Assembly (NCBI RefSeq): GCF_003018255.1
Contig: NZ_CP027440.1
Source: Escherichia coli
GTDB taxonomy: Bacteria > Pseudomonadota > Gammaproteobacteria > Enterobacterales > Enterobacteriaceae
Length of the DNA: 64,000 nt
Reading direction: 5' to 3' (one strand)
Shown: piece by piece, positions 1 to 64,000 of the stretch
Numbering within the stretch: the first letter of the stretch is position 1
How the letters are laid out: every line of letters begins with the position of its first letter
The notes under the pieces: model-generated
The model's database searches: none
What the model saw: the letters and a program-made list of their open reading frames with translations, nothing else
What the model was told of the DNA's origin: nothing
Position numbers and translations under genes: made by a program

Positions 1-3279
<3,279 letters not shown>

Positions 3280-3288
3280 TTTGCAACG

Positions 3289-3376
<88 letters not shown>

Positions 3377-3477
3377 TACCACCGGGCGTATTCTTTTTGA
3401 ATCCCATCACAAACCCCGCACTCCCCTTTTCCCTTTTCTCTGGCGACAGCTAAATTAGAACTCATCCGACCACATAA

Positions 3478-5523
<2,046 letters not shown>

Positions 5524-5536
5524 ATCGTTATTTGAA

Positions 5537-5562
5537 GCGCCGGATGCAACGCATCCGGCACG
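5537..5562. terminator. Palindromic hairpin between convergent fadH and higA
   Basis: gcgccggatgcaacgcatccggcac inverted repeat. Confidence 0.5.
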
Positions 5563-5567
5563 TCGCG

Positions 5568-5984
5568 TTAATCAATAAACAAGGCGGGAGAAATGCCGAA
5601 TCGCGTTGCCAATTTTTTAGCGTGTTCCAGCGTTAATTTCCTCTTCCCGCTCAAAACGCGTGACACCATCGATTTACTGCCAATTTCCGGAAGATCGGAA
5701 AGGGTTAAACCATATTGATCCATAAGGGTACGAATCACAGCTATACCGCCAGGCATGGCTTGCGCCATGGCATTAAATTCAGCAAATTCGGGCGCTGATT
5801 CTTCCCACGCGGTTATTTTGGCACACACCAGATCCAGCAAGGGGTTTTCAGGATCGTTGAGCAGCAGATGATCTACCAGTTCCAGCGCCTGGGTGTATTG
5901 TTCCTCGTTCTGAATACCCGCCAGAAAAGGTGCCACAGCAGTTAACTTTTCTCCTGCTTGCAAGATGTCGGCAATCGCAATCAT
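5568..5984 (-). CDS. higA: Antitoxin HigA (Xre-family HTH)
   Basis: 138-aa ORF; C-terminal HTH region (LTLEHAKKLATRFGISPALF); start overlaps stop of upstream higB remnant (ATGA). Confidence 0.9.
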   Translation of the reverse strand: MIAIADILQAGEKLTAVAPFLAGIQNEEQYTQALELVDHLLLNDPENPLLDLVCAKITAWEESAPEFAEFNAMAQAMPGGIAVIRTLMDQYGLTLSDLPEIGSKSMVSRVLSGKRKLTLEHAKKLATRFGISPALFID

Positions 5985-6060
5985 TTTTTCCCCTTAGTAC
6001 GATGAACGGCGGTAAAGAAATCGTATTCTTTATGCGTCATAACTTCACGTATGTAGCATA
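5981..6060 (-). pseudogene. higB: higB toxin remnant (C-terminal ~26 codons only)
   Basis: Minus-strand translation gives ...CYIREVMTHKEYDFFTAVHRTKGKK* matching the HigB C-terminus as I recall it; upstream sequence diverges into REP-containing DNA. Confidence 0.5.
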
Positions 6061-6152
6061 AACGTAGAAAAACGCTAAACAAGAGAATGTAGAGGATGGT
6101 GACAGGGATTTTTTGTTTTATGGAAGCGCGATTCCAGAACTGGGCAGACATT

Positions 6153-6240
6153 GCCGGATGCGACGCTTGCCGCGTCTTATCCGACCTGGGGGTAATGTGC
6201 TGAACGTATGCCAGATAAGGCGTTTACGCCTTATCTGGCA
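6153..6240. repeat. REP/BIME palindromic repeats
   Basis: gccggatgcgacgcttgccgcgtcttatccgacctgg and gccagataaggcgtttacgccttatctggca. Confidence 0.8.
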
Positions 6241-6254
6241 GGTAGCTGCCAATC

Positions 6255-7391
6255 TTACCGACGACGCCCCAGCTTCACTGCTTTCAGCACCACAAATTTA
6301 TTATTCGTGGCGATGGTGGTGCAGTTGCCGAAAATCTTCTTCAGTTTATGGAAGTAATCCAGGTGACGGTTGGCAACGATATACAGCTCGCCGTTGATTT
6401 TCAGACAGCGGCGGGCGTGGTGGAACATCTCCCAGGCGACGTTATCGGTCAGCGCATGTTGCTGATGAAACGGCGGGTTGCAGAGCACAGCATTAAAACG
6501 GAAAGGCTCCACGCCGGAGAGCGCGTTGTTGATCATAAACTCGCAGCGATCCAACGCCTCTGGCATGTTGGTTTCAACGTTTAAACGGCTGGAAGCAACC
6601 GCCATCGGCGATTCATCGACAAACACCACTTTCGCCTGCGGGTTTTTATCAAGCAGCGTCAGACCAATAACGCCATTACCACAACCGAGATCGACAATCT
6701 CACCTTCGAGATTCTCTGGCAGATGCTGCATAAAGAAGCGCGCGCCAATATCCAGCCCGGTGCGGGAGAAGACATTCGCATGGTTGTGGATAGTCCAGTC
6801 AGTACCTTCCAGTTTCCAGCTAACGGTCTGCGGCGCATCGGCCAACGGCGGCTCGTTGAAAGTACAGTTAATTAAGCGTGCCTTCTTCCATGCCAGCGTG
6901 GTGGTGGTCGGGCCGAGCACTTTTTCGAACAGTTCCAGCGTGGAAGTGTGGATGTCACGGGCTTTGGCACCGGCAATAATACGTGTATCCGGCGTGACCA
7001 CTTTGCGCAGCGCACGCAGTTGTTGTTCCAGCAACGCCAGTGTTTTCGGTACTTTGATCAGTACCACGCCCGGCTGTTGCGGGTAGTCGGCGGTGCTGTC
7101 GAGAAACTTCACGCTCGACTCATCAATCCCGTTGAGGCGTAAATTCTCGCGCGTCGCCAGTTCGCTGATGTATGAGTCGCCAATGCTGTATGGCTTATGT
7201 TCCGCCAGCGCACAACTTAACGCACCAAAGGCATCATTCAGGATCAACACCGGGCCGCGGATTTCTGTGTCGTCCAACTGTTGCAGCAAATATTCATCCG
7301 CCGCTTCCCACGCCTGTAGTGGGTTAACGTCATCCGTCGCCGGAAAACGTTGTAGTGTCAGTGAACGGAAACCGTTGTCTAAGTGGCTCAT
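6255..7391 (-). CDS. rlmG: 23S rRNA (guanine1835-N2)-methyltransferase
   Basis: 378-aa ORF; SAM-methyltransferase motif region ([11 protein letters not shown]). Confidence 0.9.
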
Positions 7392-7475
7392 CGGCCCTCC
7401 TGAATGATAAAATTTCGACGTTGCCCCTGAAAAGGGTGCGTGAGTATACCCTTTTTCTCTTTTTCGTGGGCGGTT

Positions 7476-7979
7476 ATGAGCAATCTTACTTATCTTCAGG
7501 GTTATCCCGAGCAGCTACTTTCCCAGGTGCGAACGCTGATTAACGAACAGCGTCTGGGCGATGTGCTGGCAAAACGCTATCCGGGAACACACGACTACGC
7601 CACCGATAAAGCCCTCTGGCAATATACTCAGGATCTTAAAAATCAGTTTCTGCGCAATGCCCCGCCGATCACTAAAGTGATGTATGACAATAAGATCCAT
7701 GTGCTGAAAAACGCGCTCGGGTTACATACCGCTGTTTCGCGTGTGCAGGGCGGCAAGCTGAAAGCAAAGGCGGAGATCCGCGTCGCTACCGTGTTTCGCA
7801 ACGCGCCGGAACCGTTTTTGCGCATGATCGTGGTGCACGAGTTGGCGCACCTGAAGGAGAAAGAGCATAACAAAGCGTTCTATCAATTGTGCTGCCATAT
7901 GGAGCCGCAGTACCACCAGCTTGAGTTCGACACCCGGCTGTGGCTAACGCAGTTGTCGCTTGGGCAGGACAAAATCTGA
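7476..7979 (+). CDS. ygjP: YgjP-family metal-dependent hydrolase (HExxH)
   Basis: 167 aa from ATG at 7476 (ORF track begins at 7440); HELAHL motif. Confidence 0.8.
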
Positions 7980-8055
7980 AAATGATGTCAGGCGTTATCT
8001 TTTCTTCCTATAGCGCCTAAAATCGACCTCCCCCCTTTCGTTAAGGATAACGACC

Positions 8056-8739
8056 ATGCAGCCCCGCCTTCTTCTCCGTATTTGTTTTTCTCGCCGGACT
8101 CTTAAAATTGGCTGTTTATTGTTGCTTATAGCAGGAGCGACCATTTTTATTGCCGATCGCGTTATGGTCAACACCAGCAAGCAGCTGACCTGGAGCGATG
8201 TCAGCGCAGTTCCGGCGCGTAACGTGGGTTTATTGCTGGGGGCGAGGCCGGGTAATCGCTACTTTACCCGACGTATTGATACCGCAGCAGCGTTGTACCA
8301 CGCCGGAAAAGTGAAATGGCTACTGGTAAGTGGCGATAACGGGCGTAAAAATTACGATGAAGCCTCAGGTATGCAGCAGGCTTTGATCGCTAAAGGCGTA
8401 CCGGCGAAAGTGATCTTCTGCGACTATGCCGGATTCTCAACGCTTGATTCGGTGGTGCGTGCCAAAAAGGTGTTTGGGGAAAACCATATCACCATTATTT
8501 CGCAAGAATTTCATAACCAACGCGCCATCTGGCTGGCAAAACAGTACGGCATCGACGCTATCGGTTTTAACGCGCCAGACCTCAATATGAAGCACGGTTT
8601 TTATACTCAACTGCGGGAGAAACTCGCTCGCGTCGGCGCGGTGATTGACGCAAAAATCCTCCATCGCCAGCCGAAATATCTCGGGCCATCGGTCATGATT
8701 GGGCCGTTTAGTGAGCATGGCTGTCCGGCGCAGAAATAA
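8056..8739 (+). CDS. ygjQ: DUF218/YgjQ-family membrane-anchored protein
   Basis: 227-aa ORF with N-terminal hydrophobic segment. Confidence 0.8.
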
Positions 8740-8817
8740 TGCGTATCTGCGCACGTCGAAGATGAAAAAGGCGTGCTACATTGACGGCAGAATCCCTTTA
8801 TGGAGTATCCACGCGTT

Positions 8818-9804
8818 ATGATACGTTTCGCTGTGATTGGTACGAACTGGATCACTCGCCAGTTCGTCGAGGCCGCCCATGAGAGCGGTAAATACAAGTT
8901 AACCGCCGTATATTCCCGCAGCCTTGAACAGGCCCAGCACTTTGCCAATGATTTTTCTGTCGAGCATCTGTTTACGTCGCTGGAAGCGATGGCGGAAAGC
9001 GATGCCATTGACGCGGTGTATATTGCCAGCCCGAATGCCCTGCACTTTTCCCAGACACAACTTTTCCTTAGTCACAAAATTCATGTGATTTGCGAGAAGC
9101 CGCTGGCATCGAATCTGGCGGAAGTGGATGCCGCCATTGCCTGTGCGCGGGAAAATCAGGTGGTGCTGTTTGAGGCATTTAAAACGGCCTACCTGCCGAA
9201 CTTTCATCTGTTGCGCCAGGCGCTGCCGAAAGTCGGCAAACTGCGTAAAGTCTTTTTCAACTATTGCCAGTATTCCTCGCGGTATCAACGTTACCTGGAT
9301 GGTGAGAATCCCAACACCTTTAATCCAGCATTCTCTAACGGTTCAATTATGGATATCGGCTTTTACTGTCTGGCGTCGGCGGTGGCATTATTCGGTGAAC
9401 CGAAAAACGTGCAGGCAACCGCCAGTTTGCTGGCAAGCGGTGTGGATGCCCACGGCGTGGTGGTGATGGATTACGGTGATTTCAGCGTTACGTTGCAGCA
9501 CTCAAAAGTGAGCGATTCTGTCCTGGCAAGCGAGATTCAGGGCGAAGCGGGATCGCTGGTGATTGAAAAACTGTCTGAATGCCAGAAAGTGTGTTTTGTG
9601 CCGCGTGGCAGCCAGATGCAGGATCTGACCCAACCGCAGCATATTAATACCATGCTCTACGAAGCAGAGCTGTTTGCTGAACTGGTGGATGAGCATCTGG
9701 TGGATCATCCAGGGCTGGCGGTCAGTCGCATCACCGCTAAACTGCTGACCGAGATCCGCCGCCAGACTGGGGTGATTTTTCCGGCAGATAGCGTAAAACT
9801 ATAA
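8818..9804 (+). CDS. ygjR: Gfo/Idh/MocA-family NAD(P)-dependent oxidoreductase
   Basis: Start at ATG 8818 (MIRFAVIGTNWIT Rossmann N-terminus); 328 aa. Confidence 0.85.
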   Translation: MIRFAVIGTNWITRQFVEAAHESGKYKLTAVYSRSLEQAQHFANDFSVEHLFTSLEAMAESDAIDAVYIASPNALHFSQTQLFLSHKIHVICEKPLASNLAEVDAAIACARENQVVLFEAFKTAYLPNFHLLRQALPKVGKLRKVFFNYCQYSSRYQRYLDGENPNTFNPAFSNGSIMDIGFYCLASAVALFGEPKNVQATASLLASGVDAHGVVVMDYGDFSVTLQHSKVSDSVLASEIQGEAGSLVIEKLSECQKVCFVPRGSQMQDLTQPQHINTMLYEAELFAELVDEHLVDHPGLAVSRITAKLLTEIRRQTGVIFPADSVKL

Positions 9805-9859
9805 TTGCCAAAGTAAAACAGTGTAAAAGGTATGTAACAGACCATTGACTGACTGAATG

Positions 9860-10086
9860 GTCTGTCATACTTTGTTACCTGCAAAGGGGAGTAACTTCAT
9901 TGCCGGTCGATCGTCATTACGATGTGTGAAAAACCACATCCGGTCACCGGGCAACCCGAAAGGAATACGCAGACGTATTCCTTTTTTGTTGTAAGTGAGA
10001 CCTTGCCGGAAGGCGAGGTCTATGCATAAAAAGCAGCGGCTGACGTCTTCCGACGTTGGCCGTTTTTTTATGTGTAAGGAACTTCT
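9860..10086 (+). ncRNA. alx 5' leader: yybP-ykoY-type (Mn2+/pH-responsive) riboswitch region
   Basis: aaaggggagta motif at 9883-9893 and hairpin plus T-run ggaatacgcagacgtattcctttttt upstream of alx; E. coli alx is known to carry this leader. Confidence 0.55.
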
Positions 10087-11052
10087 ATGAATACTGTCGG
10101 CACGCCGTTGCTATGGGGCGGATTCGCTGTTGTTGTCACCATTATGCTGGCTATCGACCTGTTGTTGCAGGGGCGTCGTGGGGCACATGCCATGACCATG
10201 AAACAGGCTGCGGCCTGGTCGCTGGTCTGGGTGACGCTGTCGTTACTGTTTAACGCCGCTTTCTGGTGGTATCTGGTGCAAACCGAAGGTCGCGCCGTTG
10301 CCGATCCACAGGCACTGGCCTTTCTCACGGGTTATCTGATTGAGAAATCGCTGGCGGTCGATAACGTCTTTGTCTGGCTGATGTTGTTCAGCTATTTCTC
10401 TGTTCCGGCGGCATTACAACGCCGCGTGCTGGTGTATGGCGTGCTCGGGGCGATTGTTCTGCGTACCATCATGATCTTCACTGGCAGCTGGCTGATTTCA
10501 CAGTTCGACTGGATCCTGTATATCTTCGGTGCCTTCCTGCTGTTTACCGGCGTGAAGATGGCGCTCGCCCATGAAGATGAATCAGGCATTGGCGACAAGC
10601 CGCTGGTGCGCTGGCTGCGCGGTCATTTGCGCATGACCGACACCATCGACAACGAGCATTTCTTTGTGCGTAAAAATGGTTTGTTGTATGCCACGCCGCT
10701 GATGCTGGTGCTGATTCTGGTGGAGTTGAGCGACGTGATTTTCGCCGTGGATAGTATTCCGGCTATCTTCGCCGTAACCACCGATCCGTTTATTGTGCTG
10801 ACCTCAAACCTGTTTGCGATCCTCGGCCTGCGTGCGATGTATTTCCTGCTGGCAGGTGTGGCAGAGCGTTTCTCGATGCTCAAATATGGTCTGGCGGTGA
10901 TTCTGGTGTTTATCGGTATCAAGATGCTGATTGTCGACTTCTACCATATTCCGATCGCCGTCTCGCTGGGCGTGGTGTTTGGCATTCTGGTGATGACGTT
11001 TATTATCAACGCCTGGGTGAATTATCGGCATGATAAGCAGCGGGGAGAATGA
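10087..11052 (+). CDS. alx: TerC-family membrane protein Alx (putative Mn2+ exporter)
   Basis: 321-aa polytopic membrane ORF. Confidence 0.9.
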
Positions 11053-11144
11053 TTCGCTGTATATTAAGCCATTACTAGAGATAACTCATTCCAGACAAAG
11101 GTGAGCTATTAATTATGTAATCGGCTTATAGCTCTTTACAAAAA

Positions 11145-11390
11145 GACCGCACGGGTGTTGGTGGCGTCAAAATCGCCGAAGCGTTCCCTGGAGGCCGGGG
11201 CGACGCGCATGGATGCGCGGCGAGGGCGCATCTTACAGGGACGTTCCCTTGCGCCCGACCCGGTAGCCGCAAGGGATAAGCTGAGGGAACCGCGCAGCGG
11301 CGATTTTGTTCGCCAGAGCCTGGGGGTGCAGGGGGCGGCGGCGATTGGCCGCCCCCTGCGCGCTCCCTGCGCCAGTGGCTTTATATGGCA
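11145..11390. repeat. GC-rich palindromic intergenic element of unknown identity
   Basis: Inverted arms ggcgtcaaaatcgccgaagcg / cgcagcggcgattttgttcgcc; internal palindromes gcgcatggatgcgc and gttccctg...cagggacgttccc; local GC far above flanks. Confidence 0.4.
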
Positions 11391-11667
11391 TAGCACATTA
11401 AAGGAGCGCAACCGTTCTCATATTCCAAATAGTTTTGCCCATATGTTATCTAATCAGCCTTAGTAGCCAGTCCTTCCCTCTGTTTATGTCAAATAAATGT
11501 AACCATTAAGTTGCAAAATATGACCTCTCTTTAAAATCCAGCATTTTTCGCTTCCCGAAGCTGTAACTTTCCTTATACTCGACCTTGCAAACACTTTGTT
11601 ACATCCTGAAAGATGCGTCGACAGAACGCACCAAGGATGTGCGACAACACAATGAAAGGATCGAAAA

Positions 11668-12912
11668 ATGACTACGCAACGTTCACCGGGGCTATTCCGG
11701 CGTCTGGCTCATGGCAGCCTGGTAAAACAAATCCTGGTCGGCCTTGTTCTGGGGATTCTTCTGGCATGGATCTCAAAACCCGCGGCGGAAGCTGTTGGTC
11801 TGTTAGGTACTTTGTTCGTCGGCGCACTGAAAGCCGTTGCCCCCATCCTGGTGTTGATGCTGGTAATGGCATCTATTGCTAACCACCAGCACGGGCAGAA
11901 AACCAATATCCGCCCTATTTTGTTCCTCTATCTGCTGGGCACCTTCTCTGCTGCTCTGGCCGCAGTAATCTTCAGTTTTGCCTTCCCTTCTACCCTGCAC
12001 TTGTCCAGTAGCGCGGGTGATATTTCGCCGCCGTCAGGCATTGTAGAAGTAATGCGCGGGCTGGTAATGAGCATGGTTTCCAACCCCATTGACGCGCTGC
12101 TAAAAGGTAACTATATCGGGATCCTGGTGTGGGCAATTGGCCTCGGTTTCGCACTGCGTCACGGTAACGAGACCACCAAAAACCTGGTCAACGATATGTC
12201 GAATGCCGTCACCTTTATGGTGAAACTGGTGATTCGCTTCGCACCGATCGGTATTTTTGGTCTGGTTTCTTCTACCCTGGCAACCACCGGTTTCTCCACG
12301 CTGTGGGGCTACGCGCAACTGCTGGTCGTGCTGGTTGGCTGTATGCTGCTGGTGGCGCTGGTGGTTAACCCATTGCTGGTGTGGTGGAAAATTCGTCGTA
12401 ACCCGTTCCCGCTGGTGCTGCTGTGCCTGCGTGAAAGCGGTGTGTATGCCTTCTTCACCCGCAGCTCTGCAGCGAACATTCCGGTGAATATGGCGCTGTG
12501 TGAAAAGCTGAATCTGGATCGCGATACCTATTCTGTTTCTATTCCGCTGGGAGCCACCATCAATATGGCGGGCGCAGCAATCACCATTACCGTGTTGACG
12601 CTGGCTGCGGTTAATACGCTGGGTATTCCGGTCGATCTGCCCACAGCGCTGCTGTTGAGCGTAGTGGCTTCTCTGTGTGCCTGTGGCGCATCCGGCGTGG
12701 CGGGGGGGTCTCTGCTGCTGATCCCACTGGCCTGTAATATGTTCGGTATTTCGAACGATATCGCCATGCAGGTGGTTGCCGTCGGCTTTATCATCGGCGT
12801 ATTGCAGGACTCTTGCGAAACCGCGCTGAACTCTTCAACTGACGTGCTGTTCACTGCGGCAGCTTGCCAGGCGGAAGACGATCGTCTGGCAAATAGCGCC
12901 CTGCGTAATTAA
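11668..12912 (+). CDS. sstT: Serine/threonine:Na+ symporter
   Basis: 414-aa ORF, recognised SstT sequence. Confidence 0.95.
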
Positions 12913-12916
12913 TTGT

Positions 12917-13468
12917 TTAACCCCTTTCGTCTATGGCGGGAGGGGTTTTCTCTACTTTAAACGGATCAATTCCCCTTTTCTGCATCCGCCAGAAACGAAT
13001 GATATTCAGACCATTCATCAGCAGAAAACTCCCCTCAATCATCGTGCCGCCTATCGACCCCGCCCAGAAGTTGTGAATCACCCAGCAACACGTTGAAAAC
13101 CACATTACGCAGCGCATGGTCAGCCCTTTACAGCGGAACAGCGCCCAGGTACTGACAATCGTGCCGATTACCGGCAGTAGTTCGACAGGATGATGGAACT
13201 TCGCGAGGCCAATTCCGCCAGTCAGCACAATAAAAATCGCCATTACCCATAAGCTGCGCGTGCGTAAAGTAATCAGCGTACGAATGGCATTAAGGATGGC
13301 ACTGGCACCGGCGGGATAGGTGCCCAGAAGAAAAAAATGTACGCCAATAACGGCGCTATAGACCGAAAGCTGCTTTTTAAAGCGGCGTTCGTCACGGTTG
13401 AAAAATGTTGTGATACCAATCAGAAAGGCGATGACACCCACGCCCTGGGCCAGCCAATACGCGGTCAT
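12917..13468 (-). CDS. ygjV: Inner membrane protein YgjV
   Basis: 183-aa hydrophobic ORF. Confidence 0.85.
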   Translation of the reverse strand: MTAYWLAQGVGVIAFLIGITTFFNRDERRFKKQLSVYSAVIGVHFFLLGTYPAGASAILNAIRTLITLRTRSLWVMAIFIVLTGGIGLAKFHHPVELLPVIGTIVSTWALFRCKGLTMRCVMWFSTCCWVIHNFWAGSIGGTMIEGSFLLMNGLNIIRFWRMQKRGIDPFKVEKTPPAIDERG

Positions 13469-13550
13469 GATAAATCCTTAGCAGGTCTGGAAAAGCAAAC
13501 GGCGCTTCACATTATGAAACGCCGTTTTTTATTAACAACTCATTTCGACT

Positions 13551-15038
13551 TTATAGCGTTACGCCGCTTTTGAAGATCGCCAGTTCGCGGAAGTCGTTAC
13601 GCTCGTTACAGGTTTGCTTACCGTTGGCAAACTCAACGATGGTATCGATGAATTCTTCCAGCAACTGCGGCATCGCTTTACCGTGGATCAGCTGACCCGC
13701 GTCAAAGTCGATCCAGTGTTTTTTCTTCGCCGCCAGTTCACTGTTGGTGGCGATTTTCACCGTCGGCACAAATCCACCATACGGCGTGCCACGACCAGTA
13801 CTGAACAGCACCATATGGCAGCCCGCACCCGCCAGGGCGCTGGTCGCTACGGCATCGTTACCCGGCGCACTTAACAAGTTCAGCCCCGGCGTTTTCAGAC
13901 GCTCGCCGTAACGCAGCACGTCAACCACGACACTGGAACCCGCTTTCTGGGTACAGCCAAGCGATTTATCTTCCAGCGTGGTGATACCGCCTGCTTTGTT
14001 CCCCGGTGATGGGTTTTCGTAGATCGGCTGGTCATGGGCAATAAAGTACTGCTTGAAGTCGTTGACCATGGTGACCAGTTTTTCAAACGTTGCTTCGTCG
14101 CGGCAATGGTCCATCAGCAACTGCTCTGCGCCAAACATCTCCGGCACTTCGGTCAGTACGGTAGTACCACCGTTAGCAATCACGTAGTCAGAGAAACGCC
14201 CCAGCATCGGGTTAGCAGTAATACCAGAAAGACCGTCAGAACCACCGCACTCCAGACCAAACTTCAGTTCGCTGAGTTTGCCTGGCTCGCGTTTATCGTT
14301 GCGCATCACGTTATACAGCTGATGCAAATGCGCGATCCCGGCTTCGATCTCATCATCCTGCTGTTGGCAGATCATGAAATGAACGCGTTCAGGATCGATA
14401 TCGCCCAGCGTTTCACGGAATGCGGCAACCTGGTTGTTTTCACAGCCCAGACCAATCACCAGCACTGCGCCTGCGTTCGGGTGGCGCACCATGTTTTGCA
14501 GCATGGTGCGGGTATTGATGTGATCGTCGCCCAGCTGTGAGCAGCCGTAGGTGTGGCTGAAGAGGAACACGCCGTCAGTACCTTCGGCGTTGTTGGTCTC
14601 TTTCAGGAAACGATTTTGGATCTGCCGCGCGATGCCGTTGACACAGCCCACGGTTGGCAGGATCCACAGCTCATTACGCACCCCGACATCGCCGTTAGCG
14701 CGACGATAGATCTGCACTTCACGATCTGCCGCTTGCGCAGGCAGATCCTGAAAATCAGGTTGATAGCGATACTGATCCAGATCGCTCAGATTCGTGCGCG
14801 TATTGTGGGCGTGGACGTATTCCCCCGCCGCAATATCCGCCAATGCATAACCAATCGGCAGGCCATATTTGATGACGTTGGCCCCTTTTGCGATATCCGT
14901 TAACGCAAATTTATGTCCACGAGCAACATCCTGGCGCAGCGTAACAGTCTGGTTATCGACACTGACTTCTGTGCCTTCAGCCAAATCTGCTAAAGCGACC
15001 GCGACGTTATCCAGCGCATGGATCTTGATGTATTGCAT
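13551..15038 (-). CDS. uxaA: Altronate dehydratase
   Basis: 495-aa ORF. Confidence 0.95.
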   Translation of the reverse strand: MQYIKIHALDNVAVALADLAEGTEVSVDNQTVTLRQDVARGHKFALTDIAKGANVIKYGLPIGYALADIAAGEYVHAHNTRTNLSDLDQYRYQPDFQDLPAQAADREVQIYRRANGDVGVRNELWILPTVGCVNGIARQIQNRFLKETNNAEGTDGVFLFSHTYGCSQLGDDHINTRTMLQNMVRHPNAGAVLVIGLGCENNQVAAFRETLGDIDPERVHFMICQQQDDEIEAGIAHLHQLYNVMRNDKREPGKLSELKFGLECGGSDGLSGITANPMLGRFSDYVIANGGTTVLTEVPEMFGAEQLLMDHCRDEATFEKLVTMVNDFKQYFIAHDQPIYENPSPGNKAGGITTLEDKSLGCTQKAGSSVVVDVLRYGERLKTPGLNLLSAPGNDAVATSALAGAGCHMVLFSTGRGTPYGGFVPTVKIATNSELAAKKKHWIDFDAGQLIHGKAMPQLLEEFIDTIVEFANGKQTCNERNDFRELAIFKSGVTL

Positions 15039-15052
15039 ATCAACCCCAGACC

Positions 15053-16948
<1,896 letters not shown>

Positions 16949-18247
16949 ATGCGTAAAATTAAAGGGTTACGTTGGTATATGATCGCACTGGTGACGCTCG
17001 GCACCGTGCTTGGTTACCTGACGCGTAACACTGTGGCGGCAGCTGCGCCAACTCTGATGGAAGAGTTAAACATCTCCACCCAACAGTATTCCTATATCAT
17101 CGCAGCCTATTCTGCTGCTTATACGGTCATGCAACCGGTAGCGGGCTATGTACTGGATGTGCTGGGTACGAAAATCGGTTATGCAATGTTTGCTGTGCTG
17201 TGGGCCGTGTTCTGTGGTGCAACCGCGCTGGCAGGTAGCTGGGGCGGCCTGGCTGTTGCTCGTGGTGCGGTCGGTGCCGCGGAAGCCGCGATGATTCCGG
17301 CGGGTCTGAAAGCCAGCTCCGAATGGTTCCCGGCGAAAGAGCGTTCCATCGCGGTAGGTTACTTTAACGTAGGTTCTTCGATTGGTGCGATGATTGCGCC
17401 GCCGCTGGTGGTATGGGCAATCGTGATGCACAGCTGGCAGATGGCATTTATCATCTCCGGTGCGTTGAGCTTTATCTGGGCGATGGCATGGCTGATTTTC
17501 TATAAACATCCGCGCGACCAGAAACATCTGACCGATGAAGAACGCGACTACATTATTAATGGTCAGGAAGCCCAGCACCAGGTTGACACAGCGAAGAAAA
17601 TGTCCGTTGGTCAGATCCTGCGTAACCGTCAGTTCTGGGGTATCGCGCTGCCGCGCTTCCTGGCAGAACCGGCATGGGGTACTTTTAACGCGTGGATCCC
17701 GCTGTTCATGTTTAAAGTTTACGGCTTTAACCTGAAAGAGATCGCGATGTTTGCCTGGATGCCGATGCTGTTTGCTGACCTCGGTTGTATCCTCGGTGGT
17801 TACCTGCCACCACTGTTCCAGCGTTGGTTTGGTGTGAACCTGATCGTTTCCCGTAAGATGGTCGTAACGCTGGGTGCGGTGCTGATGATTGGCCCGGGTA
17901 TGATCGGTCTGTTCACCAACCCGTATGTCGCGATTATGCTGCTGTGTATCGGTGGTTTTGCTCACCAGGCACTGTCTGGCGCACTGATTACGCTCTCGTC
18001 TGACGTGTTCGGTCGTAACGAAGTGGCGACGGCGAACGGTTTAACCGGGATGTCCGCATGGCTGGCAAGTACGCTGTTTGCACTGGTAGTCGGTGCACTG
18101 GCTGACACCATCGGCTTCAGCCCGCTGTTCGCAGTTCTGGCAGTGTTCGACCTGTTAGGTGCGCTGGTTATCTGGACCGTGTTGCAGAACAAACCGGCGA
18201 TTGAGGTGGCGCAGGAATCACATAACGATCCCGCACCGCAACATTAA
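16949..18247 (+). CDS. exuT: Hexuronate transporter (MFS)
   Basis: 432 aa from ATG 16949 (MRKIKGLRWYMIALV...); ORF track has N-terminal extension from 16781. Confidence 0.9.
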   Translation: MRKIKGLRWYMIALVTLGTVLGYLTRNTVAAAAPTLMEELNISTQQYSYIIAAYSAAYTVMQPVAGYVLDVLGTKIGYAMFAVLWAVFCGATALAGSWGGLAVARGAVGAAEAAMIPAGLKASSEWFPAKERSIAVGYFNVGSSIGAMIAPPLVVWAIVMHSWQMAFIISGALSFIWAMAWLIFYKHPRDQKHLTDEERDYIINGQEAQHQVDTAKKMSVGQILRNRQFWGIALPRFLAEPAWGTFNAWIPLFMFKVYGFNLKEIAMFAWMPMLFADLGCILGGYLPPLFQRWFGVNLIVSRKMVVTLGAVLMIGPGMIGLFTNPYVAIMLLCIGGFAHQALSGALITLSSDVFGRNEVATANGLTGMSAWLASTLFALVVGALADTIGFSPLFAVLAVFDLLGALVIWTVLQNKPAIEVAQESHNDPAPQH

Positions 18248-18276
18248 GGCTTCGTGTAAGTTTTAGTTTCCCTTCA

Positions 18277-18303
18277 AAGCCGCCTTCTCAGGCGGCTTTT
18301 TCA
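18277..18303 (+). terminator. Rho-independent terminator after exuT
   Basis: aaagccgccttctcaggcggcttttt hairpin plus T-run. Confidence 0.7.
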
Positions 18304-18376
18304 TCACTGTGAGTAGAGCTAAACTCGCAAAAGTGGTATAACAAATATAGTCTGCCGTATCATGCCTGGAGCGCAT

Positions 18377-19153
18377 ATGGAAATCACTGAACCACGCCGT
18401 TTGTATCAACAACTTGCCGCTGATCTGAAAGAGCGCATCGAACAGGGCGTCTATCTGGTGGGTGATAAACTGCCTGCTGAACGCTTTATTGCCGATGAAA
18501 AGAACGTCAGCCGCACCGTGGTTCGTGAAGCCATCATCATGCTGGAAGTTGAAGGCTATGTCGAAGTGCGTAAAGGTTCAGGTATTCATGTGGTTTCCAA
18601 CCAGCCGCGCCATCAGCAGGCGACTGACAATAATATGGAATTCGCCAATTACGGTCCGTTTGAGTTGCTCCAGGCTCGCCAGCTCATCGAAAGTAATATT
18701 GCCGAGTTCGCGGCAACTCAGGTGACGAAACAGGACATCATGAAACTGATGGCCATCCAGGAGCAGGCGCGCGGCGAACAATGCTTCCGTGATTCCGAGT
18801 GGGATTTGCAGTTCCACATTCAGGTAGCCCTGGCGACGCAGAACTCCGCCCTGGCGGCTATCGTGGAAAAAATGTGGACCCAGCGTAGTCATAACCCGTA
18901 CTGGAAAAAACTGCACGAACACATTGATGCCCGTACCGTCGATAACTGGTGTGATGACCACGATCAAATCCTCAAGGCGCTGATTCGCAAAGATCCTCAT
19001 GCTGCTAAGCTGGCAATGTGGCAGCACCTGGAAAACACCAAGATCATGTTATTTAACGAAACCAGCGACGATTTCGAGTTCAATGCCGACCGCTATCTGT
19101 TCGCCGAAAACCCGGTGGTGCATCTCGATACAGCCACCAGCGGCAGTAAATGA
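18377..19153 (+). CDS. exuR: GntR/FadR-family hexuronate repressor
   Basis: 258 aa from [13 protein letters not shown]. Confidence 0.9.
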
Positions 19154-19163
19154 AATTCCTGTC

Positions 19164-19194
19164 CGACAGGCGCTACAGTGCGCCTGTTTGTCTC
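19164..19194 (+). terminator. Putative terminator after exuR
   Basis: acaggcgctacagtgcgcctgtttg hairpin. Confidence 0.5.
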
Positions 19195-19497
19195 GTCGGT
19201 AAGCGAAAAGTATAAAGTGTCAGCCTGTGTAAATCCTCTCGCCTCCCTCCCCTGCATTCAGCAAAATCAGACTCCACGGACATGTAATTTTGATAACGAA
19301 CAACGTTGACCTTTGTTACAATTAGATTCAATTTGAATTTATGCTTTTGAATGCTTTCTTATCTCACGATTTAACAGGGAATAGTTCAGGCTGTGTTGAT
19401 GTATCAAACCCGCAGAACATACCAAGACAGCAATAACATTGCGGTAGTGCATCATTTAAAACCAGCGTGGCGTTAACCGATTCACCAGGAATAATGA

Positions 19498-20160
19498 ATG
19501 GAACTTTTGACCCAATTGCTGCAAGCCCTGTGGGCGCAGGATTTTGAAACCCTGGCCAATCCGTCGATGATTGGCATGTTGTATTTTGTCTTGTTTGTCA
19601 TTTTGTTCCTTGAAAACGGCTTGCTTCCGGCAGCCTTTTTACCGGGCGACAGCTTACTGGTGTTGGTCGGTGTATTGATTGCGAAAGGCGCGATGGGCTA
19701 TCCGCAAACGATTCTGCTGCTGACCGTTGCCGCCAGCCTCGGCTGCTGGGTCAGCTATATTCAGGGGCGATGGCTGGGCAATACCCGCACCGTACAAAAC
19801 TGGCTATCTCATTTACCCGCGCATTATCATCAACGCGCACACCATCTTTTTCATAAACACGGTTTATCGGCGCTGTTAATTGGTCGCTTTATTGCGTTTG
19901 TCAGAACACTGCTGCCGACGATTGCCGGGTTATCAGGGCTGAATAACGCGCGCTTTCAGTTCTTCAACTGGATGAGTGGTTTGTTGTGGGTATTGATCCT
20001 GACAACTCTGGGTTACATGCTCGGCAAAACGCCGGTATTTTTAAAGTACGAGGACCAGCTGATGTCATGCCTGATGCTGCTCCCGGTGGTGCTGCTGGTG
20101 TTTGGCCTGGCAGGTTCTCTGGTCGTGTTATGGAAAAAGAAATATGGAAATCGGGGGTAA
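19498..20160 (+). CDS. yqjA: DedA-family inner membrane protein
   Basis: 220-aa ORF. Confidence 0.9.
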
Positions 20161-20163
20161 GGG

Positions 20164-20547
20164 ATGCAAATACCTCGCATGTCGCTTCGCCAGCTAGCCT
20201 GGTCCGGCGCTGTTTTACTTCTGGTCGGCACACTGTTGCTGGCCTGGTCCGCGGTTCGCCAGCAAGAGTCTACGCTGGCGATTCGTGCCGTTCATCAAGG
20301 GACAACGATGCCAGACGGTTTTTCAATCTGGCATCACCTTGACGCTCACGGCATTCCTTTCAAAAGTATCACCCCCAAAAACGACACTCTGTTAATTACC
20401 TTTGACTCCAGCGACCAGAGCGCCGCCGCAAAAGCGGTCCTCGACAGAACATTGCCCCATGGCTACATCATTGCGCAGCAGGACAATAACAGTCAGGCTA
20501 TGCAGTGGCTGACCCGGTTGCGGGATAACTCTCATCGCTTCGGATAA
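20164..20547 (+). CDS. mzrA: Modulator of EnvZ/OmpR regulon
   Basis: 127-aa ORF immediately after yqjA. Confidence 0.85.
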
Positions 20548-20693
20548 CTTCCTGTTATCCGAAACAGATCACTCACTTTGGTGATTTCACCGTAACTGTC
20601 TATGATTAATGAGGCGGTGGTTAACACGACCGCTTCGTTGTCTGGACAATCGTTCCTTTGTAATAGGTCCGAATCACAATGGAAGGTTCAAGA

Positions 20694-21062
20694 ATGAAAT
20701 ACCGCATCGCTTTAGCTGTTTCTCTCTTTGCTCTTAGTGCCGGTAGTTATGCCACTACCCTGTGTCAGGAAAAGGAGCAAAATATCCTTAAGGAGATCAG
20801 CTATGCCGAAAAACACCAAAACCAGAATCGTATTGACGGTCTGAATAAAGCCCTGAGTGAAGTCCGGGCCAACTGTTCAGATAGCCAGCTGCGTGCCGAT
20901 CATCAGAAGAAAATCGCAAAGCAGAAAGATGAGGTGGCGGAACGCCAGCAAGATTTAGCCGAGGCGAAGCAAAAAGGCGATGCAGATAAGATTGCCAAAC
21001 GCGAACGGAAACTGGCAGAAGCGCAGGAAGAGCTGAAAAAGCTGGAAGCGCGCGACTACTAA
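20694..21062 (+). CDS. yqjC: DUF1090 periplasmic protein
   Basis: Signal peptide MKYRIALAVSLFALSAGSYA; charged coiled-coil-like C-terminus. Confidence 0.8.
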   Translation: MKYRIALAVSLFALSAGSYATTLCQEKEQNILKEISYAEKHQNQNRIDGLNKALSEVRANCSDSQLRADHQKKIAKQKDEVAERQQDLAEAKQKGDADKIAKRERKLAEAQEELKKLEARDY

Positions 21063-21099
21063 CTCACAATAGTCACTACTTACTCACCTGGAGAAAACT

Positions 21100-21405
21100 A
21101 TGTCGAAAGAACACACTACGGAACATCTGCGTGCTGAGTTGAAATCCCTTTCCGATACGCTGGAAGAGGTGCTTAGCTCATCTGGCGAGAAGTCGAAAGA
21201 AGAGTTGAGTAAGATTCGTAGCAAAGCGGAGCAGGCACTGAAACAGAGCCGTTATCGCCTGGGTGAAACCGGTGATGCCATTGCCAAACAAACCCGTGTC
21301 GCGGCGGCGCGTGCCGATGAGTATGTGCGTGAAAATCCGTGGACGGGCGTGGGCATTGGCGCAGCAATCGGTGTAGTGCTCGGTGTTCTGCTGTCGCGTC
21401 GTTAA
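21100..21405 (+). CDS. yqjD: ElaB/YqjD-family ribosome-associated membrane protein
   Basis: 101-aa ORF with C-terminal transmembrane helix. Confidence 0.85.
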   Translation: MSKEHTTEHLRAELKSLSDTLEEVLSSSGEKSKEELSKIRSKAEQALKQSRYRLGETGDAIAKQTRVAAARADEYVRENPWTGVGIGAAIGVVLGVLLSRR

Positions 21406-21407
21406 TT

Positions 21408-21812
21408 ATGGCGGACACTCATCACGCGCAAGGGCCCGGTAAAAGCGTTCTGGGCATCGGGCAGCGAATTGTTTCCATCATGGTTGAAATGGTGGAGACA
21501 CGTCTGCGGCTGGCGGTGGTGGAGCTGGAAGAGGAAAAAGCGAATCTCTTTCAACTTTTACTGATGCTGGGCCTGACGATGCTTTTCGCTGCATTTGGTC
21601 TTATGAGCCTGATGGTGCTAATTATCTGGGCGGTTGATCCGCAATATCGCCTGAATGCGATGATTGCCACCACCGTGGTGTTGCTGCTACTGGCACTGAT
21701 TGGCGGCATCTGGACGTTACGTAAATCGCGTAAGTCTACGTTGCTGCGCCACACGCGCCATGAGCTGGCAAACGATCGGCAGCTGCTCGAGGAGGAGTCC
21801 CGTGAGCAGTAA
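21408..21812 (+). CDS. yqjE: Inner membrane protein YqjE
   Basis: ATG at 21408 (MADTHHAQGPGKS...), 134 aa. Confidence 0.85.
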   Translation: MADTHHAQGPGKSVLGIGQRIVSIMVEMVETRLRLAVVELEEEKANLFQLLLMLGLTMLFAAFGLMSLMVLIIWAVDPQYRLNAMIATTVVLLLLALIGGIWTLRKSRKSTLLRHTRHELANDRQLLEEESREQ

Positions 21813-22101
21813 AGTCGAACGTGAACGACGTAAGGCGCAACTGCTTAGCCAGATCCAGCAACAACGGCTGGATCTTTCCGCCAGTCGTCGTGAATGGCTG
21901 GAGGCAACAGGCGCTTACGATCGTCGCTGGAATATGCTGTTGAGTCTGCGCTCCTGGGCGCTGGTTGGCAGTAGCGTGATGGCTATCTGGACGATTCGCC
22001 ATCCTAATATGCTGGTCCGCTGGGCCAGACGCGGTTTTGGTGTATGGAGCGCCTGGCGTCTGGTGAAAACAACCCTCAAGCAACAACAGCTTCGCGGTTA
22101 A
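21802..22101 (+). CDS. yqjK: Small protein YqjK
   Basis: GTG start overlapping yqjE end; 99 aa. Confidence 0.7.
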   Translation: MSSKVERERRKAQLLSQIQQQRLDLSASRREWLEATGAYDRRWNMLLSLRSWALVGSSVMAIWTIRHPNMLVRWARRGFGVWSAWRLVKTTLKQQQLRG

Positions 22102-22287
22102 CTTCCTCTCTGGCCGGAGAAATTCCGGCCTTATCCCTCAAATTTTTTGAAAATATTTGACAGTTTTCCTTGCTAACAATCACGCTTCGCCACGTTTATG
22201 ATTCTCTCCATCGACAGCAACGACGCTAATAGCGCGCCCTTGCACAAAAAAACAATCAGCAGCCTGAGCGGCGCAGTGGAGAGTATG

Positions 22288-22680
22288 ATGAAAAAATTAG
22301 AAGATGTTGGTGTACTGGTAGCGCGCATTTTAATGCCGATTCTGTTTATTACCGCAGGCTGGGGAAAAATTACTGGTTACGCGGGTACCCAACAATATAT
22401 GGAAGCGATGGGCGTCCCGGGTTTTATGCTGCCGCTGGTGATTCTGCTTGAGTTTGGTGGTGGTCTGGCAATCCTGTTCGGTTTCCTGACTCGCACCACA
22501 GCCCTGTTTACTGCGGGCTTTACGCTGCTGACGGCATTTTTATTTCACAGCAACTTTGCTGAAGGCGTCAACTCGCTGATGTTCATGAAAAACCTGACAA
22601 TTTCTGGCGGATTCCTGCTGCTGGCAATTACCGGTCCGGGCGCGTATAGCATCGACCGCCTGCTGAATAAAAAGTGGTAA
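22288..22680 (+). CDS. yqjF: DoxX-family membrane protein
   Basis: About 130 aa from MMKKLEDVGV... Confidence 0.8.
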   Translation: MKKLEDVGVLVARILMPILFITAGWGKITGYAGTQQYMEAMGVPGFMLPLVILLEFGGGLAILFGFLTRTTALFTAGFTLLTAFLFHSNFAEGVNSLMFMKNLTISGGFLLLAITGPGAYSIDRLLNKKW

Positions 22681-22701
22681 GCACGCGCTATACTTAACGA
22701 T

Positions 22702-22731
22702 AAAAAACGAGGAGGAAGCTCCTCGTTTTTG
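22702..22731 (+). terminator. Rho-independent terminator after yqjF
   Basis: aaaaaacgaggaggaagctcctcgttttt. Confidence 0.75.
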
Positions 22732-22749
22732 CTATTGGAGGAGAGAAAT

Positions 22750-23735
22750 ATGGGTCAACTGATTGACGGCGTCTGGCATGACACCTGGTACGAACCAAAT
22801 CTACCGGCGGTAAATTTCAACGTTCAGCTTCCGCATTTCGTAACTGGCTCACTGCCGATGGCGCGCCAGGCCCCACTGGCACAGGCGGTTTTATCGCAGA
22901 GAAAGATCGTTATCATCTCTATGTTTCACTCGCCTGCCCGTGGGCGCACCGCACGCTGATCATGCGCAAACTCAAAGGACTGGAACCGTTTATTTCCGTT
23001 TCTGTAGTGAACCCGCTGATGCTGGAAAACGGCTGGACCTTTGATGACAGTTTTCCGGGTGCAACCGGCGATACACTCTATCAACATGAATTTTTGTATC
23101 AGCTTTATCTCCACGCCGATCCACACTACAGCGGACGAGTTACTGTTCCCGTACTGTGGGACAAAAAGAACCACACCATCGTCAGCAACGAATCAGCGGA
23201 AATCATCCGCATGTTCAATACCGCGTTTGATGCGCTGGGCGCGAAAGCGGGTGATTACTACCCACCAGCCCTGCAAACGAAAATTGACGAACTTAACGGC
23301 TGGATTTATGACACCGTTAACAACGGCGTGTATAAAGCTGGTTTTGCCACCAGCCAGCAAGCTTACGACGAGGCGGTGGCGAAAGTGTTTGAATCGCTGG
23401 CGCGACTGGAGCAGATTTTAGGCCAGCATCGTTACCTGACCGGCAATCAGCTAACCGAAGCCGATATTCGCCTGTGGACCACGCTGGTCCGTTTTGATCC
23501 GGTGTATGTGACCCACTTCAAGTGTGATAAGCACCGCATCAGCGATTACCTGAATCTGTACGGTTTTCTGCGCGATATCTACCAGATGCCGGGGATCGCC
23601 GAAACTGTCAATTTCAATCACATCCGTAATCATTACTTCCGCAGCCATAAGACCATCAACCCTACGGGGATTATTTCAATTGGTCCGTGGCAGGATCTCG
23701 ATGAACCGCATGGACGAGATGTTCGCTTCGGTTAA
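22750..23735 (+). pseudogene. yqjG: Glutathionyl-hydroquinone reductase (Xi-class GST) yqjG, frame-disrupted
   Basis: N-terminus MGQLIDGVWHDTWY in frame of ATG 22750; conserved body including CPWAHR is in the -1-shifted frame through to stop at 23735. Confidence 0.75.
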
Positions 23736-23789
23736 AAAAAGGCACCTTACGAGGTGCCTCTGATTATTAGCTAAGTGCGTGTTATTTAT

Positions 23790-23890
23790 GTCGGATGCGG
23801 CGTGAACGTCTTCTCCAACCTACAAAACGTTTATATTCAATATGTTACAATGCCGCGTAGGCCAGATAAGCGTAGCGCATCTGGCGATTT
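23790..23890. repeat. REP/BIME palindromic repeats
   Basis: gtcggatgcggcgtgaacg... and tgccgcgtaggccagataagcgtagcgcatctggcg. Confidence 0.75.
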
Positions 23891-24025
23891 TGCGCTTGTC
23901 ATCAGTCTTAGCGCGCTTTACGGCACTTTATTAATTCCTTGAACGAATATTTACTGCCATTTCATTCACGTCTATTCTTAATTTGCTGCTTTAAAAACAA
24001 GTGATTGAGCAAAATTGAGGCAAAA

Positions 24026-24391
24026 ATGGACTGGTATCTGAAAGTACTAAAAAATTATGTCGGTTTCCGGGGTCGTGCGCGGCGCAAAGAGTACTGGATG
24101 TTTATTCTGGTCAACATCATCTTTACGTTCGTGCTGGGGCTGCTGGATAAAATGTTAGGCTGGCAACGTGCCGGTGGCGAAGGCATCCTGACGACAATCT
24201 ACGGTATTCTGGTGTTTTTACCGTGGTGGGCAGTTCAGTTCCGCCGCCTGCACGACACCGACCGCTCGGCGTGGTGGGCACTGCTGTTCTTAATCCCGTT
24301 TATCGGCTGGCTTATTATCATCGTCTTTAACTGCCAGGCGGGTACGCCAGGCGAAAACCGCTTTGGACCTGATCCAAAACTGGAACCTTAA
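24026..24391 (+). CDS. yhaH: DUF805 inner membrane protein
   Basis: 121 aa from MDWYLKVLKNYVGF. Confidence 0.85.
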   Translation: MDWYLKVLKNYVGFRGRARRKEYWMFILVNIIFTFVLGLLDKMLGWQRAGGEGILTTIYGILVFLPWWAVQFRRLHDTDRSAWWALLFLIPFIGWLIIIVFNCQAGTPGENRFGPDPKLEP

Positions 24392-24403
24392 AACAAATCT
24401 ACT

Positions 24404-24434
24404 CGCCGGATGTCTGACTCATCCGGCTTTTATC
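24404..24434 (+). terminator. Rho-independent terminator after yhaH
   Basis: cgccggatgtctgactcatccggcttttatc. Confidence 0.7.
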
Positions 24435-24633
24435 ATTATGTTGATGAATGAATAATTTACTAATGTTTATTTAAAATATTTCAATGTCGTTATATAAATT
24501 ACCTATAAAAAAATAACCATATATTTATCTTAAATATCAAAACCTTTATAACATCCGAAAAAGAAAGATACGAATAGCATTTACACAATACCCGGAATAG
24601 ACTTTCGTCACTTTTAATTAAAGGGATGTTTTT

Positions 24634-24990
24634 ATGCAGTGGTATTTAGCCGTATTAAAAAATTATGTTGGTTTCTCTGGTCGCGCACGTCGTAAAGAGT
24701 ACTGGATGTTTACTCTGATTAACGCCATCGTCGGCGCTATTATCAATGTCATTCAATTGATTTTAGGTTTAGAGTTTCCATTCCTTTCTCTCATTTACCT
24801 GGCAGCAACAATCATTCCGGTCATTGCTCTGTGCGTTCGTCGTCTGCACGATACTGACCGTTCAGGTGCGTGGGCGCTTCTCTATCTGGTTCCGATCATT
24901 GGCTGGTTAGTTCTGTTTGTATTTGCCTGTTTAGAAGGCAACTCTGGCAGCAATCGTTACGGAAACGATCCGAAGTTTGGTTCAAATTAA
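24634..24990 (+). CDS. yhaI: DUF805 inner membrane protein (paralog of yhaH)
   Basis: 118 aa, MQWYLAVLKNYVGF. Confidence 0.85.
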   Translation: MQWYLAVLKNYVGFSGRARRKEYWMFTLINAIVGAIINVIQLILGLEFPFLSLIYLAATIIPVIALCVRRLHDTDRSGAWALLYLVPIIGWLVLFVFACLEGNSGSNRYGNDPKFGSN

Positions 24991-25000
24991 TTATAGAATT

Positions 25001-25026
25001 GGGGCGATATTTCGCCCCTTTTTATT
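25001..25026. terminator. Hairpin terminator between convergent yhaI and yhaJ
   Basis: ggggcgatatttcgcccctttttatt. Confidence 0.7.
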
Positions 25027-25040
25027 AACAATAACAAATA

Positions 25041-25937
25041 TTATTTTCCGCTAAAAAGTTTGGGAATTTCCCGCAGACACCAGGATTTCGCCTCCCCCAT
25101 ACTGTCACGACGCCAGGCCATAATAATATCGATCTCGCTGGTCGATTCCGGGCTGACGACACGCAACCGCCCTTCCGCGATGTCTTTTTCGACCATCGGA
25201 TACGGCATCGTCGCCACGCCAAGCCCCGCCAGTAACGCCTGACGTTTATCTTCAATCGTGCTCACCGTTAAACGCGGCTGTTTGTCCAGTAGCTGTACGG
25301 TCAATACCGGGCGCTCACGAGCGGTATCCGCCACCGCAATTCCACGATATTTCACGCGCGTCACTTCAGATAACGGTTCCGGCTCCTGATGAATCGGGTG
25401 ATCAGGCGCGGCAACGTAGACGTTCATTAACGTATAGAGCTTGCGCGAGTTGATCTCCGACGAGGAGCGAAAATGCATATCCGGCGCGATAACAATATCC
25501 GCCCGCCCCTGCTCCAGCCGTTCCCATGCCCCCGCCAGCACTTCGGTGATGATTGCCAGTTGGGTATTCGCTTTTGCCGCCAGTTTGTCAATTAACGGGA
25601 AAAAGGCAGGTGTCGGTACCAGCGCTTCGGTCACAATGGTGAGATGCGTTTCCCAACCGCGCGCGAGAGCTTCCGCATCGGTAGTCAGTTTATCTGCGGC
25701 TTCCAGCAAAACGCGTCCTCGCTCCAGCAACATCCTCCCGACATTGGTGAATTTGGTGCGATGGCCCGAGCGGTCAAACAGCACCACATCCAGCTCTTCT
25801 TCCAGTTTTTGCATGGTGTAGCTAAGTGCGGAAGGCACGCGTCCCAGCTCATCCGCCGCCGCCGCAAAACTGCCCCGGCGATCGATCGCATCCATAACCC
25901 GTAGTGCTTCCAGCGTTAATGCCCTTTCTTTGGCCAT
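25041..25937 (-). CDS. yhaJ: LysR-family transcriptional regulator
   Basis: 298-aa ORF with N-terminal HTH. Confidence 0.9.
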   Translation of the reverse strand: MAKERALTLEALRVMDAIDRRGSFAAAADELGRVPSALSYTMQKLEEELDVVLFDRSGHRTKFTNVGRMLLERGRVLLEAADKLTTDAEALARGWETHLTIVTEALVPTPAFFPLIDKLAAKANTQLAIITEVLAGAWERLEQGRADIVIAPDMHFRSSSEINSRKLYTLMNVYVAAPDHPIHQEPEPLSEVTRVKYRGIAVADTARERPVLTVQLLDKQPRLTVSTIEDKRQALLAGLGVATMPYPMVEKDIAEGRLRVVSPESTSEIDIIMAWRRDSMGEAKSWCLREIPKLFSGK

Positions 25938-26041
25938 TTCGTTCTCATTCAGGAAATTTGAACATACCGGGCAGAATATCTGGCTAACAATGTAGCGTCC
26001 AGCCCCTTACCATAAAAGGAAGTAAAGAGAGGTCAAGAATT

Positions 26042-26743
26042 ATGATTACTACCCGAACTGCCAGGCAGTGTGGACAAGCAGACTACGGATGGTTGCAGGC
26101 CCGGTATACTTTTTCCTTTGGACACTACTTCGACCCGAAATTGTTAGGCTATGCCTCCCTGCGCGTGCTTAACCAGGAAGTGCTGGCCCCAGGTGCCGCC
26201 TTTCAGCCGCGAACCTATCCCAAAGTCGATATTTTAAATGTGATTCTGGATGGAGAAGCTGAGTATCGCGACAGTGAAGGCAATCATGTTCAGGCCAGCG
26301 CCGGAGAGACATTGCTGCTCTCTACCCAGCCGGGTATCAGCTATAGCGAACACAATCTCAGCAAAGACAAACCGTTAACGCGAATGCAGCTTTGGCTGGA
26401 TGCCTGCCCGCAGCGAGAGAATCCGCTGATTCAAAAACTGGCGCTTAATATGGGCAAGCAGCAATTAATCGCCTCGCCAGAGGGCACAGTGGGTAGCCTG
26501 CAACTGCGCCAGCAAGTGTGGCTGCACCATATCGTGCTCGACAAAGGCGAAAGTGCGAATTTCCAGTTGCATGGACCACGCGCGTATTTGCAATCGATTC
26601 ACGGGCAATTTCATGCGCTTACGCATCATGAAGAGAAAGCGGCGCTGACCTGCGGTGATGGGGCGTTTATTCGTGACGAGGCTAACATTACGCTGGTTGC
26701 CGATTCCCCACTGCGCGCTTTGCTGATAGATTTGCCTGTCTAG
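26042..26743 (+). CDS. yhaK: Pirin-like bicupin protein
   Basis: 233-aa ORF. Confidence 0.85.
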   Translation: MITTRTARQCGQADYGWLQARYTFSFGHYFDPKLLGYASLRVLNQEVLAPGAAFQPRTYPKVDILNVILDGEAEYRDSEGNHVQASAGETLLLSTQPGISYSEHNLSKDKPLTRMQLWLDACPQRENPLIQKLALNMGKQQLIASPEGTVGSLQLRQQVWLHHIVLDKGESANFQLHGPRAYLQSIHGQFHALTHHEEKAALTCGDGAFIRDEANITLVADSPLRALLIDLPV

Positions 26744-26762
26744 TTGTTTTTACAGGGAGATG

Positions 26763-26930
26763 ATGATGAGTAAAAAATCGGCCAAAAAGCGTCAGCCAGT
26801 GAAGCCCGTGGTGGCGAAAGAACCTGCTCGCACCGCCAAAAATTTTGGCTATGAAGAGATGTTGAGCGAGCTGGAAGCCATCGTCGCGGATGCTGAAACG
26901 CGTTTAGCCGAGGATGAAGCTACCGCGTAA
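26763..26930 (+). CDS. yhaL: Small protein YhaL (55 codons)
   Basis: MMSKKSAKKRQPVKP... ORF below the ORF-track size cutoff; frame verified by codon count. Confidence 0.6.
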   Translation: MMSKKSAKKRQPVKPVVAKEPARTAKNFGYEEMLSELEAIVADAETRLAEDEATA

Positions 26931-26936
26931 AGACAG

Positions 26937-26975
26937 GTGCCGGATGCGGCGTAAACGCCTAATCCGGCACGATAC
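26937..26975. repeat. REP palindromic repeat
   Basis: gtgccggatgcggcgtaaacgcctaatccggcac. Confidence 0.75.
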
Positions 26976-26989
26976 CCAAAACCTGGCGT

Positions 26990-28300
26990 TTATCTGGCCT
27001 TGCTCGCCATAATCTCGATAATCTGCCGATCCGTTTGCTGCATCGAATGGCTTGCTAACGCACACAGGTTGGCAATCGACTGCTCAACATCATGCGCCAC
27101 AATCCCTTCATTACCGGTTACGGCGGTATCATCCAGCGCCATTAACACCGCTTTCCACGCAGCCGAAGCACTGGTCGAAACCTTCATCGCGCAGCTGTTC
27201 GATGCACCATCGCAAATCATGCCACTGACATCGCCGATCATACTGCTGATCGCCATCGAGATGGTTTCATAACGCCCATCCACCAGCCATGCCATCCCGG
27301 CAGCGGCCCCCATTGCTGCGGTCGTTGCGGCACACAGCGCAGACAAACGCGGTAACTGGTTATGGATGTAAATCGCGCTCAAATGCGAAAGCATCAGCGC
27401 ACGCGCCAGCCGTTCATCATCCGCTCCGAAGTGTTCTGCTACCACCACCACGGGCATTGTTGCGGTGATCCCCTGGTTACCCGAGCCGGAGTTACTCATT
27501 GCCGGAAGCGTAGCGCCGCCCATACGCGCATCGGATGCCGCGCTGGTACGAATCACAATGGATGAAGAGAGATCTTTCGCCAGCAAACCGCGCGCGCACT
27601 GTTTTTCCAGCGTCGCACCAATATGCAGCCCCCAGTTACCGCTCAAACCTTCCTGCGATAACGCACAATTTAACTTCGCAGAATCGAGGATAAAGCGGAT
27701 CGCCGCAAACGGGACTTCATTGACGAACTTCAGGATCTCAGCCAGCGTCGTCCTGGAAAGCACCGTCAGCGGCGACTCTTGCTCGCCCTCTGTCACACAC
27801 GCCTGCTGGGTAAACACCACACCATTGTGCGTCTCAATATGCACAATGTTGGTATGCCCGCCGACGATGGTGACACACGCCCACTTCTCACCGTTCCAGA
27901 CTTTGGCGCGTGAGAAGAGGATTTCATCGCAAGGTTCCTGGATCTTAACTGAGACTTTCCCCGCTGCCAGCAGTGCTTTGGCATCGGCAATTGCCTGCGC
28001 AGTTGCGTCTTTCAGCACTTCCAGCCCGGCGTTAGCATTTCCACCTAACGCTCCCAGCGCCGCCGCAATTGGCAGCCCCACCATTCCTGTACCAGGAACG
28101 GTGACACCCAGACCGTTCTTCATCAGATTTGGCGAAACCCAGGCTTCTACACGTTCAACCGGACCTTCCAGTTCAGCCGCAGCAACCGCCGCCGCCAGCG
28201 CCAGTGAAATCGGTTCAGTACACCCCAGCGCCGGTTTTACTTCCTCCTGAACGGCGAGGATGTAACGCTGCCATAACGGATTTAAAGTCGAATCAAACAT
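26990..28300 (-). CDS. cyuA: L-cysteine desulfidase (YhaM/CyuA)
   Basis: 436-aa ORF. Confidence 0.9.
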
Positions 28301-28327
28301 ATTAAAAACCTTAAAATTTCAGGTAAA

Positions 28328-29659
28328 TCAAGAAAATGCCAGGAACGGAGAAACACAAAGCAACAAACCAGTGACGATAATCAGGTACAGAGACATCCCT
28401 TTGTATTTGTGCAATGCCGGTACTTTGTAAACCAGCCACGCCGGGATCAGGCACCCTACCATGCCGAAAATCGGGCTACAGATAGAGGTGAAGCTCAACA
28501 CCGGGGCGTTCAGTACGATGGCGCTCCAGGCCAGCAAAATGGCGAAAATCATGATGCCGCGCTGAACGAGATTTTCGTTAATCTTCTCGGCAGGTATCTT
28601 GCGACGCAGGATGTTCATTACGATCCCTTGCGTTGCTTCGCGAAAGCCTAAATAGACGCCAAAGAATGCAGTCATTACAGCAAAGATATTGAGAATGACG
28701 CTGACCACTTTCACCCACGCTGCGCCATCACCGCTAATAAACTGTGCGGCAATCGCCAGCGCGGAAATATTCTGCTCGTAGGCTTTTACCGCTTCGTCAT
28801 GTCCCATCGCCAGCGTGAACGACACGGCGTAGAAAAAGACGGTGACAAACAAAATGCCAAACGCGATATTCATTGCCCGCAATGCTTTATGCCGCGCCAC
28901 TTCAATTGATTTTTCCCGCGAGCGATAAGAGATCACCATCGGGCTTAACGTCTGGATAAACAGAATCGACGTCAGGGTAAACGGCAGCGTAATAATGGCG
29001 TTTTTCATCAGCAGCCCCAGCGGCGGTAGCGAACCGACGTTATACAGATGCCACATTCCCACCATCGACACGCCCAGCGCCGCGACCACCAGCAGCTTGG
29101 TCAGCACCATGCCGGTCGAAATTTTGAATAACAATTTCTCGCCGCGTGAGGAGATCGCCACCAGAATGCAAATCAGTACCAGACCATAAAAGGGACTGTC
29201 TGACAGCAACCCTTCCGTCACGCCGAAGGTATGCAGGTAGGAAGCACTATCGTTGGTGATGGCGGTGGAATAGACGAACATCCAAATCACCAGCATTACG
29301 AAATAGAGTGCACCTAACAGGATGCCCCAGTTTTTACCTAAATAACCGCTAATGACGCTCGGGTAATCTTTACATTCTGGTGATTCTGCCAGCGTATTAA
29401 TAAACAACCGCTGAAACAGATACATTGCCGGGTAACCAATCACCGATGAGAGCAAAAATACCCACAATCCCATCAAACCGACCTGCACCGGGAGAAAAAC
29501 AATCCCCGCGCCAATCGCCATCCCGATACTCATAATCACCCAGCCGGTGTCAGTACTGTCGAATTTGATCGCTTCTCGCCACTCGCTCTCACTCATTCCA
29601 GCACGACCCGCCGGGGTCGAAGCGTCTGCAATGACGCCTTTATTCGATGCAATTTCCAT
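28328..29659 (-). CDS. cyuP: Serine/cysteine permease (YhaO/CyuP), HAAAP family
   Basis: 443-aa polytopic ORF. Confidence 0.9.
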   Translation of the reverse strand: MEIASNKGVIADASTPAGRAGMSESEWREAIKFDSTDTGWVIMSIGMAIGAGIVFLPVQVGLMGLWVFLLSSVIGYPAMYLFQRLFINTLAESPECKDYPSVISGYLGKNWGILLGALYFVMLVIWMFVYSTAITNDSASYLHTFGVTEGLLSDSPFYGLVLICILVAISSRGEKLLFKISTGMVLTKLLVVAALGVSMVGMWHLYNVGSLPPLGLLMKNAIITLPFTLTSILFIQTLSPMVISYRSREKSIEVARHKALRAMNIAFGILFVTVFFYAVSFTLAMGHDEAVKAYEQNISALAIAAQFISGDGAAWVKVVSVILNIFAVMTAFFGVYLGFREATQGIVMNILRRKIPAEKINENLVQRGIMIFAILLAWSAIVLNAPVLSFTSICSPIFGMVGCLIPAWLVYKVPALHKYKGMSLYLIIVTGLLLCVSPFLAFS

Positions 29660-29883
29660 AATTTCTCGCTCAATATTTTGTAGGGCTTATTATTTTTTTC
29701 CGAGCCGCATCAAGGCGATATGCGGTCTACGTTTTTGCAGGCGAGTTATTAGAATAAAGAAATGATACGCGCGAGGTCAGAGAAAATCTTCACAATCAAG
29801 ACTTTGAAATAACGGAGATGGATAAGAATTTTCTACTAAATTAATCGCAAGAGAATATTCATTCTCTATTTGCGGCAGATCAC

Positions 29884-29910
29884 AAAAAAAAAGGTGCACA
29901 TTTGTGCACC
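29884..29910 (-). terminator. Rho-independent terminator at end of tdc operon
   Basis: Minus-strand ggtgcacaaatgtgcacc hairpin followed by a run of nine T. Confidence 0.75.
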
Positions 29911-29934
29911 CAAGGATGAAAGCTGACAGCAATG

Positions 29935-31299
29935 TCAGCCACAGACCACTTTAATGGCCAGTCCTCCGCGTGACGTTTCGCGGTATTTATCGTTCATATC
30001 TTTGCCGGTTTCATACATCGTCTCGATCACTTTATCGAGTGAAACACGCGGTGCCGAGGTGCGGCGCATCGCCATCCGCGCGGCGTTTACTGCTTTCACG
30101 GCATTAATGGCATTACGTTCAATGCACGGGATTTGTACCTGTCCGGCAACCGGATCGCAGGTCAGCCCAAGGTTATGCTCCATCGCGATTTCCGCCGCAT
30201 TGCATACCTGCGCCGGACTGCCGCCCAGGAGTTCAGTTAACCCTGCCGCCGCCATTGAACAGGCCACGCCAATCTCCCCCTGACAGCCGACCTCCGCACC
30301 AGAGATGGAGGCGTTCATTTTATACAGCGCGCCAATAGCCCCGGCTGCAAGAAAATAGCGGGCAATTGACCGCTCGTTTACCGGACGACGGAACTTATCG
30401 TAATAAGCCAGCACTGCCGGAATAATGCCGCACGCACCGTTAGTCGGTGCCGTTACCACGCGCCCGCCAGCTGCGTTTTCTTCACTAACCGCCAGCGCGT
30501 ACATATTGATCCAGTCGATGACATTCATCGGATCGTTAGAGATGTTATCGCTGGAAACCAGTTGACGACGCAGCGCTACGGCACGACGCGGCACATTGAG
30601 CGGACCAGGCAGCACGCCTTCAGTGTTCATCCCGCGTTCAATACCGTCATGCATCACTTGCCAGATACGGGCAAACCCTGCGTCAATTTCCGCTTTGCTG
30701 CGCAGCGCCAGCTCGTTGTGCATCATCAGGCCAGATATAGACAGGCCGTTGTAATCACACATTTTCAGCAGTTCACCTGCTGAGTGGAAATCGTAAGGTA
30801 CGGGTGTTTCGACATCGTGCGACAGGCCGAAGTGTTCTTCTTCGACAATAAACCCGCCGCCGACAGAGTAATAGGTTTTGCTTAATAGCGCTTCCTGTCC
30901 CTTCCAGGCAGTGATCCGCATTCCGTTCTCATGGCGAGGCAACATTTCGGGATGGAAGATAATGTTCTTTGCTACAGGAAAATCAACAATATGCGCGCCA
31001 GAAGCCACCGGCAACCGCCCGCTGCGCGTCACTAACTCTATAAATGCAGGGATCTCATCAATGACAACATCCTGCGGACTGTTTCCTGCCAGTCCCATGA
31101 TGATGGCGACATCCGTGGCATGGCCTTTGCCCGTCAGTGACAACGACCCGTACAGATCGACCACAATATGGCTCGTCGCGGTTAATAAGCCGCTACTTTC
31201 CAGCCGATCAATAAAACTTTTTCCGGCATTCATTGGCCCCACAGTATGCGAACTGGAGGGACCAATCCCAATTTTGAAAATATCGAATGCACTAATCAT
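29935..31299 (-). CDS. tdcG: L-serine dehydratase (4Fe-4S)
   Basis: 454 aa from [19 protein letters not shown]. Confidence 0.9.
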
Positions 31300-31370
31300 A
31301 TCCACACCCTCGGATTGCCGTTCAGTAAAGTGGAGCGGAACGACCTTGCGACCGTCCCGCTCACGAGGCC

Positions 31371-31760
31371 TTACGCACTACGTACTGCGATGGCTTCAAT
31401 TTCCAACTTCACATCTTTCGGCAAACGCGCGACCTGCACACAGCTCCGGGTCGGGTAGGTCGCCTGATGTTCATCGAAGAACTGCTTATAGACTTCATTG
31501 ATGGTGGCAAAATCATTCAGATCGGTGATGAACACGGTCATCTTGATGATATCGCCCACACTCAGCCCGGCAGCAACCACGATCGCTTTGACGTTTTCGA
31601 GGCTTAAACGCGCCTGATCTTGCACATCAGCCGGGATCTCACCGGTCTGTGGGCAAACCGGAATTTGCCCGGAGGTGAAGACCATGCTGCCTAAATCAAC
31701 GCCCTGAACATAAGGGCCGATTGCGCCTGGGGCACGTTGCGTTTCGATAATCTTTTTCAT
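31371..31760 (-). CDS. tdcF: RidA/YjgF-family enamine/imine deaminase
   Basis: 129 aa from MKKIIETQRAPGAIGPY. Confidence 0.9.
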   Translation of the reverse strand: MKKIIETQRAPGAIGPYVQGVDLGSMVFTSGQIPVCPQTGEIPADVQDQARLSLENVKAIVVAAGLSVGDIIKMTVFITDLNDFATINEVYKQFFDEHQATYPTRSCVQVARLPKDVKLEIEAIAVRSA

Positions 31761-31773
31761 ACATCCTCCGGCG

Positions 31774-34068
31774 TCAGAGCGCCTGGGTAAAGGTACGTGA
31801 AATAACATCCTGTTGCTGTTCACGGGTCAGTGCGTTGAAGCGCACGGCGTAGCCAGAGACACGGATTGTCAGGTTAGGATATTTTTCCGGGTGCTCAATG
31901 GCATCCAGCAGCATTTCCCGATTCATTACGTTGACGTTGAGGTGTTGACCGCCTTCGACATCCGCTTCGTGGTGGAAATACCCATCCAGCAGGCCGACAA
32001 GGTTGGTTTTACGTACTGGATCTTCTTTGCCCAGCGCCGCAGGGACGATGGAGAAGGTGTACGAGATCCCATCTTTGGCGTAGGTGAACGGCAGTTTCGC
32101 CACCGACGTCAATGAGGCCACGGCGCCTTTGCGATCACGACCGTGCATCGGGTTAGCGCCCGGCGCGAACGGTGTTCCGGCGCGGCGACCGTCCGGCGTG
32201 TTCCCGGTTTTCTGACCGTACACCACGTTAGAGGTGATAGTCAGAATCGATTGGGTCGGCACAGCATTGCGATAGGTTGGCAAAGCTTTAATTTTCTTCA
32301 TAAAGCGTTCAACCAGATCGCAGGCAATGCTGTCTACGCGCTCGTCGTTGTTGCCATACTGCGGATATTCGCCGTCAATCTCGAAATCCACCGCCAGGCC
32401 GTTTTCATCACGGATTGGTTTCACACGAGCATATTTGATGGCAGACAGGGAGTCCGTTGCCACCGACAGGCCCGCGATGCCGCACGCCATGGTGCGATAG
32501 ACATCACGATCATGTAGCGCCATCAGCGAAGCTTCGTAGCTGTACTTGTCGTGCATGTAGTGAATGATATTCAGCGCGCTGATGTACTGTACCGCCAGCC
32601 AGTCCATGAAGTGGTCGAGGCTATCCATCACTTTGTCGTAGTCCAGCACGTCATCCATCAACGGAGCCGTTTTCGGGCCAACCTGAATCTTCAGCTTCTC
32701 GTCCATTCCGCCGTTGATTGCGTATAGTAGCGTTTTCGCCAGGTTAGCGCGCGCACCGAAGAACTGCATCTGCTTACCAATCACCATTGGGCTGACGCAA
32801 CAGGCAATCGCGTAATCGTCGCTATTGAAGTCAGTACGCATCAGATCGTCGTTTTCATACTGCAAAGAGGATGTGACGATAGACACCTGCGCGGCATATT
32901 TTTTGAAGGCAATCGGCAAGGCTTCCGACCACAGAATAGTCAGGTTAGGTTCCGGTGCAGGCCCCATAGTGTGCAGGGTGTGTAAATAGCGGAAGGAGTT
33001 TTTGGTCACCAGGGTTCGACCGTCCAGCCCCATCCCGCCGATCACTTCCGTCGCCCAGATCGGGTCGCCGGAGAACAGCGAATCAAATTCCGGCGTACGC
33101 AAGAAGCGCACCATACGGATCTTCATGATGAAGTGGTCGATCAGTTCCTGTGCCTGCTGCTCATTGAGTACGCCTGCTTTAAAGTCGCGCTCAATGTAGA
33201 TATCGAGGAACGATGCCGTGCGCCCCAGCGACATCGCGCCGCCGTTCTGTGATTTCACTGCCGCCAGGTAAGCGAAGTAGAGCCACTGCACCGCTTCCTG
33301 TGCATTCTGCGCCGGGCGAGAGATGTCAAAACCGTATTTCGCCGCCATTTCTTGAATCTGCAACAGCGCACGACGATGTTCCGCCAGCTCCTCACGCAGA
33401 CGGATCGTAGCTTCGAGATCTTCGCCTTTTTCCAGACGGGACTGGAGATCGGCAAACTGCAGTTCGCGTTCACGTACCAGATAACTGATGCCGTAAAGCG
33501 CCACGCGGCGATAGTCACCGATGATACGCCCACGACCATAACCATCTGGTAAACCGGTCAGTACACCAGATTTACGGCAGCGCAGCATATCCGGTGAGTA
33601 AACATCAAATACGCCCTGATTATGGGTTTTACGCAGATCGGTAAAGATGTATTCAAATTCGCTGTCCATTTCACGACCATACGCGTGGAATGAACTTCTA
33701 ATCATATTAATGCCGCCGAACGGATGCAGCGCACGCTTTAATGGCGCATCCGTTTGCAGACCCACTATTTTTTCCAGCGGCTGGTCAATATATCCTGCAT
33801 CATGAGCGGTAATTGTGGTGGCAATATTGGTATCGAAATCCAATGGCGCGTGAGTCGCATTTTCGATACGGATGCCTTCCATCACTTTTTCCCACAATTC
33901 CGTGGTGGCAGGCGTCGCTTCGGCGAGAAAAGATTCATCACCTTCATACGGTGTATAGTTATGTTGAATAAAATCGCGGACATTAATTTCGTTTTTCCAG
34001 TCCGTACCTTTAAAGCCAAGCCATGCGTCGGCGTACAGCTTATCGCTGGTATCAATATCTACCTTCAT
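31774..34068 (-). CDS. tdcE: 2-ketobutyrate/pyruvate formate-lyase (glycyl radical enzyme)
   Basis: 764-aa ORF; glycyl-radical motif RVSGYAV near C-terminus. Confidence 0.95.
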
Positions 34069-34101
34069 GAAAAATAATCTCTCTACAATACTTCAACTAA
34101 A

Positions 34102-35310
34102 TTATGCAAATTCTGCGGGCGCGTTCACTTTGCCTAAATGAATGGCATCCAAAGCAATCATTTTTTCTTCGTTAGTCGGAATTACGGCGCAAATGACACG
34201 CGCATTTTCACTGGAAACAATTCGCTCTCCAAAAGAGTTAGAGCGATTATTCATTTCTGTATCAATCTCTACGCCTAATACAGCTAAATGTTCCATGACC
34301 AGACGACGAATTAAACTTGAATTCTCTCCTATTCCGCCGGTGAATATAATTCCATCCAGGCGATGTAATGAAGCAGCGTGTCCGGCAATATGACGGGCAA
34401 TTCGGTGAACAAAGGTTTTAATTGCCAGTTGCGCGCGTTCGTGACCTTCATGCCAGGCTTTTTCCAGAACACGTAAATCCGAAGAAAGGCCGGAAATACC
34501 TAATAATCCCGACTCTTTATTCACTACGCGCTCCAGGTCCCCCAGGCTCTGGTTGGTTTGGCTGGCGACCCAGGACATCGCACCAAAGTCGACATCGCCA
34601 CTGCGGGTACCCATCATCAAGCCTTCCAGCGGCGTCATTCCCATGGAAGTGTCAACACTCTGACCGTTGCGAACCGCGCAGATTGACGCGCCATTGCCAA
34701 GATGCGCCACAACCAGGCCGGAGTCATCTTCCGCCAAATTCAGCAAAGAATGCGCGCGCTGGGAAACATAGCGGTGCGACGTGCCGTGGAAACCATAACG
34801 GCGTACACCTAACTCTTCATAATATTTCCACGGCAGGCCGTATAAATAAGCTTCCGGAGCCATCGTCTGGTGGAAACTGGTATCAAATACCGCTACCTGA
34901 GTTACGCCCGGAAATAATTGCTGCGCCGATTCAATACCACTTAAATTGGCGTAATTATGCAGGGGTGCCAGTGGAGAAACGCGACGGATATTATCAATGA
35001 CTTCATCGGTAATAATGGCGGACTCGGTAAAAATACTGCCGCCGTGAGCGATGCGGTGGCCAATTAAGGCCACACTGTCATTTAAATTCCGTTTTTCCAG
35101 TTCAAATGCAATTGCCTTCAATGCACCTTCGTAGCTGTGGTGAGCCAGCGGTGCTGGCTCTCCCCCATTTACGGATAAGAATGCATTTTCCGAGTTAATA
35201 CCGTCGGCAATACCTGACATTAATACTTCACAGTCGCTGGCATTGAGTACGGAAAACTTAATCGAAGACGAACCACAGTTAATAACCAAAACAACCGGAA
35301 ATTCATTCAT
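34102..35310 (-). CDS. tdcD: Propionate/acetate kinase
   Basis: About 402 aa from [19 protein letters not shown]. Confidence 0.9.
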
Positions 35311-35335
35311 CTCTTTTCTCATCCTGAGTTACGGA

Positions 35336-36670
<1,335 letters not shown>

Positions 36671-36688
36671 CTATCCTCAACGAATTAA

Positions 36689-37678
36689 TTAAGCGTCAAC
36701 GAAACCGGTGATTTGAGAGACGCGAGAAAGATCGATATTGCCGCCGGAAATAATACTGACGGTTTTTCTGTTTTGAATATATTGGTCTAATTTACCGCTT
36801 AATAATGCAGCACATGCCAGAGCGCCTGCGCCTTCGGTGACGACTTTATTGCGCTGAATTAAGGCAATCATACTGTTTCTGATTTCATCTTCGCTGACCA
36901 GCACGATGTCATCGACTAATTCACGAACGATTTCGTAAGTTAAATTACCCGGGCGGGAGACATCACAACCATCCGCCAGGGTGCCGGTAGTTCGGTGCGT
37001 GGTTATTTCTCCGGAGTGGAAAGAAGCCGCCATGCCGTGAACGTTTTCAGACTGTACGCCAATAACACGAATGGTCGGGTTAATTGATTTAATCGCTACC
37101 GCAATACCAGCAATTAAACCGCCACCGCCAATTGGCACAATCACATTATCGACATCATAGAGATCTTCCATAATTTCCAGACCAATCGTTCCCTGGCCAG
37201 CAATCACTTTCGGATCATCGTAAGGTGGGATAAAAATACGGCCTTCCATTTCGACAATTTCGCTCACTTTAGCAATAGTGTCGTTGAAGTTATCACCATG
37301 CAAAACGACTTCTGCGGAGTAGTCGCACGTTGCCGCGACTTTGGATTTCGGCGCACCTTTTGGCATCACCACTTTACCGTCAATACCCAGCATCGCACAG
37401 GAGAGCGAAACCCCTTGCGCATGGTTGCCCGCAGAGCAGGCCACTACACCTTTACGTTTTTCCGCATCAGTCAGTGAACTTAATTTATTAAATGCGCCAC
37501 GAATTTTAAATGAACCGGTACGCTGCATGTTTTCGAATTTGAGGAATATTTCACCTTTGCAACGTTCACTAAAATAGTTGGAGCGAGGCATACCTGTTTT
37601 ATAAATTCGCCCAGCCAGTCGTTGTTTTGCTTCAATGATGTCATCAATAGCAACCGGGAGATCGTATGTAATATGCAT
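36689..37678 (-). CDS. tdcB: Catabolic threonine dehydratase (PLP)
   Basis: 329-aa ORF; PLP lysine motif SFKIRGA. Confidence 0.95.
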
Positions 37679-37776
37679 TATAAAACCTCTTAGCCTGAAT
37701 TAAATATGTAGGTAACCGTAACCGACACCTGCAAAACAGACAGGTGGATTATTTATGTTTAAATTAAAACAAATAA

Positions 37777-38715
37777 CTAATCAACTTCAATTAATTGCCT
37801 TCGTCTACACCCATTATAAGATGAATACTCTTTGGCTAATTCCACCAAAACCGATGCTGCTTTTTTAATACGATAATTTTTCGACCATACCGCGGCATAT
37901 TGTGCCACAGGTAATGTTTCTTCAACCGGAATAGTAATAAATTGATTAGAACCAAAAGGTGATGTCATATCACAAGGAATTACAGTTAAGAAATCAGCAT
38001 TGAGAACAAGATTATAAATTGTCACGACTGAGTCGGTTTTAACGATGTTTTCAATACTGATGCCATTTCTTTGTAACGTAGTAAGCAGCTCGCTGTAGTA
38101 CCCCATATTGGTTTGTGGCAACACCCACTGTTCGTTCTTCAACGACTCCAGCGTGGTGGTGCCGGTGCATGTTCGGGACTTACTGGCTACCAGCACAAAC
38201 TCGGACTCGAACAGCGGCTCAACATGTAAATCCTGAAGCTTCATTTCTGCGCTTAACGTACCAATCGCAAAATCCAGTCGACCGTCGCGGATTGCCGGTA
38301 AGAACGAAGACAGTTGCGCTTCATACATAGAAACCTGCGCTTTCGGGAACACCTCTTTGAACTTGTTGATCATCCCGGACATAAAAGTAAAACCAATCAA
38401 TGAAGGAAAACCAAATGAGACTTCCACCACCGCCTCAGAAGACATACCGCTTATCTCATTAACCATATTTTTCATTTCACGGGTAATGGATTCGGAACGG
38501 GAGAGTAACAATTGACCGGCAGGTGTTAATGTTACACCGGTATTTTTCCGCACCACTAACTCCACACCAAAATAATCTTCAATATCGTTAATGATTTTAC
38601 TGACGGCCGGTTGAGTTAACCCTAACTCTTTTGCAGCCGAGCCGATAGAACCACTTCTAATAACTTCCTGAAAGACTACCAGGTGCTGCGTTTTCGGAAG
38701 AAGAATAGTGCTCAT
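37777..38715 (-). CDS. tdcA: LysR-family activator of the tdc operon
   Basis: 312-aa ORF. Confidence 0.9.
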   Translation of the reverse strand: MSTILLPKTQHLVVFQEVIRSGSIGSAAKELGLTQPAVSKIINDIEDYFGVELVVRKNTGVTLTPAGQLLLSRSESITREMKNMVNEISGMSSEAVVEVSFGFPSLIGFTFMSGMINKFKEVFPKAQVSMYEAQLSSFLPAIRDGRLDFAIGTLSAEMKLQDLHVEPLFESEFVLVASKSRTCTGTTTLESLKNEQWVLPQTNMGYYSELLTTLQRNGISIENIVKTDSVVTIYNLVLNADFLTVIPCDMTSPFGSNQFITIPVEETLPVAQYAAVWSKNYRIKKAASVLVELAKEYSSYNGCRRRQLIEVD

Positions 38716-38900
38716 AACGACCTACGTTAATTACCTCATTGACGGCATGAAGTGTATCAAAATGAAATGAACAGGATATGTGCGACCACTCACAAATTAA
38801 CTTTCAATACTTTCCAGGGTATCGTTATTACAATTAAATATCTTTATATATCAATGAGTTAAAGTATAAAAATCAGCATAAACCCTGATTTTTGTCAAAA
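38716..38900 (-). promoter_or_regulatory. tdc operon promoter region with candidate CRP site
   Basis: tgtgcgaccactcacaa at 38779-38795 fits the TGTGA-N6-TCACA CRP consensus; AT-rich upstream DNA. Confidence 0.5.
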
Positions 38901-39029
38901 AAAATGACGGGGATAACCATATTTTATGGCGATAACATCATTCGTTATGTGGTTAATACAAAAAAGGGGCTGAGACCATATTTCAAGCAATTACCGGATA
39001 ATTACCAGGCAAAATTTGAGTTAAATTTA

Positions 39030-39248
39030 ATGAGCAAGTTCTCAAATTTTATTATAAATAAATCATTTTCAGTGATAAATAATGCGGCACGTCACATTTT
39101 TTCACGCTATTTGTTGGAGAACAAACATTTATTTTATCAATATTTTAAAATTTCGAATACAGGTATCGATCATCTCGAACAATTGATTAACGTCAACTTT
39201 TTCTCTTCTGACAGGACGTCATTTTGTGAATGCAATCGTTTTCCATAA
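39030..39248 (+). CDS. tdcR: Small regulator TdcR
   Basis: 72 aa from MSKFSNFIINKSF...; the ORF track offers a 118-aa extension from 38892. Confidence 0.65.
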   Translation: MSKFSNFIINKSFSVINNAARHIFSRYLLENKHLFYQYFKISNTGIDHLEQLINVNFFSSDRTSFCECNRFP

Positions 39249-39780
39249 ATTCCTCTCCCCTCATAGGCGACGAATAGCATTTTGTGTTGAGGATCACAAA
39301 ACGAATAATTGCTGGTCGCCGCGATAAGGTCAGACGAAGACAACAAGGGGGATTCTCACTGTGCTTTACATCAGCGTAGGCCATAGAATGTTGCTTCGTT
39401 GACTGTAATGCCGGGTAAATGAGCATTTTTTGATAGTGCGAAAGAACCCTGCGAGGAAAATAAGCATCTATTATTGTTTGTCATGATGACAAGGCAGGCA
39501 TCAATGAAAGGCTTCCCAATTGCACATATTTTTCACCCTTCAATCCCGCCAATGCACGCAGTGGTTAACAATCACAACAGAAATATTGATTATTGGACGG
39601 TAAAAATTTAGGTTATAACGCCCAAATGATTCAACGATCGGACAATACCTGCGAACTTACAATTAATGAGAGAAATATATGTATAATTACGACCTTTTAA
39701 ATGCAATATAGACTTAATAACTTCTTACAAAGTCTATTATTAATACCGTAGATATTCATCTTACCCTGGGCACCAAAAGC

Positions 39781-39807
39781 AAAAACCCGCCGAAGCGGGT
39801 TTTTACG
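39781..39807 (-). terminator. rnpB Rho-independent terminator
   Basis: Minus-strand aaaaacccgcttcggcgggttttt. Confidence 0.85.
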
Positions 39808-39813
39808 TAAATC

Positions 39814-40190
<377 letters not shown>

Positions 40191-40196
40191 GGCGCG

Positions 40197-40228
40197 CAGT
40201 ATAGAGGGTTTGCGCGCCCTTGTCACCC
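40197..40228 (-). promoter_or_regulatory. rnpB promoter overlapping the 3' end of garK
   Basis: Minus-strand -35 gtgaca (40221-40226) and -10 tatact (40199-40204) placed to start transcription at the rnpB 5' end. Confidence 0.6.
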
Positions 40229-41368
40229 CGCGTTGCGCATTCCAATCGCCAGTGTCGCGGCGATATTACGTGAAGCACGGCAGATATTGTCATAAGCTCC
40301 GCGGAATGCTTCGTCTAACGTACCAATGCTGGTCAATACGCTGAAGACCGCATCAATGCCATGCTGATGTACAACGCCAACATCATTGGTCAGGCTACCC
40401 GCAATGCCAATCACCGGTTTATGGTACTTTTTCGCCACGTTTGCGACGCCAATCGGAACCTTGCCGTGAATACTCTGGCTGTCAATACGCCCTTCACCGG
40501 TGATCACCAGCGTACAATCGTGAATATGTTCCTCCAGATTCAGCGCCGTAGTGACGATTTCAATACCACTTTTCAGTTCTGCACCAAGAAACGCCATCAG
40601 CGCCGCGCCCATACCACCCGCAGCTCCTGCGCCGGGGACATCTTTCACATCAACATGCAGCGCTTTTTTAATGACATCGGCATAGTGAGAGAGGTTATTG
40701 TCCAGCTCGACAATCATCGCTTCACTGGCTCCCTTTTGTGGGCCAAAGATGCGCGATGCGCCGTTATCGCCCACCAGCGGATTGGTGACATCACAAGCGA
40801 CGCGAATGACGCAATCTTTTAAGCGCGGATCGAGGCCGGAAATATCAATATCATTCAGAGTATTAAGACTACCGCCGCCAAAACCAATTTCATTGCCGTT
40901 GGCGTCGCATAATTTCGCCCCCAGCGCCTGTACCATGCCTGCGCCGCCATCATTTGTAGCGCTGCCGCCAATGCCGATAATAATGTTTGTTGCACCGCTC
41001 TCCAGCGCCTGCAGGATTAACTCGCCTGTGCCGCGTGAAGTGGTCACGAGTGGATCGCGTTTTTCCGCAGGTACCAGCTCCAGCCCACTGGCCGCCGCCA
41101 TTTCAATAAATGCGGTTTTGCCATCGCCGGAGATCCCCCAACTGGCATCCACTTTCTCGCCCAGCGGCCCTGTAACCCAGGCGTGACGTTCAGAACCCTG
41201 GGTAGCTGCAATCATCGCTTCCACCGTTCCTTCGCCACCATCGGCAACCGGAACAGAAACGTACTGTGCATCAGGAAAAATTTCCCGAAATCCTTTTTCT
41301 ATCGCCTGCGCAACCTCGCTGGCAGATAAACTTTCTTTATAAGAGTCTGGGGCGATTACGATTTTCAT
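40223..41368 (-). CDS. garK: Glycerate 2-kinase
   Basis: 381 aa from MKIVIAPDSYKESL. Confidence 0.9.
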   Translation of the reverse strand: MKIVIAPDSYKESLSASEVAQAIEKGFREIFPDAQYVSVPVADGGEGTVEAMIAATQGSERHAWVTGPLGEKVDASWGISGDGKTAFIEMAAASGLELVPAEKRDPLVTTSRGTGELILQALESGATNIIIGIGGSATNDGGAGMVQALGAKLCDANGNEIGFGGGSLNTLNDIDISGLDPRLKDCVIRVACDVTNPLVGDNGASRIFGPQKGASEAMIVELDNNLSHYADVIKKALHVDVKDVPGAGAAGGMGAALMAFLGAELKSGIEIVTTALNLEEHIHDCTLVITGEGRIDSQSIHGKVPIGVANVAKKYHKPVIGIAGSLTNDVGVVHQHGIDAVFSVLTSIGTLDEAFRGAYDNICRASRNIAATLAIGMRNAG

Positions 41369-41464
41369 ACCTATGCCTGTTACCACATGACGCCGGAGGG
41401 CGTTTCTCTTATTCGGCCTGGATTCCAGGCCCGGATTGCAATACGCCATCCGGGCACGACGTCA

Positions 41465-42349
41465 TTAACGAGTAACTTCGACTTTCGCCAGTTTTTCGTA
41501 GTAGCACGCCAGGGCGCTATGATCTGCCGTTCCTAAACCATCTGCTCGCAGTGCCTGCATCATCTCCATAACCGCAGCTGTGAGCGGCAGTTGCGCACCG
41601 ACGCCGTGGGAAGTATCCAGCGCATTTGCCAGATCCTTAATATGCAGATCAATACGGAAGCCCGGCTTGAAGTTGCGGTCCATCACCATCGGCGCTTTGG
41701 CATCCAGCACGGTACTGCCCGCCAGTCCACCGCGAATTGCCTGATACACCAAATCCGGGTTAACGCCCGCTTTGGTTGCCAGCGTTAACGCTTCTGACAT
41801 CGCGGCAATATTCAGCGCCACAATGACCTGATTCGCCAGTTTGGTAACGTTACCTGCACCAATTTCCCCGGTATGCACCACGGAACCCGCCATCGCTTTC
41901 ATCAAATCATAGTATTTGTCGAAAATAGCCTTGTCGCCGCCCACCATCACTGACAGCGTACCGTCGATGGCTTTCGGTTCACCGCCGCTCACCGGAGCAT
42001 CCAGCATATCAATGCCTTTCGCTTTCAGAGCTTCGCTGATTTCACGGCTTGCCAGCGGTGCAATAGAACTCATATCGATCAATACCGTACCTGGCTTCGC
42101 GCCTTCAATAATGCCATTCTCACCCAGCGCCACCTCTTTCACATGAGGGGAGTTTGGCAGCATGGTTATGATGACGTCACACTGTTCAGCGATCGCTTTA
42201 GCCGTAGAAGCTGTTTCTGCACCTGCAGCAATCACTTCAGCAATAGCTTCTGGGTTACGGTCAGCAACCACCAGCGAGTAACCTGCTTTCAGAAGGTTTT
42301 TACTCATTGGTTTACCCATAATCCCCAGGCCAATAAAACCAACTTTCAT
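41465..42349 (-). CDS. garR: Tartronate semialdehyde reductase
   Basis: About 294 aa from MKVGFIGLGIMG (Rossmann). Confidence 0.9.
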   Translation of the reverse strand: MKVGFIGLGIMGKPMSKNLLKAGYSLVVADRNPEAIAEVIAAGAETASTAKAIAEQCDVIITMLPNSPHVKEVALGENGIIEGAKPGTVLIDMSSIAPLASREISEALKAKGIDMLDAPVSGGEPKAIDGTLSVMVGGDKAIFDKYYDLMKAMAGSVVHTGEIGAGNVTKLANQVIVALNIAAMSEALTLATKAGVNPDLVYQAIRGGLAGSTVLDAKAPMVMDRNFKPGFRIDLHIKDLANALDTSHGVGAQLPLTAAVMEMMQALRADGLGTADHSALACYYEKLAKVEVTR

Positions 42350-42384
42350 AGTCATATCAATCATCTCTCTTGTTGCGGTGGTGG

Positions 42385-43155
42385 TTATTTTTTAAAGGTA
42401 TCAGCCAGTTTCTGAGTGGCAGAGCGGAAGACGCCGAGATCGCTGCCGACAGCCACAAACGTCGCGCCCCATTCCAGATAACGACGCGCATCGGCTTCGA
42501 CCGGCGCGAGGATACCGCTGGGTTTGCCGTGCGCGCTGGCACGGTTAAAAATGTGCTGAATTGCTTTTTGTACATCCGGGTGTGAGGCATTGCCGAGATG
42601 GCCTAATGCCGCAGCCAGATCGCTGGGGCCGACGAAGATACCGTCTACACCTTCGGTAGCGGCAATGGCATCGACGTTATCTACGCCCTGCTGACTTTCT
42701 ATCTGGACCAGAATAGTGATGTTCTTGTTCGACTGAGCGAAATAATCCGCCACGGTGCCAAACATATTGGCGCGGTGAGAAACGGAGACGCCGCGAATGC
42801 CTTCCGGCGGGTAACGAGTTGATGCCACCGCCTGCTCTGCTTCCTCTTTTGTTTCTACAAAAGGAATCAGGAAGTTATAGAAACCGATATCCAGAAGACG
42901 CTTAATAATTACCGGCTCGTTGGTCGGCACTCGCACTACTGGCGCGCTGGCGCTGCCTTTCAGGGCCATTAACTGCGGAATAAACGTGGAGATATCGTTT
43001 GGCGCATGTTCGCCATCCAGCACCAGCCAGTCAAACCCAGCCAAACCAAGAACTTCAGTGCTAATCGGGTTAGAGAGTGCTGACCAGCAACCAATTTGTA
43101 CCTGTTTCGCAGCCAGTGCGGCTTTGAATTTATTCGGGAAAACATCGTTATTCAT
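42385..43155 (-). CDS. garL: 5-keto-4-deoxy-D-glucarate aldolase
   Basis: 256-aa ORF. Confidence 0.9.
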
Positions 43156-43170
43156 CGCTTATACCTTTGC

Positions 43171-44505
43171 TTATTTCTGCAATTCCATACGTTTAATGTC
43201 GCCAACTACGAAGAGGTAGCAGACCATCGCCATCAGCGCTGAACATCCCACGAAAACCAGTGCTGCATTGAAGGAGTGCAATTCACTTACCAGGTAGCCA
43301 ATCACCAGTGGAGTGACAATGGAGGCAACATTGCCAAAGACGTTAAAGACGCCGCCGCAGAGACCAACAATCTCTTTCGGCGCGGTGTCAGAAATCACTG
43401 GCCAGCCCAGCGCACCAAATCCTTTGCCAAAGAAAGCCAGCGCCATCAGCATGACCACCAGCGTGGTGTTGTTGGTGTAGTTACATAAGATGATGGTGGA
43501 AGCCAGCAACATTCCCAGCACAATCGGTAGCTTACGTGCCAGGGTCAGGGACAAACCGCGTTTGATCAGATAATCCGAGAAGACACCTCCCAGCACGCCG
43601 CCCGCAAAGCCACACAGTGCCGGAATCGAGGCGACCAGACCCACTTTCAGAATCGACATGCCTTTTTCCTGCACCAGATAAATTGGGAACCAAGTGAGGA
43701 AGAACCAGGTAATGGTGTTGATAAAATATTGTCCGAAAAATACGCCCAGCATCATGCGGTTAGAGAGCAATTGCTTGATGTAATGCAGTTTGGGACCACT
43801 TGCTGCCACACTGCCCGGCTTTTTGTGGTCCATATCGACCACCGCGCCATTTTCTGAGATAAACTTCAGCTCTTCCGCAGACATACGTGGGTGATCTGTC
43901 GGGTTATGAATCAACTTGATCCACAGCGCCGTCAGCACAAAACCAATTACCCCCATAACGGTAAAGACGTGCTCCCAGCCCCAGGCGAAAGTCAGCCAGC
44001 CAAGCAGCGGCGAAAAGAGCGCCAACGAGAAATATTGCGCCGAGTTAAAGATGGCGGAGGCAGTACCACGTTCTTTCGTCGGGAACCAGGCGGCGACAAT
44101 ACGGGCGTTCGCCGGGAATGATGGCGCTTCCGAGAACCCCAGCATAAAGCGCATAAAGAACATGGAGATCCCAGCCCAGGCCAGCGGAAACATATCGACA
44201 AAGCCTTGCAGGAAGGTGAACAGCGACCAGAAAAAGAGGCTGTAAGTGTAAACTTTCTTCGAGCCAAACTTATCAAGCAGCCAGCCGCCGGGAATTTGCA
44301 TCAGCAAGTAGGCCCAGCCAAAAGCAGAGAAGATGTAACCCATCGAAACCGCACTTAACTGCAACTCTTTTGCCACTTCGGTACCAGCAATAGACAGCGT
44401 TGCACGATCGGCGTAGTTAACGGCGGTAACAATAAAAATAATCAGTAATATTAAATAGCGGGTATGCACGCCTTTCTTTTTTTCGTCAACGGTGTCCAGC
44501 ATCAT
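43171..44505 (-). CDS. garP: Galactarate/glucarate transporter (MFS)
   Basis: 444-aa membrane ORF. Confidence 0.9.
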   Translation of the reverse strand: MMLDTVDEKKKGVHTRYLILLIIFIVTAVNYADRATLSIAGTEVAKELQLSAVSMGYIFSAFGWAYLLMQIPGGWLLDKFGSKKVYTYSLFFWSLFTFLQGFVDMFPLAWAGISMFFMRFMLGFSEAPSFPANARIVAAWFPTKERGTASAIFNSAQYFSLALFSPLLGWLTFAWGWEHVFTVMGVIGFVLTALWIKLIHNPTDHPRMSAEELKFISENGAVVDMDHKKPGSVAASGPKLHYIKQLLSNRMMLGVFFGQYFINTITWFFLTWFPIYLVQEKGMSILKVGLVASIPALCGFAGGVLGGVFSDYLIKRGLSLTLARKLPIVLGMLLASTIILCNYTNNTTLVVMLMALAFFGKGFGALGWPVISDTAPKEIVGLCGGVFNVFGNVASIVTPLVIGYLVSELHSFNAALVFVGCSALMAMVCYLFVVGDIKRMELQK

Positions 44506-44879
44506 TTTATTTACCTCGGGTACTTATGCTGATTTTTATTATTATGGGGAAGGTGTTATTTATGAGTTTCATTTATGCCGTTACGACAATGAACTCGGGA
44601 ATTAGTATAAGCAGCGCGAGAATAATAATCATTGTGCAAATGCTAATTTAATTAATACTATTTAAATATTATTTTGAGCATATGCACATAAGGTTGCGCG
44701 CTAAAGCACAGATTTGCGCTTTACCTTGCCGGGAGGTACTGCAATCCCTGAAATGATTGACATTGATCACATTTCTGCATTTAAACTCCTGACATTCTTA
44801 TTTCACCCAATGAAGTTATTTATTTTTAAATGAGACCAGGTCCTCATTTTAATAGTCCCTGGCTGGAGAATATTGCACA

Positions 44880-46451
44880 ATGGCCAACATCAAAATCAGA
44901 CAAGAAACGCCAACTGCGTTTTATATAAAAGTTCACGACACAGATAATGTGGCAATTATTGTTAATGATAATGGCCTGAAAGCAGGAACGCGTTTTCCGG
45001 ATGGGCTGGAATTAATTGAACATATTCCCCAGGGGCATAAAGTCGCATTGCTGGACATTCCGGCTAATGGTGAAATTATTCGTTATGGCGAGGTGATTGG
45101 TTACGCCGTGCGCGCAATCCCACGCGGAAGCTGGATCGACGAATCAATGGTTGTACTACCGGAAGCGCCGCCGTTACATACGCTGCCACTGGCAACCAAA
45201 GTCCCGGAACCCTTACCGCCGCTGGAAGGATACACCTTTGAGGGCTATCGCAATGCCGATGGCAGCGTGGGCACCAAAAACCTGCTCGGCATCACCACCA
45301 GCGTCCACTGTGTGGCAGGCGTGGTGGACTACGTAGTAAAAATCATTGAACGCGATCTGCTACCGAAATACCCGAACGTCGATGGCGTGGTGGGGCTGAA
45401 TCATTTGTACGGTTGTGGCGTGGCGATTAACGCACCCGCGGCAGTTGTACCTATTCGTACCATTCACAATATTTCGCTGAACCCTAACTTTGGCGGCGAA
45501 GTAATGGTGATTGGTCTGGGTTGTGAAAAGTTGCAGCCTGAACGCCTACTGACTGGAACGGATGATGTGCAAGCTATTCCAGTAGAAAGCGCCAGCATTG
45601 TCAGTTTGCAGGATGAAAAGCATGTCGGTTTTCAGTCCATGGTCGAGGATATTTTGCAGGTCGCCGAATGCCATCTACAAAAACTGAATCAACGTCAGCG
45701 AGAAACCTGTCCGGCTTCAGAACTGGTTGTCGGCATGCAGTGCGGTGGCAGCGATGCGTTTTCTGGCGTAACGGCAAACCCGGCGGTTGGGTATGCGTCT
45801 GATCTATTGGTGCGCTGCGGCGCAACGGTGATGTTTTCAGAAGTCACAGAAGTGCGTGACGCGATACATCTGCTGACACCACGCGCAGTGAACGAAGAGG
45901 TCGGCAAACGGCTGCTGGAGGAGATGGAGTGGTACGATAATTATCTCAATATGGGAAAAACCGATCGCAGCGCCAACCCTTCGCCGGGGAACAAGAAAGG
46001 CGGTCTGGCAAATGTGGTGGAGAAGGCACTCGGCTCCATTGCTAAATCGGGTAAAAGTGCAATTGTTGAAGTGCTGTCGCCCGGCCAACGCCCGACTAAA
46101 CGCGGATTAATTTACGCCGCGACGCCAGCCAGCGATTTTGTCTGTGGCACGCAACAGGTGGCTTCGGGTATCACCGTGCAAGTGTTTACGACCGGTCGTG
46201 GTACGCCGTACGGCCTGATGGCGGTACCCGTCATTAAAATGGCGACCCGCACCGAGCTGGCGAACCGCTGGTTTGATTTAATGGATATTAACGCGGGCAC
46301 TATCGCTACCGGCGAAGAAACCATTGAAGAAGTGGGCTGGAAGTTGTTTCACTTTATTCTCGACGTCGCCAGCGGGAAGAAGAAAACTTTCTCGGATCAA
46401 TGGGGACTGCATAACCAGCTGGCGGTGTTTAACCCGGCACCGGTGACCTGA
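44880..46451 (+). CDS. garD: Galactarate dehydratase
   Basis: 523-aa ORF; paralogous to UxaA on the same window. Confidence 0.9.
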
Positions 46452-46471
46452 TTTCTTTTGGAACGTCCCTC

Positions 46472-46504
46472 GCAAAACATGGCCTTAGTGCCATGTTTTT
46501 ATTG
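46472..46504 (+). terminator. Rho-independent terminator after garD
   Basis: gcaaaacatggccttagtgccatgttttt. Confidence 0.75.
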
Positions 46505-46599
46505 TTTAAAGTCCACACATCCATTAATAATGCATTTGCATTACCTTAGTTCAAGCTTATAATTTGAGCAGAAAACAGGCTGTAAAAGGACAGTAAATA

Positions 46600-46935
46600 A
46601 TGCCCGCTAATGCTCGCTCTAACGCTGTACTGACCACTGAATCAAAGGTCACTATACGCGGACAAACAACTATCCCCGCGCCAGTGCGTGAGGCCTTAAA
46701 ACTGAAGCCTGGCCTGGACAGCATTCATTACGAAATTCTGCCTGGTGGGCAAGTATTTATGTGCCGACTGGGAGATGAACAGGAGGATCATACTATGAAT
46801 GCATTTTTGCGTTTTCTGGATGCAGATATCCAGAACAACCCGCAAAAAACTCGTCCATTCGACATTCAACAAGGAAAGAAACTTGTCGCTGGCATGGACG
46901 TCAACATTGACGATGAGATTGGCGACGACGAATAA
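46600..46935 (+). CDS. prlF: Antitoxin PrlF (SohA), AbrB/SpoVT-type
   Basis: 111-aa ORF ending with acidic tail DDEIGDDE. Confidence 0.85.
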   Translation: MPANARSNAVLTTESKVTIRGQTTIPAPVREALKLKPGLDSIHYEILPGGQVFMCRLGDEQEDHTMNAFLRFLDADIQNNPQKTRPFDIQQGKKLVAGMDVNIDDEIGDDE

Positions 46936-47399
46936 TGGATTTTCCACAAAGGGTTAATGGTTGGGCGCTATATGCTCATCCCTGTTTTCAGGAAACCTAC
47001 GATGCTTTAGTTGCCGAAGTCGAGGCATTAAAGGGAAAAGATCCTGAAAATTATCAGAGAAAAGCTGCCACAAAGTTATTGGCGGTGGTCCATAAAGTGA
47101 TTGAGGAGCATATCACGGTCAATCCATCATCACCGGCATTCCGTCATGGCAAGTCGTTAGGCTCTGGGAAAAATAAAGACTGGTCACTGGTAAAATTTGG
47201 CGCTGGTCGCTATCGTCTCTTCTTTCGTTACAGTGAAAAAGAGAAAGTCATCATTCTGGGATGGATGAACGATGAAAACACGCTGCGCACCTACGGTAAA
47301 AAAACAGATGCCTATACCGTATTCAGTAAAATGTTAAAAAGAGGACATCCTCCTGCCGACTGGGAAAGCCTCACCCAAGAGACAGAAGAAAACCATTGA
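46935..47399 (+). CDS. yhaV: Toxin YhaV (ribonuclease)
   Basis: 154-aa ORF immediately adjacent to prlF. Confidence 0.85.
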   Translation: MDFPQRVNGWALYAHPCFQETYDALVAEVEALKGKDPENYQRKAATKLLAVVHKVIEEHITVNPSSPAFRHGKSLGSGKNKDWSLVKFGAGRYRLFFRYSEKEKVIILGWMNDENTLRTYGKKTDAYTVFSKMLKRGHPPADWESLTQETEENH

Positions 47400-47410
47400 T
47401 GGTGTTCACA

Positions 47411-47448
47411 ATGCCCGCCGAACGCATTGGTGTTGACCAGCGGGCATC
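47411..47448. terminator. Hairpin between convergent yhaV and agaR
   Basis: atgcccgc...gcgggcat inverted repeat. Confidence 0.5.
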
Positions 47449-47453
47449 CTTTC

Positions 47454-48263
47454 TCATTCCCCGACCAGAATCACTTCAACCCCAGCCTTTCTCAGTCCTT
47501 CCAGACTATCCGCAGGAATGCCTTCATCAACAATGATCATGTCGATACGTTGAGTATCAATGATCTTATGTAAACTAGAACGATTGAACTTACTGGAATC
47601 GGTGACCACGATGATCCGTTCCGCAACTTCGCACATCCGACGGTTTAAACGGGCTTCATCTTCATTATGCGTGCTGACGCCACGCTCCAGATCAATAGCA
47701 TCTACACCAAGAAACAGCATATCGAAGTGGTAATTTTGCAGCGATTGCTCAGCCTGATCGCCATAAAAAGATTGTGACTGACGGCGCAAATGCCCGCCGG
47801 TCATCAGCAGCTCAACACCTTCCGCTTCCAGCAACGCATTAGCCACGTTCATACCGTTGGTCATCGCAATTACGTCGGTGTGCTTGCGCATCAGACGAGC
47901 AATCTCAAAAGTGGTAGTCCCGGAATCGAGGATTACCCGATGACCTGGCTGAATCAACTCAACGGCAGCTTTCGCAACGCTGCGTTTCATTGCGGTGTTC
48001 AGCGCGCTTTTATCTTCCACTGATGGCTCGACTGACGGCGTCGTGCTATCGCAGATCAACGCGCCGCCATAGGCACGCACAGCGATCCCCTGCTTTTCCA
48101 GAAACGCCAGATCGTTGCGGATCGTCACAGTAGATACACCATACAACGCCGATAGATCATTAACTTGCACACTTCCTTGCTGGCGCAGGCGTTGAATGAT
48201 CTGCTCTCGTCGCTCACTGGTGCCTGTCACTCGCTTCTCGCCTGAAGCGTCGGTATTACTCAT
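47454..48263 (-). CDS. agaR: DeoR-family repressor of the aga regulon
   Basis: 269-aa ORF with N-terminal HTH. Confidence 0.9.
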
Positions 48264-48269
48264 AGTAAG

Positions 48270-48480
48270 TCCTTTCGTAAAACTTTCGTTTCATTTCGTT
48301 TTGCCTATTAACGCCTTTCTATTAAGCAAATGCAAGCCCACCTTACCCATTGGCGCAAGCTACTCTCGTTTCAGTGGCTTTCATTATGTTTCTTTTGTGA
48401 ATCAGATCAGAAAACTATTATCTTTCGTTTTATTTTTATCTCACCATGACGCAGTATCAACTGAAACAAAACGAAAGATT
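48270..48480. promoter_or_regulatory. agaR / kbaZ divergent promoters with AgaR operator repeats
   Basis: Repeated CTTTCGTTT(C/T)ATTT-type motifs: aactttcgtttcatttcgttttgcc, ctttcgttttatttttatc, gaaacaaaacgaaagatt. Confidence 0.6.
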
Positions 48481-48511
48481 AATATCGCAGTAATCTGAAC
48501 TGGAGAGGAAA

Positions 48512-49792
48512 GTGAAACATCTGACAGAAATGGTGAGACAGCACAAAGCGGGCAAAACAAATGGGATTTATGCCGTTTGTTCCGCACATCCGCTGGTGCT
48601 GGAAGCTGCAATCCGCTACGCCAGTGCAAACCAAACGCCGTTACTGATTGAAGCAACCTCCAATCAGGTGGACCAGTTCGGCGGTTATACCGGAATGACA
48701 CCCGCCGATTTTCGCGGCTTTGTTTGTCAGCTAGCCGACTCGTTGAATTTCCCGCAGGATGCGCTGATTCTGGGTGGCGACCATCTGGGGCCAAACCGCT
48801 GGCAAAACCTGCCTGCCGCTCAGGCAATGGCCAATGCCGATGATTTGATTAAAAGCTACGTGGCGGCAGGATTCAAAAAAATTCACCTTGATTGCAGCAT
48901 GTCCTGTCAGGACGATCCGATTCCCTTAACTGATGATATCGTGGCTGAACGCGCCGCCCGTCTGGCGAAAGTGGCGGAAGAAACCTGCCGTGAACATTTT
49001 GGCGAGGCCGATCTGGTGTATGTCATTGGCACCGAAGTTCCGGTGCCTGGCGGCGCGCATGAAACCTTAAGCGAGCTGGCGGTCACCACACCGGATGCCG
49101 CCCGCGCCACACTGGAAGCCCATCGCCACGCCTTTGAAAAGCAGGGCCTGAATGCCATCTGGCCACGCATTATTGCCCTGGTGGTTCAACCCGGCGTCGA
49201 ATTCGATCACACCAACGTTATTGATTATCAGCCCGCCAAAGCGACCGCCTTAAGCCAGATGGTCGAAAACTACGAAACGCTGATTTTCGAAGCGCACTCT
49301 ACCGATTACCAAACACCGCAATCGCTGCGCCAGCTGGTGATTGACCACTTTGCCATTCTGAAAGTTGGCCCGGCGCTGACCTTTGCCCTGCGTGAAGCTC
49401 TGTTCTCTCTGGCGGCGATTGAAGAAGAACTGGTACCAGCAAAAGCCTGTTCTGGTCTGCGTCAGGTGCTGGAAAACGTGATGCTCGACCGCCCGGAATA
49501 CTGGCAAAGCCACTACCACGGTGACGGCAACGCGCGTCGTCTGGCGCGTGGTTACAGCTACTCGGACCGCGTGCGCTATTACTGGCCAGACAGCCAGATT
49601 GATGACGCTTTCGCTCATCTGGTTCGTAATCTGGCGGATTCACCAATTCCGCTGCCGCTGATCAGCCAGTATCTGCCGCTGCAGTACGTGAAAGTTCGCT
49701 CCGGCGAGCTGCAGCCAACGCTACGGGAACTCATTATCAACCATATTCAGGACATCCTGGCGCAGTACCACACAGCCTGTGAAGGCCAATAA
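48512..49792 (+). CDS. kbaZ: Tagatose-bisphosphate aldolase non-catalytic subunit
   Basis: 426-aa ORF, GTG start. Confidence 0.85.
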
Positions 49793-49814
49793 GCAAAACA
49801 AAGAGGAACACGCT

Positions 49815-50288
49815 ATGCCAAATATTGTTTTAAGCCGGATTGATGAACGCTTGATTCACGGTCAGGTTGGCGTTCAGTGGGTCGGATTTGCGGGGGCAAA
49901 TCTGGTGCTGGTAGCCAACGATGAGGTTGCCGAAGATCCGGTACAACAAAACCTGATGGAAATGGTACTGGCAGAAGGGATCGCCGTACGTTTCTGGACG
50001 CTGCAAAAAGTTATCGACAACATTCATCGCGCCGCCGATCGACAGAAAATCCTGCTGGTTTGTAAAACACCTGCCGATTTCCTGACGCTGGTGAAAGGTG
50101 GCGTTCCGGTGAATCGCATTAACGTTGGCAATATGCACTACGCCAATGGCAAGCAACAAATCGCCAAAACGGTTTCTGTAGATGCGGGCGATATCGCAGC
50201 ATTTAACGACCTGAAAGCCGCTGGAGTGGAATGCTTCGTTCAGGGCGTCCCGACAGAGCCTGCTGTGGACCTCTTTAAATTACTTTGA
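49815..50288 (+). CDS. agaV: PTS GalNAc-specific EIIB
   Basis: 157 aa from MPNIVLSRIDERLIHGQ. Confidence 0.85.
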   Translation: MPNIVLSRIDERLIHGQVGVQWVGFAGANLVLVANDEVAEDPVQQNLMEMVLAEGIAVRFWTLQKVIDNIHRAADRQKILLVCKTPADFLTLVKGGVPVNRINVGNMHYANGKQQIAKTVSVDAGDIAAFNDLKAAGVECFVQGVPTEPAVDLFKLL

Positions 50289-50298
50289 GGGATTCATC

Positions 50299-51078
50299 AT
50301 GGAAATCAGTCTGTTGCAGGCATTCGCGTTGGGCATTATCGCCTTTATCGCTGGCCTGGATATGTTTAACGGCCTAACCCATATGCACCGCCCGGTGGTC
50401 CTCGGCCCGTTGGTCGGGCTGGTACTTGGCGATCTGCATACCGGTATTTTAACCGGCGGTACGCTGGAACTGGTGTGGATGGGGCTGGCCCCGCTGGCGG
50501 GCGCACAGCCGCCTAACGTGATTATCGGTACTATCGTCGGCACGGCGTTTGCCATTACTACTGGCGTGAAACCCGATGTTGCAGTCGGTGTCGCCGTACC
50601 TTTCGCTGTCGCAGTACAGATGGGGATTACCTTCCTGTTCTCGGTGATGTCTGGCGTAATGTCCCGCTGTGACCGGATGGCAGAGAACGCCGATACACGC
50701 GGCATTGAACGCGTGAACTATCTGGCACTGCTGGCACTCGGCACTTTCTATTTTCTCTGCGCTTTCCTGCCTATCTACTTCGGCGCGGAACATGCAAAAA
50801 CCATCATTGATGTCCTACCGCAACGATTAATCGACGGCCTCGGCGTCGCGGGCGGCATCATGCCAGCAATCGGTTTTGCCGTGCTGCTGAAAATCATGAT
50901 GAAAAACGTCTACATCCCCTACTTCATCCTGGGCTTTGTTGCCGCAGCCTGGCTCAAGTTACCGGTGCTGGCTATTGCTGCCGCCGCGCTGGCGATGGCG
51001 CTGATCGACCTGCTGCGTAAATCTCCTGAACCGACTCAACCTGCGGCACAGAAAGAGGAATTTGAAGATGGCATCTAA
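50299..51078 (+). CDS. agaW: PTS GalNAc-specific EIIC (full length)
   Basis: 259-aa ORF. Confidence 0.85.
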   Translation: MEISLLQAFALGIIAFIAGLDMFNGLTHMHRPVVLGPLVGLVLGDLHTGILTGGTLELVWMGLAPLAGAQPPNVIIGTIVGTAFAITTGVKPDVAVGVAVPFAVAVQMGITFLFSVMSGVMSRCDRMAENADTRGIERVNYLALLALGTFYFLCAFLPIYFGAEHAKTIIDVLPQRLIDGLGVAGGIMPAIGFAVLLKIMMKNVYIPYFILGFVAAAWLKLPVLAIAAAALAMALIDLLRKSPEPTQPAAQKEEFEDGI

Positions 51079-51946
51079 TCAAACCACCCTGCCGAACGTC
51101 AGTGAAAACGAAGAAACACTGCTGACAGGCGTCAATGAAAACGTGTATGAAGATCAGAGCATTGGCGCAGAGCTGACGAAAAAAGATATCAACCGCGTCG
51201 CCTGGCGTTCCATGCTGTTACAAGCGTCTTTTAACTACGAACGTATGCAGGCTTCTGGCTGGTTGTACGGTCTGCTGCCTGCTCTGAAAAAGATCCACAC
51301 TAATAAACGCGACCTGGCGCGCGCCATGAAGGGGCATATGGGTTTCTTCAATACCCATCCGTTTCTGGTGACGTTTGTTATCGGCATTATCCTTGCGATG
51401 GAGCGTTCTAAGCAGGACGTTAACAGTATTCAGAGCACCAAAATTGCCGTCGGTGCGCCGCTCGGCGGGATTGGCGATGCGATGTTCTGGCTAACGCTAC
51501 TGCCGATTTGTGGCGGGATAGGCGCAAGCCTCGCGCTACAAGGCTCTATTCTTGGCGCAGTCGTCTTTATTGTGCTGTTCAACGTGGTACACCTGGGGCT
51601 GCGTTTTGGTCTGGCGCATTATGCTTACCGCATGGGCGTGGCGGCGATTCCACTCATTAAAGCGAATACCAAAAAAGTCGGCCATGCTGCGTCAATCGTT
51701 GGGATGACGGTAATCGGCGCGCTGGTGGCAACCTATGTTCGTTTAAGCACCACGCTGGAAATCACCGCTGGCGACGCAGTGGTTAAGTTACAGGCTGATG
51801 TTATCGACAAACTGATGCCAGCCTTCTTACCGCTGGTCTACACCCTGACCATGTTCTGGCTGGTACGCCGCGGCTGGAGTCCGCTGCGCCTGATTGCAGT
51901 GACCGTGGTTCTCGGCATCGTCGGTAAATTCTGCCATTTCCTTTAA
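51068..51946 (+). CDS. agaE: PTS GalNAc-specific EIID
   Basis: Start MASNQ overlapping agaW end by 11 nt, same architecture as agaC/agaD. Confidence 0.8.
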   Translation: MASNQTTLPNVSENEETLLTGVNENVYEDQSIGAELTKKDINRVAWRSMLLQASFNYERMQASGWLYGLLPALKKIHTNKRDLARAMKGHMGFFNTHPFLVTFVIGIILAMERSKQDVNSIQSTKIAVGAPLGGIGDAMFWLTLLPICGGIGASLALQGSILGAVVFIVLFNVVHLGLRFGLAHYAYRMGVAAIPLIKANTKKVGHAASIVGMTVIGALVATYVRLSTTLEITAGDAVVKLQADVIDKLMPAFLPLVYTLTMFWLVRRGWSPLRLIAVTVVLGIVGKFCHFL

Positions 51947-51963
51947 ATACAATGAGGTATTAG

Positions 51964-52398
51964 ATGTTAAGTATTATTTTGACAGGGCATGGCGGGTTTG
52001 CCAGTGGCATGGAAAAAGCAATGAAGCAAATCCTCGGCGAGCAATCGCAGTTTATTGCCATCGATTTTCCGGAAACCTCAAGCACCGCGCTGCTTACATC
52101 GCAGCTTGAAGAGGCCATCGCCCAACTGGATTGTGAAGACGGCATTGTTTTTCTGACGGATTTGCTGGGCGGCACGCCGTTTCGCGTAGCTTCAACGCTG
52201 GCGATGCAAAAACTGGGCTGTGAAGTGATTACCGGCACCAATTTGCAACTGCTACTGGAGATGGTGCTGGAGCGCGAAGGGTTAAGCGGTGAAGAGTTTC
52301 GTGTGCAGGCGCTGGAGTGTGGACATCGTGGGCTGACCAGTCTGGTGGACGAGTTAGGCCGCTGCCATGAGGAATGTCCGGTCGAGGAAGGAATATGA
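51964..52398 (+). CDS. agaF: PTS GalNAc/GalN EIIA
   Basis: 144-aa ORF. Confidence 0.8.
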   Translation: MLSIILTGHGGFASGMEKAMKQILGEQSQFIAIDFPETSSTALLTSQLEEAIAQLDCEDGIVFLTDLLGGTPFRVASTLAMQKLGCEVITGTNLQLLLEMVLEREGLSGEEFRVQALECGHRGLTSLVDELGRCHEECPVEEGI

Positions 52399-53528
52399 CA
52401 CCCGTTTTGCGCGCCAGAAGGCTGCTGACTGAAGAGGGATGGCTCGATGACCATCAGTTGCGTATTGCTGACGGTGTAATCGCAGAAATCGAACCGATTC
52501 CAGTGGGCGTGACTGAACGCGATGCGGAACTGCTCTGCCCCGCTTACATCGACACCCATGTACACGGTGGTGCGGGCGTTGATGTAATGGATGACGCGCT
52601 GGATGTGCTCGACAAGCTGGCAATGCACAAAGCACGCGAAGGTGTCGGCAGTTGGTTACCGACCACCGTAACCGCGCCGCTTAATACCATTCATGCGGCG
52701 CTGGAACGTATTGCTCAACGTTGCCAACGCGGCGGACCTGGTGCACAAATACTGGGGAGTTATCTCGAAGGACCGTACTTCACGCCGCAGAATAAAGGCG
52801 CGCATCCGCCGGAGCTGTTTCGCGAGCTGGAAATTGCCGAGCTGGATCAATTGATTGCCGTTTCTCAGCACACCTTGCGCGTGGTGGCGCTGGCACCGGA
52901 AAAAGAAGGGGCATTGCAGGCCATCCGCCATCTTAAACAGCAAAACGTAAGGGTGATGCTGGGGCATAGCGCGGCGACCTGGCAACAAACCCGCGCCGCG
53001 TTTGATGCTGGTGCCGACGGCCTGGTGCATTGCTATAACGGGATGACAGGTTTACATCACCGCGAACCGGGAATGGTTGGCGCGGGATTAACGGACAAGC
53101 GCGCCTGGCTGGAACTGATAGCCGATGGTCATCATGTGCATCCGGCGGCGATGTCGCTGTGTTGTTGCTGTGCGAAAGAGAGAATCGTGCTGATCACCGA
53201 CGCGATGCAGGCAGCCGGGATGCCGGATGGTCGCTATACGTTATGTGGCGAAGAAGTGCAGATGCACGGTGGCGTTGTCCGTACCGCGTCCGGTGGGCTG
53301 GCGGGCAGTACGCTGTCTGTTGATGCGGCAGTGCGCAACATGGTTGAGTTGGCGGGTGTAACGCCTGCGGAAGCCATCCATATGGCATCGCTGCATCCGG
53401 CGCGTATGCTGGGTGTTGATGATGTTCTGGGATCGCTTAAACCGGGCAAACGCGCCAGCGTCGTTGCGCTGGATAGCGGGCTGCATGTGCAACAAATCTG
53501 GATTCAGGGTCAATTAGCTTCGTTTTGA
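52395..53528 (+). CDS. agaA: N-acetylgalactosamine-6-phosphate deacetylase (full length)
   Basis: ATG at 52395 overlapping agaF stop; 377 aa; metal-binding HVHGG motif. Confidence 0.85.
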   Translation: MTPVLRARRLLTEEGWLDDHQLRIADGVIAEIEPIPVGVTERDAELLCPAYIDTHVHGGAGVDVMDDALDVLDKLAMHKAREGVGSWLPTTVTAPLNTIHAALERIAQRCQRGGPGAQILGSYLEGPYFTPQNKGAHPPELFRELEIAELDQLIAVSQHTLRVVALAPEKEGALQAIRHLKQQNVRVMLGHSAATWQQTRAAFDAGADGLVHCYNGMTGLHHREPGMVGAGLTDKRAWLELIADGHHVHPAAMSLCCCCAKERIVLITDAMQAAGMPDGRYTLCGEEVQMHGGVVRTASGGLAGSTLSVDAAVRNMVELAGVTPAEAIHMASLHPARMLGVDDVLGSLKPGKRASVVALDSGLHVQQIWIQGQLASF

Positions 53529-53603
53529 TGGTTTGCTCCTTTATTGGGCCTTCACTTCCCCCGTAAGGCCTTTCTTTTTCTTTCGTTTTGATCTGTGCAG
53601 CGG

Positions 53604-53687
53604 TGTCGGATGCGACGCTAATGCGCCTTATCCGACCTACGGTTGGTGACCGTAAGGCCGGATAAAGTATTTACGCCGCATCCAGCA
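53604..53687. repeat. REP/BIME palindromic repeats
   Basis: gtgtcggatgcgacgctaatgcgccttatccgacctacgg and gtaaggccggataaagtatttacgccgcatccagc. Confidence 0.8.
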
Positions 53688-53734
53688 ATCCCTTTTACTT
53701 CCCTTGTCTTTTCTTTCAACGATCACAGATTTCG

Positions 53735-53840
53735 TTTTATTTCCTTTTTCTCCATTGAACTTTCAGTTTCTTTTCTATAGATTTTAACCAACGAAAGAAA
53801 TCACCAAGTGAAATGAAACGAAAGGCAAACGAAAGCGACA
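53735..53840 (+). promoter_or_regulatory. agaS promoter with AgaR operator repeats
   Basis: tttcgttttatttcc, aactttcagtttctttt, gaaatgaaacgaaaggcaaacgaaagcg repeats. Confidence 0.55.
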
Positions 53841-53877
53841 ACGCCGACGTCAAGTTCATCAGACTAAGGATTGAGTT

Positions 53878-55032
53878 ATGCCAGAAAATTACACCCCTGC
53901 TGCTGCCGCAACCGATACATGGACTGAAGAAGAGATCCGCCATCAGCCTCGCGCATGGATCCGTTCACTCACCAACATCGACGCGCTACGTTCCGCGCTC
54001 AATAACTTCCTTGAACCGTTACTGCGCAAAGAGAATCTGCAAATCATCCTGACCGGAGCCGGAACCTCGGCATTTATCGGTGACATCATCGCGCCGTGGC
54101 TCGCCAGTCATACCGGTAAAAACTTCAGCGCCGTACCGACCACCGATCTGGTCACTAATCCGATGGACTACCTGAATCCAGCTCATCCGCTGCTGTTGAT
54201 CTCCTTCGGTCGATCCGGCAACAGCCCGGAAAGCGTCGCTGCCGTGGAACTGGCAAATCAATTTGTACCCGAGTGCTATCACCTGCCGATCACCTGCAAC
54301 GAAGCGGGCGCTCTTTACCAAAACGCGATCAACAGCGACAACGCGTTTGCCCTACTGATGCCCGCAGAAACGCACGACCGCGGCTTTGCGATGACCAGCA
54401 GCATTACCACCATGATGGCCAGTTGCCTCGCGGTTTTCGCACCTGAGACGATCAACAGCCAGAGCTTCCGCGACGTGGCGGATCGTTGCCAGGCGATCCT
54501 GACCTCACTGGGCGATTTCAGCGAAGGTGTGTTTGGTTACGCACCGTGGAAACGGATCGTTTATCTCGGCAGCGGTGGCTTACAGGGCGCAGCACGCGAG
54601 TCGGCGCTGAAAGTGCTGGAACTGACAGCGGGTAAACTGGCGGCCTTCTATGATTCCCCGACCGGATTCCGTCATGGCCCGAAATCGCTGGTCGATAACG
54701 AAACGCTGGTGGTGGTATTTGTCTCCAGCCACCCTTACACCCGTCAGTATGATCTTGATCTGCTGGCAGAACTCCGCCGCGATAACCAGGCAATGCGCGT
54801 AATCGCCATCGCCGCGGAAAGCAATGACGTTATTACTGCCGGTCCACATATCATCCTGCCGCCGTCCCGTCACTTTATCGACGTTGAGCAGGCATTTTGC
54901 TTCCTGATGTACGCCCAGACATTTGCACTGATGCAGTCGCTGCACATGGGTAATACACCGGATACCCCATCAGCCAGTGGCACCGTTAACCGCGTGGTGC
55001 AAGGCGTAATCATTCATCCGTGGCAGGCATAA
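53878..55032 (+). CDS. agaS: Galactosamine-6-phosphate deaminase/isomerase (SIS domains)
   Basis: 384-aa ORF. Confidence 0.9.
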   Translation: MPENYTPAAAATDTWTEEEIRHQPRAWIRSLTNIDALRSALNNFLEPLLRKENLQIILTGAGTSAFIGDIIAPWLASHTGKNFSAVPTTDLVTNPMDYLNPAHPLLLISFGRSGNSPESVAAVELANQFVPECYHLPITCNEAGALYQNAINSDNAFALLMPAETHDRGFAMTSSITTMMASCLAVFAPETINSQSFRDVADRCQAILTSLGDFSEGVFGYAPWKRIVYLGSGGLQGAARESALKVLELTAGKLAAFYDSPTGFRHGPKSLVDNETLVVVFVSSHPYTRQYDLDLLAELRRDNQAMRVIAIAAESNDVITAGPHIILPPSRHFIDVEQAFCFLMYAQTFALMQSLHMGNTPDTPSASGTVNRVVQGVIIHPWQA

Positions 55033-55905
<873 letters not shown>

Positions 55906-56071
55906 TCATTAGTTTTTTATGATTTATCCCAATGTACTTCCCGATTAATATCGGGGAGTGCCTTAATGGTAAAGGAGATAACTAAACCTTAATAAATACA
56001 TCAGTACAATATCGCAACAATAATATATTTAAAAAGATTATATTATTCAACTTTATGGTGAGGATCACACA

Positions 56072-56548
56072 ATGAGCAGTCCAAATATTCTCTTAACCCG
56101 TATTGATAACCGTCTGGTTCACGGTCAGGTTGGCGTGACCTGGACATCCACCATCGGTGCGAATCTGTTGGTAGTCGTGGATGATGTTGTCGCTAACGAT
56201 GATATTCAACAGAAATTAATGGGTATTACCGCAGAAACCTACGGCTTTGGCATTCGTTTCTTTACTATCGAAAAAACCATTAACGTCATCGGCAAAGCTG
56301 CACCACATCAGAAGATCTTCCTGATTTGCCGTACGCCACAAACGGTACGTAAATTGGTAGAAGGTGGTATTGACCTGAAAGATGTCAACGTCGGCAATAT
56401 GCATTTCTCGGAAGGGAAAAAGCAAATCAGCAGTAAAGTTTATGTCGATGACCAGGATCTCACGGACTTACGTTTTATTAAACAACGTGGCGTGAATGTT
56501 TTCATTCAGGACGTCCCTGGCGATCAAAAAGAACAAATCCCTGACTAA
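56072..56548 (+). CDS. agaB: PTS GalN-specific EIIB
   Basis: 158-aa ORF, paralog of agaV. Confidence 0.9.
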   Translation: MSSPNILLTRIDNRLVHGQVGVTWTSTIGANLLVVVDDVVANDDIQQKLMGITAETYGFGIRFFTIEKTINVIGKAAPHQKIFLICRTPQTVRKLVEGGIDLKDVNVGNMHFSEGKKQISSKVYVDDQDLTDLRFIKQRGVNVFIQDVPGDQKEQIPD

Positions 56549-56586
56549 ATCTAAAATCGCCTTAATATTGGTTTGAGGTAATAAAA

Positions 56587-57390
56587 ATGCATGAAATAAC
56601 CCTACTCCAGGGATTATCCCTGGCGGCGTTAGTTTTCTTTCTGGGGATTGATTTTTGGCTGGAAGCCTTATTTTTATTCCGCCCGATAATCGTTTGTACC
56701 CTTACAGGTGCTATTCTCGGTGATATTCAGACTGGCTTAATTACCGGTGGCCTGACAGAGTTGGCTTTCGCCGGATTAACCCCTGCAGGTGGTGTTCAGC
56801 CGCCCAACCCTATTATGGCGGGTCTGATGACCACTGTCATTGCATGGTCTACGGGCGTTGATGCCAAAACGGCAATTGGTCTTGGCCTGCCGTTTAGTTT
56901 GTTAATGCAGTACGTCATTCTGTTCTTCTATTCCGCTTTCTCATTATTTATGACCAAAGCCGATAAATGCGCAAAAGAGGCGGATACGGCAGCGTTTTCC
57001 CGACTTAACTGGACAACGATGCTCATCGTCGCTTCAGCGTATGCGGTGATTGCTTTCCTCTGTACTTACCTGGCACAGGGGGCGATGCAGGCGCTGGTGA
57101 AAGCGATGCCCGCCTGGCTGACCCACGGCTTTGAAGTGGCTGGCGGTATTCTGCCTGCCGTTGGTTTTGGCTTGCTGCTGCGCGTGATGTTCAAAGCGCA
57201 ATATATCCCTTACCTGATCGCCGGTTTCCTGTTTGTTTGCTACATCCAGGTCAGCAACCTGTTGCCGGTTGCCGTGCTGGGCGCAGGCTTTGCGGTGTAT
57301 GAGTTTTTCAATGCGAAATCCCGGCAGCAAGCGCAACCGCAGCCCGTTGCCAGTAAAAATGAAGAAGAGGACTACAGCAATGGGATCTGA
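56587..57390 (+). CDS. agaC: PTS GalN-specific EIIC
   Basis: 267-aa ORF, paralog of agaW. Confidence 0.9.
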   Translation: MHEITLLQGLSLAALVFFLGIDFWLEALFLFRPIIVCTLTGAILGDIQTGLITGGLTELAFAGLTPAGGVQPPNPIMAGLMTTVIAWSTGVDAKTAIGLGLPFSLLMQYVILFFYSAFSLFMTKADKCAKEADTAAFSRLNWTTMLIVASAYAVIAFLCTYLAQGAMQALVKAMPAWLTHGFEVAGGILPAVGFGLLLRVMFKAQYIPYLIAGFLFVCYIQVSNLLPVAVLGAGFAVYEFFNAKSRQQAQPQPVASKNEEEDYSNGI

Positions 57391-58171
57391 AATCAGTAAA
57401 AAAGATATCACCCGTCTGGGCTTTCGTTCGTCACTGCTACAAGCAAGCTTTAACTACGAAAGGATGCAGGCGGGCGGTTTTACCTGGGCGATGTTGCCGA
57501 TCCTGAAAAAGATTTATAAGGACGACAAACCGGGCCTAAGCGCGGCGATGAAAGATAACCTCGAATTTATTAATACCCACCCTAATCTGGTCGGATTCCT
57601 GATGGGGTTATTAATTTCGATGGAAGAAAAAGGAGAAAACCGCGACACCATTAAAGGCCTCAAAGTAGCACTGTTTGGCCCAATCGCCGGGATTGGCGAT
57701 GCGATTTTCTGGTTCACTTTGTTGCCGATTATGGCGGGGATTTGCTCATCGTTTGCCAGTCAGGGAAACCTGCTGGGGCCGATTCTATTTTTCGCCGTTT
57801 ACCTGCTTATCTTTTTCCTGCGCGTCGGCTGGACCCACGTCGGTTATTCAGTCGGCGTGAAGGCGATCGATAAAGTGCGAGAGAACTCGCAGATGATTGC
57901 CCGTTCGGCAACCATCCTCGGGATCACAGTAATCGGCGGGCTGATCGCTTCGTATGTGCATATTAACGTGGTGACATCGTTTGCCATCGACAGTACCCAC
58001 AGCGTCGCGCTGCAGCAGGATTTCTTCGATAAAGTCTTCCCGAATATTTTACCGATGGCCTACACCCTGCTGATGTATTACTTCCTGCGGGTAAAAAAAG
58101 CGCATCCGGTGCTGTTAATCGGCGTGACGTTTGTTCTTTCTATTGTTTGTTCTGCATTCGGCATTTTGTAA
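57380..58171 (+). CDS. agaD: PTS GalN-specific EIID
   Basis: 263 aa from MGSEISKKDITRLGF; 11-nt overlap with agaC. Confidence 0.9.
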   Translation: MGSEISKKDITRLGFRSSLLQASFNYERMQAGGFTWAMLPILKKIYKDDKPGLSAAMKDNLEFINTHPNLVGFLMGLLISMEEKGENRDTIKGLKVALFGPIAGIGDAIFWFTLLPIMAGICSSFASQGNLLGPILFFAVYLLIFFLRVGWTHVGYSVGVKAIDKVRENSQMIARSATILGITVIGGLIASYVHINVVTSFAIDSTHSVALQQDFFDKVFPNILPMAYTLLMYYFLRVKKAHPVLLIGVTFVLSIVCSAFGIL

Positions 58172-58939
58172 ATGGAACGAGGCACCGCGTCTGGCGGTGC
58201 CTCTTTACTTAAGGAATTTCATCCTGTGCAAACCCTTCAACAAGTTGAAAACTATACGGCGTTAAGTGAACGTGCCAGCGAATATTTATTGGCCGTGATC
58301 CGTAGCAAACCGGATGCCGTGATTTGCCTGGCGACCGGAGCCACGCCATTACTGACGTATCATTATCTGGTAGAAAAAATCCACCAGCAGCAGGTTGATG
58401 TCAGCCAGCTCACCTTCGTGAAGCTCGACGAATGGGTGGATCTGCCATTAACGATGCCTGGTACCTGCGAAACTTTCCTGCAACAGCATATCGTGCAGCC
58501 GCTGGGGCTACGTGAAGACCAGCTCATCAGCTTTCGCTCCGAAGAGATAAATGAGACAGAGTGCGAACGGGTAACGAACCTGATTGCGCGCAAAGGCGGT
58601 CTGGATTTATGCGTTCTCGGATTGGGGAAAAACGGTCATCTTGGGCTGAACGAACCGGGAGAAAGCCTGCAACCGGCCTGCCATATCAGTCAACTTGATG
58701 CCAGAACACAGCAACATGAGATGTTAAAAACCGCGGGTCACCCCGTGACTCGTGGGATCACCTTAGGCCTGAAGGATATTCTCAATGCCCGCGAAGTTTT
58801 GTTACTGGTGACTGGCGAAGGAAAGCAGGATGCGACAGAACGTTTTCTCACAGCTAAAGTCTCTACCGCTATCCCGGCTTCATTTTTATGGCTGCATAAC
58901 TATTTCACATGCATGATTGATGAGATGTGTCGTCGTTAA
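58172..58939 (+). CDS. agaI: Galactosamine-6-phosphate isomerase/deaminase-like protein
   Basis: NagB-like ORF; exact start uncertain (ATG 58172 or downstream). Confidence 0.8.
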   Translation: MERGTASGGASLLKEFHPVQTLQQVENYTALSERASEYLLAVIRSKPDAVICLATGATPLLTYHYLVEKIHQQQVDVSQLTFVKLDEWVDLPLTMPGTCETFLQQHIVQPLGLREDQLISFRSEEINETECERVTNLIARKGGLDLCVLGLGKNGHLGLNEPGESLQPACHISQLDARTQQHEMLKTAGHPVTRGITLGLKDILNAREVLLLVTGEGKQDATERFLTAKVSTAIPASFLWLHNYFTCMIDEMCRR

Positions 58940-58988
58940 CTCGCCTGCTACAGGCGTTGCAACGCTATTCCTGCTGCGACGCCTGTAA

Positions 58989-59852
58989 TCACTCTCCCTG
59001 CTGCTCCAGCGCATACTTATACAGCGCATTTTTCTTCACGCCGTGAATTTCTGCGGCCAGCGCCGCCGCTTTTTTCAGCGGCAGTTCTGCCTGCAACAGC
59101 GCCAGCGTGCGCAGAGCATCGGCGGGTAAGTCTTCTTCCTGTGCTTTATGGCCTTCGACAATCAGCACCATTTCGCCTTTGCGACGGTTTTCATCTTCTT
59201 TGACCCACGCCAGCAGCTCGCCAACGGGCGCGCCGTGAATGGTTTCCCAGGTTTTGGTCAGCTCACGCGCCAGAACCACGTAGCGGGATTCGCCTAATAC
59301 CGCAACGATATCTTCCAGGCTATCTAACAGACGGTGGGTAGATTCATAAAAAATCAGCGTGCGCGGCTCCGCTTCAATAGCTTTTAGCGCATCACGGCGG
59401 CCTTTTGATTTGGCAGGTAAAAAGCCTTCATAACAAAAACGATCGGATGGTAAACCCGCGGCGCTTAACGCAGTGATAGCAGCACACGGCCCTGGTAGCG
59501 GCACCACGCGAATCCCCGCTTCACGACAGGTACGCACCAGATGGTAGCCAGGATCGTTAATTAGCGGCGTTCCGGCATCGGAAACCAGCGCAATGTTTTG
59601 CCCCTCTTGCAGTTTCGCCAGCAGCGTTTCGGCTTTTTGTTGTTCGTTATGGTCGTGCAGCGCAAACAACCGGGCATTAATCCCAAAATGTTGCAGCAAT
59701 AAACCGGTGTGACGCGTATCCTCGGCGGCAATCAGATCAACGGCCTGTAATACCTCTAATGCACGCTGGGTGATATCAGCCAGATTGCCGATTGGCGTCG
59801 GTACAATGTAAAGCTGGCCCTGAGAATTATCCGCCGATTGGTGTTGTTTCAT
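58989..59852 (-). CDS. rsmI: 16S rRNA C1402 2'-O-methyltransferase
   Basis: 287-aa ORF. Confidence 0.9.
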
Positions 59853-59916
59853 TGTGTCGTCCGTATTGCCGATTTAATATTGAGCATTGCGTAAAAAAAA
59901 TATCACTGGATACATT

Positions 59917-61953
59917 ATGGTACCCTCAACATTTTCTCGTTTGAAAGCCGCGCGTTGTCTGCCTGTTGTTCTGGCAGCCCTGATTTTCGCCGGTTGTGGC
60001 ACCCATACTCCCGATCAGTCCACTGCTTATATGCAGGGCACGGCGCAGGCTGATTCTGCCTTTTACCTGCAACAGATGCAGCAAAGTTCTGATGATACCA
60101 GGATCAACTGGCAATTACTCGCCATTCGTGCACTGGTGAAAGAAGGTAAAACCGGACAGGCGGTGGAGTTGTTTAACCAACTACCGCAAGAACTGAACGA
60201 TTCTCAGCGTCGCGAGAAAACACTGCTGGCGGCAGAGATTAAACTGGCGCAGAAAGATTTTGCTGGCGCGCAAAACTTGCTGGCGAAAATCACACCTGCC
60301 GATTTAGAACAAAACCAGCAAGCCCGTTACTGGCAGGCAAAAATCGATGCCAGCCAGGGGCGTCCTTCCATTGATTTACTGCGCGCGTTAATTGCTCAGG
60401 AACCGCTGCTCGGTGCGAAAGAAAAGCAGCAGAATATTGACGCCACATGGCAGGCGCTCTCCTCCATGACTCAGGAGCAGGCGAATACGCTGGTGATCAA
60501 CGCCGACGAAAATATTCTGCAAGGCTGGCTGGATTTGCAGCGCGTCTGGTTTGATAACCGTAACGATCCTGACATGATGAAAGCTGGGATCGCCGACTGG
60601 CAGAAACGTTATCCGAACAACCCGGGCGCGAAAATGCTACCAACGCAGTTGGTTAACGTAAAAGCGTTTAAACCCGCATCGACCAACAAAATCGCCCTGC
60701 TGTTGCCGCTGAATGGCCAGGCAGCGGTATTTGGTCGCACTATTCAGCAAGGCTTTGAAGCGGCGAAAAATATCGGCACTCAGCCAGTGGCGGCCCAGGT
60801 AGCAGCCGCACCTGCCGCAGACGTAGCAGAACAACCTCAGCCGCAAACCGTGGATGGCGTTGCCAGCCCGGCACAAGCTTCGGTTAGCGAGCTGACCGGT
60901 GAACAGCCTGCGGCCCAGCCGGTACCTGTAAGCGCCCCGGCGACAAGCACCGCAGCGGTAAGCGCACCCGCAAATCCATCCGCAGAGCTGAAAATCTACG
61001 ATACCTCATCACAACCACTTAGCCAGATCTTAAGCCAGGTTCAGCAGGATGGTGCGAGTATTGTGGTCGGTCCGTTGCTGAAAAATAACGTTGAAGAGTT
61101 GCTGAAGAGCAACACCCCGCTGAACGTGCTGGCACTGAACCAGCCGGAGAACATCGAAAACCGCGTCAATATTTGTTACTTCGCGCTTTCACCGGAAGAC
61201 GAAGCGCGCGATGCAGCGCGTCATATTCGTGACCAGGGTAAACAAGCGCCGCTGGTGCTGATCCCACGCAGTTCATTGGGCGACCGCGTAGCCAATGCGT
61301 TTGCGCAAGAGTGGCAGAAACTGGGCGGCGGCACCGTTCTGCAACAAAAATTTGGTTCCACCAGCGAATTACGCGCGGGTGTTAACGGCGGTTCTGGTAT
61401 TGCTTTAACGGGTAGCCCGATTACTCCCAGAGCGACAACCGACTCCGGCATGACGACCAACAATCCAACGCTGCAAACCACGCCAACCGATGACCAGTTC
61501 ACCAATAATGGCGGTCGTGTCGATGCGGTGTACATTGTGGCAACGCCGGGTGAAATCGCTTTTATCAAACCGATGATCGCCATGCGTAACGGTAGCCAGA
61601 GCGGTGCAACGCTGTACGCCAGTTCCCGCAGCGCACAAGGCACCGCAGGCCCGGATTTCCGTCTGGAGATGGAAGGCTTGCAGTATAGCGAAATCCCGAT
61701 GCTGGCAGGCGGTAATCTGCCGTTAATGCAGCAGGCGCTCAGCGCGGTGAACAACGATTATTCGCTGGCTCGCATGTATGCGATGGGCGTCGATGCCTGG
61801 TCGTTGGCAAATCATTTCTCACAAATGCGCCAGGTTCAGGGTTTTGAAATCAACGGTAATACCGGAAGCCTGACGGCAAACCCGGATTGCGTGATTAACA
61901 GGAAGTTATCATGGCTACAGTACCAACAAGGTCAGGTAGTCCCCGCCAGTTAA
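59917..61953 (+). CDS. lpoA: Outer-membrane lipoprotein activator of PBP1A
   Basis: Start [27 protein letters not shown] (lipobox); 678 aa; low-complexity Ala/Pro/Gln-rich linker. Confidence 0.9.
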
Positions 61954-62306
61954 CCACCAAACAGACCGGCGATGCGTGGGAAGCACAAGCGCGTCGCTGG
62001 CTGGAAGGCAAAGGACTACGGTTTATCGCCGCTAACGTGAACGAGCGTGGCGGCGAGATCGATCTGATAATGCGTGAAGGCCGGACCACCATTTTTATCG
62101 AGGTGCGTTACCGCCGCTCTGCGCTTTATGGCGGCGCGGCAGCCAGTGTGACCCGCAGCAAACAACACAAATTATTACAGACTGCCCGCTTGTGGCTCGC
62201 GCGTCATAATGGGAGTTTTGATACTGTGGATTGCCGGTTCGATGTGGTAGCCTTCACCGGGAATGAGGTTGAGTGGATTAAGGATGCCTTTAATGACCAC
62301 TCATAA
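61911..62306 (+). CDS. yraN: UPF0102 protein YraN
   Basis: 131-aa ORF overlapping lpoA 3' end. Confidence 0.8.
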
Positions 62307-62325
62307 TTAAGGTTTAAGGATTAGC

Positions 62326-62916
62326 GTGCAAGAAAGAATTAAAGCTTGCTTCACTGAAAGCATTCAAACTCAAATTGCGGCGGCAGAGGCGCTTCCGGAT
62401 GCCATCTCGCGTGCAGCTATGACGCTGGTTCAGTCTCTGCTCAATGGCAACAAAATCCTCTGTTGTGGTAATGGAACTTCCGCTGCCAATGCACAGCATT
62501 TTGCTGCCAGCATGATCAACCGTTTCGAAACGGAGCGGCCCAGCTTACCTGCCATTGCACTAAATACTGATAATGTTGTCTTAACGGCGATTGCCAACGA
62601 TCGCTTACATGATGAAGTGTATGCAAAACAGGTGCGGGCGCTGGGTCATGCGGGAGATGTATTGTTAGCCATTTCCACCCGTGGCAACAGCCGCGATATT
62701 GTAAAAGCGGTAGAAGCTGCCGTTACGCGTGATATGACCATTGTGGCATTAACCGGCTATGACGGCGGTGAACTTGCAGGTTTGTTAGGGCCACAGGATG
62801 TGGAGATCCGCATTCCTTCGCATCGTAGTGCTCGCATTCAGGAAATGCATATGCTGACGGTAAATTGCCTGTGCGATCTGATCGATAACACGCTTTTCCC
62901 TCACCAGGATGTTTAA
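62326..62916 (+). CDS. diaA: DnaA initiator-associating protein (SIS domain)
   Basis: 196 aa, GTG start. Confidence 0.9.
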
Positions 62917-62925
62917 GGAGAATAC

Positions 62926-63501
62926 ATGAAGGCATTATCGCCAATCGCAGTCCTTCTTTCCGCGCTGCTGTTGCAAGGTTGTGTTGCCGCTGCCGTAGTG
63001 GGTACCGCTGCTGTAGGTACCAAAGCCGCAACTGACCCACGCAGTGTCGGCACCCAGGTGGACGATGGTACCCTGGAAGTGCGCGTGAACAGCGCATTGT
63101 CGAAAGACGAACAAATTAAGAAAGAAGCGCGCATTAATGTCACGGCCTATCAGGGCAAAGTGCTGCTGGTTGGGCAGTCACCAAACGCTGAACTTTCGGC
63201 TCGCGCCAAACAGATTGCTATGGGCGTAGACGGTGCCAACGAAGTGTATAACGAGATTCGTCAGGGCCAGCCGATTGGTCTGGGCGAAGCGTCTAACGAT
63301 ACGTGGATCACCACCAAAGTACGTTCGCAGCTGTTAACCAGCGACCTGGTGAAATCGTCCAACGTGAAAGTGACCACCGAAAACGGTGAAGTGTTCCTGA
63401 TGGGGCTGGTGACTGAACGTGAAGCGAAAGCGGCGGCAGATATTGCCAGCCGGGTAAGCGGCGTGAAGCGGGTAACTACGGCGTTTACGTTTATTAAATA
63501 G
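62926..63501 (+). CDS. dolP: Outer-membrane lipoprotein DolP/YraP (dual BON domains)
   Basis: 191 aa with lipoprotein signal (LLLQGC). Confidence 0.9.
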   Translation: MKALSPIAVLLSALLLQGCVAAAVVGTAAVGTKAATDPRSVGTQVDDGTLEVRVNSALSKDEQIKKEARINVTAYQGKVLLVGQSPNAELSARAKQIAMGVDGANEVYNEIRQGQPIGLGEASNDTWITTKVRSQLLTSDLVKSSNVKVTTENGEVFLMGLVTEREAKAAADIASRVSGVKRVTTAFTFIK

Positions 63502-63514
63502 CAGCCCTTGTAAT

Positions 63515-63600
63515 GCCTGATGCGACGCTTGCAGCGTCTTATCAGGCCTACAACGATGCAAACCGTAGGTCGGATAAGGCGTTTACGCCGCATCCGACAT
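63515..63600. repeat. REP/BIME palindromic repeats
   Basis: gcctgatgcgacgcttgcagcgtcttatcaggc and gtaggtcggataaggcgtttacgccgcatccgac. Confidence 0.8.
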
Positions 63601-63613
63601 GTTTTCCCTCAAA

Positions 63614-64000
63614 TCAAACCAACAGCGCCAGCCCGCCGACAATCACACCAGACACTGCCACCATCGCCCCCGTCAGCCATAAGGCTTTCGCCGGGAACGC
63701 TTTGCGCAGCATAATCAGTGACGGCAAACTCACCGCCGGGAGCGTCATCAACAATGCCAGCGCCGGAGCAGTTCCCATACCTGCCAGCATCATCGTTTGT
63801 ACAATCGGAATTTCTGCTGCCGTGGGAATGACAAACAAGCATCCCGCTACCGCCATCGCCACCACCCACATCAGGCTGTTATCGACAGCACCATCGGCAT
63901 GGGGGAATAACCAGACGCGAGCGGCACCCAACACCAGTACTGCAAGGATGTAAACCGGGATCGTACTCCAGAAAAGCGTCCATAGCGCCCTGCCCCAGCG
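63614..64000 (-). CDS. yraQ: Permease YraQ (partial; N-terminus beyond window end)
   Basis: Hydrophobic minus-strand frame remains open to the window edge. Confidence 0.7.
   Translation of the reverse strand, partial: RWGRALWTLFWSTIPVYILAVLVLGAARVWLFPHADGAVDNSLMWVVAMAVAGCLFVIPTAAEIPIVQTMMLAGMGTAPALALLMTLPAVSLPSLIMLRKAFPAKALWLTGAMVAVSGVIVGGLALLV

Follow-up and report, generated by a model that had tools for sequence, protein, structure and literature searches.

A chromosomal higBA toxin-antitoxin locus of Escherichia coli probably inactivated by one ancestral 325-bp deletion

We found that the fadH-rlmG interval in a 64-kb stretch of Escherichia coli DNA (the window) most probably holds a nonfunctional copy of higBA (ygjNM), the chromosomal type II toxin-antitoxin module, inactivated by one ancestral deletion of 325 bp, and we put the probability of this reading at about 85%. 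The deletion removed 79 of the 104 higB codons together with 88 bp that contained the HigA-repressed promoter and operators, leaving a 25-codon HigB tail and an intact higA with its ribosome-binding site and no recognizable promoter. With no toxin, no autoregulated promoter, and no HigA operator, the module can no longer act as a toxin-antitoxin system, and any expression of higA would depend on rlmG read-through across two REP hairpins and would probably be low. The allele arose once, is present now in ~27% of complete E. coli genomes, and has been reshuffled onto many backgrounds by recombination.

In the K-12 module, HigB is a ribosome-dependent mRNA interferase; its antitoxin HigA, which also acts as the repressor of the promoter, is degraded by Lon when cells are stressed (PMC2814082). 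For this pair, growth inhibition by the toxin and its neutralization by the antitoxin have been shown experimentally (PMC2814082).

Results

Layout of the locus and the higB remnant

The gene order in the window is fadH, higA, a higB-like tail, two REP palindromes, rlmG, and ygjP, with the positions listed in Table 1. When positions 5530 to 6300 were used as a 771-bp query, they were 100% identical to E. coli strain 104, in which PGAP places a 78-nt HigB pseudogene ("incomplete; missing N-terminus") between higA and rlmG. The HigA encoded in the window is identical to K-12 HigA (WP_000560266.1; 100% by tblastn) and has an HTH_3 domain at residues 84 to 135, toward its C terminus (Pfam, E = 2.5e-7). 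The spacing between higA and rlmG is 270 nt in the window versus 594 nt in K-12, which, as the original prediction had argued, is too little room for a higB gene of ~104 codons.

Table 1. Features of the fadH-rlmG region in the window
Feature	Position	Strand	Evidence or remark
fadH	3505-5523	+	convergent with higA
REP palindrome between fadH and higA	5534..5564	.	inverted/direct repeats; comparison with empty-site allele
higA, 138-aa antitoxin gene, intact	5568..5984	-	ORF list, annotation of strain 104, Pfam, tblastn
higB remnant, codons 80-104 + stop of a 104-codon gene	5981..6058	-	alignment, phmmer, tblastn, PGAP
56-aa chance fusion ORF, not a gene	5981..6151	-	ORF list
Deletion junction GTATGTAGC/ATAAACGT, one ambiguous A	6058..6059	.	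alignment with K-12
Residual intergenic DNA	6059..6151	-	collinear with L002 2355-2447; immediately 5' of the higBA promoter in K-12
BIME, two REP palindromes (about 6152-6186 and 6209-6240)	6152..6240	.	inverted repeats, hairpins
rlmG, upstream same-strand neighbor of higA	6255..7391	-	ORF list, annotation

A tblastn search of the 64-kb window with K-12 HigB returned a sole match, residues 80 to 104 at positions 6058..5984 on the minus strand, with 25/25 residues identical (E = 6e-14); no second HigB-like sequence was found in the 64-kb window by this search. In a phmmer search against the PDB, the 56-aa ORF that contains this segment matched residues 77 to 104 of the HigB of structure 5IFG (E = 1.7e-12). 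The TGA of the remnant overlaps the higA start codon (ATGA, shared by the ORFs at 5981-6151 and 5568-5984), as had been predicted, and the Shine-Dalgarno sequence of higA (AAGGGG) and its ATG are kept within the remnant. The prediction that the last ~26 HigB codons remain was borne out for the remnant itself by tblastn (25/25) and phmmer; the count was slightly off, the remnant comprising 25 codons plus the stop (78 nt).

The remnant is short relative to a reference protein that is not: K-12 HigB is 104 aa long and has been crystallized (5IFG; further structures are 6KML/6KMQ and 5YCL). We used the Pfam HigB_toxin model (PF09907) for HigB in place of NCBIfam; no NCBIfam model matched K-12 HigB itself above threshold, and the 56-aa ORF has no NCBIfam match. 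The Pfam model covers residues 20 to 92 of K-12 HigB (model positions 2 to 72 of 74, E = 4e-22) and only model positions 58 to 72 (15/74) in the 56-aa ORF of the window (E = 0.0078). Neither the ORF list nor Pfam revealed a full-length HigB ORF within positions 5985 to 6254, where such an ORF had been sought as evidence against the original prediction. Thus, of the parts of a functional higBA module, the window has the downstream-adjacent HTH antitoxin gene (higA, with HTH_3 and the ATGA overlap) and lacks a full-length toxin ORF with a HigB_toxin/RelE-like BECR-fold domain; the 25-codon HigB tail cannot form the RelE-like (BECR) fold.

PGAP marks the same 78-nt higB pseudogene in 19 other genomes. 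When the first 10 distinct loci of this kind (short forms) were translated, further decay of the remnant was rare, with two amino acid changes (VM to GL) in one locus (L010) and a frameshift in another (L011). L011 (NZ_CP151059.1, about 752-757) lacks one A of the A6 run that separates the Shine-Dalgarno sequence of higA from its start codon, so that the remnant is frameshifted and the spacing from the Shine-Dalgarno sequence to the ATG of higA is 1 nt shorter.

The 56-aa ORF consists of 31 new codons from intergenic DNA followed by the 25 HigB codons, with the start codon at the border of a REP element. It starts with ATG and includes a hydrophobic stretch, IPVTILYILLFSVFL, so that it could in principle be a new functional small protein with a hydrophobic N terminus and a HigB tail. 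We consider this extremely improbable, given that no promoter-like site precedes the ORF and its start codon abuts a REP hairpin, that its family match is restricted to the HigB tail (none in NCBIfam, the last 15 HigB_toxin model positions in Pfam), and that its N-terminal part differs nonsynonymously among short-form strains (SVFL versus SVVQ) and its tail is frameshifted in L011.

One contiguous deletion separates the window from K-12

We aligned the window with the corresponding loci of K-12, which has an intact higB (locus L002), and of strain PMV-1, which has no higBA (the empty-site locus, L003). Relative to K-12, the window has one contiguous gap of 325 bp, and the flanks are otherwise collinear with nothing inserted. 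The missing block corresponds to L002 2030-2354 and comprises higB codons 1 to 79 (237 nt) and the 88 nt that precede the gene. The junction falls between window positions 6058 and 6059, with a single A assignable to either side. Thus, the K-12 alignment that the original prediction had proposed as a check confirmed the remnant and traced its cause to a single 325-bp deletion. There is no HigB similarity upstream of 6058, where the original prediction had noted that the frame loses its resemblance to the toxin, because 6058/6059 is the deletion junction, and the next 92 nt, up to the first REP element, are ordinary K-12 intergenic sequence. We found no direct repeats able to drive recurrent deletion; the microhomology at the junction is just 1 bp (A), and for this reason we treat the deletion as a single event. 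That the apparent deletion is an assembly or sequencing artifact can be dismissed, since 1,491 independently finished genomes share this junction exactly.

Two linked sites 6 to 10 nt from the junction, at window positions 6064 and 6068, vary among strains. Most short forms read ACGTTGAACAACGC, a near-palindrome, at these sites, the window, L001, L012, and most long forms (loci without the deletion) read ACGTAGAAAAACGC, and the long form L016 has the intermediate ACGTTAAACAACGC. With a 56-nt junction probe at ≥99% identity, the variant of the window was found in 91 of the 1,491 junction-positive genomes. This pattern would need either recombination very near the junction or templated quasi-palindrome mutation.

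REP elements are native to the interval

As the original prediction had noted, REP palindromes lie before rlmG. One has perfect 15-nt arms at 6209-6223 and 6226-6240, a REP-like core lies at 6152-6174, and both elements fold as strong hairpins, with a minimum free energy of -82 kcal/mol for the 288-nt interval (z = -3.0). These are GC-rich imperfect palindromes of ~35 nt with a GCCGGATG-type core that are extragenic and form stable hairpins, as expected of REP/BIME DNA. An Rfam search of positions 5000 to 8000 gave naRNA4 matches that were all below threshold. The three naRNA4 (RF02564) matches, at 6102-6246, scored 28 to 31 bits versus a gathering score of 59.5 and coincide with the REP pair; their source is similarity to REP sequence rather than a separate sRNA gene.

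The original prediction, in which the toxin gene had decayed or been replaced by REP/BIME DNA, was correct in that higA is an orphan antitoxin with a dead toxin, with which PGAP agrees; its account of the loss did not survive the alignment. REP palindromes do stand between the higB remnant and rlmG, as gradual erosion or overwriting by inserted REP/BIME DNA would have it. However, the identical pair (6152-6240) stands at the same place in K-12 with its intact higB and in PMV-1, which has no higBA, so that the elements are preexisting intergenic DNA, proximal to rlmG and present whatever the state of higB, rather than a replacement. In addition, the missing DNA is one contiguous 325-bp block without insertion, the 92 nt from the junction to the REP are ordinary K-12 sequence, and the 78 nt that survive encode the same residues as in K-12 (100% identity), which rules out gradual erosion. 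We therefore give the erosion or replacement account almost no weight relative to a single deletion.

The higBA cassette as a whole is flanked by two REP elements, and their cores, at 5539-5559 and 6153-6173, form direct repeats that are 81% identical. The empty-site allele of PMV-1 (L003 2986-3104) joins the left flank of the first REP to the main body of the second (TTGAAG-T-GCCGGATGCGACGCTTGCC). To judge from these repeats, recombination between the two REPs may have deleted the cassette to give the empty site or, in the opposite direction, the cassette may have been inserted into a REP.

The deletion includes the mapped promoter region

The sole strong sigma-70-like site in the K-12 interval, TTGCCA-16-TATCAT (10/12, with an extended TG), overlaps a palindrome with a 12-bp stem at L002 2298-2331, within the deleted 2030-2354. 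A single higBA promoter, repressed by HigA and showing Lon-dependent induction, has been mapped upstream of higB (Christensen-Dalsgaard et al., PMC2814082), and HigA and HigBA bind palindromes in the higBA promoter (2025 review, PMC11980606). On these positions, the deletion took the only mapped higBA promoter along with the HigA operator palindromes, and an autoregulated promoter with palindromic HigA operators is absent from the window. Neither the loss of the promoter and operators (88 bp, TTGCCA-16-TATCAT) nor the 27% frequency of the allele had been recognized in the original prediction.

A standard scan of the window gave no promoter-like site on the minus strand between rlmG and higA. 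Likewise, no sigma-70-like site scoring ≥8/12 was found on the minus strand of this interval in the window or in a typical short form (L007); shuffled rlmG-higA sequence yields 1.8 ± 1.5 sites at ≥8/12. As judged by consensus scans, higA is intact but apparently promoterless. We also considered a promoter made by the junction itself, in which TATGCT has TTGTTT 16 nt upstream on the minus strand, and make no claim for it; this candidate scores 7/12 by eye, and the scan at ≥8/12 is empty.

We found no intrinsic terminator between rlmG and higA, where there are two REP hairpins instead, and a promoter-like site is present upstream of rlmG at 7433-7404 on the minus strand. Read-through from rlmG would thus be the only evident, and the only plausible, route to higA mRNA. 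BIMEs act as stabilizers of mRNA ends and as attenuators, so read-through across the REP hairpins would probably be weak. The primer for the primer extension in PMC2814082 bears the name of ygjN (higB); it presumably anneals in higB, and, if so, it would be blind to a start site just upstream of higA. We found no relevant literature on the expression of higA in Nissle, CFT073, or UTI89. We infer that expression of higA is low or absent. On balance, we favor, with moderate confidence, the view that higA is a leftover rather than a gene kept for a new role, and that its transcription, if any, is probably weak.

Frequency and origin of the deletion allele

Among 5,426 complete E. coli genomes, 4,362 have a higA-containing interval of any kind at the fadH-rlmG site, 2,848 contain the deleted 325-bp segment (the intact type), 1,491 (27%) contain the deletion junction (the short form), and about 1,040 have an empty site at which the rlmG/REP end alone matches. 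Short forms were counted with a 56-nt probe centered on the junction, either half of which is by itself too short for the E-value limit, so that a genome is counted only if it has the junction, and the count agrees with that obtained by subtraction (4,362 - 2,848). Carriers of the short form include Nissle 1917, clone D i2, NC101, O104:H4, O111:H8, and O103:H2.

The junction is identical in 20/20 short-form sequences (19 fetched genomes and the window), and this identity, together with the lack of a repeat that could drive recurrence, points to one ancestral deletion event. The flanks of the deletion are mosaic, with short forms matching long forms on both sides (L006 with L015, L007-L009 with L018, and L010 with L016). 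The members of these pairs differ by the deletion and by the two sites 6 to 10 nt to its right, at which the window, L001, and L012 carry the long-form state. This mosaic makes it evident that recombination has transferred the deletion, or the sequence flanking it, from one background to another.

Conservation of higA in short forms

The full 138-aa HigA ORF is present in 18/18 distinct short-form loci, mostly identical to the K-12 protein, and each of the 19 short-form genomes sampled has an intact higA, as does the window, in 11 nucleotide haplotypes. By the Nei-Gojobori method, pN/pS for higA is 0.07 to 0.14 among short-form haplotypes versus 0.10 among long-form haplotypes. The variants seen only in short forms, as defined against just eight long-form genomes, comprise 11 synonymous and 10 nonsynonymous changes, compared with a neutral expectation of about 1:3 (unweighted random mutation in higA would be 24% synonymous, 72% nonsynonymous, and 4% nonsense). 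This is the pattern expected of continued purifying selection, and higA may still act. However, recombination with intact alleles confounds any inference of selection on short-form higA. The low pN/pS is not decisive because short-form haplotypes interleave with long-form alleles that guard a live toxin, nor is the test of short-form variants, both because of the eight genomes against which they were called private and because the remnant changes of the most divergent short forms look imported.

The most divergent short forms are L012 (OkiPb01685) and L025 (strain 135), which share the HigA changes I4L, A5S, D6N, and K13Q, clustered at the N terminus within codons 4 to 13. In OkiPb01685, the one of the two whose remnant was checked, the three nucleotide changes in the remnant are all synonymous, as if imported from an intact allele, and the shared changes look like those of a divergent allele rather than a product of decay. 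fadH is annotated as frameshifted in OkiPb01685.

Has the orphan antitoxin been kept for a new role?

The conservation of higA could also mean that orphan HigA has been kept by selection after loss of the toxin, with low constitutive expression from the rlmG transcript, either as an anti-addiction factor against plasmid- or phage-encoded HigB-family toxins or as an HTH transcription factor that acts elsewhere. In favor of this, higA is intact in all 20 short forms across 11 haplotypes with a pN/pS that is not relaxed relative to long forms, the remnant still contains its ribosome-binding site and ATG, no intrinsic terminator lies on the way from rlmG, 1,056 plasmid records, including 77 from Escherichia, carry HigB-family genes, and reviews have proposed such roles for orphan antitoxins generally (PMC7354431, PMC10790755). 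We nevertheless regard it as unlikely, if well short of negligible: no promoter-like site serves higA and its native operators are deleted, the short- and long-form haplotypes interleave (L006 matches L015 in both flanks, for example) so that low pN/pS can be inherited or refreshed, higA is dispensable in that about 1,040 genomes lack it, and no near-cognate invading toxin is evident among the plasmid and phage homologs of HigB.

This last point comes from the identities of those homologs. On plasmids, 1,045 of the 1,056 are <60% identical to K-12 HigB, nine are 60 to 80% identical, and two are ≥99% identical; apart from these two records, the maximum is 71%. The six phage records with HigB homologs show 34 to 41% identity. 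Thus, leaving aside the two records at ≥99%, a closely related toxin on mobile elements of the same host was not found, and an anti-addiction role is not supported on these comparisons, because neither a near-cognate mobile toxin nor a promoter for higA was found.

Several features of the plasmid records themselves are worth recording. Klebsiella plasmids account for 647 of the 1,056 records with HigB_toxin-family homologs, mostly at 35 to 60% identity, and closer homologs (about 71%) are found on small Erwinia pyrifoliae plasmids. PLSDB record NZ_CP141089.1, one of the two at ≥99%, is 4.9 Mb long and carries a higB identical to that of K-12; evidently a misfiled chromosome, it would make chromosomal genes seem commoner on plasmids than they are.

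A more specific version, in which HigA became a downstream passenger on the rlmG transcript after the deletion and was kept by purifying selection as a stand-alone immunity factor or a rewired HTH regulator, would explain the perfect 138-codon ORF and the pN/pS of ~0.1 in 20/20 short forms; we hold it to be a doubtful reading.

Discussion

The K-12 higBA module (ygjN-ygjM) and the locus in the window share the fadH-rlmG site, the HigA protein, the last 25 HigB codons, and the 4-nt overlap between the genes. In contrast, K-12 has higB codons 1 to 79 and the 88-bp promoter/operator region, which are missing in the window. The locus has the makeup of an orphan antitoxin, with an intact antitoxin ORF beside a fragment of its cognate toxin gene and an intact pair at the orthologous site in related genomes (2,848 genomes have the deleted segment). 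That the toxin was lost and the antitoxin kept is as expected from toxin-antitoxin biology, because loss of toxin and promoter in one step is harmless, whereas loss of the antitoxin first is lethal.

The allele is ordinary and already known, as a PGAP pseudogene and from PMC7232551. Its architecture, an intact higA with a 78-nt partial higB, is that annotated by PGAP in 19/19 sampled genomes, with no structural difference. An orphan higA at the fadH-rlmG site has been described in CFT073 and NRG857c (Bustamante et al., 2020, PMC7232551), and from that description and from the B2 relatives Nissle 1917, clone D i2, and NC101, we infer that their allele is the same as that of the window. Large surveys have found orphan antitoxins to be abundant in phylogroup B2 (PMC10790755). 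Beyond this, our analysis locates the breakpoints exactly, shows that the promoter and operators went with the toxin gene, traces the allele to a single origin, gives allele frequencies, and refutes replacement by REP DNA.

Toxin-antitoxin remnants described in general surveys (of Klebsiella pneumoniae, in PMC7354431, and of E. coli, PMC10790755) likewise consist of an antitoxin ORF beside a toxin fragment, with intact pairs in relatives. Compared with these, the lesion in the window is one defined event that includes the promoter and is found in more than one-quarter of finished E. coli genomes. The locus also resembles the Erwinia chrysanthemi ccdA gene in its relation to the CcdB toxin of the F plasmid, in that each is a chromosomal antitoxin that could in principle neutralize a toxin of the same family on a mobile element. 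Unlike the ccdA case, however, higA here has no near-cognate mobile HigB (the homologs are mostly <60% identical) and no promoter that we found.

Strains with the short form, among them the probiotic Nissle 1917 and several pathogen lineages, lack a chromosomal HigB toxin and should not be scored as higBA positive in surveys of toxin-antitoxin systems or persistence. The finding matters little beyond correct annotation. The locus provides a clean natural example of type II decay that is toxin first and includes the promoter. Since intact, toxin-deleted, and empty alleles cocirculate in one species, the locus could be used to test for selection on orphan antitoxins.

A second route to an orphan antitoxin was seen in L014 (positions 751-1064; NZ_AP022161.1, strain WP5-S18-ESBL-08), a long form in which higB is independently frameshifted and higA is intact. 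L014 is a case separate from the 325-bp deletion and shows that toxin-first loss has recurred.

Follow-up and report, generated by a model that had tools for sequence, protein, structure and literature searches.

The stretch of Escherichia coli DNA analyzed here (64,000 nt; the window) contains ygjR at 8800 to 9804 and alx at 10087 to 11052, and both the open reading frame list and the annotation leave an intergenic gap of 282 bp between them. The question raised by this locus is whether the gap encodes a riboswitch of the yybP-ykoY kind, as an initial annotation had suggested from a short motif and a terminator-like hairpin, and how to read the fact that the Rfam model for this family does not recognize it. 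The identity of the locus is certain. It is the E. coli alx leader, PRE, as established by its position between ygjR and alx, its sequence, and the presence of hairpins B, C, and D and the active-structure stem (by K-12 identity, folding, and covariation). We further consider it very highly probable that this locus forms the 5' leader of alx mRNA and that, as a cotranscriptionally acting riboswitch of the yybP-ykoY kind, it senses Mn2+ with a response tuned by alkaline pH. The alx leader is already known and is among the best-studied riboswitches of E. coli; nothing in it is biologically new.

The window shares 319 of 321 bases with K-12 MG1655 over the stretch from the promoter through the leader to the start codon. 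The two single nucleotide polymorphisms lie at 9852 (A in the window, G in K-12; promoter spacer) and 9934 (C in the window, A in K-12; P3.2 loop), both outside paired or conserved positions. These are the only differences from the K-12 leader, which occupies the same locus and whose published hairpins B, C, and D map onto the helices P4, P5, and P6 described below. The K-12 leader is reportedly also to be credited to Nechooshtan 2009 and Dambach 2015, as later papers cite them. The region from 9780 to 10140 is present in 5,419 of 5,426 complete E. coli genomes at 95 to 100% identity, flanked by annotated ygjR and alx. The product of the open reading frame at 10087 to 11052, Alx, belongs to the TerC family (PF03741 match of 181.8 bits).

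The K-12 leader has been studied in detail (Nechooshtan 2014; Stephen et al. 2025; PMC3874183). PRE was reported to act on alx chiefly at steps beyond transcription initiation and to respond to both Mn2+ and pH, and a reporter was induced by Mn2+ (PMC10197570). E. coli has two yybP-ykoY riboswitches that sense Mn2+, those of alx and mntP, and their aptamers are structurally distinct (PMC12153347, NAR 2025). The proposal that the gap of about 280 bp holds the known Mn2+- and pH-responsive alx leader is thus borne out by the K-12 identity, the literature, and the residue numbering given below, and the motif on which it drew, AAAGGGGAGTA, lies at 9883 to 9893 on the + strand.

Two features define the beginning of the transcript:

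9845-9871, + strand: putative sigma-70 promoter, with a -35 element TTGACT at 9845-9850, a 15-nt spacer, and an extended -10 element TGtCATACT at 9863-9871
9880, + strand: transcript +1 by the published numbering, under which the named residues fall on matching bases

With +1 at 9880, residues A11, U35, and A37 of PMC12153347 correspond to 9890, 9914, and 9916, and residues A132, G134, C135, and A137 of PMC3874183 correspond to 10011, 10013, 10014, and 10016. Conservation among species starts at G9881. The promoter, which was read from the sequence, appears to fit this start site; our promoter scan demands a spacer of 16 to 18 nt and therefore did not list it. On the minus strand, a promoter-like site at 9827-9798 (TTTACA, 18 nt, TATAGT; 10 of 12 matches) immediately precedes the alx promoter and is directed at ygjR; the count of such sites is not above chance (1 found versus 0.8 expected). 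The leader also contains small open reading frames, such as 9857-9994 and 9922-10029, that extend over promoter and structured RNA sequence.

Architecture of the aptamer

The leader (9880 to 10100) folds far better than shuffled sequences (z = -7.3). Its aptamer, at 9881 to 10006, is a three-way junction with two legs: a right leg composed of P1.1, L1, and P1.2 and a left leg composed of P3.0, P3.1, L3, and P3.2, stacked with P4. Its parts are as follows:

9881-9897, + strand: 5' strand of the right leg, with P1.1 at 9881-9882 and 9884-9887, L1 (GGAGUA) at 9888-9893, including A11 at 9890, and P1.2 (ACUU) at 9894-9897
9898-9902, + strand: L2 (CAUUG), the capping loop and junction, in the place of the P2 hairpin of four-way-junction members
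9903-9950, + strand: P3, the left leg, with P3.0 (9903-9907 with 9946-9950), P3.1 (9909-9913 with 9941-9945), and P3.2 (9921-9926 with 9935-9940)
9914-9920, + strand: L3 (UCAUUAC), a 7-nt 5' bulge between the covarying helices P3.1 and P3.2, with A37 at 9916
9952-9991, + strand: P4 helix, whose base CAAC/GUUG pairs 9952-9955 with 9988-9991; three of the four base pairs covary
9962-9981, followed by U6 at 9982-9987, + strand: distal P4, GGAAUACG-CAGA-CGUAUUCC, the published hairpin B with terminator TB
9993-10006, + strand: 3' strand of the right leg, the switching strand, with P1.2 (AAGU) at 9993-9996, L1 (GAGA) at 9997-10000, and P1.1 (CCUUGC) at 10001-10006

A scan of one genome per species yielded 80 loci with Alx orthologues (79 to 99% identity), from which we compiled an alignment (A2) of 68 distinct Enterobacterales leaders; leaders with large insertions were left out. 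When the three-way-junction structure from E. coli was tested on these 68 leaders, 98.0% of the cells were in standard pairs, and compensatory changes were found in 13 of 30 aptamer pairs (89 cells). None of 500 shuffles reached the observed values, and control structures slid by 1 to 3 columns gave just 24 to 42% pairing. The covariation backs P3.0, P3.1, P3.2, and the base of P4. P3 alone has compensatory changes in 10 of its 16 pairs, with 92 to 99% of cells paired, and the minimum free energy (MFE) fold agrees with it.

The right leg behaves differently. Its 5' strand (9881 to 9897) and its 3' switching strand (9993 to 10006) are each without variation in all 68 leaders, and P1.1 (9881-9882 and 9884-9887 with 10001-10006) and P1.2 (9894-9897 with 9993-9996) are 100% paired. 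Because these helices never vary, they have no covariation support, as is expected for strands that have two alternative partners. In L3, the sequence UCAUUAC is found in 56 of 68 leaders, and its first three bases, UCA, are invariant. L2 comprises 4 to 6 unpaired nucleotides of variable sequence between P1.2 and P3 and forms a hairpin in none of the 68 leaders, in line with the report that the L2 capping loop substitutes for helix P2 in alx (PMC12934788).

The RF00080 model and membership in the yybP-ykoY family

The initial annotation had named a covariance-model search with RF00080 as its test, with the lack of a significant hit counting against it, and a cmscan with this model indeed gave no significant match. 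At gathering thresholds, Rfam 15 recognized RNase P RNA alone in the 64-kb window and no RF00080. With permissive filters and E ≤ 10, RF00080 matched neither 9780-10140 nor the aptamer alone (9876-10012), and at E ≤ 1 it matched none of 20 orthologous alx loci of other Enterobacterales. Likewise, PGAP lists no riboswitch at the alx leader of a genome whose sequence there is identical. The leader's remaining weak Rfam matches, all below threshold (STnc370, STnc240, and others; E > 0.1), were set aside as look-alikes of terminator hairpins.

As a positive control, the same tool was applied to the K-12 mntP leader (L083:7462-7558), which scored 41.6 bits with RF00080 (E = 7e-10), below the gathering cutoff of 45. 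The negative result at alx is therefore weak evidence, since the mntP aptamer, for which a crystal structure exists (PMC12153347), also falls under the cutoff and since the alx aptamer is a three-way-junction variant. We accordingly rejected RF00080 as a decisive refutation. The lack of an Rfam hit does not rule out a riboswitch: both validated E. coli members lie under the RF00080 cutoff, the alx type being invisible to it, and annotation with Rfam 15 at gathering level would miss both Mn2+ riboswitches of this species.

Most of the features that characterize the family are present at alx, and the proposal of yybP-ykoY-type features holds despite the RF00080 result, on the strength of the L1 strands, the L3 bulge, the TerC context, and the literature. 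The 5' strand of L1, GGGGAGUA (9886 to 9893), with its conserved A-minor adenosine, agrees at all 8 positions with the RF00080 consensus and with mntP and is invariant in all 68 leaders. The 3' strand of L1, GAGACC, is also present, and P1.1 and P1.2 close the right leg. L3 is asymmetric and has an adenosine at its third position, as in the consensus ACAUACU, with which it shares 3 of 7 positions. Finally, the element lies in the 5' leader of a gene for a membrane protein of Mn2+ homeostasis (TerC). Two features are lacking: the leader does not score at least 45 bits with RF00080, and it has no four-way junction with a P2 hairpin, its three-way junction being as stated in PMC12153347 and PMC12934788. 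Membership thus rests on shared metal-core motifs and published biochemistry and not on the operational definition used by Rfam.

Comparison with known systems places these features in context. The mntP (yebN) leader shares GGGGAGUA, GAGACC, the arrangement of P1.1 and P1.2, an asymmetric L3 bulge in P3, and a place upstream of a Mn2+ exporter gene. It differs in having a four-way junction with a P2 hairpin where alx has a three-way junction, in its L3 (ACAUACU versus UCAUUAC), and in its RF00080 score (41.6 bits versus no match). It was also reported not to respond to alkaline pH alone (PMC10197570). The canonical yybP-ykoY members (L. lactis yoaB, X. oryzae, and B. subtilis yybP and ykoY) resemble alx in their two legs, in a conserved L1, and in the metal-binding core of L3; the genes they precede encode TerC, MntP, or P-type ATPase proteins, and several of these switches act through transcription termination. 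These members are four-way junctions, whereas alx is a three-way junction with a long, variable P4 (12 to 63 nt). [quoted passage not shown]

We also built an alx-type covariance model (R1) from 65 aptamers. R1 scored the window at 123.5 bits and matched nothing else in it, and leaders left out of model building scored 62 to 101 bits; a dedicated three-way-junction model thus recovers the element at 62 to 124 bits. With filters off, the best placement of R1 on mntP was exactly GGGGAGUAGCC...GGCGAGACC, the L1/P1 strands, at a nonsignificant 2.5 bits (E = 1.4). Because this match is not significant and RF00080 misses alx, homology between alx and mntP is not demonstrable by sequence profiles in either direction. 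Automated annotation and database-derived phylogeny of the alx-type subclass are unreliable.

These results bear on the possibility that the locus is no yybP-ykoY riboswitch at all and that the resemblance is a short chance motif. In its favor are the RF00080 results for the leader and its 20 orthologous loci, the missing helix P2, and the statistics of the 11-mer: although AAAGGGGAGTA has its sole exact copy in the 64-kb window at 9883-9893 (+ strand), allowing up to one mismatch gives 2 matches versus 0.59 expected, a count equaled in 12 of 100 shuffles. By itself, the 11-mer is statistically unremarkable, and its significance lies in its conservation. Against a chance resemblance, the positive control mntP fails the same cutoff (41.6 versus 45 bits), GGGGAGUA and GAGACC are common to alx and mntP in the same paired arrangement, and the 7-nt L3 sits between covarying helices with a conserved A at the third consensus position. 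Given also the TerC gene context and the direct Mn2+ data in the literature, we regard a chance motif as extremely improbable and retain the riboswitch of the yybP-ykoY kind.

Terminators, antiterminator, and the choice between folds

A terminator scan of the leader found two sites versus 0.5 expected. The first is the hairpin to which the initial annotation had drawn attention, ggaatacgcagacgtattcctttttt at 9962 to 9987 (12 pairs, 4 of them G-C, a loop of 4, and a T-run). The second, at 10035-10064 followed by T7, is stronger and was absent from that annotation. The first hairpin is real and was flagged as terminator-like well upstream of alx, but it is the tip of the aptamer helix P4, and the switch terminator is P6. 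The predicted fold extends P4 by pairing most of this hairpin's U-run with GAAAGG (9958-9963). The distal part of P4 varies in length from 12 to 63 nt among leaders, and a run of at least four T on its 3' side occurs in 15 of 68. Because of this distribution, terminator B is specific to a lineage that includes E. coli and is no conserved part of the device. As the hairpin also sits between the P1.1 strands, inside the aptamer, we rejected it as the terminator of the expression platform. Rho-independent termination was reported in vitro at hairpin B (PMC3874183), and PRE was described as holding two intrinsic terminators (PMC10197570).

Downstream, the expression platform comprises the following elements:

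9998-10021, + strand: P5 (published hairpin C), the OFF-state hairpin, pairing 9998-10007 with 10012-10021 around a GGAA loop and taking up the 3' strand of P1.1/L1
10008-10051, + strand: ON-state antiterminator, pairing GGAAGGCG (10008-10015) with CGUCUUCC (10044-10051)
10036-10069, + strand: P6 (published hairpin D, terminator TD), with a stem of 10036-10047 and 10052-10063, a UUCC loop, and a U-run at 10063-10069
10076-10080, + strand: alx ribosome-binding site (RBS), AAGGA
10087-10089, + strand: alx start codon, ATG

P5 is found in the MFE fold of the full leader. Its six loop-proximal pairs are 99 to 100% paired among leaders and its four outer pairs 54 to 93%, and the first pause site, PC, was placed at +138 (10017) (PMC3874183). 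P6 has 13 pairs in the scan, 7 of them G-C; 95% of cells are paired, and three pairs are compensatory. Thus, the conserved, switchable terminator is P6, at 10036 to 10069, downstream of the aptamer. P6/hairpin D was identified as an intrinsic terminator in both PMC3874183 and PMC12153347, the former reporting termination there in vitro.

The antiterminator matches the P5/P6 helix described in PMC12153347 and is probably stem S of PMC3874183; like the other published helices, it maps onto the window. It is paired in 99.3% of cells, with compensatory changes in three pairs; of 500 shuffles, 0 or 1 did as well. Examples of compensation are GAAUGG/CAUUC in Citrobacter and GAAAGG/CUUUC in several genera. 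Its pairing is mutually exclusive with both P5 and P6. The OFF fold places these bases in hairpin loops, so that their covariation is hard to explain otherwise. The G134A mutant was reported to fold almost solely into the active structure (PMC3874183). This mutation (10013) fits the model, as it would break the C10006-G10013 pair in P5 and convert G10013-U10046 of the antiterminator to A-U.

The pattern of conservation also bears on the proposal that the RNA is a stand-alone, trans-acting sRNA, a terminated leader with the hairpins at 9962-9987 and 10036-10069 as its terminators. The locus was first reported as the sRNA SraF, and it contains two terminator-like sites. Short terminated products, TB and TD, were also seen in vitro (PMC3874183). 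The conservation nevertheless follows the cis logic of aptamer, antiterminator, and terminator, the antiterminator covarying with the terminator loop; the element always lies directly upstream of alx; and terminator B is found in just the 15 of 68 leaders noted above. Counting further against such an sRNA, we know of no trans target for the alx leader RNA. The sRNA proposal is almost certainly wrong, and we interpret the leader as a cis-acting switch.

The unconstrained fold of 9880 to 10100 is the OFF form, with P5 and P6, at -95.1 kcal/mol. Forcing the aptamer gave -79.3 kcal/mol and forcing the aptamer together with the antiterminator gave -72.1 kcal/mol, in an energy model that ignores tertiary and metal contacts. 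Because the OFF form is far more stable, the ON form must be trapped during transcription, helped by tertiary or metal contacts. The modeled energetics agree with a kinetically trapped ON state and with the published dependence on pausing. In the OFF fold (MFE), GGGAGU (9887-9892) pairs with ACUUCU just 5' of the AUG, and CUU (9895-9897) pairs with AAG of the RBS. This pairing between the RBS and L1 is kept in 71% of cells among species, in a 3' region that aligns poorly; it cannot covary, because the 5' strand of L1 is invariant.

Together, these elements suggest the following mechanism. Transcription would start near 9880, and the aptamer (9881 to 10006) would fold. Mn2+ bridging L1 and L3 would keep P1.1/L1 closed, leaving GGAAGGCG (10008-10015) free to pair with CGUCUUCC (10044-10051); P6 would then be blocked and the RBS open, so that Alx, a TerC-family Mn2+ exporter, would be made. 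Without Mn2+, 9998-10007 would be captured in P5 and the terminator P6 would form, and the freed G-rich 5' strand could pair with the RBS region, leading to an early end of the transcript or to no translation. The identity of the locus, the helices with their covariation, the mutual exclusion among P5, the antiterminator, and P6, and the large thermodynamic advantage of the OFF fold are directly supported here; for Mn2+ binding, the effect of pH, pausing by RNA polymerase, and termination at hairpins B and D, we rely on the literature. Alx differs from the canonical yybP-ykoY members in a platform that brings together a terminator, an antiterminator, and RBS occlusion and in a Mn2+ response tuned by pH (PMC12934788).

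In the original PRE model, the leader is a purely kinetic, pH-responsive riboregulator: alkaline pH lengthens pausing and thereby selects the active fold, there is no ligand, and GGGGAGUA is incidental. Regulation was explained by the pause sites PC and PD alone (PMC3874183), the ON fold is 16 to 23 kcal/mol less stable than the OFF fold, so that kinetic control is needed anyway, and the family covariance model fails to recognize the alx RNA. The invariance of L1 and of the L3 UCA in 68 leaders, flanked by helices that covary, is instead what is expected of a tertiary or ligand-binding core and not of a device that acts by pausing alone. Moreover, the A37U mutant was reported to lose its response to Mn2+ as well as that to pH (PMC12153347), and in single-molecule fluorescence resonance energy transfer (smFRET) experiments, the docked state was stabilized by Mn2+, an effect sensitized by alkaline pH (PMC12934788, a 2026 preprint). 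We therefore judge a purely kinetic device to be highly improbable and favor the Mn2+-sensing riboswitch; the kinetic and Mn2+-ligand models are now regarded as complementary.

Distribution and natural variants

With the search extended to 700 nt, GGGGAGTA was found upstream of the alx orthologue in 78 of the 80 species loci. In Atlantibacter sp. RC6 (L022; 889-1003), only a remnant is kept, with an R1 score of 23.8 bits. P3 and P4 have been cleanly deleted from this leader, apparently between the two CTTGCCGG repeats, so that GGGGAGTCACTTC abuts CTTGCCGGAAGGCGAG. In Rouxiella aceris (L074; 600-1003), there is no aptamer, and a P6-like terminator is kept just upstream of alx.

Several other leaders carry insertions of 70 to ~270 nt in peripheral parts of the aptamer, with the conserved core intact. 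The insertions lie in P4 in L003 (616-923), L013 (649-963), and L033, in the P3.2 loop in L015, L025, and L054, and in L2 in L080. Several are repeat elements, and those of L003 and L013 give sub-threshold Rfam matches to RF02798, RF02818, and RF02564. The inserts of L013, L033, and L080 are similar in sequence, and the insert of E. albertii (L003) has a copy of the P4 hairpin on each side. The natural variants, namely, the repeat insertions in P4, the P3.2 loop, and L2 and the P3 and P4 deletion of RC6, offer ready tests of which parts of the aptamer are dispensable.

Among Rfam RF00080 sequences, the alx L3 was reported to be restricted to Bacillales (PMC12934788). In contrast to this statement, UCAUUAC is present in 56 of 68 Enterobacterales leaders, and UCA in 68 of 68 (loci L002 to L081). 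The restriction to Bacillales probably reflects the content of Rfam, in which alx-type aptamers are uncaptured. We think it likely that the alx-type three-way-junction Mn2+ aptamer is a distinct subclass, unseen by RF00080 of Rfam 15 and near-universal upstream of alx in Enterobacterales. If so, Rfam-based surveys misdescribe the distribution of these riboswitches, and annotation omits both Mn2+ riboswitches of E. coli.

Elsewhere in the window, the RNase P RNA recognized by Rfam is rnpB, a full-length bacterial class A RNA at 39814-40190 on the - strand (RF00010, 319.7 bits). In the spacer between alx and sstT, the part at 11053-11482 does not align with K-12, and only the last 198 bp before sstT do. 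The nonaligning part holds a G+C-rich, unannotated sequence of which E. coli genomes carry a median of 3 copies, and the full-length version occurs at the alx-sstT site in 1,659 of 5,426 E. coli genomes.

Follow-up and report, generated by a model that had tools for sequence, protein, structure and literature searches.

The GC-rich block between alx and sstT in the Escherichia coli DNA analysed here (a stretch of 64,000 nucleotides, hereafter the window) is, judged by its sequence, an ordinary copy of the TRIP1 repeat, the one known as TRIP1d. With a probability of roughly 90%, we read it as a dispensable, strain-variable extra copy that arrived by replacement of a segment of the spacer and that brings about weak replication pausing and serves as a substrate for recombination. 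The finding itself is not new: the name of the family dates from 1999, its replication gaps were shown in 2023-2024 and this copy was catalogued in 2024. The coordinates of the features are collected in Table 1.

Table 1. Features in and around the element, in positions of the window, with the evidence from which each was drawn
Feature	Position	Strand	Evidence
Allele-specific spacer segment with TRIP1d	11047..11483	.	No alignable counterpart in K-12 or MNCRE44 (three-allele alignment)
TRIP1d, full-length TRIP1 / RRS copy, 264 bp	11149..11412	+	Published locus definition and end-to-end K-12 alignment
5' domain, TwoAYGGAY-like part, enclosing two hairpins	11162..11315	+	Both-side-change pairs: 7 in helix 1, 4 in helix 2
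Hairpin 1, stem CGACGCGCA / TGCGCGGCG, loop TGGA	11201..11222	+	Helix 5: 99.8% of cells paired, 4 of 8 pairs compensatory
Hairpin 2, stem with internal loop, terminal loop AGGGAC	11224..11256	+	Helices 6 and 7: compensatory A-U/G-C
RRS G-quadruplex motif GGGGGTGCAGGGGGCGGCGG	11322..11341	+	Exact match, absent from the - strand
Perfect 12-bp GC hairpin, GCAGGGGGCGGC, 8-nt loop, GCCGCCCCCTGC	11328..11359	+	Helix 9: 5 of 9 pairs compensatory
3' helix, GCGCTCC (11360-11366) with GGAGCGC (11403-11409), variable hairpin inside	11360..11409	+	Covariation

Identity of the block

The spacer between alx (ending at 11052) and sstT (starting at 11668), both on the + strand, measures 615 bp, and the 264 bp of the element contain 66.7% G+C against 37.9% in the remainder of it, in agreement with the earlier note on this DNA, which had described a block much richer in GC than its flanks. 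That note had, however, closed the block at 11390; the true end lies at 11412, and a boundary at 11390 cuts away the 3' arm of a conserved helix (GGAGCGC, Table 1).

TRIP1 was named by Rudd in 1999, and five locus-specific types, TRIP1a-e, were defined by Li et al. in 2024, TRIP1d being given as 264 bp that start 96 bp after the alx stop and end 255 bp before the sstT start (PMC10888264); these distances, laid on the window, give 11149-11412 exactly. Compared with the K-12 sequence at the published coordinates, the element aligns end to end both with TRIP1a (915016-915281; 88.6% identity over 264 nt) and with TRIP1c (2229122-2229394; 88.0% over 267 nt), and it is 100% identical over its whole length in E. 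coli strain DETEC-S792. It shares with the other TRIP1 copies an end-to-end identity of 88-92%, an equal length and a predicted GC-rich 'double-Y' fold, and differs from the K-12 copies by three compensatory pair changes in hairpin 1, with no difference at the level of the family. TRIP1a and TRIP1c are in turn the 'replication risk sequences' RRS-lysO and RRS-dusC of Pham et al. (2023, 2024), which are the same repeat, with the same helices and an identical G-quadruplex motif, the 20-nt sequence described for the RRS (PMC11194060). The G-rich 'RRS-G4' strand of TRIP1d is the + strand of the window. The earlier note had spoken of an element of unknown type and had named a match to a known repeat family as grounds for giving up its proposal; the block does belong to such a family, TRIP1 / RRS, in which this copy has carried the name TRIP1d since 2024 (PMC10888264).

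The same note had set the block apart from REP sequences, and this distinction holds. The REP / BIME elements of enterobacteria are likewise intergenic, GC-rich, palindromic, multi-copy and able to affect DNA topology or replication, but REPs measure about 35-40 bp, follow another consensus and occur in hundreds of copies, whereas TRIP1 measures about 265 bp and occurs in 1-5 copies in E. coli.

A conserved fold on the G-rich strand

The view of the block as a discrete structured element was borne out: relative to dinucleotide shuffles the folding z-score was -4.7 for the + strand as RNA, -5.9 for the + strand as DNA and -6.5 for the - strand as DNA, and none of 200 shuffles folded as well as the block. 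The inverted repeats proposed for it survived in part. The outer arms CAAAATCGCCGAAGCG / CGCAGCGGCGATTTTG (16 nt, 88% complementary) and the inner palindrome GCGCATGGATGCGC are present, as is the perfect GC hairpin, while the pairings GATGCGC..GCGCATC and GTTCCCTG..CAGGGAC are not kept across copies and are by-products of the conserved hairpins. The two ends of the element (GCACGGGTG.. and ..GGAGCGCAAC) are not inverted repeats of each other.

An alignment of 50 distinct copies supported a structure of ten helices and 66 base pairs; in statistics that overstate independence, since the copies are related, standard pairs made up 98.2% of cells (91.7 +/- 0.2% in shuffles) and 27 of the 66 pairs had changed on both sides (15.5 +/- 1.9 in shuffles), neither value being reached in any of 500 shuffles. 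When the 3' partners were slid by 1-3 columns, 39-45% of cells were paired and 3-9 pairs showed both-side changes. Compensations recur across genera and in all helices among these 50 Enterobacteriaceae copies. The consensus energy was -80.9 kcal/mol for the G-rich strand against -57.1 kcal/mol for the other; the + (G-rich) strand was the better folder in 49 of 49 copies, with 253 G-U pairs as opposed to 11 A-C.

The 5' domain is closed by an outer stem (11162-11175 with 11301-11315) and an inner stem (11176-11188 with 11273-11286). Within it the loop of hairpin 1, CATGGATG, is invariant in all 50 copies, which come from seven or more genera, and the loop of hairpin 2 reads ACAGGGAYG, with ACATGGATG in Kluyvera and some others; at columns 103/112 of hairpin 2, AU is found in 30 copies and GC in 20. 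Just 3' of the hairpins lies GGGATAAG, which we had considered as a third free GGA site and rejected, as it pairs with CGTTCCC in TRIP1 and with CTTATCCC in the Marinobacter-type relatives described below. In one copy of Pseudescherichia vulneris (L016:3255-3544) a palindromic insertion of about 75 nt (CAAAATTGCCGGGAGCAATTTTGG..) follows GGGATAAG.

The 5' arm of the GC hairpin belongs to the G-quadruplex motif, and the two arms change together among copies (GGGGGAGGA/TCCTCCCCC, GAGGGCGGC/GCCGCCCTC, CAGGGTGGT/GCCACCCTG, AAAGGAGGC/GCCTCCTTT), the hairpin remaining paired even in lineages in which the best G4Hunter score has fallen from about 1.8 to about 1.0. Because compensatory pairing persists where this score drops, we infer that the hairpin seems to be under selection no less than the potential to form a G-quadruplex. 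The polymerase-stop data, in which a hairpin and a G-quadruplex cannot be told apart, are compatible with this, and the point that the hairpin is kept by compensatory mutation despite lost G-quadruplex potential is not made in the open literature that we searched. The 3' helix covaries as well, reading GCGCTCT/AGAGCGC in Enterobacter sp. ENT03 and CGTTCAC/GTGAACG in P. vulneris and isolate LSJC7. It replaces the TGCGCC-GGAGCG pairing proposed by RNAalifold, which is broken in Enterobacter sp. ENT03. We also discarded a Shine-Dalgarno sequence preceding a small ORF near the 3' end, where AAAGGAGCGCAAC has an ATG behind it in part of the copies: GGAGCGC is a covarying helix arm, and the ATGs are not conserved.

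It is in this pattern of substitution that the possibility of a small Arg/Ala-rich protein, encoded by the open frame at 11155-11463 on the + strand or at 11136-11411 on the - strand, finds its answer. Open frames do run over the block on both strands, and a hypothetical protein has been annotated over a copy in one RefSeq record and in one K. aerogenes record; yet neither ORF has an NCBIfam match, copies differ by 1-nt indels, and the substitutions are compensatory stem pairs rather than changes at third codon positions. We give a coding function virtually no chance, in agreement with the earlier note, which had called these frames not protein-like.

Distribution and the exchange at alx-sstT

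The BLASTN count of copies that the earlier note had suggested turned its guess of a dispersed repeat into a fact: by megablast, the element occurs at 16,419 places in 5,425 of 5,426 complete E. coli genomes (median 3 per genome, range 1-5), the other E. coli copies sitting in the aqpZ-lysO, putP-efeU and dusC-yohP spacers. A phage collection searched with the element gave no match, and the plasmid matches turned out to be mislabelled pieces of chromosome or chromosomal segments. A pattern scan in which each species was represented by one genome also gave copies in Escherichia albertii, Escherichia whittamii and unnamed Escherichia species, in P. vulneris, Pseudocitrobacter, Kluyvera, Klebsiella, Enterobacter sp. 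ENT03 and isolate LSJC7. Two further copies of E. coli type, 90-95% identical to the window, lie on a 583-bp contig labelled Bacillus sp. EB106-08-02-XG196 (L075, coverage 0.72) and on a 2.8-kb contig of a 'Proteobacteria' MAG (L022), and probably represent contamination or mis-binning in public assemblies.

The TRIP1d allele of the alx-sstT spacer, counted with a query that spanned the left junction at no less than 80% coverage, was present in 1,658 of the 5,426 complete genomes (31%), to be compared with 23% in a mostly draft genome set (Li et al., PMC10888264). In K-12 the spacer has no TRIP1d; two units of another repeat, CCCTCTCCCC..GGGGCGAGGGG, take its place, and this K-12 allele, with one or two units, was found in 3,162 of the 5,426 genomes (about 58%). 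Strain MNCRE44 has one unit only, and the repeat has a median of 5 places per E. coli genome. Alignment of the three alleles (window 11047-11483; L010:3547-3944; L076:648-970) revealed no target duplication, a segment of about 437 bp being replaced as a whole. Since this segment has no alignable counterpart and no target duplication is seen, TRIP1d at alx-sstT looks to have been exchanged along with its flanks rather than transposed.

It is against this observation that the idea of a mobile, non-autonomous element (MITE-like, or moving as ssDNA hairpins in the manner of REPs) inserted between alx and sstT has to be weighed. Presence and absence differ among strains, opposite orientations with differing junction DNA are seen at one locus in different strains, at least seven near-identical copies are found in Enterobacter sp. 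ENT03 and 13 places in one K. pneumoniae chromosome, and Klebsiella copies adjoin REP sequences, all of which would suit a mobile element. But the element lacks terminal inverted repeats, the spacer at alx-sstT was replaced and not interrupted, a partner transposase was not found, and each TRIP1 type in E. coli is bound to one locus (PMC10888264). We consider insertion of a mobile element at this site unlikely, and the MITE-like label of the earlier note is not supported at a locus where a segment swap is seen. Some mobility of the family at places other than alx-sstT may nevertheless have occurred, given its multiplication and the flips at other loci.

These flips deserve a description of their own. 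At aqpZ-lysO (L004:2491-2777 versus L005:1994-2280) and at dusC-yohP (L002/L003 versus L008:1986-2272), the whole 275-bp element lies opposite ways in different strains, with 35-65 bp of unrelated junction DNA on each side, and the reversed alleles at the two loci are of a common sequence subtype (CCCCGAAGG, GAAGGGGATAAGCTGAAGGT). Recombination between copies cannot produce opposite orientations with unrelated junctions. Self-complementarity as the cause of the hits on both strands was ruled out, for no match exists between the element and its reverse complement, and the orientation flips among strains are therefore real.

Outside E. coli, the copies of Enterobacter sp. ENT03 (L027-L033) are extended 5' by about 100 nt of further conserved sequence that they share (..GACTGAGTGGCTTT..TGAACTTACAGG..TTTTTTAGAAATCTGGAAGTGTG), which suggests a recent multiplication, and a longer unit, in the ENT03 lineage. 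In Klebsiella most copies lie just 3' of a REP (GCCGGGTGGCGGC..GCCTTACCCGGCCTAC) and a conserved linker, together forming a composite repeat unit, with the REP about 50-90 nt upstream of each copy (L011, L013, L014, L060-L063, L070-L073); at L011 two copies are 437 bp apart.

The position between alx and sstT, on their coding strand, raises the question whether the element is a cis-regulatory structure, acting as a leader or attenuator for sstT or by terminating alx. Behind alx the K-12 allele carries a hairpin and then a T-run, an arrangement missing from the TRIP1d allele, in which the very stable hairpins of TRIP1d could define the 3' end of alx in its stead. No T-run follows the TRIP1d hairpins, however, and neither a sigma-70 promoter nor an intrinsic terminator was found adjoining the element. 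Moreover, 255 bp separate the element from the sstT start codon, and the 184 bp next to sstT, common to all alleles, lie downstream of it; it is missing from about 69% of genomes, K-12 included, and the same repeat stands beside unrelated genes in both orientations. A role in regulating sstT, which the earlier note had entertained, or in terminating alx is in our view very improbable. A separate nested inverted repeat, CATCCTGAAAGATGCGTCGACAGAACGCACCAAGGATG, lies at 11602-11639, about 30 nt 5' of the sstT start codon; it is kept in the K-12 allele except for one base beside its 3' arm, and its only match in Rfam is Zeta-pan at 18.9 bits, which is chance level.

Likeness to TwoAYGGAY RNAs

The Rfam search that the earlier note had recommended gave an answer of two sides: the best match, RF01731 (TwoAYGGAY), covers the model at full length (11156-11321), and its score of 33.1 bits (E = 0.008 in a 2.2-kb search) stays below the gathering score of 43 bits. 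The K-12-type copies (30.9 and 30.2 bits) and that of P. vulneris (31.8 bits) also fall below 43. The Rfam P1 stem and the two hairpins coincide with covariation-supported helices of TRIP1, 7 of the 13 pairs of the P1 stem covarying. As to the AYGGAY loops, loop 1 (CAUGGAUG) fits and is invariant, and loop 2 mostly reads AGGGAY, taking the form AUGGAY in Kluyvera, MGYG-HGUT-00110 and one K. pneumoniae copy. Like TRIP1, TwoAYGGAY has a long closing stem, two adjacent hairpins with loops of (A)YGGAY kind and several copies in a genome; in its original alignment Psychromonas is represented with several copies to a genome, and the authors remarked on very long P1 stems (Weinberg et al. 2010). TRIP1 differs in its loop 2, usually AGGGAY, in a further 3' domain of about 100 nt and in an inner GGCCGGG/CCCGG..GCC stem, and RF01731 was built on Clostridia, gut metagenomes and Psychromonas.

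The pattern scan also brought up elements of about 130 nt in Marinobacter, in Porticoccaceae/Pseudomonadales MAGs and in a deep-sea gamma-proteobacterial MAG (L019:6300-6429, L067:8718-8845, L020, L021, L042-L044), the search pattern having biased which TwoAYGGAY-like relatives were found. They consist of a long perfect outer stem around two hairpins with the loops CATGGATG and ACATGGACG or ACAGGGATG, and just 3' of the hairpins they carry GGGATAAG, the pairing of which with CTTATCCC closes both hairpins, the partner in TRIP1 being CGTTCCC. The Marinobacter relatives score 41.8 and 37.3 bits with RF01731, just below the threshold. We take the likeness of the 5' half of TRIP1 to TwoAYGGAY as a lead and not as a classification; in the open literature searched, this architecture of the 5' half is not pointed out.

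One might accordingly suppose that the element works as an RNA, its + strand being transcribed as the 3' end of the alx message, its 5' domain being of TwoAYGGAY type and its GGA loops binding a dimeric protein such as CsrA. RF01731 is the top match, at full length, for the copies at three E. coli loci and in P. vulneris (30-33 bits) with covarying helices, the Marinobacter relatives have GGGATAAG placed as in TRIP1, and no terminator was found between alx and the element. The CsrA SELEX consensus is RUACARGGAUGU, to which the loops ACAUGGAUGU and UACAGGGAUGU come near, and TwoAYGGAY was earlier proposed as a CsrA binder. The preference of the fold for the G-rich strand, in energy, in G-U pairs and in every copy compared, also agrees with an RNA, but is equally expected if that strand folds as ssDNA. 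Further points speak against an RNA: every RF01731 score of the copies lies below 43 bits, no promoter serving the element came to light (alignments of the sequence upstream of the copies held no convincing conserved one), and copies lie either way round relative to the upstream gene, such that read-through at aqpZ and putP would yield the antisense strand. RNAs of the CsrB/CsrC type carry many GGA motifs in loops and are bound by CsrA in vivo; in the element only two GGA motifs lie in loops, GGGATAAG with the third GGA and the GGAG of the 3' end being parts of helices. At dusC and ybjE (lysO) in K-12 there is no CsrA CLIP-seq peak, co-purification or target prediction, and the CLIP-seq peaks compared, those in genes, include none at a gene beside the K-12 copies. 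An action as RNA appears to us quite unlikely.

Replication and the orientation of TRIP1d

What is established for the K-12 elements offers the framework in which TRIP1d is best understood. The G-rich strand of TRIP1/RRS forms two Y-shaped domains and, at both K-12 RRS, serves as template for the lagging strand. In vitro, Pol I, II and IV are arrested at the G-rich site, and experiments in K-12 showed that in this orientation the polymerase stalls at the folded DNA and the replisome skips on, leaving behind a gap of up to 2 kb; RecA and SSB load on about 2 kb of lagging-strand ssDNA beside the RRS (PMC11194060, PMC10287960). Ectopic RRS in the same orientation show the same RecA/SSB loading wherever they are placed and inverted copies no peak, and deletion of both RRS was possible only with compensating amplification (PMC11194060, PMC10287960). 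In a 2026 preprint (Kusi-Appauh et al.), gaps arose at almost every encounter in the lagging orientation and less often in the other, and the C-rich strand also triggered some gaps (bioRxiv 10.64898/2026.06.16.732529). A related case, cited as an analogue by the RRS authors, is the pilE G-quadruplex of Neisseria gonorrhoeae, likewise a G-rich structure causing replication gaps, which is however short (16 nt), needs an sRNA, serves antigenic variation and does not lie within a 265-bp structured repeat.

The strands of the window could be assigned from three signals. Chi sites (6 on the + strand, 15 on the -), KOPS motifs (0 on the +, 3 on the -) and the weakly negative GC skew of the whole window (-0.011) indicate that the + strand is the leading-strand template, the - strand having the sequence of the nascent leading strand. 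Of the G-quadruplex motifs of the two K-12 copies, the one at 0.915 Mb lies on the top strand and the one at 2.229 Mb on the bottom strand; given the position of the K-12 terminus, each of these strands is the lagging-strand template there, in agreement with the published account (PMC11194060). TRIP1d, on the coding strand of alx, corresponds to the top strand at 3.24 Mb in K-12, in the left replichore. It carries all the sequence features of an RRS and departs from RRS in two functional ones: its G-rich strand is the leading-strand template, and, at 3.24 Mb as against 0.915 and 2.229 Mb, it stands outside the inverted pair that flanks the Ter domain some 650 kb to each side of dif. TRIP1d thus differs from RRS-lysO and RRS-dusC in its template strand, in its distance from the Ter boundary and in being confined to about 31% of genomes, and it is the location in the left replichore with this strand orientation that makes a dispensable, strain-variable extra copy the likeliest reading.

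Given that every conserved helix and the exact G-quadruplex motif are retained, TRIP1d should fold like the K-12 RRS. With its G-rich strand as leading-strand template, it would meet forks in the orientation for which RecA/SSB peaks were reported absent in vivo and gaps infrequent in vitro. Having probably come by replacement of the whole spacer segment and not by transposition, it would have as its main consequences a weak pausing of replication and, occasionally, homologous recombination with other copies; two events of recombination between TRIP1a and TRIP1d are on record (PMC10888264). Its effect on forks is an extrapolation from the K-12 elements, and the word 'weak' may understate it in view of the gaps at the C-rich strand in the preprint. 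TRIP1a and TRIP1c occur in either orientation in natural strains (Li et al.; loci L005 and L008), which weakens the idea of orientation as a selected feature.

The fold and the two hairpin loops are kept far more tightly than a generic polymerase block needs, which hints at a specific ligand outside the replication model. Pursuing this, one may imagine TRIP1/RRS as the enterobacterial branch of a wider group of TwoAYGGAY-type repeats (Marinobacter, Porticoccaceae, Psychromonas, Clostridia), in which the selected fold consists of the two invariant (A)YGGAY loops and the GC hairpin rather than of a G-quadruplex, and in which a dedicated protein binds the single-stranded G-rich strand, be it as RNA (e.g., by CsrA) or as lagging-strand ssDNA. 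We hold this proposal to be doubtful; if it were true, the replication-gap phenotype would be one consequence of a protein-recognised fold and not its whole function. As to TRIP1d itself, understood as a strain-variable extra copy, the strains that carry it are natural experiments for the replication-risk model, since far from the terminus they possess a third full-length element turned the 'wrong' way.

Follow-up and report, generated by a model that had tools for sequence, protein, structure and literature searches.

Tight, conserved gene layout and probable graded translational coupling of yqjD, yqjE and yqjK in Escherichia coli

Gene organization of the yqj locus

The DNA analysed here, called the window below, is a stretch of 64,000 nt from Escherichia coli (contig NZ_CP027440.1 of assembly GCF_003018255.1). 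At the yqj locus it had the following genes and features, with SD for Shine-Dalgarno sequence:

20694..21062, plus strand: yqjC (DUF1090; RefSeq, Pfam PF06476), first gene of the yqjCDEK operon
21090..21093, plus strand: SD of yqjD, GGAG, 6 nt 5' of the ATG, including the GGA typical of CsrA sites
21100..21405, plus strand: yqjD, 101 aa, stop TAA at 21403-21405
21403..21410, plus strand: yqjD/yqjE junction TAAttATG, 2 nt from stop to start, without an SD before yqjE
21408..21812, plus strand: yqjE, 134 aa, ATG start, stop TAA at 21810-21812
21772..21822, plus strand: predicted RNA hairpin, -24.8 kcal/mol, z = -2.4
21790..21797, plus strand: strong SD of yqjK, AGGAGGAG, within yqjE codons of the conserved L-L-E-E tail
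21802..21812, plus strand: yqjE/yqjK overlap GTGAGCAGTAA, 11 nt, from the sequence and RefSeq
21802..22101, plus strand: yqjK, 99 aa, GTG start, Pfam YqjK, start backed by 79 orthologous loci
22112..22130, plus strand: GC-rich hairpin GGCCGGAgaaatTCCGGCC 3' of yqjK, -14.4 kcal/mol, z = -1.9

RefSeq gives the same coordinates for yqjD, yqjE and yqjK in a 100% identical E. coli chromosome, and the locus is 100% identical to that of E. coli strain JNE23-011. The sequence-only reading of this DNA had placed yqjE 2 nt behind yqjD and a GTG start of yqjK 11 nt inside the end of yqjE. The gap was confirmed by direct reading of the sequence, with which RefSeq agrees, and the GTG start is matched with the sequence, with RefSeq and with the comparison of 79 species described below. 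The locus and its junction are carried by 5,422 of the 5,426 complete E. coli genomes, and the 61-nt yqjE/yqjK junction was identical in 3,798 of the 5,422 genomes with it; it is also 100% identical to that of BW25113. In E. coli K-12 the same locus is yqjCDEK (b3097-b3100), with no difference in sequence features.

The three genes had been described as a yqjD-yqjE-yqjK operon. The tight spacing of the genes stands, but the transcription unit is larger and comprises yqjCDEK. This operon is under sigma-S and CsrA control, and a further sigma-S promoter, lying within yqjC, serves yqjD; the yqjD transcription start site (TSS) is 101-105 nt 5' of the ATG (about window 20995-20999), and CsrA represses yqjD translation at the leader (PMC10746276). 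A scan of the window with Rfam matched rnpB alone and nothing at the yqjD-yqjE-yqjK locus. The hairpin at 22112-22130 is probably the terminator at the operon end, an atypical one because no T-run follows directly after it, and it received no call in the consensus terminator scan.

Such close spacing is common in the window. According to the RefSeq annotation, about 11 of the about 51 co-directional neighbour pairs overlap or are no more than 3 nt apart. Three of the about 11 tight pairs are at the yqj junctions or close by, and the others are:

higA/higB: 4-nt overlap
prlF/yhaV: 1-nt overlap
agaF/nagA: 4-nt overlap
agaW/agaE: 11-nt overlap
agaC/agaD: 11-nt overlap
lpoA/yraN: 43-nt overlap
agaD/agaI: 0-nt gap
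yqjA/mzrA: 3-nt gap

The 11-nt overlap of yqjE/yqjK is thus seen twice more in the window, at agaW/agaE and agaC/agaD. In surveys of co-directional genes, no other distance is nearly as common as 4-nt and 1-nt overlaps (PMC10666635). The layout of yqjD-yqjE-yqjK is ordinary, not unusual.

Features of the three proteins

YqjD had a DUF883 N-terminal helical domain (PF05957, E = 4e-13, residues 8-60) and a C-terminal glycine zipper (DUF883_C, PF19029, E = 1.4e-15, residues 72-101), and hydropathy gave a single C-terminal hydrophobic segment at residues 80-100. It also matched the NCBIfam models of ElaB and YgaM, with scores under their cut-offs. In PMC13245402 Table S1, the N-terminal peptide MSKEHTTEHLR together with Ribo-RET and INRI support confirms the annotated start. 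YqjD is a C-tail-anchored ribosome hibernation factor, which binds the ribosome at the tunnel exit and blocks translation; purified YqjD and purified ElaB each inhibit ribosomes alone in vitro (bioRxiv 10.1101/2024.08.16.608256). The E. coli paralogs ElaB and YgaM share with YqjD the C-tail anchor and membership of DUF883, a family reported to bind ribosomes. They differ in being derived from later duplications, and yqjE/yqjK-like neighbours are placed with the YqjD type; such neighbours are reported as conserved across the DUF883 family, of which YqjD is regarded as the archetype (bioRxiv 10.1101/2024.08.16.608256).

YqjE had two hydrophobic segments by hydropathy, TM1 at 45-78 and TM2 at 80-105. 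A long N-terminal helix runs into TM1 and is followed by TM2 and a C-terminal helix; the AlphaFold2 model had helices at 10-75, 78-109 and 113-133 (pLDDT 83.5). The annotated start is confirmed by the N-terminal peptide MADTHHAQGPGKSVLGIGQR in the same table (PMC13245402 Table S1). Overproduction of YqjE stops growth and raises persistence (PMC4738310). The protein matched the Pfam family Phage_holin_3_6 (PF07332, E = 3.5e-21), which is itself described merely as 'putative'. No phage gene and no endolysin was found among the chromosomal neighbours of yqjE (yqjA, mzrA, yqjC, yqjD, yqjK, yqjF and yqjG), and a comparison with PHROGs v4 gave no family at E <= 0.01. The gene belongs to the core chromosome: 5,422 of 5,426 E. 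coli genomes carry it, as do 80 Enterobacteriaceae species. The 'phage holin' label of YqjE is thus unsupported by genomic context or by phage protein families; the name derives solely from the putative Pfam family.

YqjK matched PF13997 with E = 4.5e-25 over residues 14-86 (88 bits, against a cut-off of 28). It is very basic, with 19 K/R against 6 D/E and a net charge of +13. The AlphaFold2 model had two long helices (2-65 and 67-97; pLDDT about 82-84) and no clear membrane span. A weakly hydrophobic segment lies at 45-63, and the best 19-residue Kyte-Doolittle mean was 1.35 (ortholog median 1.23), where the usual threshold is 1.6. Membrane insertion of YqjK, as in some database names ('inner membrane protein'), is uncertain. 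The statement that at least two of the three small proteins have transmembrane helices is borne out with one segment in YqjD and two in YqjE; YqjK had none at the threshold. Searches of solved structures and folds gave no meaningful match for YqjD, YqjE or YqjK, and neither by sequence nor by fold did YqjE and YqjK have relatives in the PDB.

Start codon of yqjK

The locus was collected from 80 Enterobacteriaceae species with an alignment of 15 sequences, and all hits that were kept belonged to Enterobacteriaceae. One locus with a disrupted yqjK (L025) was set aside, leaving 79 loci for counting. The codon that aligns with the GTG of E. coli was a start codon in all of them: GTG in 45 loci, ATG in 33 and TTG in 1. 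An in-frame stop was found within 36 nt 5' of this conserved start in 55 of the 79 loci and within 12 nt in 49. Upstream of it, 59 of the 79 species had no alternative in-frame start. Downstream of GTG 21802 the frame has no further start codon before residue 14, where the Pfam domain of the 99-aa form begins.

Could the gene begin further upstream, at ATG 21760 (113 aa) or TTG 21700 (133 aa), so that the true overlap is at least 53 nt? In this strain no stop interrupts the yqjK frame as far back as TTG 21700, both codons belong to that frame, and a longer YqjK of 113 or about 124 aa is called in some database entries. Against this stand the 59 species without any upstream in-frame start and the in-frame stop within 36 nt upstream in 55 of 79 loci, among them one Escherichia species (locus L003) where the stop falls between the two candidate starts. 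The in-frame ATG at 21760-21762 on the plus strand was rejected as the start: only 10 of 79 species had a start codon at the matching position (-42), no SD precedes it in the window, and the Pfam domain begins inside the 99-aa form. We give such a longer YqjK next to no likelihood. From the comparison of orthologous sequences, GTG 21802 is the real yqjK start, because the in-frame stop just upstream excludes a longer YqjK in 55 of 79 species; it follows that any full-length YqjK has to overlap yqjE in E. coli. A different, non-overlapping start of yqjK had been named as the finding that would speak against the overlap; over the 79 loci the alternatives were rejected and GTG 21802 stands.

Conservation of the two junctions

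Gene order yqjD-yqjE-yqjK was kept in 79 of 79 usable Enterobacteriaceae loci. At the first junction, yqjE started 1-2 nt past the yqjD stop in all of the 79 loci but one, which had TGATG with a 1-nt overlap. The 18 nt 5' of the yqjE start showed no anti-SD pairing (median +0.7 kcal/mol, range -1.7 to +1.5, 79 species), and yqjE was SD-less in 79/79 species; for comparison, the median anti-SD duplex energies over the 79 species were -6.4 kcal/mol for yqjD and -9.3 kcal/mol for yqjK. The published E. coli values (aSD) are -6.18 for yqjD, -0.18 for yqjE (ORF_distance 3) and -11.08 for yqjK (PMC5318159). A 6-bp stem between the yqjE AUG and the last two yqjD codons was considered and dropped, its fold being not stabler than shuffled sequence (z = +0.6).

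At the second junction, the SD of yqjK (GGAGGA) sits in conserved yqjE codons for L-L-E-E/D, and none of the 79 loci had the yqjK start more than 11 nt from the yqjE stop. The geometry was as follows:

4-nt overlap (RTGA): 42 loci
1-nt overlap: 11 loci
8-nt overlap: 11 loci
11-nt overlap: 11 loci (Escherichia, the Citrobacter amalonaticus/sedlakii group and Intestinirhabdus)
1-2 nt gap: 4 loci

The overlap length differs because of small frame changes in the variable last codons of yqjE. Conservation of the overlap in other Enterobacteriaceae, proposed earlier as a check, is therefore a divided result: closeness was kept in 79/79 loci, and the 11-nt length in 11/79. Five more distant triads, drawn from genomes and metagenomes and with a YqjE identity of 31-53%, were similarly tight: yqjD/yqjE spacing lay between a 1-nt overlap and a 14-nt gap, and yqjE/yqjK overlaps were 4, 8, 11 and 14 nt, and 31 nt as called in one locus. 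Some YqjE-like genes have no adjoining full DUF883 gene or yqjK gene.

In the predicted hairpin at 21772-21822, upstream yqjE codons (CAGCUGCUCG) would pair with some of the yqjK SD and with two of the GUG bases. The z of the hairpin was -1.7 to -5 in five Escherichia loci, and the mean z over 74 distinct junctions was -0.56. In these 74 junctions, where both arms are coding, we found no compensatory changes and no covariation. The hairpin was rejected as a conserved element, being strong in Escherichia alone and without compensatory changes; it would be a feature at the level of this lineage.

Translation output

Ribosome profiling and DMS values were taken from one published dataset (PMC5318159, supplementary file 1):

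yqjD: mRNA 240, ribosome density 475, translation efficiency 1.98, aSD -6.2, Gini (-20:40) 0.37
yqjE: mRNA 211, ribosome density 35, translation efficiency 0.165, aSD -0.18, Gini (-20:40) 0.47
yqjK: mRNA 154, ribosome density 18, translation efficiency 0.114, aSD -11.1, Gini (-20:40) 0.53

The ribosome densities of yqjD, yqjE and yqjK stand at about 27:2:1 with similar mRNA levels. By this measure yqjD is about 14-fold over yqjE, while yqjE and yqjK are within 2-fold of each other. With densities of 35 and 475, yqjE receives about 7% of the ribosome flux of yqjD. The yqjK gene is translated poorly despite its near-perfect SD. This low efficiency at an aSD of -11.1, together with the high in vivo DMS Gini round the start, fits a masked start like that in the predicted hairpin; the high DMS structure can also be an effect of low translation and not its cause. 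In a translatome under kasugamycin, yqjD and yqjK each had a ratio of about 1.0; that dataset lacks yqjE.

The layout had been taken to suggest a fixed stoichiometry. Read as equal amounts, this is contradicted, because the ribosome densities on similar mRNA (475, 35 and 18) are at odds with equal synthesis of YqjD, YqjE and YqjK. At most the layout fixes a ratio, with yqjD far above yqjE and yqjE at or above yqjK.

Discussion

Translational coupling had been suggested from the layout alone. The suggestion is reasonable, and the comparison of 79 species adds the SD-less yqjE and the kept spacing to it; the coupling itself we infer. When the locus is compared with the usual criteria of coupled genes, the spacing is +2 and -11 nt here and within -11 to +2 nt in the 79 species. 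The downstream start is weak at yqjE, which is SD-less in 79/79, and at yqjK the strong SD is predicted to lie, in E. coli, in a hairpin that is not conserved. Matched expression was not found, with densities of 475/35/18. In other E. coli gene pairs, coupling by termination-reinitiation requires overlap or a very short distance (PMC10666635; review PMC12548453). The yqj genes resemble such pairs (PMC10666635, PMC6728339, PMC12548453) in being co-directional, in the distances of +2 and -11 nt and in the SD-less yqjE. They differ in that coupling was demonstrated by experiment in those pairs and is deduced here, and in that translation of yqjD and yqjE is about 14-fold apart, so that the pair is unmatched.

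We consider it probable that the three cistrons are translated in a chain with graded, not equimolar output. The spacing in 79 species, the SD-less yqjE and the yqjK start within 11 nt argue well for it, and coupling is likely stronger for yqjD/yqjE than for yqjE/yqjK. The yqjD gene has its own SD, which would double as the CsrA control site, and is well translated. Because yqjE is SD-less and starts 2 nt past the yqjD stop, most of its translation would come from ribosomes that terminate on yqjD and reinitiate, with an efficiency of about 7%. The yqjK gene would be served by the strong SD embedded in the tail codons of yqjE. In E. coli the ribosome finishing yqjE would open the hairpin over the yqjK SD and start, and the site so freed would be used for yqjK initiation either by this ribosome or by a new one. 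The result would be yqjD far above yqjE, yqjE at or above yqjK, and control at the yqjD leader handed downstream. The role of the hairpin, like any complex of the three proteins, is put forward here as a presumption.

The tight packing might instead reflect genome compaction, with a separate start of translation on each cistron: the strong SD would serve yqjK, an AU-rich start would give yqjE weak initiation without an SD, and neither the gap nor the overlap would have a regulatory role. The SD of yqjK is among the strongest possible (aSD -11.1; median -9.3 across species), so own initiation is feasible, and the AU-rich context of the yqjE start might permit some SD-independent initiation. The overlap length is unconserved (1, 4, 8 or 11 nt, or small gaps), short overlaps are frequent in the window, the yqjK-start hairpin is not conserved outside Escherichia, and internal TSSs 5' of yqjE and yqjK have been reported, as far as the citation of them in PMC10746276 goes. 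This explanation nevertheless seems unlikely to us. The missing SD and the 1-2 nt gap before yqjE, kept in 79/79 species (with the one 1-nt overlap given above), are otherwise hard to explain and point to a reliance of yqjE on ribosomes ending yqjD; the translation efficiency of yqjK is low despite its SD; and strong coupling at such distances is found in other E. coli gene pairs (PMC10666635). Far less credible still is a layout that would force YqjD, YqjE and YqjK, as subunits of an obligate complex, to be made 1:1:1. Synteny of the triad across proteobacteria (bioRxiv 10.1101/2024.08.16.608256; also the distant triads) would suit such a complex, but the densities of 475, 35 and 18 with similar mRNA already contradict equal synthesis for exponential growth. 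In addition, the paralogs ElaB and YgaM act as ribosome inhibitors, for YqjD and ElaB the purified protein alone is enough in vitro, and some YqjE-like genes exist without an adjoining full DUF883 or yqjK gene.

A homologous operon is described from P. aeruginosa, where PA3040-PA3042 consist of a DUF883 gene, a YqjE-like gene and a small third gene with spacing below 15 bp, and where expression rises in stationary phase and under envelope stress (PMC11302039). Growth is not inhibited when PA3040 or PA3041 is overexpressed, in contrast to YqjD and YqjE (PMC11302039).

Annotation and literature already cover the genes with their coordinates, the operon, and the synteny of YqjD with yqjE and yqjK. 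The papers on yqjCDEK and YqjD (PMC10746276, bioRxiv 10.1101/2024.08.16.608256) do not state the conserved lack of an SD before yqjE, the varying overlap length or the unequal densities. The analysis has little weight as discovery and modest practical value: it settles the start of yqjK at GTG 21802 against the longer database forms, and it gives a case where a tight gene layout accompanies very unequal synthesis.

Returning to the graded chain of translation, a wider and rather speculative extension can be drawn from it, which we hold to be doubtful. YqjE and YqjK might be a low-abundance membrane partner of the abundant YqjD, the ratio of about 27:2:1 might be hard-wired by poor reinitiation at the SD-less yqjE, CsrA, acting on the yqjD leader as the one point of control, might set all three, and yqjD-yqjE-yqjK might be the ancestral module of the DUF883 family. 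As examples, such a partner may act in the membrane insertion of YqjD, in its oligomer state or in the release of tethered ribosomes. Since CsrA represses yqjD at its leader, coupling would hand that control to yqjE and yqjK. This possible CsrA relay from yqjD to yqjE and yqjK bears on the roles that YqjE and YqjK may have beside a ribosome hibernation factor.

Other features of the window

Two 11-nt gene overlaps besides that of yqjE and yqjK were found in the same window, and both lie between genes for PTS IIC and IID subunits. The longest overlap of the window, on the annotated yraN start, is the 43 nt shared by lpoA and yraN.

51140-51150, overlap of agaW and agaE (PTS IIC/IID)
57452-57462, overlap of agaC and agaD (PTS IIC/IID)
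61983-62025, overlap of lpoA and yraN, as annotated

Several annotated fragments and small genes were also present.

5982-6059, minus strand, higB toxin, annotated as a truncated pseudogene without its N terminus
19393-19476, plus strand, ORF of 27 aa with a GTG start (VLMYQTRRTYQDSNNIAVVHHLKPAWR), annotated as hypothetical protein
39576-39742, plus strand, a pair of short CDS fragments, both annotated as incomplete pseudogenes
39814-40190, minus strand, rnpB (Rfam RF00010)

The higB pseudogene, so annotated, is adjoined by an intact higA antitoxin gene, which it overlaps by 4 nt. The 27-aa ORF ends 21 nt upstream of yqjA, and the two pseudogene fragments are positioned between tdcR and rnpB.

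Start of yqjF

22198-22680, plus strand, yqjF reading frame

The RefSeq start of yqjF is placed at 22288, giving 130 aa, whereas the frame is open from the ATG at 22198, giving 160 aa. This longer start lies in a promoter-like site, 22173-22202.

Irregular copies of the locus

2896-3198 of L025 (an assembly of Trabulsiella odontotermitis), yqjK interrupted by a premature stop codon (VNHNAPHPP*)

The broken yqjK still has the GTGA junction, and the gene is intact in a second strain of this species (L037). Either the L025 copy is a pseudogene or its stop comes from an error in the assembly. By the records of the E. coli genome collection, one genome has the locus twice; among all copies in the collection, one is listed as plasmid-borne.

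Nature of YqjK and distant relatives

21805-22098 of the window, YqjK protein
791-1099 of L084, third gene of a distant triad
2001-2975 of L085 and 873-1847 of L086, distant YqjE-like gene

YqjK is very basic, with a net charge of +13, and its hydrophobic stretch falls below the usual transmembrane threshold in every ortholog. The name "inner membrane protein" is not secure for YqjK; as a basic helical protein whose gene lies beside that of a ribosome-binding factor, it could have RNA or acidic lipids as ligands instead.

With E = 0.017 and 16 bits, the match of the L084 third gene to the YqjK Pfam model stays below the cut-off of that model. Third genes for which "no recognised domain" was reported, such as PA3042 of the homologous Pseudomonas aeruginosa operon, may be diverged relatives of YqjK. 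In L085 and L086, neither a full DUF883 gene nor a YqjK gene adjoins the YqjE-like gene; about 320 nt downstream of it lies a gene that joins the glycine-zipper tail anchor of DUF883_C to a CsbD stress domain. Such a fusion near a YqjE-like gene suggests that the DUF883_C tail anchor is a swappable module.

Follow-up and report, generated by a model that had tools for sequence, protein, structure and literature searches.

A one-base deletion in codon 15 of yqjG is very probably a recent, strain-private null allele in Escherichia coli

yqjG is a dispensable (non-essential) detoxification gene. The Xi-class GSTs are glutathionyl-hydroquinone reductases in which the sequence CPWA is strictly conserved. 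[quoted passage not shown] A gene that is read in two overlapping frames also invites comparison with dnaX and the IS3/IS911 transposases, which use programmed -1 frameshifting. In E. coli, most slippery heptamers show measurable shifting; those without a stimulator reach approximately 2-10 times a 0.055% background, at most about 0.3-0.5% (PMC4066793).

We found that yqjG is divided between two reading frames in the stretch of E. coli DNA that we analysed (64 kb in length, hereafter the window). The gene occupies positions 22750-23735 on the plus strand, and the frames are split by one absent base between 22793 and 22794. It is 986 nt long, compared to 987 nt for the reference, and comparison with the coding sequence of E. 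coli JNE23-011 gave 9 stop codons when the gene was read straight through. A single uninterrupted ORF of ~328 codons is absent. Instead there is an ORF of 69 codons and another of 257 codons. The gene is found in its usual context (yqjF-yqjG-yhaH). A terminator-like hairpin with a T-run (22712-22731, plus strand) lies after yqjF, just 5' of the yqjG ribosome-binding site, and a second terminator-like hairpin (23740-23759, plus strand) follows the yqjG stop codon. The ribosome-binding site itself (GGAGG, 22737-22741, plus strand) is intact, located 8 nt 5' of the ATG (22750-22752), and is the same in strain 104; both elements were read from the sequence.

The upstream gene, yqjF, has a start-codon ambiguity that is unrelated to the yqjG lesion. 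Its longest ORF encodes 160 amino acids from the ATG at 22198 (22198-22680), and gene callers recorded the same ORF on a contig from Logan, a collection in which public sequencing runs are assembled directly. The RefSeq product of yqjF has 130 amino acids and starts at 22288.

The 5' ORF of yqjG (22750-22959, plus strand) consists of 14 native codons (MGQLIDGVWHDTWY) and 55 out-of-frame codons, and ends at the TGA at 22957-22959. Its 69-amino-acid product is on record exactly, as P0001. The body of the gene is in the -1 frame. This frame has a stop codon at 22779-22781, is open from 22782, reads ...TKSTGGKFQRSAS...SLACPWAHR... (the stretch after the stop is also given as ...TKSTGGKFQRSASAFRNWLTADGAPGPTGTGGFIAEKDRYHLYVSLACPWAHRTLIMRK...), and runs to the TAA at 23733-23735. 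From 22794 to 23735 it contains native codons 16-328 plus the TAA on the plus strand, with 0 mismatches to the intact allele. The original prediction had claimed just such a split, with a start at 22750, a stop at 22957-22959, and the recognisable body with its CPWA motif in the -1 frame between the stop at 22779-22781 and position 23735. The sequence bears out this arrangement and each of these coordinates.

We found that the missing base is the T of codon 15. The gap was placed by aligning yqjG with the genes of strain 104 (L001) and JNE23-011 (L004). In these alignments a T is gone between A22793 and A22794 (plus strand), and this is the sole difference in the gene. The ancestral TAC-GAT-ACC has become TAC-GA-ACC, or c.45delT, p.Asp15GlufsTer56 in standard notation. 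Alignment to yqjG of other E. coli genomes, a check that the original prediction had proposed, thus gave exactly one missing base and nothing else that differs, and agreed with its reading of the junction tacgaacc (22789-22796) as one base short. The codons that it had expected there, tac-gac-acc, were in error: GAT stands at codon 15 in all five intact copies inspected and in all 34 copies from metagenomes (TAC-GAT-ACC), so the lost base is a T. An intact gene in this strain would read TACGATACC across the 22785-22800 region.

Re-insertion of the T restored a 987-nt gene that encodes WP_000531202.1 and is identical to the strain 104 gene at 987 of 987 positions. The one-base loss does not reflect chance. 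The T that was lost stood alone between two A's, outside any homopolymer, and a scan of the 5' part of the gene (22750-22960) found no run of at least five identical bases. Transcriptional slippage in yqjG was considered and set aside, as this segment has no A or T run of at least five.

The restored protein is YqjG. Its 328 amino acids matched the E. coli YqjG structures (3R3E, 4G0I/K/L) over residues 1-328 (E = 2e-232), with 3 substitutions relative to the crystallised K-12 protein. Matches to other Xi-class GSTs had E values of 1e-64 to 1e-105. A scan with the NCBIfam library matched no model, not even for intact YqjG, and this library is uninformative on family membership. As judged by homology and synteny, the predicted membership of the yqjG DNA in the Xi class holds.

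The frameshift separates the start of the gene from its active site. The CPWA codons (Cys63-Pro-Trp-Ala, 22935-22946, plus strand) are in the body frame, 3' of the frameshift and 5' of any restart codon. The first ATG, GTG, or TTG in the body frame is the ATG at 22962, 2 nt past the stop codon of the initial frame, and the longest possible restart ORF (22962-23735, plus strand) encodes Met72-Gly328, a 257-amino-acid fragment that gene callers record as P0006. This fragment is without Cys63 and without the start of the thioredoxin-like domain. Translation from the yqjG ATG would keep to the native frame for 14 residues and end at the TGA after 69. A restart in the native frame would be possible solely at Met72, 3' of the catalytic Cys63. 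Termination followed by reinitiation at 22962 is conceivable, given that the ATG is so close to the stop, and would yield only the cysteine-less Met72-Gly328 fragment. The catalytic cysteine is absent from any predicted translated product, since its codon is not in the frame set by the ATG at 22750 and lies 5' of the restart at 22962. Because no product could carry the active site, we infer that this allele of yqjG is null. Loss of YqjG enzyme activity is the expected consequence of the missing catalytic cysteine and the missing start of the thioredoxin-like domain. Taken as a whole, yqjG in this strain very probably carries a genuine c.45delT in codon 15 that is a recent null allele private to the strain.

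We searched for the deletion in other genomes and in metagenomes. A 1,151-nt query around yqjG matched 5,423 of 5,426 complete E. coli genomes, and in every one the match was annotated as yqjG beside yqjF. The best matches covered 1,152 bases of the record at 99.9% identity, corresponding to one gap. Full-length yqjG was found in 5,421 of the 5,426 genomes. A 61-nt query across the deletion junction found 5,420 of the genomes, all at 95-99% identity and at best 98.4% (one gap). The deletion allele, for which a 100% match was sought, was in 0 of these 5,420 complete genomes, a RefSeq set to which the source genome itself does not belong (its best match there is 99.5% identical over 22 kb). The junction likewise had 0 matches among species-representative genomes, and the deletion allele was on 0 metagenome contigs. 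The intact allele, used as a positive control, was found on 34 metagenome contigs, all in frame.

The exact 69-amino-acid frameshift peptide was found on two contigs in a collection of 15 billion proteins. One is a 4,892,666-bp NCBI contig that is probably the source of the window itself. The other is the Logan contig SRR8931299_135 (21,198 bp), assembled from SRA run SRR8931299. In all that was searched, a single strain or clone accounts for the deletion.

The Logan contig contains the same yqjG deletion. Over 19,210 bp it corresponds to positions 13249-32459 of the window with 0 mismatches and a single gap, and that gap is outside yqjG, in an intergenic poly-T tract at 16852 (T9 in the window; T8 in Logan and in JNE23-011). 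The nearest complete genomes are on average ~0.5-1% divergent over this region, with the differences unevenly spread. Given that level of divergence, mismatch-free identity over 19 kb indicates that the SRR8931299 contig comes from the same strain or clone as the window. In a comparison of all 64 kb with JNE23-011, the complete genome closest to the window, the 62 other full-length coding sequences had 0 gaps and 0 internal stops, and yqjG was the sole exception among 63. Its gap was the only indel within a coding sequence; the others were intergenic, in the T-run at 16852, in an A-run at 29884, and in a REP-like stretch near 26970.

Several of these intergenic differences, and others in the window, can be described further. 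The poly-T tract at 16852 is in the uxaC-exuT intergenic region, and its T9 probably reflects either a wrong homopolymer length in the source assembly or true slippage within a region of divergent promoters. At 29884 (cyuP-tdcG intergenic) the window has A10 and JNE23-011 has A9; the Logan contig sides with the window, and A10 appears to be a real difference from JNE23-011. Intergenic stretches that look like REP elements, at 26940-26990 (yhaL-cyuA) and 3283-3368 (ygjK-fadH), differ in length and content from JNE23-011, and the alignment breaks or shows small gaps there. Divergence from JNE23-011 (L003/L004) is strongly mosaic: the segment from ~16.9 to 25 kb is identical, and fadH, garD, and garK are 94.6%, 95.9%, and 96.4% identical, respectively. 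This pattern suggests a patchwork produced by recombination. The window also contains a C-terminal remnant of the toxin gene higB (...CYIREVMTHKEYDFFTAVHRTKGKK; 5981-6058, minus strand) beside an intact higA (5568-5984). JNE23-011 is annotated with the same higB remnant and higA. The higB lesion is older, being common to at least JNE23-011, and leaves higA as an orphan antitoxin.

A genuine mutation in the sequenced DNA is much the most likely reading of the yqjG deletion. The original prediction had left the choice between a pseudogene and a homopolymer-type assembly error, and of these our results favour the pseudogene (null allele). Such an error is unsupported because the Logan assembly has the same deletion, the lost T is a singleton, and no other gene in the 64 kb is frameshifted. 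More generally, the true yqjG could be intact, with the T dropped by mistake from the deposited sequence. Among errors in long-read assemblies, single-base indels are the most frequent, and the source assembly is not error-free, as the window and the read-based contig disagree at one homopolymer in 19 kb (T9/T8 at 16852). The absence of the source genome from the 5,426 RefSeq complete genomes could also mean that it was excluded for quality. However, the Logan contig that shares the deletion is otherwise mismatch-free for 19.2 kb, the deletion site is not a homopolymer, and no other coding sequence in the window has a frameshift. Frameshifts of the error type do occur in yqjG on other public contigs (L008 and L009, described below), and they sit in GG or TTTT runs and are accompanied by 4-8 other gaps per 2-3 kb, in contrast to the deletion described here. 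The agreement between the two assemblies rules out an artefact of the assembler or of polishing; if the same reads underlie both, it leaves room for systematic error in the reads or for a subclonal variant in the sequenced culture. We consider it improbable that the deposited sequence is wrong at this position. A different question is where a real deletion arose. Apart from this base, positions 16949-24990 of the window, which span 13 other genes, match JNE23-011 without a difference, and yhaJ, the gene that follows, has a one-base difference. The rest of yqjG has zero substitutions, and the lesion was in no other genome or metagenome that we examined, from which we conclude that the deletion is very recent. 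Both a natural origin and one during laboratory passage are conceivable. If it came from passage, or from a subpopulation of the culture, it would be real in the sequenced DNA and yet not an allele of the natural strain. The lack of any secondary decay in yqjG, the absence of the allele from every other genome and metagenome searched, and its single strain-level source all fit that account. However, none of these results separates a recent natural mutation from a laboratory one, and the deletion is the consensus in both assemblies, which suggests, without showing, that it was the majority state in the sequenced DNA. We regard an origin in laboratory passage or in a subpopulation of the culture as a minority possibility.

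A real deletion might still permit some expression if ribosomes changed frame. The shifted frame contains a formal X_XXY_YYZ slippery heptamer, A_AAT_TTC (22812-22818, plus strand), the only one found in our scan. It is 18 nt 3' of the deletion, and ribosomes that slip by -1 at this point return to the native frame. Slippage at 22812-22818 would join the two frames and give a 328-amino-acid product in which residues 15-22 are changed from DTKSTGGK to EPNLPAVN, and a functional or near-native enzyme could still be made. The position of the heptamer and the measurable shiftiness of most heptamers in E. coli (PMC4066793) are consistent with such recoding. However, A_AAT_TTC is the native AAA-TTT (Lys22-Phe23) codon pair of yqjG seen from the shifted frame and appears to be incidental; we estimated the chance of such a motif in ~60 codons to be roughly 0.2. 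We found no stimulatory structure 3' of the heptamer when the fold of 22819-22900 (82 nt) was compared to shuffled sequences. The folding energy was -23.2 kcal/mol, the mean of the shuffles was -24.4 (z = +0.40), and 125 of 200 shuffles folded at least as well. Heptamers that lack a stimulator are too weak, at ~2-10 times the 0.055% background (PMC4066793). Furthermore, the two-frame layout is kept nowhere: it was in 0 of 5,420 genomes, and the 34 copies from metagenomes are all in frame. Programmed frameshifting of yqjG is very unlikely. We give almost no weight to slippage that maintains a functional or near-native enzyme, and functional recoding of any kind is highly improbable. A leaky allele, in which a spontaneous -1 slip at A_AAU_UUC leaves the cell a very small amount of full-length YqjG whose N-terminal extension has eight changed residues, is scarcely more credible. 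If it were true, it would be a translational 'correction' of an indel that might explain tolerance of the lesion and provide a possible route to a low-expression variant.

We found other lesions of yqjG in public assemblies. Several other assemblies have a 69-amino-acid 5' peptide that ends at the same out-of-frame TGA, together with the 257-amino-acid 3' ORF (P0002-P0005). P0003, one of these, was recorded on 5 contigs, of which one is a 5.02-Mb NCBI contig. The contig from ERR2203445 (L006) has a clean nonsense mutation in yqjG, TGG to TGA at W9. The contigs from SRR22784516 (L008) and SRR22784467 (L009) are noisy, with yqjG deletions within GG or TTTT runs, and these deletions look like read errors. 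None of the Logan contigs that carry the 257-amino-acid 3' ORF (L006-L010) has the GATACC-to-GAACC deletion; they have other lesions or are noisy.

Our preferred reading, a genuine deletion that makes a null allele, is of little import outside annotation. The annotation of this strain should call yqjG a frameshifted pseudogene or null allele and should not 'correct' it. On this reading the quinone-response neighbourhood yqjF-yqjG-yhaJ is otherwise intact, and the strain is a natural knockout of yqjG that could be of minor use for studies of quinone and hydroquinone detoxification. The comparison also indicates that a read-based public assembly such as Logan can settle the question of pseudogene or assembly error without raw reads.

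We compared this locus with the systems that it most resembles. It is like dnaX and the IS3/IS911 transposases in having overlapping frames and a formal X_XXY_YYZ heptamer. Unlike those cases of programmed -1 frameshifting, yqjG has no stimulatory hairpin or pseudoknot, its layout is not conserved, and its heptamer is not of the efficient A_AAG type. The other sporadic lesions of yqjG have the same consequence as the one described here, but they are independent events at other positions (including 1-nt deletions), and several are on other haplotypes. The closest relative is the intact E. coli gene for YqjG (WP_000531202.1). The locus is the same and orthologous, and differs here in being one T short in codon 15, with a predicted null product. 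The yqjG of this strain is a known gene with an ordinary frameshift, and as a unitary pseudogene or null allele it belongs to the commonest kind.

Follow-up and report, generated by a model that had tools for sequence, protein, structure and literature searches.

The yhaH and yhaI genes of Escherichia coli, located in a stretch of 64,000 nucleotides that was analyzed as a whole (here called the window), are most likely a pair of old paralogs of the DUF805 family, each with its own terminator and its own regulation, of which yhaI is both dispensable and polymorphic. Since the window belongs to the E. coli chromosome (gene order, yqjG-yhaH-yhaI-yhaJ), the genes were already known. The pair as such is ordinary, consisting of long-annotated "y-genes," and the preliminary description of the locus is correct but changes nothing. 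The main interest beyond the known genes lies in a three-state polymorphism of yhaI that includes a block with saturated dS, in a proposed membrane topology, and in a link to phages.

The annotated gene order, yqjF-yqjG-yhaH-(DUF805 gene)-yhaJ(-)-yhaK, matches b3101 to b3106 of strain K-12, with yhaJ on the opposite strand and convergent to yhaI. Both open reading frames were found at exactly the positions listed in Table 1, and synteny with K-12 yhaH (b3103) and yhaI (b3104), annotated as "putative inner membrane proteins," bears out the names that had been given to the two adjacent genes. The region from 23700 to 25300 agrees at every position with E. coli JNE23-011 (100% identity) and, used as a query, matched the yhaH locus in 5,422 of 5,426 complete E. 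coli genomes. Position and near-identical sequence identify the window yhaH as the ortholog of K-12 yhaH, from which it differs by five synonymous changes and no amino acid change; an in-frame TTG at 24005, upstream of yhaH, differs from the annotated start. The spacer between the genes differs from that of K-12 at three positions. The window yhaI is an allele of K-12 yhaI by its position and by flanks at within-species divergence, but the two alleles differ, with 85% protein identity and 18 amino acid differences. RefSeq labels the window gene "DUF805 domain-containing protein," and PGAP gives the gene name yhaI to the K-12-type allele only.

Table 1. Features of the yhaH-yhaI locus (positions in the window)
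Feature	Position	Strand	Description	Basis or remark
CpxR-box-like sequence 5' of yhaH	23917-23931	-	One mismatch	Consensus match only
Candidate sigma-70-like yhaH promoter	23950-23978	+	-35 TTTACT (23950-23955), 17-nt spacer, -10 TATTCT (23973-23978)	
yhaH ribosome-binding site	24017-24020	+	GAGG, 5 nt 5' of ATG	Read from sequence
yhaH	24026-24391	+	121-aa DUF805 inner-membrane protein, conserved core copy	ORF, Pfam, RefSeq name yhaH
Presence/absence module	24387-25039	+	Last yhaH codons, terminator, AT-rich spacer, yhaI, its terminator	
yhaH intrinsic terminator	24405-24437	+	GCCGGATG-loop-CATCCGGC then TTTTATCATT	Terminator scan, RNA fold
AT-rich region 5' of yhaI	24436-24633	+	22.7% GC	Presumed yhaI promoter/regulatory region
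CpxR-box-like sequence	24456-24470	-	ATAAACATTAGTAAA, one mismatch to GTAAA-N5-GTAAA	Consensus match only
yhaI ribosome-binding site	24622-24626	+	AGGGA, 7 nt 5' of ATG	Read from sequence
yhaI	24634-24990	+	118-aa DUF805 protein, fast-evolving dispensable copy, non-K-12 allele	ORF, Pfam
Dimorphic block in yhaI	24769-24942	+	Codons 46-103: TM1-TM2 loop, TM2, RRLHD loop, third hydrophobic element	
yhaI intrinsic terminator	25001-25026	+	GGGGCGA-TATT-TCGCCCC then TTTTTATT	Between convergent yhaI/yhaJ

Both proteins match Pfam family PF05656 end to end, as expected from their earlier assignment to DUF805 (YhaH, 120.9 bits over profile positions 1 to 111 of 111; YhaI, 109.2 bits over positions 1 to 110 of 111; gathering cutoff, 25.7 bits). 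Hydropathy analysis revealed three hydrophobic segments of membrane-spanning length in YhaH and YhaI, which thus are small membrane proteins with the three hydrophobic helical elements of this family. The two had been taken for paralogs, a reading that low pairwise identity would call into question; aligned by BLASTP, they are identical at 63 of 118 residues (53%; E value, 2e-44), which upholds it. In DNA, the genes share 78% identity over their first 96 nt, at a distance of 608 nt. Both proteins share the N-terminal motif WYLxVLKNYVGFxGRARRKEYWMF, as described before. The central motif of YhaH is RRLHDTDRSAWWALL, and that of YhaI is RRLHDTDRSGAWALL; the "WWALL" previously quoted for both thus applies to YhaH and not to YhaI. 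Furthermore, the family motifs F-x-G-R-x-x-R-x-E-x-W (before helix 1), R-R-x-H-D (after helix 2), and N-x-x-G-x-x-P (tail) are present in both proteins, and so are all 18 columns found to be invariant in a 52-sequence, multiphylum alignment (Y11, F14, G16, R17, R20, E22, W24, M25, F26, L28, P62, R69, R70, H72, D73, N107, G110, and P113).

DUF805 is among the most widespread bacterial membrane-protein families without a function; clustered at 50% identity, it numbers about 28,000 representatives (28,226 at E values of ≤1e-3 and 9,759 at ≤1e-10). Identity between phyla amounts to about 55%, and members from Bacillota, Actinomycetota, and Bacteroidota show about 50 to 57% identity to the window proteins. 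YhaH and YhaI are typical single-unit members, whereas many of their relatives are fusions of two to four units or carry added domains. A scan of genome contigs, with a best match of 57% identity, was informative on the breadth of the family; loci of Escherichia, Salmonella, Citrobacter, and Klebsiella were absent from its returns, and it was of no use for outgroups. Among 80 diverse DUF805 loci, no conserved gene neighborhood was seen beyond within-genus synteny, and a search of the proteins against NCBIfam gave sub-threshold matches only.

The duplication that gave rise to yhaH and yhaI is ancient and not recent. Synonymous sites between the paralogs are saturated (pS, 0.59 to 0.98), and the yhaH-spacer-yhaI-yhaJ arrangement of the window recurs in Citrobacter rodentium, whose YhaI is only 61% identical. 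The duplication therefore predates the split of Escherichia and Citrobacter. Relative to C. rodentium, dN is 0.04 to 0.08 for yhaH and 0.22 to 0.46 for yhaI, i.e., yhaH is the constrained core copy and yhaI evolves roughly five-fold faster. YhaI-type genes are also present in other Citrobacter and in Superficieibacter, and Intestinirhabdus alba carries a yhaI-type gene alone at the locus. Salmonella houtenae lacks yhaI and has yhaH only, with a 38-bp hairpin between yhaH and yhaJ. This is the single-gene layout also seen in yhaI-less E. coli, but with a different hairpin.

In the 5,426 complete E. coli genomes, yhaI occurs in three states: it is absent from about 1,060 to 1,080, present as the window allele in about 2,290, and present as the K-12 allele in about 2,080. 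Where it is absent, e.g., in the UPEC strain NU14, an unrelated 38-bp segment with one hairpin takes the place of the region from 24387 to 25039, indicating that the yhaI-less state is an alternative haplotype and not a simple deletion scar. Variants with C-terminal frameshifts in yhaI are common (e.g., P0060, 345 contigs; P0076, 190 contigs), and some strains carry IS1 in the spacer or in yhaH. With the gene missing from about 20% of genomes and frameshift variants being common, yhaI is dispensable.

The differences between the window and K-12 alleles are concentrated in codons 46 to 103, which hold 54 of the 56 nucleotide differences and all 18 amino acid differences. Within this block, 54 of 174 nt differ (31%), with a pS of 0.67, a dS of about 1.7, a dN of 0.21, and a dN/dS of about 0.12. 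Codons 7 to 45 and 104 to 118 are identical to K-12, the dS over codons 1 to 45 is 0.035, and the edges of the block are abrupt, with no difference in either the 117 nt that precede it or the 48 nt that follow it. Given near-identical flanks around a central block of such high dS, the window yhaI is a mosaic allele of K-12 yhaI. When genomes were classed by the block, 2,288 reached at least 95% identity with the window type, 2,079 reached this level with the K-12 type, and only two were intermediate. The K-12 class is very uniform (2,057 of 2,079 at least 99% identical), and mosaic YhaI proteins are rare (P0004, P0006, and P0007). Gene conversion from yhaH was rejected as the source of the block, as nucleotide identity between the block and yhaH is 50 to 55% in both alleles. 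A second genomic paralog was likewise rejected as the donor, as the number of places per genome in distant searches had a median of 1 and a maximum of 2. Among 5.8 billion proteins, no external donor with more than 68% identity to either allele was found outside E. coli/Shigella. Based on the abrupt boundaries and the dN/dS of about 0.12, we favor transfer on a short recombination tract, from a divergent donor that is missing from the sampled sequences, as the origin of the block.

The spacer (24392 to 24633) had been described as very AT rich and about 240 bp long and indeed measures 242 bp at 26.9% GC, compared to 51.4% for the window; the GC contents of yhaH and yhaI are 51.9% and 43.7%. 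Also, the assumption of a separate terminator for each gene proved right. A hairpin followed by a T-run lies 3' of both genes, at a z-score of about -5.2 relative to shuffled sequences: the yhaH hairpin (24405 to 24427) folds at -15.0 kcal/mol (z, -5.16), with none of 200 shuffles folding as well, and the yhaI hairpin (25001 to 25018) folds at -16.7 kcal/mol (z, -5.15). The AT-rich region behind the yhaH terminator is partly conserved in C. rodentium. Its presumed role as the yhaI promoter region follows from the upstream terminator and from the published Cpx and Ler induction of yhaI (see below). Promoter prediction in the spacer, as suggested in the preliminary description, did not reveal a canonical sigma-70 site. 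A standard scan of positions 23700 to 25300 (9-of-12 threshold) gave no site, against 2.8 expected by chance, and a relaxed scan found only weak, nonunique 8-of-12 sites in the spacer. Upstream of yhaH, the relaxed scan gave a sole 8-of-12 match, at 23950 to 23978. This candidate promoter would yield a 5' untranslated region (UTR) of about 41 to 43 nt, in agreement with the -43 start of a Salmonella yhaH reporter fusion (PMC5137417). CpxR-box-like sequences were found 5' of yhaH and in the spacer, the latter being partly conserved in C. rodentium; the one-mismatch pattern has 11 matches in the window, with 3.2 expected. In or near the spacer, there was no match to Rfam, and small open reading frames in the spacer measure 21 to 30 amino acids only, none of them credible. 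A search for high-affinity H-NS motifs gave matches at chance level.

Published expression data are available for both genes. Overproduction of CpxR in MG1655 raised yhaH 1.9-fold and yhaI 3.2-fold by array and 40.3-fold by quantitative PCR (Q-PCR), the latter rise equaling that of spy, with the authors cautioning that effects of the overproduction are possibly indirect (PMC2731931). In EHEC, yhaI is activated 36-fold by Ler, an antagonist of H-NS, an effect stronger than any other reported in that study outside the LEE (PMC3891560). In Salmonella, yhaH (STM3234), the ortholog of the window gene at the corresponding locus, is a direct target of the RpoS-dependent small RNA SdsR, which represses it, and YhaH protein increases toward stationary phase (PMC5137417). 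The terminator between the genes and these data together form the case for independent regulation, with which they are consistent. According to our model, yhaH would be transcribed from a weak sigma-70-like promoter with a short 5' UTR up to its strong intrinsic terminator, and yhaI would be transcribed from the 200-bp, 23% GC region behind that terminator and end at its own. This AT-rich region would be silent by default, probably via H-NS; the Cpx envelope-stress response would activate yhaI, as presumably would Ler in strains that carry the LEE.

Alternatively, yhaH and yhaI could form one operon, with yhaI expression depending on read-through past the yhaH hairpin and the spacer being merely intercistronic. 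We consider this very unlikely: while the genes share their orientation, the best spacer sites reach only 8 of 12 positions with no canonical promoter among them, and CpxR overproduction raises both genes, which are listed together with yhaJ as one "putative operon" although yhaJ lies on the other strand (PMC2731931), the strong hairpin and T-run after yhaH (-15 kcal/mol; z, -5.2) argue against read-through, as does the very unequal induction of the two genes (1.9-fold versus 40-fold). In addition, activation by Ler was reported for yhaI only, a gap of 242 bp is long for an operon, and yhaI is intact in strains with IS1 in the spacer. Two separately transcribed genes therefore remain our preferred reading.

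The history of yhaI leaves room for other explanations, too. That the AT-rich spacer and yhaI constitute a horizontally acquired module that entered certain E. coli lineages beside yhaH, with the single-gene layout of NU14-type strains and Salmonella as the ancestral state, is rather doubtful. Any such transfer must be old, as C. rodentium shares the yhaH-yhaI-yhaJ order with a YhaI of 61% identity; YhaI-type genes also occur at the locus in Intestinirhabdus as well as in other Citrobacter and Superficieibacter, and the search of 5.8 billion proteins gave no donor above 68% identity outside E. coli/Shigella. What speaks for acquisition is the low GC content (23 to 27% in the spacer and 43.7% in yhaI versus 51.9% in yhaH), the lack of the module in S. 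houtenae and in about 20% of E. coli, and the unrelated 38-bp hairpin segment of the yhaI-less haplotype. Regarding the 174-nt block, an ancient polymorphism under balancing selection, as opposed to a one-off import by a short recombination tract, appears unlikely. Its two classes are nearly equal in frequency (2,288 versus 2,079) and almost without intermediates, synonymous divergence is saturated between homogenized flanks, neither allele has an external donor, and gene absence as a third state along with recurrent frameshifts would fit antagonistic selection. However, the clean edges resemble a single recombination tract, the dN/dS of about 0.12 points to purifying and not diversifying selection, the rare mosaics P0004, P0006, and P0007 show that the classes can recombine, and the uniformity of the K-12 class is expected of a young, spreading allele.

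Evidence on the membrane topology comes from an AlphaFold2 (AF2) model (pLDDT, 89.6), charge counts, and natural fusion proteins. The model has helices at residues 20 to 44, 50 to 73, and 78 to 85 plus 89 to 99, the third element being broken at the near-invariant Pro87/Gly90. Both proteins have five to seven K+R residues before helix 1, two to three in the RRLHD loop, and none or one in the TM1-TM2 loop, a pattern that assigns N-terminal segment, RRLHD loop, and tail to a common side of the membrane. Most of the 32 inspected natural DUF805 proteins of two to four head-to-tail units join their units via a hydrophilic, K/R-rich linker without an extra hydrophobic segment. Each unit keeps the Arg-rich motifs, and only the TM1-TM2 loops are nearly free of K/R. 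In P0195, P0199, P0211, P0244, and P0245, the third element is enlarged into two full hydrophobic segments. For a two-unit fusion, AF2 gave a pTM of 0.50 and did not predict a defined packing of the units against each other. A C-terminal green fluorescent protein (GFP) fusion of YhaH (ASKA) shows fluorescence at the membrane (PMC3225971). Taking fusion linkers, K/R pattern, expanded third elements, and GFP fusion together, we propose a topology with both termini in the cytoplasm and the third element as a re-entrant hairpin instead of a third full crossing, a model to which we give an even chance. Standard hydropathy, which yields three segments of membrane-spanning length, speaks against the hairpin. 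In the proposed topology, a cytoplasmic N terminus would be followed by two transmembrane helices linked by a very short periplasmic loop and then by the cytoplasmic RRLHD loop. The Pro/Gly-kinked hydrophobic helical hairpin would re-enter the membrane and leave the C terminus in the cytoplasm, and the invariant polar residues (G16, R17, R20, and E22; R69, R70, H72, and D73; N107, G110, and P113) might form one binding site at the cytoplasmic membrane face.

No function has been assigned to DUF805 in the literature searched. Tentatively, and with more doubt than confidence, we suggest a membrane-embedded, cytoplasm-facing adaptor or homeostasis factor. In this scheme, YhaH could be made constitutively or in stationary phase, and YhaI could be the Cpx/stress-induced isoform. 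Some myophages reportedly depend on YhaH as a factor for infection at the inner membrane: mutation of yhaH in E. coli TK001 confers resistance to PhiWec188 and PhiWec190, two phages of the Stephanstirmvirinae, to which the complemented mutant is again sensitive (bioRxiv 10.1101/2024.11.29.626071; PMC12695924). A far-reaching reading, which we regard as highly improbable, is that DUF805 proteins are inner-membrane entry factors of tailed phages, with the three yhaI states (no gene or either of two blocks, long diverged, that reach from TM2 to the hairpin), along with the recurrent frameshifts, kept by phage-driven frequency-dependent selection and the 174-nt block, with its two helices co-adapted, acting as the specificity determinant; if true, this co-adaptation would make hybrids rare. 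PADLOC models gave no match at an E value of ≤0.1 and thus do not place the pair among known anti-phage defense systems. E. coli offers a natural contrast between yhaH, which is core, needed by some phages, and controlled by a small RNA, and yhaI, which is stress induced and polymorphic, occurring as two deep alleles or as a null. In combination with the testable topology model, this contrast provides handles toward the function of DUF805.

Among known systems, both proteins match the DUF805-like part of phrog_12855, a phage "membrane protein" moron family (E values, 5e-22 and 2.4e-27), with the match covering only positions 71 to 194 of the 333-position profile, and the Stx phages 75/02 and POCJ13 carry an unannotated DUF805 open reading frame with 40% identity. 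Unlike the morons of phrog_12855, yhaH and yhaI are chromosomal core/accessory genes without prophage context. Inner-membrane host factors that are needed after adsorption include ManYZ for phage lambda and PtsG for HK97. YhaH is likewise an inner-membrane protein whose loss blocks PhiWec188/190, a likeness in mutant resistance that has been reported for YhaH. In the SMR pair mdtI/mdtJ, adjacent genes encode homologous small membrane proteins of opposite orientation. The yhaH/yhaI pair resembles such pairs in consisting of adjacent, homologous genes for small multi-helix membrane proteins from a family with fused multi-unit versions, but YhaH, YhaI, and both units of fusions carry one strong K/R bias. 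An antiparallel pair of paralogs was rejected, as YhaH and YhaI do not show the opposite K/R bias that characterizes it. The equal bias in both proteins and in natural fusion units indicates that YhaH and YhaI are parallel, in contrast to MdtI and MdtJ.

The yhaI gene of the window contains an internal block that separates the complete E. coli genomes carrying the gene into two types. This 174-nt segment diverges by 31% from K-12, with a dS of about 1.7. Its distribution in E. coli is strictly bimodal: among 5,426 complete genomes, 2288 carried the window type and 2079 the K-12 type (each at least 95% identical over the block), and 2 were intermediates. A search of 5.8 billion proteins for a donor of the block found none beyond E. 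coli/Shigella.

The paralogous genes yhaH and yhaI are also unevenly related to each other. Their first 96 nt (24026-24121 and 24634-24729) are 78% identical, and pS between them is 0.59 over this stretch versus about 0.95 over the remainder. The similar 5' ends suggest either constraint at the nucleotide level or an old, partial gene conversion.

In several strains, the yhaH-yhaI locus was struck by mobile elements. The IS1 insertions were located at 966-1663 of comparison locus L089 and 618-1315 of comparison locus L090. Upstream of the pair, a single T is deleted at 22793-22794 in comparison with K-12 and JNE23-011, changing codon 15 of yqjG from GAT to GA-. Due to this missing T, yqjG, which encodes the glutathionyl-hydroquinone reductase, is broken into two open reading frames (ORFs; 22729-22959 and 22962-23735). 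The deletion lies outside any homopolymer, and JNE23-011 is otherwise nearly identical to the window around it; the split gene is either a pseudogene in this strain or a sequencing error. The yqjG-yhaH intergenic region is variable, with 24 differences and 3 indels compared to K-12, and yhaH has been described as "surrounded by repeat sites" (y-ome paper). Candidate CpxR boxes were found at the divergent yhaJ/yhaK promoters, and overproduction of CpxR was reported to raise yhaJ 2-fold (PMC2731931).

Features at the yhaH-yhaI locus and in related sequences (window positions unless a comparison locus is named)
Feature	Position	Context	Remarks
REP-like palindromic unit	23861-23885	yqjG-yhaH intergenic region	GCCAGATAAGCGTAGCGCATCTGGC
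Divergent block (174 nt)	24769-24942	Inside yhaI	Sharp edges, identical flanks; comparison with K-12
CpxR-box-like sequences (two)	26012-26036	yhaJ-yhaK intergenic, divergent promoter region	Overlapping, one mismatch each
naRNA4 (REP/BIME-derived) matches	26925-26999	Downstream of yhaL	Sub-threshold
Frameshifted yhaI proteins	Codons about 97-107		P0060, P0076, P0008, P0042
IS1		yhaH-yhaI spacer	ECONIH6-type strains
IS1		yhaH 5' end, truncated	Strain 98200
IS26-bounded rearrangement		L004 (KOr024)	yhaH, yhaI and part of yhaJ gone
Unannotated DUF805 ORF	L092 2501-2845 (record 16349-16693)	Shigella phage 75/02 Stx	40% identical to YhaI

DUF805 proteins also occur in phages. The phage moron family phrog_12855, labelled "membrane protein", is matched by YhaH as well as YhaI of the window, and POCJ13, another Stx phage, likewise has an unannotated DUF805 ORF 40% identical to YhaI; in the Stx phages the ORF is flanked by an antirepressor gene and hypothetical genes. 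Since many DUF805 relatives (P0174-P0283) consist of 2 to 4 units fused head-to-tail without an added hydrophobic linker, and since the third hydrophobic element is expanded to two segments in some, the sequences imply that a unit begins and ends on one side of the membrane, against a plain three-crossing reading.

Frameshifted yhaI variants are common (345 contigs carry P0060, and 190 carry P0076) and have lost the conserved C-terminal N-x-x-G-x-x-P-K motif. Their wide distribution suggests that yhaI has been inactivated recurrently. yhaI is missing from about 20% of the complete E. coli genomes, along with the spacer and both terminators (24387-25039), and an unrelated 38-bp hairpin segment stands in their place (L003 2183-2220 in the uropathogenic strain NU14). 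Salmonella houtenae (L091) shows the same yhaI-less layout as NU14-type E. coli, but with a different hairpin.

Follow-up and report, generated by a model that had tools for sequence, protein, structure and literature searches.

The window analysed here, a single stretch of 64,000 nucleotides from Escherichia coli, carries the small gene yhaL, which follows the pirin-family gene yhaK on the plus strand and faces cyuA across a spacer with one REP element. The features of the locus, in window coordinates, are as follows.

25041-25937, minus strand: yhaJ, LysR-type regulator, divergent from yhaK-yhaL (open reading frame and annotation)
26042-26743, plus strand: yhaK, pirin-family bicupin of 233 aa, first cistron of the presumed yhaK-yhaL unit
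26754-26759, plus strand: AGGGAG, the Shine-Dalgarno sequence of yhaL, spaced 6 nt from the ATG at 26766
26760-26765, plus strand: two further ATGs of the yhaL frame (26760 and 26763), ahead of its annotated start
26766-26930, plus strand: yhaL coding sequence, 54 codons and TAA (RefSeq mapping; K-12 b3107)
26766-26849, plus strand: yhaL codons 1-28, Lys/Arg-rich tail, predicted to be disordered and fast-evolving
26850-26927, plus strand: yhaL codons 29-54, predicted single acidic amphipathic alpha-helix, with the invariant core M32-V40 at 26859-26885
26937-26970, no strand assigned: single REP hairpin in the convergent yhaL-cyuA spacer
26990-28300, minus strand: cyuA (yhaM), convergent neighbour, not a conserved partner of yhaL

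The yhaK gene terminates with TAG at 26741-26743. Behind it an uninterrupted plus-strand frame of 56 aa (26760-26930, N-terminus MMMSKK) opens with a series of in-frame ATG triplets at 26760, 26763 and 26766. A first-pass annotation of this DNA had picked out 26763-26930 (MMSKKSAKKRQPVKP, 55 sense codons and a stop), which is a genuine part of this frame but begins one codon upstream of the annotated start at 26766. The third ATG is the best supported of the three, on the following grounds. The Shine-Dalgarno sequence lies 0, 3 and 6 nt from the three triplets in turn, a spacing that suits the third best. Salmonella, Citrobacter and most other relatives have one start followed by SKK, and comparison of the regions upstream of the orthologues shows that the ATGs corresponding to 26760 and 26763 are missing from them. 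Finally, a published N-terminal peptide, SKKLAKKR, maps to the third ATG. GGAG-like Shine-Dalgarno sites are found 5-9 nt before the start in most of 12 orthologues, and no RNA structure is predicted in the initiation region. Other details of the first description hold up well: its distance of 20 nt from yhaK is about right (19 nt as measured from the stop codon to 26763, and 22 nt to 26766), the REP element that it placed directly after the ORF begins 6 nt past the stop codon, and the absence of the ORF from the list of open reading frames, which it had put down to size, fits a product of 56 aa and a lister default of 60 aa.

The ORF is yhaL (b3107), a gene that is already annotated and belongs to the E. 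coli core genome; nothing is added to the catalogues by finding it here. Its initial identification as yhaL agrees with RefSeq. The yhaL coding sequence of the best-matching record maps to 26766-26930 of the window, 'yhaL: protein YhaL' is annotated in all 37 E. coli records among the matches listed, and yhaL is likewise annotated in each of 25 records sampled down the ranking of matches to a 191-nt query. That query was restricted to the ORF and had matches of at least 95% identity in 5405 of 5426 complete E. coli genomes, which places the gene in the core genome. With a longer query of 451 nt, which takes in the surroundings of the ORF, 5406 of the 5426 gave a match, and the annotated features were yhaL, yhaK and cyuA. 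In K-12 MG1655, b3107 occupies 3255043-3255207. The K-12 protein (UniProt P42625, NP_417578.2) is the product of the same gene, identical at 53 of 54 residues (residue 5 is S in the window strain and L in K-12), the DNA is collinear, and the neighbours yhaJ, yhaK and cyuA and the start context CAGGGAGATGATGATGAGT are those of the window.

Translation of yhaL has been documented in K-12. The TRAINSPOTTER N-terminomics data (Table S1, row 716) include the b3107 peptide SKKLAKKR, residues 2-9, and the start codon is placed at the ATG of NC_000913:3255043-45 with support from Ribo-RET, INRI-seq and REPARATION (PMC13245402). Both checks that had been proposed for the ORF, conservation across genomes and a translation signal, are thus positive, and the published data show YhaL to be a genuine translated protein of 54 residues. 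No yhaL entry was found in the proteomics and Ribo-seq supplements of three other papers, and a literature search on b3107 or yhaKL found nothing relevant. In an EcoCyc-based review of the y-ome (PMC11551758) yhaL is counted among the uncharacterised genes and described as 'followed by repeat sites', and the gene was left off one microarray where no probe could be designed for it (PMC3071312).

Relatives of YhaL are all small proteins. Two very large protein collections, searched with HMMER, yielded 78 and 35 of them, and those labelled by species come from Escherichia, Salmonella, Shigella, Citrobacter, Klebsiella indica and Dryocola. A wider view was obtained with a degenerate DNA pattern for the YhaL core, scanned against one genome per species in 100,044 species. 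There were 77 matches, against about 0.1 expected by chance on our own estimate, and 76 of these are YhaL-like ORFs of roughly 46-69 aa, save three clipped by the edge of the locus. They belong to 17 named enterobacterial genera, including Klebsiella, Raoultella, Kluyvera and Kosakonia; as far as seen, yhaL is restricted to the Enterobacteriaceae.

Two hits were rejected as relatives. A 1003-aa protein (P0083, E 4e-10 over seven stretches) is a low-complexity repeat protein with SKSFGYG units, and the match is spurious. A hit in a Prolixibacteraceae MAG (L022) is an unrelated 163-aa Bacteroidota protein with a YhaL-like core by chance (FEDMLSELEAIV, FEDMLSELEAIVNSG); its motif, at oriented position 281, stands in a context that differs from that of YhaL. 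Some YhaL members also give weak Pfam matches to RecQ-1-like_HTH (E 0.055-0.22), and the MLxELExIV type of core may be a recurrent kind of helix.

The two halves of the gene evolve differently. When the codons of 11 orthologues are aligned, strong purifying selection is seen on the last 28, with a pooled pN/pS of 0.285 (pairwise dN/dS 0.05-0.28), and the N-terminal half has a pooled pN/pS of 0.74, indicating fast evolution. Synonymous sites are saturated, with pS about 0.7. Of the 28 helix codons, 27 vary at the third position and 13-15 at the first and second. This codon-position pattern indicates selection on amino acids in the yhaL frame and not on RNA.

All 11 distinct context loci obtained by exact protein look-up have a LysR gene on the opposite strand, then a gene with Pirin and Pirin_C_2 domains, and yhaL immediately behind it. 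In the genome scan a yhaK homologue lies directly upstream of yhaL at each of 71 testable loci, with its end about 100-140 nt before the YhaL motif (71 of the 71 loci long enough), and yhaJ is divergent in 66 of the 71. By contrast, the gene 3' of yhaL varies and can be cyuA, murA, a SnoaL gene, a WYL regulator, a GATase gene, a DUF465 gene or none that is recognisable. The gap from yhaK to yhaL at the called starts is 19-35 nt in 11 of 12 checked orthologues, and 58 nt in the twelfth (L009, 3971-4138). The called start of that orthologue is a TTG, giving 45 aa; starting instead from the in-frame ATG that lies 30 nt farther upstream, the protein would begin with MKSKKQTRKS…, a family-like N-terminus, and judging by this sequence the TTG is probably wrong. 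In Trabulsiella odontotermitis TbOT1.10 (L033) the yhaK homologue, whose end is at oriented position 6153, contains an in-frame stop (…HAQCM*KEQQ…, tblastn) and yhaL is intact; this yhaK could be a pseudogene or a sequencing error.

The promoter of yhaK is bound and activated by YhaJ, and is induced strongly by hydroquinone and weakly by dinitrotoluene (PMC5031710; PMC7315121). No mention of yhaL was found in the YhaJ studies and supplements consulted. In the window, promoter and terminator signals in the 22-nt gap between yhaK and yhaL do not exceed shuffle expectation. Since the gap provides yhaL with neither a promoter nor a terminator of its own, yhaL is probably the second cistron of a yhaK-yhaL transcript, and would be expressed from the YhaJ-activated promoter, which hydroquinone and dinitrotoluene induce. 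A similar arrangement is said to exist in Synechocystis, where Hihara et al. reportedly described in 2004 a pirA-pirB operon with a divergent LysR regulator, PirR. The LysR gene there would diverge from a pirin gene with a small ORF behind it, as at yhaL.

The predicted protein has two parts. In an AlphaFold model made with a 27-sequence alignment, residues 1-28 are disordered (pLDDT 58-76, no secondary structure), and a single helix, residues 29-53, extends to the C-terminus; its block pLDDT is 90-94 between residues 31 and 50. The helix is strongly acidic, with a net charge of -6 to -9 across 37 species. The alignment built from HMMER hits only has M32, L33, E35, L36, E37, I39, V40 and A43 invariant; in the set gathered by motif A43 and R46, both of which are outside the search pattern, are likewise invariant. 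The nine successive residues M32-V40 are fixed and span all angles of the helical wheel. Invariant residues all round the helix suggest that a partner envelops it and does not contact one face only; the helix may sit inside a groove of that partner or within one of its helical bundles. Searches of Pfam, NCBIfam and the PDB (with a single sequence and with a profile) gave no family that fits YhaL, sub-threshold XseB hits being the sole signal, and PHROGs and PADLOC contained no phage or defence family for it at E up to 1.

These properties lead to a picture in which YhaL, with a flexible, usually basic tail and a very acidic amphipathic helix, would act by binding another protein, which we regard as fairly probable. 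The core MLxELExIV, together with A43 and R46, would pack against the partner much as helix 1 of XseB does. The partner may lie within the quinone and oxidant response of YhaJ and YhaK (YhaK, YhaJ or a target), with YhaL as an accessory or modulatory subunit; confidence in this part falls a little short of even. As an overall explanation, a YhaJ-activated second cistron encoding a small helix-docking partner protein is the one we consider reasonably likely. Roles directed at XseA, driven by the basic tail or acting purely in cis are less likely than this helix-docking accessory model.

YhaK itself is one candidate partner. A fusion of YhaK and YhaL through a (GGGGS)6 linker was modelled with AlphaFold from a shallow alignment of 32 paired orthologues. 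The bicupin core was mostly at pLDDT 80-94, the YhaL helix fell to 58-73 as against 90-94 alone, and the YhaL tail was below 35. The fusion, judged by pLDDT alone and with a shallow 32-pair alignment, gave no sign of docking between the two proteins, which is weak evidence against a complex.

Bacterial small regulatory proteins that bind larger proteins, a class treated in the literature on stress-induced small proteins (for example PMC11429745), resemble YhaL in size, in having one structural element, in expression tied to stress and in restriction to a lineage. YhaL differs in that it is soluble and highly charged, most characterised E. coli examples being membrane helices, and at 54 aa it is just over the usual limit of 50 aa. 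The definition of the family by one acidic helix, the core MLxELExIV and a motif like that of XseB helix 1 makes the search for a partner straightforward. The gene lies inside the yhaOMKJ cluster, on which there has been work concerning the sensing of D-serine, the regulation of virulence and biosensors for dinitrotoluene. It has been part of the K-12 annotation for decades, and the practical value of the present analysis is modest.

The tail, rather than the helix, could be the active part. In that case YhaL would be independent of YhaK and YhaJ: its Lys/Arg tail would bind nucleic acid or the ribosome, the acidic helix would mask or regulate the tail, and the synteny would be historical. The positive charge of the tail (+2 to +8 in 31 of the 37 species) and the conserved MSKK-type N-termini of the homologues are in keeping with this. 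So is a rise in yhaL mRNA in long-term stationary phase (PMC7406224), as well as the appearance of yhaL among the genes under selection in a Salmonella transposon screen (PMC3487940), although transposon calls on a gene of 165 nt are statistically weak. However, the tail is the fast-evolving half of a protein whose helix is invariant, and in Kosakonia-type members it is neutral or acidic, with a net charge of -1 to +1. Since basic charge has been lost there, the basic tail cannot be essential for the core function. The adjacency to yhaK at all 71 loci, despite a reshuffled downstream gene, is also difficult to account for unless the two genes are connected in function or regulation, and an autonomous tail-driven role is unlikely.

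A different partner is suggested by XseB, the small subunit of exonuclease VII. XseB is a two-helix hairpin that grips a helix of XseA in a three-helix bundle (PMC10835039). It and YhaL are both small, start with M-[PS]-K-K, and have a helix of the pattern F/Y-E-x-x-L-S-E-L-E-x-I-V (XseB models PF02609 and TIGR01280). When YhaL was compared by hhalign with a profile of 18 enterobacterial XseB sequences, residues 27-44 aligned with XseB 9-26 (18 columns, 50% identity) with a score of 24.0, P 2.2e-4 and a probability of 45%. None of 200 column-shuffled controls reached 24.0 in either direction (mean 9.4, sd 2.1, maximum 16.9), and reversed controls scored about 10. Because the controls are far lower, the similarity to the helix-1 motif of XseB is regarded as real. 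It is also visible with the NCBIfam XseB models, six of which are matched by YhaL members: the window protein matches at E 0.025, and 13 of 27 family members match, the best at E 2.5e-4. One YhaL homologue is even labelled 'exonuclease VII small subunit' in a JGI record. At the level of sequence, the resemblance is a hint that the YhaL helix packs against a partner helix.

YhaL might be imagined as a single helix that derives from, or mimics, the first helix of XseB and works on exonuclease VII, binding the XseA stalk and competing with XseB or capping the XseB array. If this were so, quinone and electrophile stress would be linked to the repair of DNA-protein crosslinks. In favour of this, XseB needs only a few hydrophobic positions to recognise a partner helix, and accepts six different segments of XseA (PMC10835039). 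Several observations weigh against it. The NCBIfam scores are far below the cut-offs (14.4 bits against 71, and 13.6 against 92). The Pfam model PF02609 (Exonuc_VII_S) does not match YhaL even at E up to 10, BLASTP gave no alignment with E. coli XseB, the relation being visible at the profile level only, and a PDB profile search with YhaL did not retrieve XseB chains. Compared with XseB, YhaL has no turn and no hairpin, carries an 18-residue basic insertion before the helix, and in the predicted structure lacks the second helix that XseB requires to grip XseA. The genomic setting differs as well: yhaL follows yhaK, and the K-12 xseB abuts ispA with a 1-nt overlap, with dxs beyond. In the loci compared yhaL is linked to yhaK and yhaJ and never to xseA or xseB. 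With one helix, no turn, no such linkage and scores this low, YhaL was rejected as a member of the XseB family, and a role on exonuclease VII is improbable.

A further point in favour of an exonuclease VII role is a structural variant of yhaL that arose, as one among 50 genes, in a fluoroquinolone-evolved line (PMC12363166). The yhaL deletion is not named among the strains with altered ofloxacin tolerance in that study, which counts against the same role; a single variant of this kind, with no deletion phenotype reported, was set aside as uninformative (PMC12363166).

The preferred accessory role and the XseB resemblance can be joined in a broader proposal. In the response of YhaJ and YhaK to electrophiles and quinones YhaL would be a third, overlooked component, its XseB-helix-1-like helix docking on YhaJ, YhaK or XseA and either tuning the regulon or coupling it to DNA-protein-crosslink repair, and the gene might have arisen by partial duplication of xseB in an enterobacterial ancestor. 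This is a long shot. If it is true, some published phenotypes of yhaK deletions are partly polar on yhaL; polar effects could in any case be included in such phenotypes, since yhaL is welded to yhaK across the family.

The sequence beyond yhaL contains a hairpin of its own. The REP element at 26937-26970 (GTGCCGGATGCGGCGTAAACGCCTAATCCGGCAC) is a 34-nt GC-rich palindrome (-27.8 kcal/mol, z -2.75). It looks as a REP should, being about 35 nt long, GC-rich, imperfectly palindromic and located 3' of a gene in intergenic DNA, and it aligns to the K-12 REP pair. It also gives sub-threshold matches (E 1.7e-4, under the gathering score) to the Rfam family naRNA4, which we take to be REP-derived. The spacer in which it lies, 26931-26989, is 59 bp with one REP, whereas that of K-12 is 133 bp with two inverted REPs (L002 2709-2841). 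The difference of 74 bp looks like a collapse or an expansion between the two REP arms. Liang, Rudd and Deutscher reportedly found in 2015 that expression is reduced, by way of stalled ribosomes and tmRNA, when a REP lies no more than about 15 nt from the stop codon. If this effect holds here, the output of YhaL in E. coli may be damped at termination.

The position of the hairpin, 6 nt past yhaL, might suggest that the peptide is irrelevant and that translation of yhaL or its RNA acts in cis, stabilising the 3' end of yhaK together with the REP or interfering with transcription of cyuA. The yhaL-cyuA pair has in fact been listed among overlapping convergent transcripts, or 'excludons' (PMC12288877). 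On the minus strand at 26779-26798, within the first yhaL codons, there is also a terminator-like hairpin with a T-run that could end convergent cyuA transcripts; such sites are as frequent as shuffle expectation, and this one may be due to chance. More generally, neither promoter-like nor terminator-like sites near yhaL are commoner than in shuffled sequence. A role in cis is contradicted by the codon-position pattern, with saturated synonymous sites and invariant helix residues, and yhaL is kept where both cyuA and the REP are missing (Dryocola, K. indica, Kosakonia and others), which makes such a role highly improbable.

That yhaL is a chance ORF in an intergenic spacer, as the absence of a Pfam or NCBIfam family covering YhaL and the wrong-frame ORFs of like or greater length nearby might suggest, has a negligible probability and is already refuted by intact frames in 17 named genera with dN/dS far below 1, conserved Shine-Dalgarno sites, the N-terminal peptide and the start-site profiling. 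Wrong-frame ORFs of 126 and 261 aa are present in the same 3.5 kb, and the length of the yhaL frame alone therefore carries little weight; its status as a gene is argued from conservation and translation data.

Within E. coli a few unusual copies of the region occur. One of the approximately 5400 matches is on a plasmid record, and a few genomes have two copies. An 87-aa YhaL variant in the NCBI collection (P0001) has an internal tandem duplication of residues 20-52, and three others (P0040, P0073 and P0076) are 36-45 aa long with an altered C-terminus. These four variants are rare alleles or assembly errors.
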